From an uncultured archaeon (GTDB lineage: Archaea; Asgardarchaeota; Thorarchaeia; Thorarchaeales; Thorarchaeaceae), in NCBI GenBank assembly GCA_964648855.1, contig CAZYLT010000006.1:1-32000 (forward strand): 32,000 nucleotides of DNA. The letters are read 5' to 3'. Position numbers and translations under genes: made by a program. Shown here one piece after another: positions 1 to 32,000 of the stretch (its first letter is position 1; each line of letters starts with the position of its first letter). The notes beneath the pieces were generated by a model that was given only the letters and a program-made list of their open reading frames with translations, searched no databases and was not told the DNA's origin.

Positions 1-162
1 GCAGCAAGACTCGTCTGAGCATGGTGAACAGCCGCGGACTCTCCGGGAGCTGATGTAGTCCCTTTGGTGGAGAGTAAGGACCTCCGTCGAGAAGTCGTGG
101 ACTTCCCTCGGGCTTTCGGCGGCGAGCTCCGCGAGATGGCGCTGGCCCACTCACCTAGTCCA
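1..162 (-). ncRNA. Probable SRP (7S) RNA, 5' half (Alu domain and helix 5); runs off the window
   Basis: GC-rich tract. The minus strand reads GGACUAGGUGAGUGGGCCAGCGCCAUCUCGCGGAGCUCGCCGCCGAAAGCCCGAGGGAAG, resembling the archaeal 7S start (GGCUAGG...two small hairpins...GCCGAA(A)GCC.GAGGG, recalled from memory). A TATA box TTAAATA lies ~22 nt upstream. The diagnostic helix 8 is outside the window. Confidence 0.55.
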
Positions 163-182
163 GTATTGAGTCTGACTGGGGC

Positions 183-189
183 TATTTAA
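183..189 (-). promoter_or_regulatory. TATA box for the ncRNA
   Basis: TTAAATA on the minus strand at archaeal spacing from the predicted 5' end (~162). Confidence 0.5.
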
Positions 190-204
190 TCTCCCACAGA
201 ATTC

Positions 205-418
205 ATGGTGAGCACAGCTAGGGAAAAATCTGACACTCTTATCGGACATTTAACTAGAAAACGAGGCGGTATTGCATCACTCTCAAATTGTTCCCCGCTG
301 CGAAACCATGGAGGAATTTGGGTATTGCAATCCGGATGACATATGTGAAAGAATGAGCGGAACAAGCCCATTAGAATATCAGAGCGTGAGAACTTGCGTA
401 AAATCCATGAGTATTTGA
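205..418 (+). pseudogene. Possible degraded fragment of the primase large subunit (PriL) C-terminal Fe-S region
   Basis: One frame gives EKSDTLIGHLTRKRGG. A shifted frame gives PRCETMEEFGYCNPDDICERMSGTSPLEY, resembling PriL H-x-x-G-x-RG...P-x-C-x-T-x(4)-G-x-C-x-PD-x2-C...PL-x-Y. There is no intact ORF. Confidence 0.35.
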
Positions 419-441
419 AATACAGAAGACCTCCACCACTG

Positions 442-449
442 CTTAAATA
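442..449 (+). promoter_or_regulatory. TATA box of the HD gene
   Basis: CTTAAATA ~34 nt before GTG 483; same CTTAAAT core as at 3753 and 12502. Confidence 0.45.
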
Positions 450-482
450 TAGGTCCAACGCATCTGACTGTGGGTTTGGACC

Positions 483-1988
483 GTGAAGGACGCTCTTGAG
501 ATTGATACAATTCGACTAATTCGTTTGACTGGTATTAGAGAAGAGAATATCAGAAGAGCCCGAAAAGAGAATGGCAGAGATTGGAAGAATATCCAGGAAA
601 GCATTACCTACCACAACAAAATCTTGGATCTTGGAGAACCACAAACACGACAGAAGGCAATCCAGGACCCTATACATGGAGCAATTCTCCTAGAACCCTG
701 GGAACTCGATATTATATCATCCTGGGAAATGCTACGGCTCAGATATGTGAAGCAGCTGGGTCCTGCTCATGTTGTCTATCCCGGAGCAACTCACACACGT
801 TTCGAACATTGCATCGGCACGAGTTTTCTTGCCCAGAAGTGCATACGTGTTGTAAACTACTGTGAAAACTTGGATGAGGCTTGTTTTGTGCCCTTATCTC
901 GACTCTTAGAACCATATCATCAAAAGCTCTTTAGAATCGCTGCACTTCTGCACGATGTGGGTCATCCCCCCACATCTCATACCATTGAATTCGCCCTGGA
1001 GAACTGGGCAGGTCTATCTCATACTGACTTGGGACAATTCCTAATCCTGAATAGCGGCCTCACAGACATTCTACGCGAAAATGATATCGGTCCAGAAACC
1101 CTCGTATCTATTCTGAAAGGAGATACCGAAGACCCCATTCTCGCGCTATTGACAGATTTCCTGGATAGTCCTCTTGATCTGGACAAAACAGACTACCTAA
1201 TCCGGGACGCCCATTTCAGTGGTGTAGAGCTAGGAATATTTCCTGCAGAACGGGTTCTCCTGACAAATCGAGTCATCAAAAATGATGGAGAATATCGTAG
1301 AGCATTTATGCTGAAGGCTCTCCATTCTCTTGAGTCACTAATACTAAGCAGGTCTTGGATGTTTGCGGACCTCTACTTGCATCATGCAGTACGTGTTGCT
1401 GAGGCTTTGACATCAAAAGCAACGTACTATAGAATGAAGGAAGAAAAACTGACGAAGAATGAGTGCATCGGATTGTTTACCAGAATGACTGATGCTGACC
1501 TTTACAGATGGCTTGCTGAATCAGATATTGATTTCGTCAAGGAATATGCTGCTCGCATCCGATATCGACGCTTGTTCAAGGTTGTGACATCAAGACCAAT
1601 AGCGTCATTTGATGAAGATTCCCAAGAATTTCTCCTCTCAACTCTTAATGACATAGATGCATTGACCAAGGTAGAACTAGAGCTGGTTGATGATGTTGGA
1701 AACGTGATTGTTGATGTCGTTAACCCTATCCTTGGCGAAGAATTTCTCCGGAATATTCCAATCTTGCTTGGTGGTATGCGAGGCTTTGATGTAGTTCCGC
1801 TATCAGAAACTGAAGAAGGTCGCCCTCTTTTACAAGCCCTCAGGCAACAGAAACGCACAATTCCTGCTGTGCGAATATACTCAGACCCATCAATAGCCAA
1901 CCAAGTTCGCTCGAAATTTGATAAGGAATTTCCGTCTGAAAGGCATCCGCCCTATCGTGAAGATGATTATGGCTTCTCGGACTATTAA
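483..1988 (+). CDS. HD-superfamily phosphohydrolase (COG1078 / dNTP triphosphohydrolase, SAMHD1-like)
   Basis: Motifs DPIHG, RLRYVKQLG...YPGATHTRFEH, LLHDVGH..SH, DLDKTDYLIRD and YLHH. Confidence 0.9.
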   Translation: MKDALEIDTIRLIRLTGIREENIRRARKENGRDWKNIQESITYHNKILDLGEPQTRQKAIQDPIHGAILLEPWELDIISSWEMLRLRYVKQLGPAHVVYPGATHTRFEHCIGTSFLAQKCIRVVNYCENLDEACFVPLSRLLEPYHQKLFRIAALLHDVGHPPTSHTIEFALENWAGLSHTDLGQFLILNSGLTDILRENDIGPETLVSILKGDTEDPILALLTDFLDSPLDLDKTDYLIRDAHFSGVELGIFPAERVLLTNRVIKNDGEYRRAFMLKALHSLESLILSRSWMFADLYLHHAVRVAEALTSKATYYRMKEEKLTKNECIGLFTRMTDADLYRWLAESDIDFVKEYAARIRYRRLFKVVTSRPIASFDEDSQEFLLSTLNDIDALTKVELELVDDVGNVIVDVVNPILGEEFLRNIPILLGGMRGFDVVPLSETEEGRPLLQALRQQKRTIPAVRIYSDPSIANQVRSKFDKEFPSERHPPYREDDYGFSDY

Positions 1989-2001
1989 GGAACTACTTCA
2001 C

Positions 2002-2688
2002 TCAGAAAAGGATGGTAGCGAGTTTTTTAGCTTCTTCAAAACCTCGTTCCATGTAAATTACACCAAACAATGCCTCTACGAGAGTTCCCTTGATGTGTTC
2101 CATCTCAGATTTTTCTTGCGTTTCTGGGTCAAAGTGGATACGATGGTCGTATAGTCCAAGTTTATCACATATCCGAGCCAGATGTTCATTGTTCACTAAT
2201 TGTGAACGGCGCTGAGTCAGATTGCCGACACGAGATGCATCAGGTTCCCATAGATGGTCCAAAATGGCGATGTCGATAACTGCATCTCCTAAGAGACCCA
2301 ACACCTTTGCGATTTCGCTTAAACCGATCAATGTTTCAAGTTTCTGCACATGACATGTTGCGTTTTCCTCAGAGTAGTGGGTCTGAATTTCCAAGAACAC
2401 ATTCTTAGTACTGGGCTGGAAAAGGGAAGTGGTCAGCAACCCCCTTTTATTCAAAGGCACACCGAGCTCTGATTCAAGTCTTGGTTGAAGCCCCTCCTCA
2501 ATATGTTGAATGGATGTGCGAATGCCAGATAGCATATTACTCCAACGAGTCATTTTCCTCAGAGTTCGTGTGTTTTCGGGAGGCGTTTCTGAAATTGATT
2601 CTTGTACCAAATCCAGAAGATACCCGAGTTCCTCTTCAAACTGAACCTCTTCCCATTTCAATGCCGGATTATCACTACCAGAAGTCAT
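2002..2688 (-). CDS. Ribonuclease III-domain protein lacking dsRBD (Mini-III-like), with N-terminal extension
   Basis: LGLLGDAVID, GNLTQRRSQLVNNEHLARICDKLGL and GTLVEALFGVIYMERG match the RNase III fold; the protein ends right after this domain. Confidence 0.8.
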   Translation of the reverse strand: MTSGSDNPALKWEEVQFEEELGYLLDLVQESISETPPENTRTLRKMTRWSNMLSGIRTSIQHIEEGLQPRLESELGVPLNKRGLLTTSLFQPSTKNVFLEIQTHYSEENATCHVQKLETLIGLSEIAKVLGLLGDAVIDIAILDHLWEPDASRVGNLTQRRSQLVNNEHLARICDKLGLYDHRIHFDPETQEKSEMEHIKGTLVEALFGVIYMERGFEEAKKLATILF

Positions 2689-3481
2689 TCTGGGACTCCC
2701 TTGGATGCACTTGGGTGACTACTGTTCCGTCAACATCATACTTCTCTACATATATTCCACGGAGTGCATATTCTTCCGTCATTCTAGTCAATGCTGCTTG
2801 GACTAGGGGGGTTCCCATCGACATGTCCACCACAATATCGTGGGACGGAATATAGTCAATGACAACATCTCGGATAAAATCATATGTGGCTGGAAGATTT
2901 CCATGGTCCGCCCCTTGTTGCTTGCTGGTAATCTCCCGTGGAATATCGTACCATTCGGTATCCCACTTTCCGCCCGTACCGTCCGGAATGAATCTATCAA
3001 CACTTCTTAATACTTGTCTTTGCCAAGTTCTAGCCTCGACAAATAAAAGCAAGTTGCGAGGTCTGAATTCTTTTGATTTGCTTAGCCAAAGAATGAACGG
3101 GCGTTGGTCATCTGGTTGTTCAAGTGATGCAACATAAGCCAGTGGGCGCTTAATGCTTAGAGCTCTGCGGACTGGATGAACTGCCCTGGGACAGAGTTCA
3201 TAGATTCTCTCCTTGGATTCTTTTCTGCTCTTGATTATTCCTTCGTCTTCTAGGTGCTTGGTATTATGGTAGAGCTTTGGATCAGATACCACGACCTTCT
3301 CAACCTTAACCTGTTCCTTTCCCTTCTTCTCGATAAGTGTCGCTGTCATGTCTTTCCGTATGCTTTCGCGCAGTTCACTGCCTGACTTGGGACCGCCCTC
3401 TAATTGGTCCAGTATTATTCTTCTTGCGCGAACGCTCTCTACTTCTTCTCGGATGATTTCATCTGCTGTTTTACCTAACAT
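2675..3481 (-). CDS. Winged-HTH (ArsR/PadR-like) regulator with C-terminal CARF-like Rossmann domain
   Basis: N-term RRIILDQLEGGPKSGSEL...LYHNTKHLEDEGII...RIYEL is a wHTH. C-term AYVASL / RPRNLLLF / NLPATYDFI / IVVDMSMGTPLVQAAL / GIYV follows CARF topology. Overlaps the downstream gene by 14 nt. Confidence 0.7.
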   Translation of the reverse strand: MLGKTADEIIREEVESVRARRIILDQLEGGPKSGSELRESIRKDMTATLIEKKGKEQVKVEKVVVSDPKLYHNTKHLEDEGIIKSRKESKERIYELCPRAVHPVRRALSIKRPLAYVASLEQPDDQRPFILWLSKSKEFRPRNLLLFVEARTWQRQVLRSVDRFIPDGTGGKWDTEWYDIPREITSKQQGADHGNLPATYDFIRDVVIDYIPSHDIVVDMSMGTPLVQAALTRMTEEYALRGIYVEKYDVDGTVVTQVHPRESQNDFW

Positions 3482-3752
3482 GTTGACCGTCTCAGGGGAT
3501 AATTCTGCAGAATCATATGTCCTCTATCCAGCTTAGGTAAATAACCATATTGTATACATATACCATGTAGATTACCGAATATTGCCCGGATAGTATCTGG
3601 GTGTTACCTGAGTTGTTTTGTCCAAGAGCTTCCTACGGCAGTCAGAGGGCTCCTAGACTGCATTTTGCCAAAACGCTCTTCGAACGACTACATATACATA
3701 ACCAACATAGTTATTATATTTATTTAATTAAATACGGGCAATCCCGATAAAC

Positions 3753-3759
3753 CTTAAAT
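3753..3759 (+). promoter_or_regulatory. TATA box of the actin gene
   Basis: GATAAAC-CTTAAAT (BRE-like + TATA) ~100 nt upstream of the ATG; GAGGA SD at ~3847. Confidence 0.45.
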
Positions 3760-3860
3760 GCCTCTGGAAGCACAAGTACTTAGTACAGAGCTCTAGGCAC
3801 TTCATCGAAGAGTCGAGAATCTCTGAACTACGACAATAAAATAAACGAGGACTGTTAATA

Positions 3861-5003
3861 ATGGCTGAAACTGATGATCTGTTAGGGGCTAAGCCCATTG
3901 TTATTGACAATGGAACTGGCCTCAGCAAAAACGGATATGCCGGCGAAGATCAGCCACGAAGTGTCTGGCCTACGCTCATTGGATACCCACGATATGAGAG
4001 TATAATGACCGACGTGGACCACTATACGAGAGACTATTACATCGGAGAGGAAGCAATCAACCTCCGCGGTGTGCTACGTCTGGTATATCCCATAACCCAT
4101 GGTGTGATTGAAGACTGGGACGCAATTGAAAAAATCTGGTCATACACCTTCTATAATGACTTGAAGGTGGACCCAAGTGAGAATCCCGTTCTCCTCACTG
4201 AAGCACCATTCAACCCGCGAGAAAACCGAGAACGCATGGCATCTGTCATGTTCGATAATTTTGGTGTACCTGCAGTGTACGTTGCCACACAGGCAGTCTT
4301 GTCACTGTATGCATCCGGAAGGACCACTGGTCTGGTTATCGACTCCGGAGATGGTGTGACTCACATCGTACCTATCTATGAGGGCTTTGCGATTACACAC
4401 GCAATCCGAAGAATTGACTTGGCTGGAAGAGACATAACCGAGTATCTGCGTAGACTGCTCAGGCAACGAGGTTATTCCTTTGTGAGCGGCGCAGAGAAAG
4501 AGATTGTAAGAGATATCAAAGAGAAGAGATGCTACGTTGCAATTGATCCTGAGAAGGAACGTGCAGTAGCTGACAAGGCTGGTGTTGATAAACCCTACAT
4601 GCTACCAGATGGCGAAACCATCATGATTGGTGCAGAGAGGTTCCAAGCACCTGAGCTGTTCTTCAATCCAAGTGCAATTGGTCTTGACACAATACCTCTT
4701 GACGATCACATCGTTGAGGCAATCAAGGCATGTGATGTCGACTTGCGACGTGACCTCTATGCCAACATCGTTCTATCCGGTGGCTCAACTATGTTCGATG
4801 GACTGAAGCAGAGGCTCCAGAAGGAGATCACTGAACTAGTACCTGAGAATATTGAAGTCCGCATCATCGCTCCACCCGAGAGACAATACTCTGTCTGGAT
4901 TGGCGGAAGCATTCTTGCTTCACTCAAGACATTCCAGAAGATGTGGGTCTCACGCAAGGAGTTCGAAGAAGCAGGACCAGAAGTTATCCATCGCTGTATC
5001 TAG
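3861..5003 (+). CDS. Asgard actin (Lokiactin-type, eukaryote-like)
   Basis: IVIDNGTG, YPITHGVI, PVLLTEAPFNP, QAVLSLYASGRTTG, DSGDGVTH, DLAGRD, LSGGSTMF, PPERQYSVWIGGSILASL and C-term IHRCI. Confidence 0.97.
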   Translation: MAETDDLLGAKPIVIDNGTGLSKNGYAGEDQPRSVWPTLIGYPRYESIMTDVDHYTRDYYIGEEAINLRGVLRLVYPITHGVIEDWDAIEKIWSYTFYNDLKVDPSENPVLLTEAPFNPRENRERMASVMFDNFGVPAVYVATQAVLSLYASGRTTGLVIDSGDGVTHIVPIYEGFAITHAIRRIDLAGRDITEYLRRLLRQRGYSFVSGAEKEIVRDIKEKRCYVAIDPEKERAVADKAGVDKPYMLPDGETIMIGAERFQAPELFFNPSAIGLDTIPLDDHIVEAIKACDVDLRRDLYANIVLSGGSTMFDGLKQRLQKEITELVPENIEVRIIAPPERQYSVWIGGSILASLKTFQKMWVSRKEFEEAGPEVIHRCI

Positions 5004-5010
5004 TTAAAAA

Positions 5011-5050
5011 ATGACAGGAGCTCTCCTGTCATCCCCCTTTCTTCTTTTTA
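5011..5050 (+). terminator. Hairpin plus pyrimidine/U tract after actin
   Basis: ATGACAGGAG-CT-CTCCTGTCAT perfect inverted repeat followed by CCCCCTTTCTTCTTTTT. Confidence 0.75.
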
Positions 5051-5214
5051 TTCAAATCTCAACAATTGGACGTCATTAGATATTCTGCCTATTTGAATTC
5101 CTTCACAATTAGCTTCTGTGGACTTTCTTTATCCTATAGCGTGGATTCAAAGTCATCCCAATATTATGGATTTTCTCAACGGCTGATTGATTTGAAAAGT
5201 TCATTCGCAATACC

Positions 5215-5234
5215 ATTAGAACACGTGTTCTAAT
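5215..5234. repeat. Perfect 20-bp palindrome
   Basis: ATTAGAACACGTGTTCTAAT equals its own reverse complement. Confidence 0.9.
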
Positions 5235-5278
5235 ATTTCTAAACAGCCCTCCAATCTGAATCGGTATTTTTCGAGTAT

Positions 5279-5743
5279 CTACCAAGGCCTCTCAGATTCG
5301 TCATATGGTCGGAAATGGAGGAGCAGCATCGCAATAACGAAAAACGCAGGAATCGGATATAGCAGCTCCGAGAAACCAGAGGGCTCTAGTCGTTGAAGTA
5401 TGAATGAGTATGTGAATAGTACAATCGCAGGCAAAATTGACAGAATACCTATTGCGATTGTCTGTCTTTTGGAAACGTTACCAGAGTAGTATCTAATCAT
5501 CCAAAATGCGAGCAACAATCTCGGGATCCAATATGAACCATTGACTAGAAGATCTGACCATTCAATCAACGTGAATCCATTGAAATAGAATGAACTAACA
5601 AACGCCCAAAAAGGCCATCGAATGACATGGTTTGCCGACCCCAGCCCGACTGTCTGTTCATATCCGTATGGCAGAAGAATGACGCTCAATAAAACAACTA
5701 GAGATGCTACAATTGGACGGCTCTTGTCAGCTTTATGGTTCAA
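5279..5743 (-). CDS. Hypothetical multi-pass membrane protein
   Basis: Four to five hydrophobic segments. Confidence 0.7.
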   Translation of the reverse strand: MNHKADKSRPIVASLVVLLSVILLPYGYEQTVGLGSANHVIRWPFWAFVSSFYFNGFTLIEWSDLLVNGSYWIPRLLLAFWMIRYYSGNVSKRQTIAIGILSILPAIVLFTYSFILQRLEPSGFSELLYPIPAFFVIAMLLLHFRPYDESERPW

Positions 5744-5918
5744 TGATATCGAACTCCAAAGTATTAAGTTGAAAGAATGAAATAAGTATTCTAATCATAG
5801 CAATGTATCTTTACAATTGGAATATCTGCTGTCGAATCTGTGTTATGTATGAATTAATCATAGCTAGTTTCAAGAAGATTGATATCCAGCTGAGTGATAC
5901 GATACTGTCGATTGTATT

Positions 5919-6419
5919 ATGCCATATAATCAGATGAACCGATTCAATCCACCTGAATATGGACTGCAGCCAGAAGAAACAGTTCTATGGCAGCAATCTG
6001 CAGCTACGCCTTTCATGATTTTCTATTGTGGGGGCTGTGCTACGCTATCGAGTGTCTTCGTAATTCCAATTATCGCCGCATACATCGGAGAGTCAATCGC
6101 ATCAGGATATGCACTCTTCGTTCTGATGATTCTCTTGTATATGATTGCAAGATATATCAATATTCGAAGAACACAGTATTACTTGACTTCAAGTCGAATC
6201 ATTGAAACACGTGGAGGGCGAATCGTGGAAGAAATACCCCGCGAGTCGCTTAGGGATAAAGATCCAAATGATTTCTTTCAGGCAAAAGAAGACCACAAAT
6301 CCGGTGGAGATACAATGTATACTATACGCATCTACAGTATTGAATTGGGCAAGTTGATTGAGTTTCATGGAATTCGGGACTGGGACCTAAAAAAAATCCG
6401 TAAGATAATGCAGCACTAA
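5919..6419 (+). CDS. Membrane protein with two TM helices and a bacterial-PH-like C-terminus
   Basis: LQPEETVLW...2 TM...YYLTSSRII pattern typical of bPH-domain membrane proteins. Confidence 0.65.
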   Translation: MPYNQMNRFNPPEYGLQPEETVLWQQSAATPFMIFYCGGCATLSSVFVIPIIAAYIGESIASGYALFVLMILLYMIARYINIRRTQYYLTSSRIIETRGGRIVEEIPRESLRDKDPNDFFQAKEDHKSGGDTMYTIRIYSIELGKLIEFHGIRDWDLKKIRKIMQH

Positions 6420-6452
6420 AACGAAGTTAAAATGCCTCCAAGACTTCTCTCA

Positions 6453-6757
6453 TTACCTTTTCATCTCCTTTTCATATTGCTCCATTTCACATATTATGTC
6501 TAGGTCTTTGGGAAAGGGATCAAAAAATGTTTGAGATTGTAAGTACTCATTTTCAAATCGTAACACCCACATTCTAAGCAGCTCACGCACCAATGTCAGG
6601 GTTGCCTTTCCAGTTCTGTAGTTCTTCAGTTGATTAAGGAATCGCTTTCTTTCAAAATCACTGCCTTTCTTGCAGAAATAGCCGTGCTATTCCACCAACA
6701 TCTGCAGAAGCCTAGACACTTACTGGAATAGATCTTCGGCTTTGGATACTCTCTCAT
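6453..6757 (-). pseudogene. Internally deleted, frameshifted DUF523-DUF1722 (YbbK/YbgA-like) gene
   Basis: SD + ATG gives MREYPKPKIYSSKCLGFCRCWWN (DUF523 N-term). It joins out of frame to GYFCKKGSDFERKRFLNQLKNYRTGK...LLRMWVLRFENEYLQSQTFFDPFPKDL (DUF1722 C-term). Not in the ORF track. Confidence 0.8.
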
Positions 6758-6874
6758 CTCTACTCCACCATTCATTATCAGTACCAACTCATCCAATGTG
6801 AGATGACATATATCTGTTGAATTGACATTTTGGGCTCCAACCTAACAGATAACAGCGGTTATCAATGAAATCGA

Positions 6875-7525
6875 ATGAAGGATATGCAAGTGAAACAGTA
6901 TCGAGAGCGGAAGATAATGAAGATACGTAACCTCACAGTTGCTATTCTAGCAGGAGACGACTCAAGTCGGCTTGGTAGCTATAGGGCAATGGCGAATTAC
7001 AGGGGGAAAGCATTGCTGGCTCACATGATCGAGATTGGCGAGAAGGTGTCAAGTAACCTGATGATCGTAGTTTCCAATTTTAATCAGAAGCAAATGGTAC
7101 AGGAGCTGAATCCAAACATGAACGTGGTTGTCGATTCAAGAGGCAGTCCTCGAATTCCTCTCTCTGAAGCGGTCACAGCTTTTGAAAACACCTCCAGTGA
7201 CTATACTCTGCTTCTTCCTGCAGATTCACCAAAGGCTAGTACTGATCTTTTGATAACTCTGGGCCAAATGAAAGAGGGGCACGGTGCCGTTGTACCATCC
7301 TGGCCTAATGGTTCCGTTGAGCCTCTTCACTCGGTGTATATGTCAGAACATGCTCATGTCAATGGTCTGAAAGCCTTAGAGAGCGATTCTCCGAATATGC
7401 AGAATCTCCTATCTCTCCTGAGAAATGTCATCTATGTTTCGACTGAAGTATTGAAACAATTCGACCCAAAATTGGAAACTTTCGACAGAACCAACTCTCC
7501 ATCTGAGCGAAGACGATTGAAGTGA
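6875..7525 (+). CDS. mobA: MobA-like NTP transferase (Moco guanylyltransferase family), divergent motifs; start may be 6917
   Basis: VAILAGDDSSRLG, LLLPADSP, AVVPSWPNGSVEPLHSVY and QFDPKLETF. Confidence 0.75.
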   Translation: MKDMQVKQYRERKIMKIRNLTVAILAGDDSSRLGSYRAMANYRGKALLAHMIEIGEKVSSNLMIVVSNFNQKQMVQELNPNMNVVVDSRGSPRIPLSEAVTAFENTSSDYTLLLPADSPKASTDLLITLGQMKEGHGAVVPSWPNGSVEPLHSVYMSEHAHVNGLKALESDSPNMQNLLSLLRNVIYVSTEVLKQFDPKLETFDRTNSPSERRRLK

Positions 7526-7543
7526 TTTCTGTTGATAGGACTG

Positions 7544-8638
7544 CTATCTGTATAATCCGCCACTCTCATGACGAATTCTACAGGTTCCTTCATGACCTAC
7601 CATGCAAGGTCCGTAGGGGTCAGAAGGAGTGCATCTCTTTCCAAAAAGAGCACATTCTGTAGGGTCTGTTATTCCCAGAATTACTTCGTGGCATACACAC
7701 CCCGGCAGAATATCGATCGACTCCATTGGCGGAAAGTCATATCTTATCCTTGCGTCATGCTTGCTATATTCTTCTCTGATGAACATGCCTGAATCTGGGA
7801 TAATGCCAAGACCACGCCAGGGGGCATCATCAATTGAGAATGCTTCACTCAAGGCGTTTTGTGCCGCAATATTTCCTTCTGGTCGAACCACACGTCGATA
7901 TTCATTCTCTGACTCTGCACGCCCATCTCTAATCTGTAACAGAATCATCCGGATTGCTTCTAACATATCCAGCGGTTCGAATCCCGCTGCCACACAAGGA
8001 ACTTGGTGATTTTCTGCTATTGGCTGAAATGCATCAGTCCCTATAATGGCACTAACATGTCCAGGCGTGACGAAACCATCAACAGCAAACCCCTTCTGCT
8101 TAACCAGAAGTTCCATCGCTGGTGGAATCACTTTCAGTGAGGTTAAGATACTGAAATTATCGGGTGGGTTCTTCAGAATTTCAATAGCCATAGTCGGTGC
8201 GGTAGTTTCGAAACCCACGCCAATGAAGACTACGTCTCTATCGGGATTCTTTCTCGCAATTTCTACAGCGTCATTTACACCATATACTACTCGCACATCT
8301 GCACCTTTTGATCTTTCCTTGACCAACGAAGAACTGGTCGAAGGGACGCGCATCATATCACCAAAGGTGGTTATTATGTGGCCTCTTTTGGCGAGTTCAA
8401 CAGCTCTATCCACATCCTCCGCGGCACATACACAGACTGGACATCCAGGGCCCGCCACTAGTTGTATTTCTTGGGGCAATACTGCGCGGAGTCCATGACT
8501 ACTAATTGTGTCTTCATGTGTCCCGCAAACATGAACAATTCGCGTCTTCCGGCCTTGATTGAGTTCCTTTATCTCTCGCAAGAGACCTTTTGCCAAACCG
8601 GCGCTTCTAAAACTGTCTTGCTTTTGCATAGGACTCAA
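7544..8638 (-). CDS. hypD: [NiFe]-hydrogenase maturation protein HypD
   Basis: HVCGTH, GPGCPVC, GFETTAP, PGHVS and C-terminal C..C..FG..CTP..P.GPCMV..EGTC. Confidence 0.96.
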   Translation of the reverse strand: MSPMQKQDSFRSAGLAKGLLREIKELNQGRKTRIVHVCGTHEDTISSHGLRAVLPQEIQLVAGPGCPVCVCAAEDVDRAVELAKRGHIITTFGDMMRVPSTSSSLVKERSKGADVRVVYGVNDAVEIARKNPDRDVVFIGVGFETTAPTMAIEILKNPPDNFSILTSLKVIPPAMELLVKQKGFAVDGFVTPGHVSAIIGTDAFQPIAENHQVPCVAAGFEPLDMLEAIRMILLQIRDGRAESENEYRRVVRPEGNIAAQNALSEAFSIDDAPWRGLGIIPDSGMFIREEYSKHDARIRYDFPPMESIDILPGCVCHEVILGITDPTECALFGKRCTPSDPYGPCMVGHEGTCRIRHESGGLYR

Positions 8639-8690
8639 TCCGAGTTGATTATTGCACAGGCAGGGATAAACTTAGTTGAATGGGCACACA

Positions 8691-9074
8691 CTATTTGCTT
8701 GACTTAACTGCATCCAATATGACTAACGCTTCGCCAATGGAGATAGAGAGCTTAATGGCGAGTTGTTTCGGGCTAATTTCCGGATTGTTTGGTAAAACAT
8801 TGTCTCGGGTATATCCCGAGAGGCCGGAGTAAAGTGGACTTCTTCTGGCTGTTTCGACAAGGATATCCCACAAAGGGTGGCTCTTGAAGTCCTTAATATC
8901 AATATCAACAAGCCGGGTAGAACTCTGGGGTCGTGATTGCGGCTCAACCTCTTGAATTTCACTATTCTTATCCACATCACAATCAGATGTATGTGCTGAT
9001 AACCTATCCTGCTTCAATCTTGCGTCCCGTCCTTGAATCCCGGCAAAGAGCTCCTTATTGGAGTCGTCTATCAA
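8691..9074 (-). CDS. Hypothetical protein, possible C-terminal HTH
   Basis: NPEISPKQLAIKLSISIGEALVIL is HTH-like. Confidence 0.55.
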   Translation of the reverse strand: MIDDSNKELFAGIQGRDARLKQDRLSAHTSDCDVDKNSEIQEVEPQSRPQSSTRLVDIDIKDFKSHPLWDILVETARRSPLYSGLSGYTRDNVLPNNPEISPKQLAIKLSISIGEALVILDAVKSSK

Positions 9075-9240
9075 ATTCTTATCTCAGCTAATTATAAGCC
9101 TTCGGTAGAAATCATCCGCGATACGAAATACGGCGCTGATTGCTAACACATTCCGCATCAACCAGAAAATAGCCATCTTAGTAACCTTTAACAACTAAGC
9201 CCCCCTCGGGAATTTATACAAACTCGGCCATAGAGCCATT

Positions 9241-9555
9241 GTGGGGTTTGAAAAAAAGTTGCCTCGTGGCATACGAAGAATCGTTTTGGATGTACTGAAA
9301 CCACACACGCCCAGACTGACAGACCTTGCGATAATGATATCGCGGGATGAACATGTAAGCGGTGTTAACATATCGGTAAAAGAAGTTGATGCAAATACTG
9401 AATCAATAACCATCACTCTTGAGGGTGATGACTTGCAGTATGATACTGTGAAGGAGATTCTACAGGAAGCAGGCGCAGTGGTTCACTCGATTGACCAAGT
9501 TGTTGCTGGCAAACAGCTAATCGAAGAAGTGACCCTACAACCTGAAAATTCCTAA
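9241..9555 (+). CDS. DUF211 (COG1888) family protein
   Basis: IRRIVLDVLKPH...GAVVHSIDQVVAG. Confidence 0.88.
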   Translation: MGFEKKLPRGIRRIVLDVLKPHTPRLTDLAIMISRDEHVSGVNISVKEVDANTESITITLEGDDLQYDTVKEILQEAGAVVHSIDQVVAGKQLIEEVTLQPENS

Positions 9556-10178
9556 TATCGAAAGTCTTGTTGTTCCAATTGCTTGAGCAATCTCTTACTC
9601 TCTCTGTCAATCTTATGCTGCACAATCGATAGCAGTTCTCTCTCGAATGCTTTTGGAACAATCTTCACAATACTGCAGAGCCTATCAACAATCTTTTCCG
9701 CCAGTGCATTGGTTGATAGAACACTCCCAGTAACAATGCTATGCACAACGGCTTCACCCACACTCCCCCTCACAATTGAATCAATCACGCTAGATATTGT
9801 TCCTTGGGGATCTGCATAGAATGGCAATTGGCCCTGGTCATGTAGTGTTAGGAATCCTAGCTTCTCGACAATGCTATCTGCATACCATTCCAAGCTTGTT
9901 TCTTTCATACGAAACTTCGCTGCAAATTCTGTTTTTGTTAGTGGATTTGGATGGCTCCAAGGATGTCTTGTCACAATGAACAATGCTGCAGCGTATAATG
10001 GGTCAGTTTCGCGAGGTGTGCCTTCATACGAAACATATCTTCTAACCAAATCAAGAGCCATCGTCTGATAACTCTCGTCTATCTGATTCTCGATAAAATA
10101 CTGATGTCCTTCTCTCACCAAGTTCACAATAACCTTTGGACTGGCTGCTAAACGAACATTCTCCTCGTGACTCTCCAC
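9552..10178 (-). CDS. Hypothetical protein with a single TFIIB/TFB-type cyclin repeat
   Basis: DPLYAAALFIVTR...PLTKTEFAAKFRMKETSLEWYADSIVEKLG resembles the cyclin-repeat pattern P..AAA.Y...R....T..E.A....V.E.T....Y..L...L. Confidence 0.55.
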   Translation of the reverse strand: MESHEENVRLAASPKVIVNLVREGHQYFIENQIDESYQTMALDLVRRYVSYEGTPRETDPLYAAALFIVTRHPWSHPNPLTKTEFAAKFRMKETSLEWYADSIVEKLGFLTLHDQGQLPFYADPQGTISSVIDSIVRGSVGEAVVHSIVTGSVLSTNALAEKIVDRLCSIVKIVPKAFERELLSIVQHKIDRESKRLLKQLEQQDFRY

Positions 10179-10287
10179 AGCTGAACACCCTTTCTTTGAC
10201 TTATTTTGTGAGGCAGAAGTCCCTTATAACTGCACAGGAAACCGGGGTTTGTAATTATTGTAAGCGCGCCATCAGGCGCTGAATGAG

Positions 10288-10848
10288 TCACCTAGGCCGA
10301 TATGTCTTTTCTAACGCCCACCTAAGGGCTCTTTGAATTTCGCTCAATCTTGCTTCTGTCCTGTAGTTGCGAATTACAATCTCTTCAAGAATTCCATCGT
10401 CCGACTTTACTTCAAAGTCAAAAGCATCATCCCACGTGATATCTCCACTCTCAACCTTCTTTCTGTCTTCTTCTTGGAATTTTCCAAGAATGCGTTCCAC
10501 GAAGAACCTAGCGAACGCTCCTCGTTTAATGTCGTACAGGGCATGAGCCGCAGGAACAACCCGAATTTCATTTTCAGTTATCTCTAAAGATGCAAGCTCC
10601 AAATCCCTCTCCTTATTCATCAACATGACACTACGGAGCTCCTCCACTGGCTTGGGTTGCATTTCTTCAGTTGGTATCATCTCTGCTCCCAAGGCGGTAT
10701 CTGCAGTCGAAAAACTCCCCACGCTAATCACTTCATCTATTGCTTTGATGAATTCCTTTAGTTGTTCTTTTCTCTCTCGGAGTTCTTCCAACTCTGCTTC
10801 GAGTTCTTTTCTCAACTCGAGAAAGATTGGTATCTTCGGGTCGGACAT
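10288..10848 (-). CDS. Hypothetical protein with N-terminal coiled coil
   Basis: Heptad LELRKELEAELEELRERKEQLKEFIKAIDEVI followed by a globular C-terminus. Confidence 0.75.
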   Translation of the reverse strand: MSDPKIPIFLELRKELEAELEELRERKEQLKEFIKAIDEVISVGSFSTADTALGAEMIPTEEMQPKPVEELRSVMLMNKERDLELASLEITENEIRVVPAAHALYDIKRGAFARFFVERILGKFQEEDRKKVESGDITWDDAFDFEVKSDDGILEEIVIRNYRTEARLSEIQRALRWALEKTYRPR

Positions 10849-10968
10849 TATTGAATCCTCTCACTAATGCGCATTAGCTTATTAGTGTATCAATATATTA
10901 TTTGTAGTATTATAAGGTCGAGGAAAAGGCCCTGTTCAGGATGGAGAACCCATTTCAGAGAAACGTGT

Positions 10969-11190
10969 CTATTCATCTTCAACTACAGCTATGGCAAAAT
11001 CGGGGCAGTGCATTTCACAAAGGTGACAAACTGTGCAACTGTCTAGATCCTTTACAACCGGTAGATAGAAGCCTCTATTGTCAACCTCATCTGAAATCTC
11101 AAGGACATCATGTGGACAAACATGAGTGCAAAGATGACAACCCTTGCAGAGTTCTGAATCAATTACTATCGCCCTGGCCTTCTTTGCCAT
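10969..11190 (-). CDS. 2x[4Fe-4S] ferredoxin (2-oxoacid:ferredoxin oxidoreductase delta-like)
   Basis: CKGCHLC...CP and CTVCHLC...CPDFAI. Confidence 0.92.
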   Translation of the reverse strand: MAKKARAIVIDSELCKGCHLCTHVCPHDVLEISDEVDNRGFYLPVVKDLDSCTVCHLCEMHCPDFAIAVVEDE

Positions 11191-11269
11191 TGCTATTCTC
11201 TCGTTCTCTAGTCGCCTGTATTTGGGTTATAATGGTATTTATCTAGTATCCGTCATGACAATATGATAA

Positions 11270-12025
11270 GTGGAATCTATAGGCCACTCAGAGGAAGGAA
11301 CAGCGCTCTTGAAATCATATCTCGTATTCATGTGTCCAAAATGCAGGAATTTCACAAATGCCCCGCTAGGACAAAAAAGGCGAAAATGCAGCTACTGTGG
11401 AAAAATCATTAACATTGAGAATGCCGCCAGCGCTCTATTTGACACTCCTCAAGAGGCTGGAACTGCTGTTCGCGAGTTCAATGCATCAAGAGGGGGAGAT
11501 GAGTTCGATGAGGCTGTGGAGAAATCCCGAAAGAGGATAAATGAGTTGATGCCGCCTGAACGAGTTTCGGTTGATGAAATTTCTGATAAATCGGGCGAAT
11601 CTTTGCCCTCGGGAAAGAGACGTCGCCTGATGGTGATGCTAGAACGCGAGGCAAAAGACACTCCTTGTCCCTTGGAACGAATCGAACGGCTTTCCAAAGA
11701 ATATAAACTGGATTGGGCTTGGGTGGAGGATCATCTTAATGCCTTGGGTAATACTGGAGAACTAATCTTTCCACGTCCTTGGACTGTTAAGCTAATCAAG
11801 GCCTCTAAAACACGCAGGACGGAAGAAAAACTCATTTCTAAAGATGTTTCAAATGAGATAATCGAACTCCTTCGCGAAAATGATGGCGAACTCAATCTTG
11901 AAAAGATTCTTGGTCACTTCAAAGATAAAGGGATATCCGCCTCTTCTGTAGAGTCATCTTTAGATCGTTTGCTCCATAGCGGTGAGATATACACGCCTCG
12001 TCCAAGCACGATTTGTTTGATTTGA
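11270..12025 (+). CDS. Zn-ribbon (DUF1922-like) plus two winged-helix domains; start may be TTG 11309
   Basis: CPKC...CSYCG at the N-term; two wHTH ends, L...GELIFPRP and L...GEIYTPRP. Confidence 0.7.
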   Translation: MESIGHSEEGTALLKSYLVFMCPKCRNFTNAPLGQKRRKCSYCGKIINIENAASALFDTPQEAGTAVREFNASRGGDEFDEAVEKSRKRINELMPPERVSVDEISDKSGESLPSGKRRRLMVMLEREAKDTPCPLERIERLSKEYKLDWAWVEDHLNALGNTGELIFPRPWTVKLIKASKTRRTEEKLISKDVSNEIIELLRENDGELNLEKILGHFKDKGISASSVESSLDRLLHSGEIYTPRPSTICLI

Positions 12026-12065
12026 CGAGTTTGAATGAATCGATAGAACGGAAGAAATTGGAGAA

Positions 12066-12464
12066 GTGATAGGAATGCCGATGGTCGAACTGGTGGCTAA
12101 GAAGGTCTTGGCACGCAATCCTGACATTGGTTTGAGTCTAGTTGATCTTATTGTTTTATTGTGGCTCTATACTAATCCATATGATAGCAATCGACGACAA
12201 CTTTCCTCCATGAAGAACGTACTAAAAATGTCCCATGTTATGCAGACCCCAGTTGGGAGGCTTGAGGTTACCGACGATGAGCTCACACAAATAGTACTAG
12301 GTAGTCTCAGGAAGTTGAAATCCAAAGGACTCATTTACATCAGTTCTGCTGGGGTGCATTATGTTCGGGGCACCCTTACAGAGGCAGGCTTGGAGCTTGT
12401 AGAGAATTCAGTTAGCACCCCTCTTTTGCGGCGTGTGACAACAGAATTTGGGGACAACCCATAG
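12066..12464 (+). CDS. Hypothetical winged-helix protein
   Basis: SLRKLKSKGLIY...LTEAGLELVE wing motif. Confidence 0.7.
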   Translation: MIGMPMVELVAKKVLARNPDIGLSLVDLIVLLWLYTNPYDSNRRQLSSMKNVLKMSHVMQTPVGRLEVTDDELTQIVLGSLRKLKSKGLIYISSAGVHYVRGTLTEAGLELVENSVSTPLLRRVTTEFGDNP

Positions 12465-12497
12465 TAGATTTCGACTGCCATAAACTCGGCCTTTCAT

Positions 12498-12725
12498 AAT
12501 ACTTAAATGCGAAGTGTCTTGAGCTCACCAGTGTTGCTCTCTAGAAACGATTGTTTCGAGACCGAAGGAAGCAGTGCAGGCCACTAGTTCTGCTCGCGAG
12601 AACGGCGTGTATACGTGTGCCGGAGCGTCTTGGAGTGATTGTCGAGGGTGCAGAATGTAATTGATATACCTGGGTAGAGAAACTACCAGAGCTATATCAA
12701 GGTAAAAACCCGGAAGTGAGGCAGA
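12498..12725 (+). promoter_or_regulatory. Promoter and ~195-nt structured 5' leader of the r-protein operon
   Basis: TATA CTTAAAT at 12502-12508; hairpins at 12544-12557, 12603-12622 and 12661-12700. Confidence 0.55.
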
Positions 12726-13190
12726 ATGCCGTCATATGGATATAGTATCATTGGCATAGACCCTGATCGTACAGCAAAAGCTAGTGGAAGGAATATGCGA
12801 TGTTCACCAAAGCATTGCAGAGAAATCTGTAACGAATTACGGGGGATGATGCTGGATAAAGCAATGGATCTCCTTAATGAGGTCATGGAAGAAAAAGCCT
12901 GGATACCATACAGGCGTTATAAGAAAAAGCGTGGTCATCATTCAGGTATGAAAAAATGGCATACCGGTGGTCATCCTGTTAAGGCATCCCGTCACATTCT
13001 CAAGGTGTTAAGAAATGCCGAAGCGAATGCAGATAACAAGGGATTGGATATTGATCGTTTGAAGATACTCCACGCGGCATCGCAAAAGGGACGAACCTAC
13101 AAAAAGTATATTGAGAGAGCATTCGGTCGAAGCACCCCATATTTTGAGCACACTTCTCATGTGGAAGTAGTATTGGAAGAGGTGACCTAA
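12726..13190 (+). CDS. rpl22: 50S ribosomal protein uL22
   Basis: AKASGRNMRCSPKH..EIC, NAEANADNKGLD and RAFGRSTP. Confidence 0.97.
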   Translation: MPSYGYSIIGIDPDRTAKASGRNMRCSPKHCREICNELRGMMLDKAMDLLNEVMEEKAWIPYRRYKKKRGHHSGMKKWHTGGHPVKASRHILKVLRNAEANADNKGLDIDRLKILHAASQKGRTYKKYIERAFGRSTPYFEHTSHVEVVLEEVT

Positions 13191-14096
13191 ATGTCGTCAA
13201 TCAAGTACTTCATTGAAAAGAATACAAGTAGACTTGACATGGATGAATTTCTTGCACGCGAGCTCAACTCAGCTGGTTATGGTGGCGTTGAAATCAGAAA
13301 AATGCCAATGCGCACTGAACTAGTAATTCATTCATCAAGACCTGGCGTCGTTATTGGTCGTCGTGGTTCAAATATTAGAGAGCTGACATATACGCTAGAG
13401 AATGAATTCGGAATCGAGAATATTCAGATTGAGGTTCAAGAGATAGAGAATCCGTGGCTCAACGCTCAGGTTATGGCGTCACGAATAGCCAGACAACTAG
13501 AACGAGGTGTCCGTTATAGAAGAATGTCCTATTGGATTCTTCGTAGAATAATGCGAGCTGGGGCAGTTGGTTGCGAAATCACTGTCAAAGGGAAACTCTC
13601 CAGTAGAAGAGCACGATACCAGAAATTCAAGGCAGGAACTATTGCTAAGACCGGTGAACCGTCGAATGTGTTTGTTGATGAAGCTGATGATCATGCTGTC
13701 CTTAAGCCAGGAGTAATTGGCATAAAGGTCAGAATAATGGGGCCTGCAGTAAATCTGCCTGGATATGTGAATATCCCAGAGCCTGAAGTCATGCCTTCTC
13801 GTGAAACTCCAGTGCTTGTCGAAGAGGAAGCTGAAGGGGAAGCAGAAGAAGCCGAAGAAGAAGTTGAAGAGGGCCTTGAAGGAATAACCGACCTCGACGA
13901 GCTCAAAGAACTTGAGGAACTAGATGGGCTTGAGCTAGTTGATGATAGAGAAGAAGGTCCACAAGAGAAGGATGTTGAAGAACCTGAGGAAGAGGAGCCT
14001 CAGGAAGAAGAGGAATCCGAAATTGATGCAGAAAGCACGATGGATGAGCTTGAAGAGCTGGACAATCTTGACGACAGCGAGGAAGGAGGCGACTAA
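13191..14096 (+). CDS. rps3: 30S ribosomal protein uS3 with ~100-aa acidic C-terminal tail
   Basis: AGYGGVEI, RPGVVIGRRG (KH domain) and KPGVIGIKVRIM. Confidence 0.97.
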   Translation: MSSIKYFIEKNTSRLDMDEFLARELNSAGYGGVEIRKMPMRTELVIHSSRPGVVIGRRGSNIRELTYTLENEFGIENIQIEVQEIENPWLNAQVMASRIARQLERGVRYRRMSYWILRRIMRAGAVGCEITVKGKLSSRRARYQKFKAGTIAKTGEPSNVFVDEADDHAVLKPGVIGIKVRIMGPAVNLPGYVNIPEPEVMPSRETPVLVEEEAEGEAEEAEEEVEEGLEGITDLDELKELEELDGLELVDDREEGPQEKDVEEPEEEEPQEEEESEIDAESTMDELEELDNLDDSEEGGD

Positions 14097-14099
14097 TCA

Positions 14100-14312
14100 A
14101 TGGCACGGCTTACGCCTCAGGATATCAGAAAACTTACTCCTAATGAGCGGAAGAAACGGCTTCAAGAGCTGTATGACGAGCTATCATCCGTTAGAGTTGA
14201 CTTGGCTACTGGCGGCGGAACGGATAATCCGTACAGAATGCGTGCTGTAAAGAAAGCAATTGCTCGAATTCTAACCATACAGAGAGAAGAAGAACTGGGG
14301 GTTTACGAATGA
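14100..14312 (+). CDS. rpl29: 50S ribosomal protein uL29
   Basis: DNPYRMRAVKKAIARILT; synteny. Confidence 0.95.
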   Translation: MARLTPQDIRKLTPNERKKRLQELYDELSSVRVDLATGGGTDNPYRMRAVKKAIARILTIQREEELGVYE

Positions 14313-14593
14313 CAATCACACCGAGGAACCTCTTGGGACACGAATTGATGGGCCTGAAGGCACATGTAGTGAAATCTACAGATTCTACCCATGTTTCCCA
14401 GAATGGACTAATCGTGGCAGAATCAAGGTCAATGCTTCAACTCGAAACCGAAAAGGGAGATATATTGTTACCAAAAGAAGTGTGTACCTTTGATATTACG
14501 CTTCCAGATGAAACCGTAGTCAGGGTGGATGGCAATCTCTTGCATGGTCGCCCAGAAGATAGAATGAAGAAACGTCACAAACGGAGATGGTAA
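14309..14593 (+). CDS. rnp1: Ribonuclease P protein component 1 (Rpp29/Pop4)
   Basis: ITPRNLLGHELMGL...LHGRPEDR. Confidence 0.93.
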   Translation: MTITPRNLLGHELMGLKAHVVKSTDSTHVSQNGLIVAESRSMLQLETEKGDILLPKEVCTFDITLPDETVVRVDGNLLHGRPEDRMKKRHKRRW

Positions 14594-14961
14594 GAATGGC
14601 AAAGACCAAGAACAAAGCAAGGAATATTGGCGTACCCAGTATAGAGCCTCCCGAAGAAGCTTGTGAAGACCCTAGATGTCCATTTCATGGTAATCTTCCG
14701 GTGCGAGGCCGTGTTGTAGAAGGAATTGTGCGTTCTACAAAGATGCATAGAACCATTTCATTTGAAATGAACTACCTCAGCCTAGTGAAGAAGTACTCAC
14801 GCTTTGAGCGTCGGAGGTCAAAGAAACTTGCTCACCTTCCCCCTTGCATAGATGTGAAAGTTGGGGACATGGTTACAGTTGCAGAGTGCAGACCTTTGAG
14901 CAAGAACGTATCATCAGTTGTAATTGCTTCAAGACCGAGTGAAACTGTAACGGAGGAATAG
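14587..14961 (+). CDS. rps17: 30S ribosomal protein uS17 (likely start 14596)
   Basis: CEDPRCPFHG, HLPPC and ECRPLSK. Confidence 0.96.
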   Translation: MVRMAKTKNKARNIGVPSIEPPEEACEDPRCPFHGNLPVRGRVVEGIVRSTKMHRTISFEMNYLSLVKKYSRFERRRSKKLAHLPPCIDVKVGDMVTVAECRPLSKNVSSVVIASRPSETVTEE

Positions 14962-14964
14962 TAA

Positions 14965-15387
14965 ATGTCACGTAAAGTTGGAAGAGGAATTCGAAAATTT
15001 ATTCCTAAGATTGCCAGAGGACTTCCTATTGGGGCTAAACTAGTATGCGCTGACAACTCAGGGGCTCGAGAACTACAACTCATCGCTGTGTTTGGTTACA
15101 AAGGTAATGTACGTAAGATTGCGAAGGCTGGTGTCGGAGATCAAATCAACGTGGCTGTCACCAAAGGGAAACAAGATCTACGAAAGCAAGTCTTGCAAGC
15201 GATAATAGTTCGTCAAAGAAAACCCTACCGTCGACCAGATGGGTCTTGGATTCAGTTTGAAGATAATGCAGCCGTGTTAATCAAGCCTGGAGGAGAACCT
15301 CAAGGTTCAGAGTTGAGAGGCCCAATGGCCAGAGAGGTCACCTTACGATGGCCAAGAGTTGCAGCGATTGCATCCAAGATTGTATGA
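14965..15387 (+). CDS. rpl14: 50S ribosomal protein uL14
   Basis: CADNSGA, RQRKPYRR.DG and FEDNAAV. Confidence 0.97.
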   Translation: MSRKVGRGIRKFIPKIARGLPIGAKLVCADNSGARELQLIAVFGYKGNVRKIAKAGVGDQINVAVTKGKQDLRKQVLQAIIVRQRKPYRRPDGSWIQFEDNAAVLIKPGGEPQGSELRGPMAREVTLRWPRVAAIASKIV

Positions 15388-15398
15388 GGTGTTGAGAA

Positions 15399-15785
15399 AT
15401 GACAAAGAAAAGCAGTTCAAAATCCCCACGAAAGCAGAGACGTCGCATATACAAGTCTCCTCTTCATAGTCACAAGAATATGCTGAAATGTAGACTTGAT
15501 GAGTTTCTGAGGGAAGAATACGCAATGCGGTCGCTAGTTCCGAAGACGGGCGACTTGGTCAGAATCATGAGAGGGCAATTTAGAGAAACTGAAGGAAAAA
15601 TAGTTCGCGTCGATTATCGAAACGTACGCATTTACATTGATAGCGCGACAACTACCAAGGCTGATGGGAAGGAGGCGCAAATTCCTATTCACCCATCAAA
15701 TCTAATGTTAGTGGAATTAGAACTTGATGACGATAGAAGAGAAATCATTGAACAAAAGACGCTAAAGATGGCGGAGAGTGAATAG
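15399..15785 (+). CDS. rpl24: 50S ribosomal protein uL24
   Basis: SKSPRKQR, GDLVRIMRG and PIHPSNL. Confidence 0.96.
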   Translation: MTKKSSSKSPRKQRRRIYKSPLHSHKNMLKCRLDEFLREEYAMRSLVPKTGDLVRIMRGQFRETEGKIVRVDYRNVRIYIDSATTTKADGKEAQIPIHPSNLMLVELELDDDRREIIEQKTLKMAESE

Positions 15786-16541
15786 ATGGCACGAAGAGGT
15801 CAAAAGAAGCATTTGAAGAGGCTGCCTGCACCTAGGCATTGGCCAATCAAAAGAAAGCATGGCAAGTTTACAACTCGACCAATACCAGGTCCACATCCAA
15901 AGGAAGAGTGCCTGACATTAGCAATTCTTCTGAGAGAGGTTCTTGGGCATGCCAAGAACATGCGGGAGGTTCGAGTTATATTATCGGGCGGTCAGGTACT
16001 GGTTGATGGTGTACCGCGAAAGAATCCGCGATTTCCTGTTGGCTTGATGGATACGATTCAGCTACTTGGTTCTGGAGAACGTTACCGTTTACTCCCGAAG
16101 CGAAAGGGAGGTCTCAGACTCGTTGAGATTGATGAAGAAGCTGCCAGTATGAAACTAGCTAGAATTGAGAAGAAAATGATGGTTCCTGGCGGAAGAGTGC
16201 AATTGAGTCTTCATGATGGTAGAAATATACAATTGCCTGAGGATGCAAAATCATCTGATTACAATACTTTGGATACACTTGCCATAAGTGTGCCCGAACA
16301 AGAGATTCTAGAATCCATACCGCTAGAAGATGGCAACTATGCCGTGGTATCTAGAGGTCGGAACGTAGGAATTGAGGGAAAGGTCTTAGGGATCCAGAGG
16401 CGGCTTGGCACACATACAAGTACCGTTACACTTCAAGCTCCAGATGGAAGCAGATTCGAAACTGCTCTTGATTATGTCTTTATTGTTGGAAAGGATAAGT
16501 CAATGATTAAGCTTGGTTCAGCAGGAGAGATGTCCGAATGA
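15786..16541 (+). CDS. rps4e: 30S ribosomal protein eS4
   Basis: KKHLKRLPAP, PGPH, FPVGLMD and LHDGRN. Confidence 0.97.
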   Translation: MARRGQKKHLKRLPAPRHWPIKRKHGKFTTRPIPGPHPKEECLTLAILLREVLGHAKNMREVRVILSGGQVLVDGVPRKNPRFPVGLMDTIQLLGSGERYRLLPKRKGGLRLVEIDEEAASMKLARIEKKMMVPGGRVQLSLHDGRNIQLPEDAKSSDYNTLDTLAISVPEQEILESIPLEDGNYAVVSRGRNVGIEGKVLGIQRRLGTHTSTVTLQAPDGSRFETALDYVFIVGKDKSMIKLGSAGEMSE

Positions 16542-17131
16542 GTGCTGAGAACGAAGTATCGCTCGAAAATGAAGAGCTCTATGTCAAGGACTGGGAGGTA
16601 TATCCTATGCGGAAGCCTTTGATTGCAAAAGTTGTTGTTGACATGTGTACTGGTTCAGGCGAGCAACTAAATCGGGCTAGCACTATCCTAGAAGAGCTCA
16701 CGGATCAAACTCCTGTGCAGTCCCGTGCAAAGCAAACAGTTCGTGAATTTGGTATTCGCCGAAAAGAACCAATTGCTGTACGTGTCACTCTTCGAGATGA
16801 CAGAGCCACGAAATTCCTTGAAAAGGCTCTGAAGGCGAAAGAGGATGTACTACTGATTAAGAACTGGGATGATAGCGGGAATTTTGCATTCGGAATAAGT
16901 GAACATATCGACATACCTGAAGTGAAATACGTTCCAGAACTTGGAATTCAAGGAATGAACATCACTGTTTGTGTGGAGCGCCCCGGCTATCGAGTAAAGC
17001 GAAGGAGAAAACAGCGGGCGAAGATACCGTACCGTCACAGATTGACTCCTGAGGAGAGCATGGTGTTCATCAAGAACAAGTTTGGAGTGGAAATACTCGA
17101 AAAGGAGAGAGAGCGCACATATCTATTCTGA
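16538..17131 (+). CDS. rpl5: 50S ribosomal protein uL5
   Basis: FGIRRKEPIAVRVTLR, GNFAFGISEHI and RPGYRV. Confidence 0.97.
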   Translation: MSAENEVSLENEELYVKDWEVYPMRKPLIAKVVVDMCTGSGEQLNRASTILEELTDQTPVQSRAKQTVREFGIRRKEPIAVRVTLRDDRATKFLEKALKAKEDVLLIKNWDDSGNFAFGISEHIDIPEVKYVPELGIQGMNITVCVERPGYRVKRRRKQRAKIPYRHRLTPEESMVFIKNKFGVEILEKERERTYLF

Positions 17132-17142
17132 GGTGAGCTATA

Positions 17143-17313
17143 ATGACCGCAAAGAAGAACAAATCGAAAAGCAAGAAAAAGATGGGCAAAGGCAATAGAA
17201 CATGCCGTCGTTGTGGAACGCATCAAGCTATAATCAGGCGTTATGGTCTCAATATGTGCCGCCGCTGTTTCAGAGAAACTGCGGAAAAACTCGGTTTCAA
17301 AAAATACAGCTAG
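17143..17313 (+). CDS. rps14: 30S ribosomal protein uS14 (Zn-binding; 56 aa, missing from ORF track)
   Basis: Own translation: [56 protein letters not shown]; SD GAGGTGA. Confidence 0.97.
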
Positions 17314-17330
17314 GGGAGGCATGAAAGAAT

Positions 17331-17723
17331 ATGACACTATTAGATCCATTGGCTGACGCGATGTCGAGCATATACAATAGCGAGCTTGTTGGTAAGCCCG
17401 AAATCATAGTGGCACCAGCTTCAAGCTTGATTGAGAGAGTCCTAAGGGTTATGCAAGCCAAAGGCTACATTGGCGAATTTGAAACAATCGACGATGGGAA
17501 GGCGGGAAGAATCCGCATACAACTCATGGGTCGCACAAACCGATGTGGCGTTATCAAGCCGCGATTCCCTGTCAAACGTGACGGATTTGAAGACTACGAG
17601 AAGAAATTCCTACCAGCTTACAACTATGGCATACTCATTGTCACTACTCCGCAAGGAGTAATGACCCATGACGAAGCCAAGAAACGTGGCATTGGTGGTA
17701 GACTATTAGCATATGTGTATTGA
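17331..17723 (+). CDS. rps8: 30S ribosomal protein uS8
   Basis: [14 protein letters not shown] and GGRLLAYVY. Confidence 0.97.
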
Positions 17724-17738
17724 GGAGAGAGCCGGTCG

Positions 17739-18302
17739 ATGTCAATAAAAGCAGCTTACGAGCAACGTATCGAGATACCAGATGACTGTGATGTCACTGT
17801 TGAAGACAAGAAGGTAATCGTCACAGGTCCGTTGGGTACTCTTGAGCGTGAGTTTCCAGAACTCATCGCAGATTTTCAGATTAATGGTAATGAATTAGTT
17901 GCCTATACTCAAGTATCTAGAAAGAAAACACGGGCTTTAGTAGGTTCTATTGTAGCACATGTTAGAAACATGCTTACTGGTGTACAGCATGGATACGAAT
18001 ACACCCTGAAAGTTGTTTACAGCCATTTTCCACCAACCGTGAAGGATGGGGATGGATTTGTTGTGATATCCAATTTCCTTGGTGAACGCGGCGTACGCAA
18101 AGCCCGTAAGATAGGCGATGTAGACATCAAAATCTCAGAGGATGAGGTTGTAATCAGCGGCATAAGTATTGAGGATGTATCCCAGACAGCAGCCAATATT
18201 CAGAATTCTACGAGAATACGCAACAAGGATCGTCGTGTATTTCTTGATGGAATATATGTTTTGAAGAAGCGGAAAGGCACGGAAGTGAAGTCTGTAGTAT
18301 AG
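17739..18302 (+). CDS. rpl6: 50S ribosomal protein uL6
   Basis: YSHFP, NFLGE and DRRVFLDGIY. Confidence 0.97.
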   Translation: MSIKAAYEQRIEIPDDCDVTVEDKKVIVTGPLGTLEREFPELIADFQINGNELVAYTQVSRKKTRALVGSIVAHVRNMLTGVQHGYEYTLKVVYSHFPPTVKDGDGFVVISNFLGERGVRKARKIGDVDIKISEDEVVISGISIEDVSQTAANIQNSTRIRNKDRRVFLDGIYVLKKRKGTEVKSVV

Positions 18303-18314
18303 GAGGCAAGAAAG

Positions 18315-19649
18315 ATGACAAAGAAGCCAAAGTTAACTGACATTCCTGGAATCGGAGAAAAGATGGAAGAGAGTCTCCGAAATGCGGGAATAAAGACAGT
18401 CTTGAGTCTCTCAAAAGCAGATGCTGAGAAACTGGCTGAGAAAGTAGATGGATTGGGGATTTCCAGTGCCGAGGATTTCATAAGTGAGGCGAAAAAGCTA
18501 GCTCCTATAAAAGAGCCAAGCACACAAAAGAAACTAGGGCTTGAAGACATCACTGGTGTTGGGCCTAAGACTCAGGAGGCTCTTAGAGCAGCAGGATATA
18601 AGACGGTAGAAAAGATCGCGATAGCCGATCCTGCAGAGATTGCAGAACAAGTTGACGGCGTCGGTGATTCAACTGCAGACCAGATTGTGGAAGCAGCTTT
18701 TGAGCTTGTTCCTGACGAAATTAAGAAGAAACGCAAACCAAGACTGAGTGACATCACTGGTGTTGGGCCAAAGACGCAAGAAGCACTGAAAGTAGCCGGA
18801 TATAAGACGGTGGAAAAGATAGCAACAGCTGAACCGGCCGATATTGCAGAAAAGGCGGATGGTATTGGGGATACAACTGCGGACCAGATTGTGGAAGCAG
18901 CTTTTGAGCTTGTTCCTGACGAAATTAAGAAGAAACGCAAACCAAGACTGAGTGACATCACTGGTGTTGGGCCAAAGACGCAAGAAGCTCTCATATCAGC
19001 TGGATACAAGACAGTATCAATGATAGCAAATGCTGATCCAGCAGATATCTCAGAAAAGGTTGAAGGCATCGGTGATGCAAGTGCAGACAACATAGTTGAA
19101 GTAGCACAGTCATTGATTCCCACTAAGCCCAAAAAGAAGCGAAAGAAGAAGGAAGCTAAGAAGAAAGAGAAGGAACCTGAATTTGAATTTACAGGTGGCA
19201 AGGCAAGACGCGATCAAAGACTACTGAGAATTGCCGCCAGAAAGAAGAAACGCAAACCGAAGTTCCGACACGAACAGGCCCACCGTTGGACACGAGTCAG
19301 TGACAGTTGGCGGAAAGTTCGTGGCATTGACAGCGCGACACGGGAGAAGAAGAAGGGCAGACCCGCCATGGTATCTGCAGGGTATAGAACTCCAAAGGAG
19401 ATTCGTGGTCTGCATCCATCGGGATATGAAGAAGTTCTAGTCCATCGTCCCGCTGACTTGGAGGGATTGGATCCCGAAGTTCAAGCTATAAGAATTGGCG
19501 GAACAGTAGGGATGAAAAAACGACAAGATATTCTAGATAAGGCCGATACAATGTTTCTCAGGGTCCTAAACCCAGGAGTGCCTGAGGAGATTATGGAAGA
19601 GGACTTGTTCGAAGAACTTGAGGGCCTTGAAGACATGGAGGTTGAGTAG
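18315..19649 (+). CDS. rpl32e: 50S ribosomal protein eL32 fused to four N-terminal (HhH)2 repeats
   Basis: C-term KPKFRHEQ..WRKVRGIDS..GYRTP..RGLHPSGY..RVLNP; N-term 4x L.DI.G(I/V)G.K..E.L..AG.KT.....A....AE...G.G...A.. Confidence 0.95.
   Translation: MTKKPKLTDIPGIGEKMEESLRNAGIKTVLSLSKADAEKLAEKVDGLGISSAEDFISEAKKLAPIKEPSTQKKLGLEDITGVGPKTQEALRAAGYKTVEKIAIADPAEIAEQVDGVGDSTADQIVEAAFELVPDEIKKKRKPRLSDITGVGPKTQEALKVAGYKTVEKIATAEPADIAEKADGIGDTTADQIVEAAFELVPDEIKKKRKPRLSDITGVGPKTQEALISAGYKTVSMIANADPADISEKVEGIGDASADNIVEVAQSLIPTKPKKKRKKKEAKKKEKEPEFEFTGGKARRDQRLLRIAARKKKRKPKFRHEQAHRWTRVSDSWRKVRGIDSATREKKKGRPAMVSAGYRTPKEIRGLHPSGYEEVLVHRPADLEGLDPEVQAIRIGGTVGMKKRQDILDKADTMFLRVLNPGVPEEIMEEDLFEELEGLEDMEVE
18678..18988 (+). 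repeat. Exact 107-nt direct repeat (18678-18784 and 18882-18988), period 204 nt
   Basis: gaccagattgtgg...aagacgcaagaagc occurs twice, identical by manual comparison. Confidence 0.9.
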
Positions 19650-19651
19650 AT

Positions 19652-20104
19652 ATGAAACTCACTTCACAGAAACGACTTGCAGCAGAAGTCATGAAGGTTG
19701 GAATGTCTAGGGTCTGGATTGACCCAGATTTCCAAGACGAAGTATCGTTGGCAATAACGAAGGATGATATTCGTCGCTTGATTGATGAACGAATCATACA
19801 GAAGAAGCAAAAGAAGGGCGTTAGCAGAGGACGGGCGCGTCATAACTTACAACAGAAGAGAAAAGGACAGCGCAGAGGGCCTGGTAGGAAGAAGGGGAAG
19901 ACAACCTCAAAGCTTTCCAAAAAGGACCGTTGGATTCGCAAAGTTCGACCGATGCGACGCGAACTCAAGCGATTGAGGGATGAAGGTAAAATCTCGAAGG
20001 GCGTCTACCGGGAATTATATCTCAAAGCAAAAGGTAATGCATTCCGCAATACTGCCCACCTACGAACATACATATCTGAACACAATTTGGGAGATGTTAA
20101 GTGA
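19652..20104 (+). CDS. rpl19e: 50S ribosomal protein eL19
   Basis: QKRLAA, RVWIDP, GVSRGR and YLKAKGNAF. Confidence 0.97.
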   Translation: MKLTSQKRLAAEVMKVGMSRVWIDPDFQDEVSLAITKDDIRRLIDERIIQKKQKKGVSRGRARHNLQQKRKGQRRGPGRKKGKTTSKLSKKDRWIRKVRPMRRELKRLRDEGKISKGVYRELYLKAKGNAFRNTAHLRTYISEHNLGDVK

Positions 20105-20862
20105 TGGCACAAGGGTCAACATACCGAGTCAAATTTAGAAGACGAAGAGAAGGTAAGACCAACTACTATCGTCGTCGCCGAATGTTGAAGTCTAAGCTAC
20201 CTAGGTTAGTGGTGCGGAAGACAAACACGAAAATTATAGCACAGGTTATGACCGCGAAGGTAATTGGTGATATCACCGAGGCATCAGCTATCTCCCCTGA
20301 ATTGGAGAAATATGGCTGGGAAGCTGGCAAACACAATCTACCTGCGGCATATCTAACTGGACTGCTTGTAGGGCTTCGTGCAAAGAGTCGCGGAATCGAG
20401 AAAGTTATCCTCGATATTGGCCTGAATACGCCTGTGAATGGCTCCAGAGTCTATGCTGCACTCAACGGGGCACTTAATGCTGGATTGGATATTCCACATG
20501 GTGCCGAAGTATTGCCAGACGAGGATCGACTCAAGGGCAAACATATTGTGGAAAGCTTCAAGCATTTCGACTCAGAGGATAACGAGGGAAACATGTTTGC
20601 TGAGATAGGTGCTAAGAAGCGAACTATTACGAGTATTCCCAAGACCTTTGAAGAAGTAAAACAAGCTCTTCTTGATATTCCGAAGTCGGAATTGAAGAAG
20701 CGGAAGAAGAGCAAGAAACCCAAGAAGAAGCCCAAAAAAGAGAAAGATAAGAAAAAGAAGAAGCCCGAAGAACGACCTCCACGAGCGAAGCCAACGAAAC
20801 CTAAACCGAAGCGATTGACTTCCCGCGGTAAGGGCAAAAAGGGAAAGAAAGGAAAGAGATAG
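20101..20862 (+). CDS. rpl18: 50S ribosomal protein uL18 with Lys/Pro-rich C-terminal tail (likely start 20104)
   Basis: RRRREGKTNY, RLVVRKTN and NLPAAYLTGLL. Confidence 0.96.
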   Translation: MMAQGSTYRVKFRRRREGKTNYYRRRRMLKSKLPRLVVRKTNTKIIAQVMTAKVIGDITEASAISPELEKYGWEAGKHNLPAAYLTGLLVGLRAKSRGIEKVILDIGLNTPVNGSRVYAALNGALNAGLDIPHGAEVLPDEDRLKGKHIVESFKHFDSEDNEGNMFAEIGAKKRTITSIPKTFEEVKQALLDIPKSELKKRKKSKKPKKKPKKEKDKKKKKPEERPPRAKPTKPKPKRLTSRGKGKKGKKGKR

Positions 20863-20874
20863 GAGTTAAAGAAG

Positions 20875-21540
20875 ATGAATAGACGAAGAGGACGTTCCAA
20901 CTCCGACCGACTTCAGGACTGGGAACCAAAGACAATCCTGGGCGAAATGGTCAAAGAAGGTCACATAAACAGCATCGAAGAGATTCTCGAAAACAACTAT
21001 GTGATTCGTGAGCCAGAAATTGTTGATTTGCTATTTCCAGATCTCCGGCAAGAGATTGTTGATGTTTCTCTTGTACAGAGGCAGTCAGATAGTGGACAAC
21101 AGAGAAGCTTCAGAATAACCGTGGTTGTTGGAAATGAAGAGGGCGTTATTGGAATTGGCATCGGGAAGGCACCGGAGTTTGTTCCCGCAATTCGTTCAGC
21201 TGAAGCACGAGCTAAATTGAATATCACTGTCTTTAGAAGAGGATGCGGCTCTTGGGAATGCAGATGTGGTGAACCACATAGTATTCCATTTGAAACAAAA
21301 GGTGAAACAGGATCAGTGTCTGTGACACTGAAACCCGCTCCGAAAGGAACCGGACTTGTTACAGCAGATGTTGGAAAGATTGTTCTAAGAATCGCTGGTC
21401 TTAAGGATGCATGGTGTTATACGAAAGGACGTTCAAGAACCTCTTCGAATTTTGCGAAGGCCTTTGTTGATGCACTGGCTAATACCTATCGAATGCTTCC
21501 ACCGCAGGAATGGCAGTATACCGGAGTGGCTGAAGAATGA
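20875..21540 (+). CDS. rps5: 30S ribosomal protein uS5
   Basis: WEPKT.LG, RRGCGSWEC.C..PHSIPF and PAPKGTGL. Confidence 0.97.
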   Translation: MNRRRGRSNSDRLQDWEPKTILGEMVKEGHINSIEEILENNYVIREPEIVDLLFPDLRQEIVDVSLVQRQSDSGQQRSFRITVVVGNEEGVIGIGIGKAPEFVPAIRSAEARAKLNITVFRRGCGSWECRCGEPHSIPFETKGETGSVSVTLKPAPKGTGLVTADVGKIVLRIAGLKDAWCYTKGRSRTSSNFAKAFVDALANTYRMLPPQEWQYTGVAEE

Positions 21541-22019
21541 GCGAAAATGGGAATGCAATCTTAGCAATACGGGTAAGAGGTAGAGTTAGGGTTCGTCCAC
21601 AAATACAAGACACACTGGACAAGCTCAAGCTAATCCGACTGCATCATGCTAGGTTGTTTGAAGATACTCCAAGTATTCGAGGAATGATTAACAAGGCAAA
21701 GGATTTCATAACTTGGGGCGAGATTGATGAGGACACCGTTGTGCAACTCCTGACGAAACGGGGACGTCTACCTGGAAACAGACGTTTGTCAGATGATTAT
21801 GTTAAAAAGAACTCATCATACAAATCAATCAATGCACTTGCCAAGGCGCTATTGGCAGGAGAAGCAGACCTCTATGATGTGGAAGGGCTGAAACCTGTGT
21901 TTCGCCTTACCCCGCCTTCTGGTGGTTTTAGTGGTTCGAAATACTATCAGATTGGCAAGGGTGGTATCACGGGTTACCGCGGTCCTCAGATAAATGAGTT
22001 AGCCAAGCGCATGATATAG
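21537..22019 (+). CDS. rpl30: 50S ribosomal protein uL30 (long archaeal type)
   Basis: AIRVRG, FITWGE, FRLTPP.GGF and GYRG..INEL..RMI. Confidence 0.96.
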   Translation: MSENGNAILAIRVRGRVRVRPQIQDTLDKLKLIRLHHARLFEDTPSIRGMINKAKDFITWGEIDEDTVVQLLTKRGRLPGNRRLSDDYVKKNSSYKSINALAKALLAGEADLYDVEGLKPVFRLTPPSGGFSGSKYYQIGKGGITGYRGPQINELAKRMI

Positions 22020-22025
22020 TGTAAG

Positions 22026-22580
22026 GTGATTGTAATGTCATGGGACGAAGATCCATTTGATGACGATGAAGAGAGAAGAAAGGCATTTCGACGTTGGTTC
22101 GGCGAGTTTCTACCTGAATCGATGTTCAAAGAGCTAGAAGAAATGATGGATCATATGATGAAGCAATTCGGAAATGGGTCTTTCATCGACCCACGAAAGA
22201 TGGAGGAGTTCATGAATAATCCTCGTGGGACAAATCCGTTTGTCTTTGGCTTCTCTATGCAAATGAGTCCTGATGGTAAGCCAGTCATTAGACGATTTGG
22301 AAACACTTCCGTGGGCGAAGGCCCTATTATGGGTCCGACCCTGGAACCGCTTGTTGACATCCTGGAAGAGGATGGCGAAATCATTGTAGTAGCTGAATTG
22401 CCTGGCGTAGATAAGGATGATATCAAAGTCAGAATAAAGGGTCAACAGCTCACTATTGAAGTTACAGACCCCAATAAACCATATCACAAGGAATTGGAAT
22501 TACCTTCCAGAGTGGAAAAGGACGAAGCGACATCATCAATCCGCAATGGAGTACTTGAAGTTAGACTGAAGAAGAAGTAG
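22026..22580 (+). CDS. hsp20: Archaeal small heat-shock protein Hsp20 (likely start 22035)
   Basis: PFVFGFSM..SPDGKPVIRRFGN, EPLVD, VVAELPGVDK and NGVLEV. Confidence 0.93.
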   Translation: MIVMSWDEDPFDDDEERRKAFRRWFGEFLPESMFKELEEMMDHMMKQFGNGSFIDPRKMEEFMNNPRGTNPFVFGFSMQMSPDGKPVIRRFGNTSVGEGPIMGPTLEPLVDILEEDGEIIVVAELPGVDKDDIKVRIKGQQLTIEVTDPNKPYHKELELPSRVEKDEATSSIRNGVLEVRLKKK

Positions 22581-22582
22581 GG

Positions 22583-23050
22583 ATGGAGACTACAATAATG
22601 CGTAAGAGAAAAAGCAAGAAGATCAACAAAATGCGCGGACGCCGTGCAGCTGGATATGGTTTCAGTGCAGGCCATCGAGCCTCAGGACAGAGGGGCGGCG
22701 TAGGTAAGGCTGGTTCCAAAAAGCATCATTACATCAAAGTCATGCAGGAGAACCCTCGCTATTTTGGGAAATGGGGTTTCCAGAGACCTCAGCATCTAGT
22801 TGAGGCTGTATCTGTCCTGAATATTGGGGAGATTGATGCATTAGCGGACCGGTTAGTAGAACAAGGTCATGCAGAGAAGAAGGGCAAAGAGTATACGATT
22901 GATCTCAGGTCTATGGGCGTCGACAAAGTTCTCGGTTCAGGAAGAGTGACCCGCAGAATCAATCTCATCAATCTAGATGCAATAAGTGATAATGCAAAAG
23001 AAAAAGTGGTTGAAGCAGGCGGTTCAGTAGACCTGGGTGAAGACAGCTAG
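22583..23050 (+). CDS. rpl15: 50S ribosomal protein uL15 (likely start 22598)
   Basis: RGGVGKAG..KH, YFGKWGF, KVLGSG and AKEKVVEAGG. Confidence 0.96.
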   Translation: METTIMRKRKSKKINKMRGRRAAGYGFSAGHRASGQRGGVGKAGSKKHHYIKVMQENPRYFGKWGFQRPQHLVEAVSVLNIGEIDALADRLVEQGHAEKKGKEYTIDLRSMGVDKVLGSGRVTRRINLINLDAISDNAKEKVVEAGGSVDLGEDS

Positions 23051-23052
23051 TT

Positions 23053-26000
23053 CTATTTGGTGGCATTCTGCTCGTCCAATCTGGTTCGCCAAATGAATAA
23101 GGCTATTCCGACTTGTACAACTACCAGCCCAATAAAGAGTATACCCTCCAATCTGTATAACCAAGCAAAGGGTTCTAGTCTAATAGAAATGACAAAGCTA
23201 TCAGAGTCTAAATGCCATACTGTATCATAGACTATGAGTGTCACATTATGCTCTCCAATCGGAACATTCTCTATAACCTCAATGACTGTTCCTCCACGCC
23301 ATTTCTTCATGATGTGAAGTTCTTGGTTTAGATATAATTCATAATAGCTAGGATTATTGTCACTCGTCTCCCAAATTATCCTTGATTTCATGCCGCTGTC
23401 TTCCATGAAGACCTGACGGGATGTAATTTCCGGCATAAATTGAGTCATATTCTGAAGCGGCTTGGCATATGGGTCAGTGTAATTTCCCAAGGGAATCATA
23501 TATACCGATTCACCGCTATAATCGCTCCAATAATTGCCCTCACTTTCCTCAAATACCCAATCCAAATACCTAAGTCCGTACATATGTGCATTCCTAGGAT
23601 GATTCCATCCGAATCTATTCTTCCAAAGGAAATTTTTCTCCCATTCATAGCCTGCGAAATACTCCAAATGAAGCCCAAAGTGCGAATTATTTAGAACTTC
23701 ATTGTCAATTATTGCATGATCTCCGCTTCTATAGAGATGAATCCCTGATTCCGCGTTATAATCAATGAAGCAGGACGTGATATTGGATTTATGGACATCA
23801 TAGAAGGTCACACCATCTCTTTCATTATACGCAGCAGTGCTGTTCTTTATTACGCAGTTATCAGAGAAAACAATCCGAACACCATCTCCACCGTTCCTCC
23901 GAAACGAACAATCCTCTATGACACAATTGCTGCAATCGGTCAGTAGTATGCCGTTGTCACCTTGGTATTCGCTGGCTACGGATTTAACAGTACAATTAGT
24001 GCATTCTATGAGCCGTATCCCAGATGCCACTTCAAATGAAAGATTGGCTATTATCAAATTACGGCATTTGGACAGTATGAGTTGTCCCGCATTTTCCAAT
24101 TTGAGGCTGATATCTTCAATTCCTTTCAGGACAACAAGCTGCTTGCTGTTCACAGTATTATCGCTCACGATATCGCCTGTTTTTAGCCCCTCTGAATTTT
24201 CACCAATTAGCAATCCGCAACCCGTGAAGTTATTGGAAAAAACACCGTAACTTGAGCACCGGTCAATTCTAATTCCGGCTATGCTGTTGTTGACTAGGGA
24301 ATTATTGCGTGCGACTATGACATCAGAATATATCGCTTCTAGTCCCATGCTATTCTCCTTGAATGCATTACCTACTAGTCGAATTCCCGCCCCCTGCCGA
24401 ACGTAGATCCCGTTCAATCGATTATTCTCAAACTCGGACTGGTTGATGGAGCAGTCACTACAACTATACATCAAGACTCCGATGGTCGTATTGAAGAAGC
24501 GCCCAAAGCTCACGTTTACCCTTCTGGAATTCACTATGAAAAGCTGTCCTAGATTTGATGCATAGACCTCGATATCATCCTCGTCCATGATGACTCTCAG
24601 TGGCTTCCCGTTCACTGTATTATTTTGAAATGAAACTTTTTTTGGATAGAGGCTCCAAAACCGGGCAAGTCCATCATTGAGAAATTGATTGTTCATGACA
24701 TGGGTTACACTCTCATGGTATCTGTCAATGCTCATCTTCAACCCCCCATTCTTATTCTCCATGAAGACATTACTAGAGATATTTGACCCCTCCCCCCATA
24801 ATTGAGCACCAATATCCTCGTGTCCTCTGATTGTGCAGTTTTTTACTGTGCATCCGTTCCCACTCAAAACAATCCCGTCTTCTCCATCCTGCAGTGTGCT
24901 ATCAAGGACTTTGCAATTACTGCCGTCTGCAATGTAAATATTGGCTGATGAGGAGTTTGTGAGTATACAATCTACAAGTGTAATGTTATTACATGACCGG
25001 AGCGAAATCCCGTATGTACTCGCTCCTCGAGAAGTGATGTTGGAGATGGACGAATCGCGACAATACAGTGCAGATACACCACATGAAACATTTGTGAAAT
25101 AACCGCCGCTGATAGTGGCTTTGGAACAATTGAAGAGAATGATCTGTCCATAATCTGTTCCATCTATTTTTGTTCTTACTTCGTCTGCAAAGTATCCAAT
25201 TGGCTTTCCGCCGACTGTATTATTGTTCAACGCCAATGAACTGTACAAACTAAACCAGTCACTGAATATTCCTCCTCGGTCCATCTGATTCCCAATAATT
25301 CTCAGATCATCGGCATCTCTAAAGTGAATTCCTTCTTCACTGTTCGATATGGCATTGTGTCTTATGTTGCTCTTAGGACAGTTATGGCAATGAATGGAGA
25401 TACCTTGACAGGAGGTTATAGCATTAGACACGACATCAACATCCTCGCTATATGTAGTACTTATTCCATCTGAAGTAGTGTTGGTTATCGAGTTCCCGCG
25501 AATCAACGTACCATCCGAGCTGCTGACACGAATTCCCGTCCCCCAACAATTCTCGATTGTGTTGTTTTCAACAACAGCCCCATGGCAATCGTCAATATCA
25601 ATCCCATCCCTCTTCCAGCTGATGGTGGTATTGATAACCGAGGCATAAATCGAGGACTCAATGGTTATACCACTATAGCTATCCCAGATGTGAGTGGGAC
25701 TCGTAATGATGCAGTCTATAATAATAAAATGATATGAAACCCCCTCAATCAGAATCCCGATTGTCAGTGAGGATATCAGCAACCCAGCTATCCGAAATGG
25801 GTCGTTTTTCGTGCCGCTGCCGGGAAAGCGTGCACGTTCCATCTCATAATCACCGATAATTCTGATATTATCCGAAGCAACATAGTTCCAATCTTGAGAA
25901 CCAGAAATGGATTTCTGTGGTGAAGTTGGCGGCTCCGATAATTGTGACCTAGGAGATGATACTGAGGCAAACATGACCATGAGTAATATAATCATTACAA

Positions 26001-26085
26001 GGCCCAAAGAATTTCTATTGCTCATTGCCCTACTCCAACAATGCATTCGAGAGATATAAGTCGTAATGTACACTTCAGTGAACAA
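23053..26085 (-). CDS. Large membrane-anchored surface protein with right-handed parallel beta-helix (NosD/CASH) repeats; likely start 26025
   Basis: Signal-like N-terminus, GSGTKNDPFRI, many I.NN.I....GI.L repeats, 3x NTV(N/G)(G/S)K...GQ(I/L), GNYWSDY, Ig-like domain and C-terminal TM; SD GGAG before ATG 26025. Confidence 0.88.
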   Translation of the reverse strand: MFTEVYITTYISRMHCWSRAMSNRNSLGLVMIILLMVMFASVSSPRSQLSEPPTSPQKSISGSQDWNYVASDNIRIIGDYEMERARFPGSGTKNDPFRIAGLLISSLTIGILIEGVSYHFIIIDCIITSPTHIWDSYSGITIESSIYASVINTTISWKRDGIDIDDCHGAVVENNTIENCWGTGIRVSSSDGTLIRGNSITNTTSDGISTTYSEDVDVVSNAITSCQGISIHCHNCPKSNIRHNAISNSEEGIHFRDADDLRIIGNQMDRGGIFSDWFSLYSSLALNNNTVGGKPIGYFADEVRTKIDGTDYGQIILFNCSKATISGGYFTNVSCGVSALYCRDSSISNITSRGASTYGISLRSCNNITLVDCILTNSSSANIYIADGSNCKVLDSTLQDGEDGIVLSGNGCTVKNCTIRGHEDIGAQLWGEGSNISSNVFMENKNGGLKMSIDRYHESVTHVMNNQFLNDGLARFWSLYPKKVSFQNNTVNGKPLRVIMDEDDIEVYASNLGQLFIVNSRRVNVSFGRFFNTTIGVLMYSCSDCSINQSEFENNRLNGIYVRQGAGIRLVGNAFKENSMGLEAIYSDVIVARNNSLVNNSIAGIRIDRCSSYGVFSNNFTGCGLLIGENSEGLKTGDIVSDNTVNSKQLVVLKGIEDISLKLENAGQLILSKCRNLIIANLSFEVASGIRLIECTNCTVKSVASEYQGDNGILLTDCSNCVIEDCSFRRNGGDGVRIVFSDNCVIKNSTAAYNERDGVTFYDVHKSNITSCFIDYNAESGIHLYRSGDHAIIDNEVLNNSHFGLHLEYFAGYEWEKNFLWKNRFGWNHPRNAHMYGLRYLDWVFEESEGNYWSDYSGESVYMIPLGNYTDPYAKPLQNMTQFMPEITSRQVFMEDSGMKSRIIWETSDNNPSYYELYLNQELHIMKKWRGGTVIEVIENVPIGEHNVTLIVYDTVWHLDSDSFVISIRLEPFAWLYRLEGILFIGLVVVQVGIALFIWRTRLDEQNATK

Positions 26086-26253
26086 TCAACCATCTTCTAC
26101 AACTCCTCTACGCAATGAAGCCGTGCCCTTGTACCGAGCAGATTCATATCATATGTTCAGGATGTTACACCAGTTGCCACATTGAACCTTGACCATTAGC
26201 TTTAAAGGCTCTTAGCAAATCGACCACAAAAACCTGCAGGAGATAACGGGTCT

Positions 26254-27756
26254 TTGCCATCAATGTTCTTGAAAGCATTATCACCATTTGTTCGTGTTAT
26301 GCCGGAAGTCAAGGCTCCGGATAGAGAGGTGTCCTTCCGAGAGAAGGCCATCTGGACTCTCGTGGTCTTGATTATCTTCTTGGTCATGTCACATCTACCA
26401 TTATATGGTGTTGACAGACAGGCCGGCACAGACTATCTTTGGGCTATGCGAGTTATCCTCGCGAGCACACGAGGCACCTTGATGGAGCTAGGTATCGGAC
26501 CTATAGTTACTGCAGGACTAGTGATGCAGCTCCTTTCAGGCTCAAAAATCATAGATGTGGACTATTCAAATCCAGAAGACCGTGCAAACTTCACTGGCGG
26601 TCAGAAGGTCTTAGCTATGTTCATGACTGCATTTCAGGCCATCGCTTACATCTTAGGTAATGCTTATGGAGAGCTAGATCCCACGCAGGCGGTAATTGTG
26701 TTCATGCAGCTCTTCTTTGCCGGAATCGTGGTAATCCTTATGGATGAACTCGTCCAGAAGGGGTGGGGCCTCGGTTCGGGAGTTTCCCTATTCATCATGA
26801 CAAATGTGGCTGGGCAAGTCATGTTTAGTATGCTCAATATCGTAGAAGTTGAGACAGTCGCACCTGTTGGCTATCCGGGAGATGCGACCAACCTGCCAAA
26901 GGGTATTGTCGCTGCCATGATTTCAAATCTGTTGCGCGTCTTTGGTGTTGGTGCGGAACAGTATCCAGCAGTTGATGCAGCCTGGCTCTTTGTTAGGAAT
27001 GGAGTTGACCCTGGGATACTGTCACTTATCATCACACTCGGCATATTTGGTGCTGTACTCTGGTTGGAATCGGTCAGGGTGGAGATACCGCTGCAGTATG
27101 CACGATATAGAGGAATGAAGGCGAGATATCCCATAAAACTCCTTTATACATCAAACATACCAGTGATTCTGGCCCAAGCGCTTTATGCCAATATCATCTT
27201 CTTTGGACAAATCATCAGCAATAACTTCAATCGCACTGGGACGAATGTCTTCCTCAATCTCTTCCCCGGATACTATGAAAACGTAGATGGGCGAATGGTA
27301 GCCACGGAGGGATTTGCCAAGTATATCACGCCTCCACAGGGCATTTTCAGCCTCCTCAATGAGGGAATGGAAGGTATACTACACGTTGCGTTCTATGCCG
27401 TGCTAATGGTCATTCTCTGTTGGGGCTTCGCAAAAATATGGGTGGATATCTCTGGAATAGCGCCTAGGGACGTGTCCCGGCAACTTCTAAGCTCAGGGTA
27501 CATCGTTCCTGGATTCCGTAGAAGCGAAAAGGTGCTGGAGCGGTTACTGTCCCGATACATCCCAGTAGTGGCAGGTCTAGGCGGTTTCCTTATAGGAGTA
27601 CTAGCAGCTTCAGCGGATGTACTGGGTGCCTTGGCGAGTGGAACAGGTATCCTGCTGATGGTTTCGATTATCAAGCAGTACTACGAGCAGATTGCCAAGG
27701 CACAGCTGTCCGAGATGGGCGGCGAGGGAATGGCGGGTCTCTTGGACATATTCTAG
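26254..27756 (+). CDS. secY: Protein translocase subunit SecY/Sec61alpha
   Basis: GTLMELGIGPIVTAG, KGWGLGSGVSLFI, YPIKLLYTSNIP, PGFRR and GTGILL. Confidence 0.98.
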   Translation: MPSMFLKALSPFVRVMPEVKAPDREVSFREKAIWTLVVLIIFLVMSHLPLYGVDRQAGTDYLWAMRVILASTRGTLMELGIGPIVTAGLVMQLLSGSKIIDVDYSNPEDRANFTGGQKVLAMFMTAFQAIAYILGNAYGELDPTQAVIVFMQLFFAGIVVILMDELVQKGWGLGSGVSLFIMTNVAGQVMFSMLNIVEVETVAPVGYPGDATNLPKGIVAAMISNLLRVFGVGAEQYPAVDAAWLFVRNGVDPGILSLIITLGIFGAVLWLESVRVEIPLQYARYRGMKARYPIKLLYTSNIPVILAQALYANIIFFGQIISNNFNRTGTNVFLNLFPGYYENVDGRMVATEGFAKYITPPQGIFSLLNEGMEGILHVAFYAVLMVILCWGFAKIWVDISGIAPRDVSRQLLSSGYIVPGFRRSEKVLERLLSRYIPVVAGLGGFLIGVLAASADVLGALASGTGILLMVSIIKQYYEQIAKAQLSEMGGEGMAGLLDIF

Positions 27757-27762
27757 AATACA

Positions 27763-27799
27763 GATGGGCCCTATTCTGGGCCCTCACGTTCTATTTTTC
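27763..27799 (+). terminator. Hairpin plus T tract after secY
   Basis: GGGCCC-TATTCT-GGGCCC followed by TTCTATTTTT. Confidence 0.6.
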
Positions 27800-27851
27800 C
27801 TGATTCTCTTCATTAGAGAATGGATCAACACTTGTTTGCACATGCTAGGTT

Positions 27852-29036
27852 TCATTTATGTCTATCAAGCCATTTGTTGTGGCTTCTATTCTCCAATATA
27901 TCAGCACCCAGATACTCCATGAATCTATCCAGTTCCTCTCCAAATGCCTCTGAGAATGCAGTGTCTTCTGCTATTTCATCGAATAGGTGGAGGCTACGCA
28001 CTTCTAATACCATGTCTTCTCCCCGATACCGAGGCTCGATTAGACCAACATAATCCCCATCATGTAGAATTGGCAGGCAGTAATAGCCGTAGATTCTGTC
28101 CTCTTTTTTCTTATATACTTCCCAAACATACTCGTGACCATAGATGGTTTCAAACAACGCTCGATTCCATAGCAGGGGGTCGAGCGGAGCTAAGAAGCGA
28201 ACTTTGGGGGCGGCACCTTCCGCATGATTAGCCCATAGCGATTTGTCTTCTATTGGACAATAGAGATCTCCTCTCCAACCATCAACCCTCACAGTAAACA
28301 CTCGTCCCTCTTCTACTAGTACTTCGAGCACATGCAGAACAGTTCGTACCTTTCCAATCTCATTCCACTGTTCGGGGGCTTTGGATGGCGAGACTAGTCT
28401 TGATGCCTTGACAATAAGATACGCAATCTCTACAAGTGCTTCTTCTTTACTCAGACCGGGCATCATCAGGTATTCTTTAGGAATAATCCTGTCAGGAAGT
28501 CCATAATATCTCGTTCTTCTCTCTCTATGGTGAACCATCAGCTTTCCCGCAACCCACAATCTGGTAAGCAAGGTGTTTGCAACATTGGCTACCTGTCCCC
28601 ACCCCCCTTTGGTTTTCCCCATATCTTTCAGGTCTCTGGAGCAGACTGGCTGTTTCTCAACAGCCTTCATTATGACATCAATTTCAGACGCATATTTTTC
28701 AAAGAATGGACCGTATTTCTCATGATGCCTCTCCATCTTGAATCTAAAAATCGAGTGCTTGTCCATTGGCAGAATTGACATCATTTTACAGAAATACTCG
28801 AATAAATTCCGGTTCTTGTAAAGTAAGTCTTCCAAATATTGACGTCGATAATCCTTGACTCGACTGAATAATGTAAGGTCTTGATTACATCCAGCCACAT
28901 CGATGGAGTCTATCTGCACGCAAGGATGTTTGTGGAAGTACTGCAGTACGCCTTTATGTCCCTTCGAGAGTGATTGTAATCCATGGGCCATCCATAGTAT
29001 GCGACGAGCTTCTTTTTTAGTCCTCTCAGGGTTCAT
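27852..29036 (-). CDS. YcaQ/AlkZ-family winged-helix DNA glycosylase (interstrand crosslink repair)
   Basis: VQIDSI (QxD motif), LFSRV, FLAPLDPLLWNR and YVWEVY....RIYGYY.LPIL. Confidence 0.9.
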   Translation of the reverse strand: MNPERTKKEARRILWMAHGLQSLSKGHKGVLQYFHKHPCVQIDSIDVAGCNQDLTLFSRVKDYRRQYLEDLLYKNRNLFEYFCKMMSILPMDKHSIFRFKMERHHEKYGPFFEKYASEIDVIMKAVEKQPVCSRDLKDMGKTKGGWGQVANVANTLLTRLWVAGKLMVHHRERRTRYYGLPDRIIPKEYLMMPGLSKEEALVEIAYLIVKASRLVSPSKAPEQWNEIGKVRTVLHVLEVLVEEGRVFTVRVDGWRGDLYCPIEDKSLWANHAEGAAPKVRFLAPLDPLLWNRALFETIYGHEYVWEVYKKKEDRIYGYYCLPILHDGDYVGLIEPRYRGEDMVLEVRSLHLFDEIAEDTAFSEAFGEELDRFMEYLGADILENRSHNKWLDRHK

Positions 29037-29155
29037 CTTTGTTGTTTACTGTTCTCTTCTTAACAACTTTCTGTTCAAAGAAAATAGGTTGTACAGGTAT
29101 GCCATAACCACCACTTTTTCAGTAATATAGTTGGCTTCCTAATAGAGGCAACCTT

Positions 29156-29419
29156 ATGGACCACGACAGGCAAATTCAGCTGGCCATTGATGAGTTCAAT
29201 GAGTACCGAGTGCCTGAAATTGAGGCCGAGCTGATTAAACACAAAGATGAATCATTGGTGGTTAGGTTTACAGGGAGCTTCTGTCATACCTGTGGTTTCT
29301 ATGACTACTTTGAGGATTTTAGGTTGCTTCTAGAGCATGAATTTGGAATAAAAACGGGTATAGAACACATCGAAGAAATCACTGAAGGTGCAGATGTGGA
29401 GTTCATTGTTTCAGCTTAA
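29156..29419 (+). CDS. Small archaeal hypothetical protein with CxxC
   Basis: FNEYR.PE..A and FTGSFCHTCGFYDYFEDF. Confidence 0.8.
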   Translation: MDHDRQIQLAIDEFNEYRVPEIEAELIKHKDESLVVRFTGSFCHTCGFYDYFEDFRLLLEHEFGIKTGIEHIEEITEGADVEFIVSA

Positions 29420-29593
29420 GGATTGGAATACCTCCATTGTTTTCTCCATTATGTTAGAGCCTTCTTTTTCAGTGATAATCCTCTCAAGTGTCCTGAAAAC
29501 TATAAGAATGGAGACGTGCATGATAGAGACAAAGGAGGTTTTCGTGTGAGTATTCAGATGTCACACTATGAGTTTACAGTTCCTAGAGGAGCA

Positions 29594-29680
29594 ATGGCAA
29601 GCAATTGGTGCTGGATTGCGATTGGACTTGTTGGAATTATCTTATTTTTAATCGGAGGAATAGCGTACTATCTAACATGA
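29594..29680 (+). CDS. Putative 28-aa single-TM microprotein
   Basis: SD AGAGGAG directly before ATG; MASNWCWIAIGLVGIILFLIGGIAYYLT. Confidence 0.4.
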   Translation: MASNWCWIAIGLVGIILFLIGGIAYYLT

Positions 29681-29693
29681 GATTCAGAGAGGG

Positions 29694-30239
29694 CTATTTG
29701 TACTGCTTTTCTGCATCCTCAACAACGCTCTTGTACATCTCATGAATGAAGTTTTTGTCGAATTCATATTCCTCTTCTAGCATCTCCCGCTCCTCTTTTT
29801 CGCTGAGATAGTCCATGGAGGCAGGGAAGAAGTCTTTGTCTTCCTTCTCAATATGCTGCGGATAGAAAGTCACCAGTTCGCTCAGCATTTTGATTATACG
29901 ATTAACCGCACCATCAACGCCCTTCACATAGTCTTCCTTTGCCTTGACCAATTTGCCTGTTGTATCTCTCGCCCATTCATGCTCAACTATGAGTTCCTTC
30001 ATGACCTTATCATCATGTTCTCGCATATTTACCGATTCAAGATCCCGAAAGAGAATGTCCTCCTCTTTGCCATGGTGACATTTGTCTGCATAATTCCGAA
30101 TGAAGCCAACAGCAGTTTCTATGAAGTTGGGGTCTGGTTCTCCTCCCTGTTCAAGTCGTTTCATTTCCCTATCCATAACAGAAATCATCCTCTCAATCAG
30201 TCTGTGTTCTATCATTAGTGGTCCAACAGGTTTAACCAT
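29694..30239 (-). CDS. Hemerythrin/HHE cation-binding protein
   Basis: EHRLI, HHGKEEDILF, EHEWAR and HIEKED..FFP. Confidence 0.92.
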   Translation of the reverse strand: MVKPVGPLMIEHRLIERMISVMDREMKRLEQGGEPDPNFIETAVGFIRNYADKCHHGKEEDILFRDLESVNMREHDDKVMKELIVEHEWARDTTGKLVKAKEDYVKGVDGAVNRIIKMLSELVTFYPQHIEKEDKDFFPASMDYLSEKEEREMLEEEYEFDKNFIHEMYKSVVEDAEKQYK

Positions 30240-30335
30240 AACAATCGCCTTGTTTACTATAGTTAATACCGGTATATAAGGATAAGCTCAGCTCCTGAGG
30301 GTGCACTTAATTATGTCCATTCTTCTTAAGAAAAT

Positions 30336-31172
30336 GTGAATCTTGTATCAGTTACGACAGCCCCCCTCAACATCATTATTGGGAAAGAATACTATGACCT
30401 CAGGAGCACCTTGGACTTGGTCAAAGAGATCAGGAAATCTTCTGCAGTGGATGGATTTGAATTCCAGTACCTTGCCGAGTGGGATGCTAGCACATATCCG
30501 CGGGATGATAAAACAAAATCCCATAGAAGGAGCGCATGGGAAATAAGTGAAAAATACACGGAGGACGAGATTGCTAAAATCATCCAAGATTCAGGTGTCC
30601 CTATCATTTCAGTTCACGGTAATCGTGATATAGGCATCTGTCTTTGTTCTGATGAGAAGGAGGAACGAGAAGTCGGGAAGGATATGCTCCAGGATACATT
30701 CCTCTTGGCAGATTCAATTGGAGCACGTCTTGTTGTGTTCCATCTCTGGGATACCTGGAAAGAATCTTTCAACATAGAGTACCTTCAAGAGGCCTTGGCG
30801 AAAGCATCCCAAAGATTTCCGAATGTGACTCCAACGGTAGAAAATGTCCCTACTCATCTCGAAGGTCATACTCCCTTTGACTTGGTGAGTTTGTTTGAGT
30901 TTGTGACACTTGATCTTCGCTGGGCAGTGATGTATGATGAATTTGAGAACTTCAGCGAAATAGCAGATAAAATCGCAAATGTCCACATTCGTGCCTCGCT
31001 AATAGACAGAAAATGGGCCATGACGGACTCACCCTTCACAATAGAAGATGCCCTCAACAAGATCTGTATAGACTGGGGCTATGTTGGGCCTCTGACTGTG
31101 GAACCAGAAGGAGGATTACGGCAGGCGTCTCTGAGTGATTTCAATGAGGCTTTCAAGCCATTACGAAGATAG
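30336..31172 (+). CDS. Sugar phosphate isomerase/epimerase / AP-endonuclease-2 TIM-barrel protein
   Basis: ISVH, GARLVVFH, TVEN, TLD, NVHI and GYVGPLTVE. Confidence 0.8.
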   Translation: MNLVSVTTAPLNIIIGKEYYDLRSTLDLVKEIRKSSAVDGFEFQYLAEWDASTYPRDDKTKSHRRSAWEISEKYTEDEIAKIIQDSGVPIISVHGNRDIGICLCSDEKEEREVGKDMLQDTFLLADSIGARLVVFHLWDTWKESFNIEYLQEALAKASQRFPNVTPTVENVPTHLEGHTPFDLVSLFEFVTLDLRWAVMYDEFENFSEIADKIANVHIRASLIDRKWAMTDSPFTIEDALNKICIDWGYVGPLTVEPEGGLRQASLSDFNEAFKPLRR

Positions 31173-31455
31173 CTTACGAATGCATTTCAATACGATTCCC
31201 GTTTCTTGTCATGCCATATCTCCCGAAATCCTCTGAACTCCATACACTGCCCCCTCTATACAGCAAATGCTTTTCATATACGAAGGTGACTTGGGCAGAG
31301 CCTAGTCTGAACAGATAACATAGGGTGGAGATTAATTAATCCCAAACGCACCAGAAGGATCCAAATCAGACGACGGGAATACGACCAAGAATTCAACGAT
31401 ATATAGTATACAGCAACCAAACGCTAGTACTCTATTAGGCTATATTTTTGCCGCC

Positions 31456-31722
31456 ATGATTATGAGCTTGGATGCCAATATTATGGAAAAGGAGCACTCT
31501 CTTGTAGGGATTCTTAGGCCGGTCGGTGTTCTTCCTCAATTCAGACGTCGGGGCATTGCAATGCAACTCCTCCTACTTCAACTGAGAGACCTTCTGGACA
31601 TGGGCTGCGACCTATCTTATCTTGGAAACCCGTACAACAACAAGAAAGCAATTCTAACGTATGAGAAGGTTGGATTCAGCATAATTGACAGGCAGATAGT
31701 GCTCCGGAAAGATCTTGATTGA
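31456..31722 (+). pseudogene. GNAT acetyltransferase C-terminal fragment (possibly truncated)
   Basis: VGVLPQFRRRGIA (motif A) and NKKAILTYEKVGF (motif B); only 88 aa, N-terminal strands absent. Confidence 0.6.
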
Positions 31723-31856
31723 TTAGTCGCAAAAAAATACCACTAGCCAAAGATAGTAAGTTACGAACTTGAAACTGATTGTGTTATTGTTGAAATAATA
31801 CCTTGTGCATGATTGTTTTATATGATTTATATGAACTATCAAGTCGGGATAGAATC

Positions 31857-32000
31857 ATGGCACCGATTCGGAGAGCACTTGCGTGCATTCTTGCTTTGAT
31901 TTGCTTCCTTATGGGGTCAGCCTACCTGTTTTTTCCCTTTGTCAAATCGGTCGAACTAGGTTCAGCAGACTGGATTGGCTACCTGTATCTATCCATCGGT
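31857..32000 (+). CDS. Membrane protein, N-terminal part (runs off the window)
   Basis: Open frame MAPIRRALACILALICFLMGSAYLFFPFVKSVELGSADWIGYLYLSIG. Confidence 0.55.
   Translation, partial: MAPIRRALACILALICFLMGSAYLFFPFVKSVELGSADWIGYLYLSIG

Follow-up and report, generated by a model that had tools for sequence, protein, structure and literature searches.

The ribosomal protein eL32 encoded in the 32,000-nucleotide stretch of thorarchaeal DNA analyzed here (the window) is an extreme variant of the known HhH-extended eL32. According to its sequence, the 444-amino acid (aa) protein consists of four tandem (HhH)2 units that are followed by a Lys-rich linker, by the eL32 core and by an acidic tail, and the four units would form an HhH arm longer than that of any other eL32 found. 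Ribosomal proteins rank among the best-conserved proteins. Here, one of the core proteins of the large subunit has been tripled in length by a module that is typical of recombination and topoisomerase enzymes. The identity of the gene, its four-domain array, the ancestry of the first unit (u1), the origin of units 2-4 (u2-u4) by duplication, their stable number and gene conversion at the unit junctions are, when taken jointly, considered highly probable.

The eL32 gene and its four HhH units

The gene is located at 18315..19649 on the plus strand and was identified from its open reading frame (ORF) and by Pfam and NCBIfam. Its core (aa 300-425; 19212..19589, plus strand) scored above the cut-offs of both Ribosomal_L32e (PF01655, aa 314-419, 122.5 bits, cut-off 25) and NF006332 (L32e, 152.6 bits, cut-off 120). 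With the whole 444-aa protein as Foldseek query, the matches were eL32 chains only. The core gave fold matches to archaeal ribosome chains at 40-54% identity, and these included the ribosomes of Pyrobaculum, Pyrococcus, Thermococcus, Methanosarcina and Haloarcula (probability 1.00, target TM-score 0.56-0.67). When the 3.1-Mb, 94.6%-complete MAG was queried with the eL32 core, one match was obtained, which is the sole eL32 gene. Close homologues carry thorarchaeal source names, which assigns the organism to the Thorarchaeota.

The identities of the neighbouring genes were obtained from the collinear locus of GCA_004524445.1 and by tblastn of the window ORFs. eL32 lies between uL6 and eL19, which is the canonical archaeal operon position (uL6 - eL32 - eL19 - uL18). 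The spc-type operon neighbours that are Pfam-annotated in the collinear loci are uS17, uL14, uL24, eS4, uL5, uS14, uS8 and uL6, and eL32 is followed there by eL19, uL18, uS5, uL30, Hsp20 and uL15. This is evidently the single eL32 gene of the genome, functional and in its normal place in a ribosomal-protein operon. A Shine-Dalgarno-like GGAGG, read from the sequence at 18302..18306 (plus strand), overlaps the uL6 stop codon and is located 8 nt 5' of the first ATG (18315), which supports translation from this ATG and thus a product including the HhH array. The acidic C-terminal tail IMEEDLFEELEGLEDMEVE (19590..19646, plus strand), with a net charge of -10 by charge count, is conserved across the family; in alignment A1, E428 and F432 are invariant and E429, L431 and L435 nearly invariant.

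In the N-terminal part, HHH_5 (PF14520) was detected by Pfam in four stretches (169.7 bits, cut-off 27), and RadA models of NCBIfam matched each of the four units. Unit boundaries were taken from a purpose-built unit HMM, by which unit 1 spans aa 4-63 (18324..18503), unit 2 aa 73-132 (18531..18710), unit 3 aa 141-200 (18735..18914) and unit 4 aa 209-268 (18939..19118), all on the plus strand. Each unit harbors a G-[IV]-G motif followed by G-[LVI]-G; the hairpin glycines do not vary in alignments A1 and A2, and all eight GhG hairpins of the array are conserved. Unit 1, at the tip of the arm, has a net charge of about -1 to -2. Units 3 and 4 are both acidic (net -4 to -6 each), and unit 2 carries -7 in the 60-aa HMM envelope or -8 in the 57-aa core. 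With a pI of 5.2 for the array, units 2-4 (net -4 to -8) alternate with basic linkers; for comparison, the mean is +2.9 for the HhH domains of single-unit eL32, and the units of Top6A have charges of +5, -3, +5 and +2. The Lys-rich linker (aa 269-299; 19119..19211, plus strand; net +10 by charge count) is predicted to be disordered. The original prediction of a 444-aa eL32 with four tandem HhH units is confirmed by the ORF, by the four HHH_5 stretches and by Ribosomal_L32e, and its description of these units as RadA/Rad51-N-like (HhH)2 domains fused to eL32 with basic linkers is borne out by Pfam and NCBIfam.

Since Foldseek with the whole protein had returned eL32 chains only, the array was also folded alone. 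The mean pLDDT of the AF2 models was 81 for the whole protein and 86.5 for the array alone, and four confident five-helix domains were predicted, with pLDDT above 90 for all four units. Low confidence was found in the u1-u2 linker (aa 66-70) and in the hinge (aa 273-296, pLDDT below 50). Linkers 2 and 3, which correspond to the converted junctions described below, were predicted confidently and with one short helix each.

Unit number and history of the array

To place the array in its family, eL32 loci were fetched from 86 species of the GTDB family, and HhH units were counted by HMM on six-frame translations in the 79 countable ones. A single unit was present at 56 of the 79 loci, covering most genera. 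No unit was detected at 11 loci (genera g4, g10, g13 and g14, and one g5 locus that is truncated at a contig end), and two units were found at nine (g6, g9, g12 and g15, plus single species in g2 and g5). Three units were encoded at one locus, in g12, and four at two loci, both of them in g1, the genus of the window. The count across Asgard eL32 that had been proposed together with the original prediction was thus run on the 79 family loci, where it gave 0-4 units with four confined to one genus. No HhH adjoining eL32 was seen in 16 other Asgard genomes sampled with the same query, and when 1.84 billion representative proteins were searched exhaustively with phmmer, no other four-unit eL32 came up; the next largest eL32 array in this set has three units and is very acidic (P0130, 418 aa). 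The view that a four-unit array is unusual therefore holds.

In the genera that lack HhH, low-complexity tails of 100-200 aa rich in Lys, Thr, Ala and Pro are found at the same position, and the tail of one such genus is built of about seven tandem 19-aa repeats. Linkers of ~60-110 aa, or plain tails instead, are present in the relatives. As judged from the unit tree, unit duplications apparently occurred independently in at least five genera, a pattern which concerted evolution can mimic. Within the family, the number of units has shifted repeatedly, though it is stable in genus g1. One Asgard family with either 0-4 HhH units or a histone-H1-like Lys-rich tail at the same position constitutes a natural series for the study of ribosome 'tentacles', and it bears on the origin of eukaryote-style ribosomal-protein extensions in the archaeal relatives of eukaryotes.

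Four collinear units at ~85% nt identity are present in three independent assemblies of the genus, namely the window, GCA_004524445.1 (a same-genus GTDB species with an eL32 of 449 aa) and JGI 3300034406, between which dS is about 0.6-0.9. Purifying selection acts on each unit (dN/dS 0.02-0.17, compared with 0.01 for the eL32 core), with orthologue values of 0.05-0.08 for unit 2, 0.02-0.08 for unit 3 and 0.06-0.15 for unit 4, which suggests that the arm is translated and functional. In the unit tree, u1 clusters with the single units from genera g8, g5 and g7 (SH-aLRT 95), and u2, u3 and u4 form one clade of three orthologue triplets. The tip unit u1 is evidently the counterpart of the single unit of most family members. 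Units 2-4 are evidently inserted copies produced by tandem duplication prior to the split of the three lineages sampled from the genus, the number having stayed at four since then.

An exact 107-nt repeat at 204-nt spacing had been noted in the array, and it is real: copy A at the units 2/3 junction (18678..18784) is exactly identical to copy B at the units 3/4 junction (18882..18988), both on the plus strand. A 204-nt period across units 2-4 was detected by Tandem Repeats Finder and by a second repeat search. At the nt level, unit 2 is 82% identical to unit 3 and unit 3 is 73% identical to unit 4; unit 1 shares ~26% with the others in ungapped register, yet is clearly homologous as protein. 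Two minus-strand ORFs in this region (18572-19201 and 18669-18983) were dismissed as shadows of the repeat, as they have no gene-like signs. The tract covers the last half-helix of one unit and the first hairpin of the unit after it, together with the basic linker PDEIKKKRKPR in between. It is shorter than a whole unit, the middles of the units being 71-75% identical, and given the ~75% background identity of units the chance of a 107-nt exact run is ~4e-14.

Comparison of the three assemblies showed that orthologous unit middles are 75-86% identical versus 68-82% for paralogous ones. The junction tracts are 96-100% identical within each genome (97-100% as given for GCA_004524445.1 and the JGI contig) versus 81-92% between genomes, and at 18 of the 23 variable tract columns the genomes differ with both copies in agreement inside every genome. 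That the tract is alike within genomes and different between them points to gene conversion, i.e. concerted evolution. The unit junctions (last helix, basic linker and first hairpin) are, on this pattern, evidently kept near-identical in each genome by gene conversion, and as this is restricted to the junctions it offers a clean, small case of concerted evolution inside an essential gene. Of the two origins initially offered for the repeat, gene conversion is supported by the 18 concerted columns, whereas a recent duplication is contradicted by the collinear orthologous units. The array had also been described as still expanding. If expansion were going on now and the 107-nt identity marked a fresh duplication, an exact repeat would be accounted for, and the range of 0 to 4 units in the family, with duplications that apparently took place independently in five genera or more, would be in line with it. 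This is most improbable, however, because the unit count is exactly four in all three diverged lineages, with collinear units and orthologous middles, because identity is limited to the junctions and does not extend into the unit middles, and because the copies of the tract vary in concert inside a genome and are different from one genome to the next. The claim of a still expanding array is accordingly not upheld.

An exact repeat of 107 nt around 97 unique bases also forms a de Bruijn loop, so that a short-read assembler might have mis-joined the repeat or mis-counted its copies, and a second pass through unit 3 could have been collapsed. A 1-nt deletion inside unit 3 of the JGI contig might be taken as a further sign of such an error. 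The same four-unit layout was, however, obtained in three independent assemblies from different samples, with lineage-specific substitutions throughout; the two tracts of the JGI contig are non-identical, which makes its assembly less ambiguous, and two of the three assemblies have an uninterrupted reading frame. An array produced by mis-assembly in this way is scarcely credible, and an assembly artefact as its source is rated, from these comparisons, as very unlikely. In the JGI copy, the single-base deletion splits the gene into ORFs of 211 aa and 252 aa. No other frame break occurs within 8.7 kb, and the deletion may be genuine or stem from an error in the local consensus. The idea that the JGI contig is an error-prone long-read assembly was rejected, since the neighbouring genes, 14 of 14, are each an intact single HSP and short gene calls were due to start-codon choices.

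Relation to known HhH proteins

Both in sequence and in fold, each unit is most closely related to the N-terminal (HhH)2 domain of RadA/Rad51. A single unit matched the N-terminal domain of yeast Rad51 (3lda) with Z 10.3 and an rmsd of 1.6 Å over 64 residues, and RadA (1xu4) with an rmsd of 0.8 Å over 55 residues at 36% identity. Unlike in RadA/Rad51, the units of the eL32 array are not connected to a recombinase core, but are arranged in tandem on a ribosomal protein.

A single HhH in haloarchaeal eL32, which had been cited as the known precedent, was verified with both models and structures. NF009401 is a 238-position HhH-L32e model, to which the window protein matches at aa 208-424 with 230.8 bits, below the cut-off of 239. 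L32e of Haloarcula marismortui (1JJ2 chain X, 1S72 chain Y) likewise aligns to 208-424 of the window protein, i.e. to unit 4 and the core, with unit 4 as the part aligning to its single HhH. The haloarchaeal L32e (NF009401/PRK12766) resembles the window protein in having an N-terminal (HhH)2 that is joined to the eL32 core by a charged linker, but it has one unit rather than four, belongs to another archaeal lineage and has no gene-conversion tract. In the crystal models, 142-144 of the 240-241 residues of Haloarcula L32e are modelled and the HhH is absent, which fits a mobile HhH that is undocked on the ribosome.

Several (HhH)2 domains in a row, connected by short basic linkers, are also found in Topo V of Methanopyrus and in Top6A of the window's own genome. 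Topo V-DNA complexes were the top whole-array Foldseek matches, as weak fold matches with low TM-scores (8df7_A, E 1.6e-3; 2csb_A, E 0.33). In contrast to the eL32 array, these arrays are parts of DNA topoisomerases, and most of the Top6A units are basic, whereas units 2-4 of eL32 are acidic. An acidic tandem (HhH)2 on a gene-expression factor is known from NusA AR1/AR2, which differ in being bacterial and protein-binding (alpha-CTD, lambda N) and are without detectable sequence relationship to the eL32 units. By fold, AR2 with the alpha-CTD (2jzb) was matched with Z 9.3 and AR1 (1u9l) with Z 8.2, values that small helical domains commonly reach. A Foldseek match with probability 1.00 was obtained to the NusA of a complex that couples transcription and translation (8y5l).

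An HMM scan of all ORFs of the same genome identified three ribosomal proteins with HhH, which are eL32 (four units), eS25 and eL13 (each at the C-terminus). Non-ribosomal carriers are the RNA polymerase subunit Rpo6, Top6A (four HHH_5) and two RadA paralogues. HhH-eL32 is part of a wider, apparently undescribed habit of Asgard ribosomal proteins. In a full-text literature search no description of HhH on eL32 in Asgard archaea, or of its function, was found, and the literature library searched yielded no paper on HhH-eL32 outside the haloarchaea. For thorarchaeal Rpo6, a structured N-terminal fragment was described in 2026, and a paper on the HhH fold is cited there (PMC13257274).

Possible functions of the arm

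The best explanation as a whole is that of a four-unit eL32 whose array acts as a nucleic-acid arm, and the chances of this are put at about even. The mechanism proposed for it, a mobile arm with weak contacts to duplex nucleic acid, is held tentatively and slightly short of that. Here, the eL32 core would anchor the protein in the large subunit and the array would extend from the ribosome surface as an arm of ~270 residues on a disordered Lys-rich hinge of ~30 residues. Via the eight GhG hairpins and the basic linkers, the arm would bind the duplex backbone weakly and without regard to sequence; DNA near the transcribing polymerase, structured mRNA and rRNA are candidate targets, and extra units would provide more reach and avidity. 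Binding of duplex nucleic acid by the array is plausible. In favor of a nucleic-acid arm, Top6A, RadA and Rpo6 bear the same module and work on DNA, and the Lys-rich tails at the same position in HhH-less relatives suggest that what is shared is a basic extension that seeks polyanions. On the other side, the acidic nature of units 2-4 and the pI of the array speak against the added units binding nucleic acid strongly through electrostatics, and the fold is equally like that of NusA AR1/AR2, which are protein binders. With regard to rRNA as a target, Thorarchaeota are without supersized rRNA expansion segments, their ES39 comprising 50-60 nt (PMC7594248), and this short ES39 weakens the reading as a nucleic-acid tether in part. 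The archaeal LSU rRNA model RF02540 had no match in the window's MAG, i.e. the MAG is without 23S rRNA. In yeast, eL32 is a domain-II protein (PMC12825303).

Instead of nucleic acid, the arm might dock on protein, with the acidic units 2-4 recruiting RNA polymerase or another HhH-bearing protein to the 50S subunit. AR1/AR2 of NusA are acidic (HhH)2 repeats that bind the alpha-CTD of RNA polymerase, and the acidity of units 2-4, the fold matches to NusA (2jzb, 1u9l and 8y5l) and the presence of HhH on Rpo6, eS25 and eL13 of the same genome would all be consistent with such a role. Protein docking is nevertheless considered unlikely, as the closest relatives in sequence and fold are the N-terminal domains of RadA/Rad51 and not NusA, Z values of the size observed are common among small helical domains, and most relatives have one basic unit or a plain Lys-rich tail. 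The added units could also be a structured spacer or a built-in escort without a ligand of their own, which would take the place of part of the floppy Lys-rich linker of the relatives and would set the reach of the tip unit, or neutralise and solubilise the basic linker and core before assembly. The tip unit u1 is the orthologue of the single unit of other genera, the added units are placed between it and the core, and their acidic charge alternates with basic linkers; the confident short helices in linkers 2 and 3 suggest a semi-rigid rod, and relatives have long linkers or plain tails instead. However, the conservation of all eight GhG hairpins and the low dN/dS of the units are tighter than expected for a mere spacer, and this role is regarded as decidedly unlikely.

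Beyond the nucleic-acid arm of eL32 itself, the HhH domains on eL32, eS25, eL13 and Rpo6 might belong to one system that holds ribosomes and polymerase on the same DNA, or they might bind each other; this is thought to be improbable. If true, it would represent an Asgard-specific, protein-built form of transcription-translation coupling in which the four-unit eL32 arm would be the longest tether. With HhH present on eS25, eL13 and Rpo6 as well, a link between the ribosome and DNA or polymerase becomes testable. Further HhH carriers identified in the same genome are two HEAT-repeat proteins and one 538-aa protein without assigned function.

HHH_5 on ribosomal, transcription and DNA proteins of the same genome

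In the genome to which the window belongs (G000), HHH_5, the Pfam (HhH)2 module that forms the four units of the window eL32, was also detected on eS25 and eL13. The eS25 gene (G000:C5:40931-41800, + strand; L084:432-1301) is a 290-aa open frame with a Pro/Glu/Lys-rich linker and a single HHH_5 domain at the C-terminus, in which Pfam assigned both Ribosomal_S25 and HHH_5, and eL13 (G000:C12:74987-75502, - strand; L089) is a 172-aa open frame with Ribosomal_L13e and a single HHH_5 domain at its end (Pfam). Together with eL32, the module is therefore present on three ribosomal proteins of this genome.

HHH_5 was likewise identified at the N-terminus of the 225-aa RNA polymerase subunit Rpo6/RpoK (G000:C3:21289-21963, - strand; L085:790-1464); a structured N-terminal fragment of thorarchaeal Rpo6 is mentioned in PMC13257274. 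The Spo11-like topoisomerase VI subunit A, Top6A (G000:C5:165446-167782, + strand; L083:1447-3783), has a Lys-rich N-terminus and four mostly basic HHH_5 units, followed by the TP6A_N and Toprim domains, and the Top6B gene is located directly upstream.

Variants of eL32 in relatives and elsewhere

In four genera of the same family (g4, g10, g13 and g14; loci L056, L058, L071, L073, L080 and L081), eL32 lacks HhH units and carries histone-H1-like N-terminal tails of 100-200 aa, rich in Lys/Thr/Ala/Pro/Glu, of which the tail in L058 (G004) contains the 19-aa motif KKTTTRKKAEPKEEKPKAA in ~7 tandem copies. Among the matches from the search of representative proteins, P0130 is a halophile-like, very acidic eL32 of 418 aa with three HhH units joined by acidic linkers. 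P0230 is an eL32 of 423 aa whose N-terminus is rich in Lys and Glu; at its C-terminus it is extended by ~185 aa, a stretch that, judged by eye from its sequence, looks like DJ-1/PfpI.

In the same-genus locus L002 (JGI 3300034406, contig Ga0374084_160608), the four-unit eL32 gene (L002:3426-4759) is conserved except that one nucleotide is deleted within HhH unit 3, a change that divides the gene into two overlapping ORFs of 211 aa and 252 aa. This is the sole frame break across 8.7 kb of operon sequence, and it may represent either a real gene split or a consensus error.

Further features of the ribosomal operon

The acidic C-terminal tail of the window eL32 (EEDLFEELEGLEDMEVE, window 19590-19646) is kept throughout the family, with E428 and F432 invariant, and its acidic and hydrophobic character recalls the tails of stalk proteins. 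One more basic extension on a ribosomal protein of this operon was observed in uL18 (253 aa; window 20101-20862, + strand), which ends in a Lys/Pro-rich C-terminal tail of ~55 aa (KKRKKSKKPKKKPKKEKDKKKKKPEE...GKGKKGKKGKR). An Hsp20/CS-domain gene (window 22026-22580, + strand) lies between uL30 and uL15, a position that is kept in both related loci, L001 (GCA_004524445.1) and L002.
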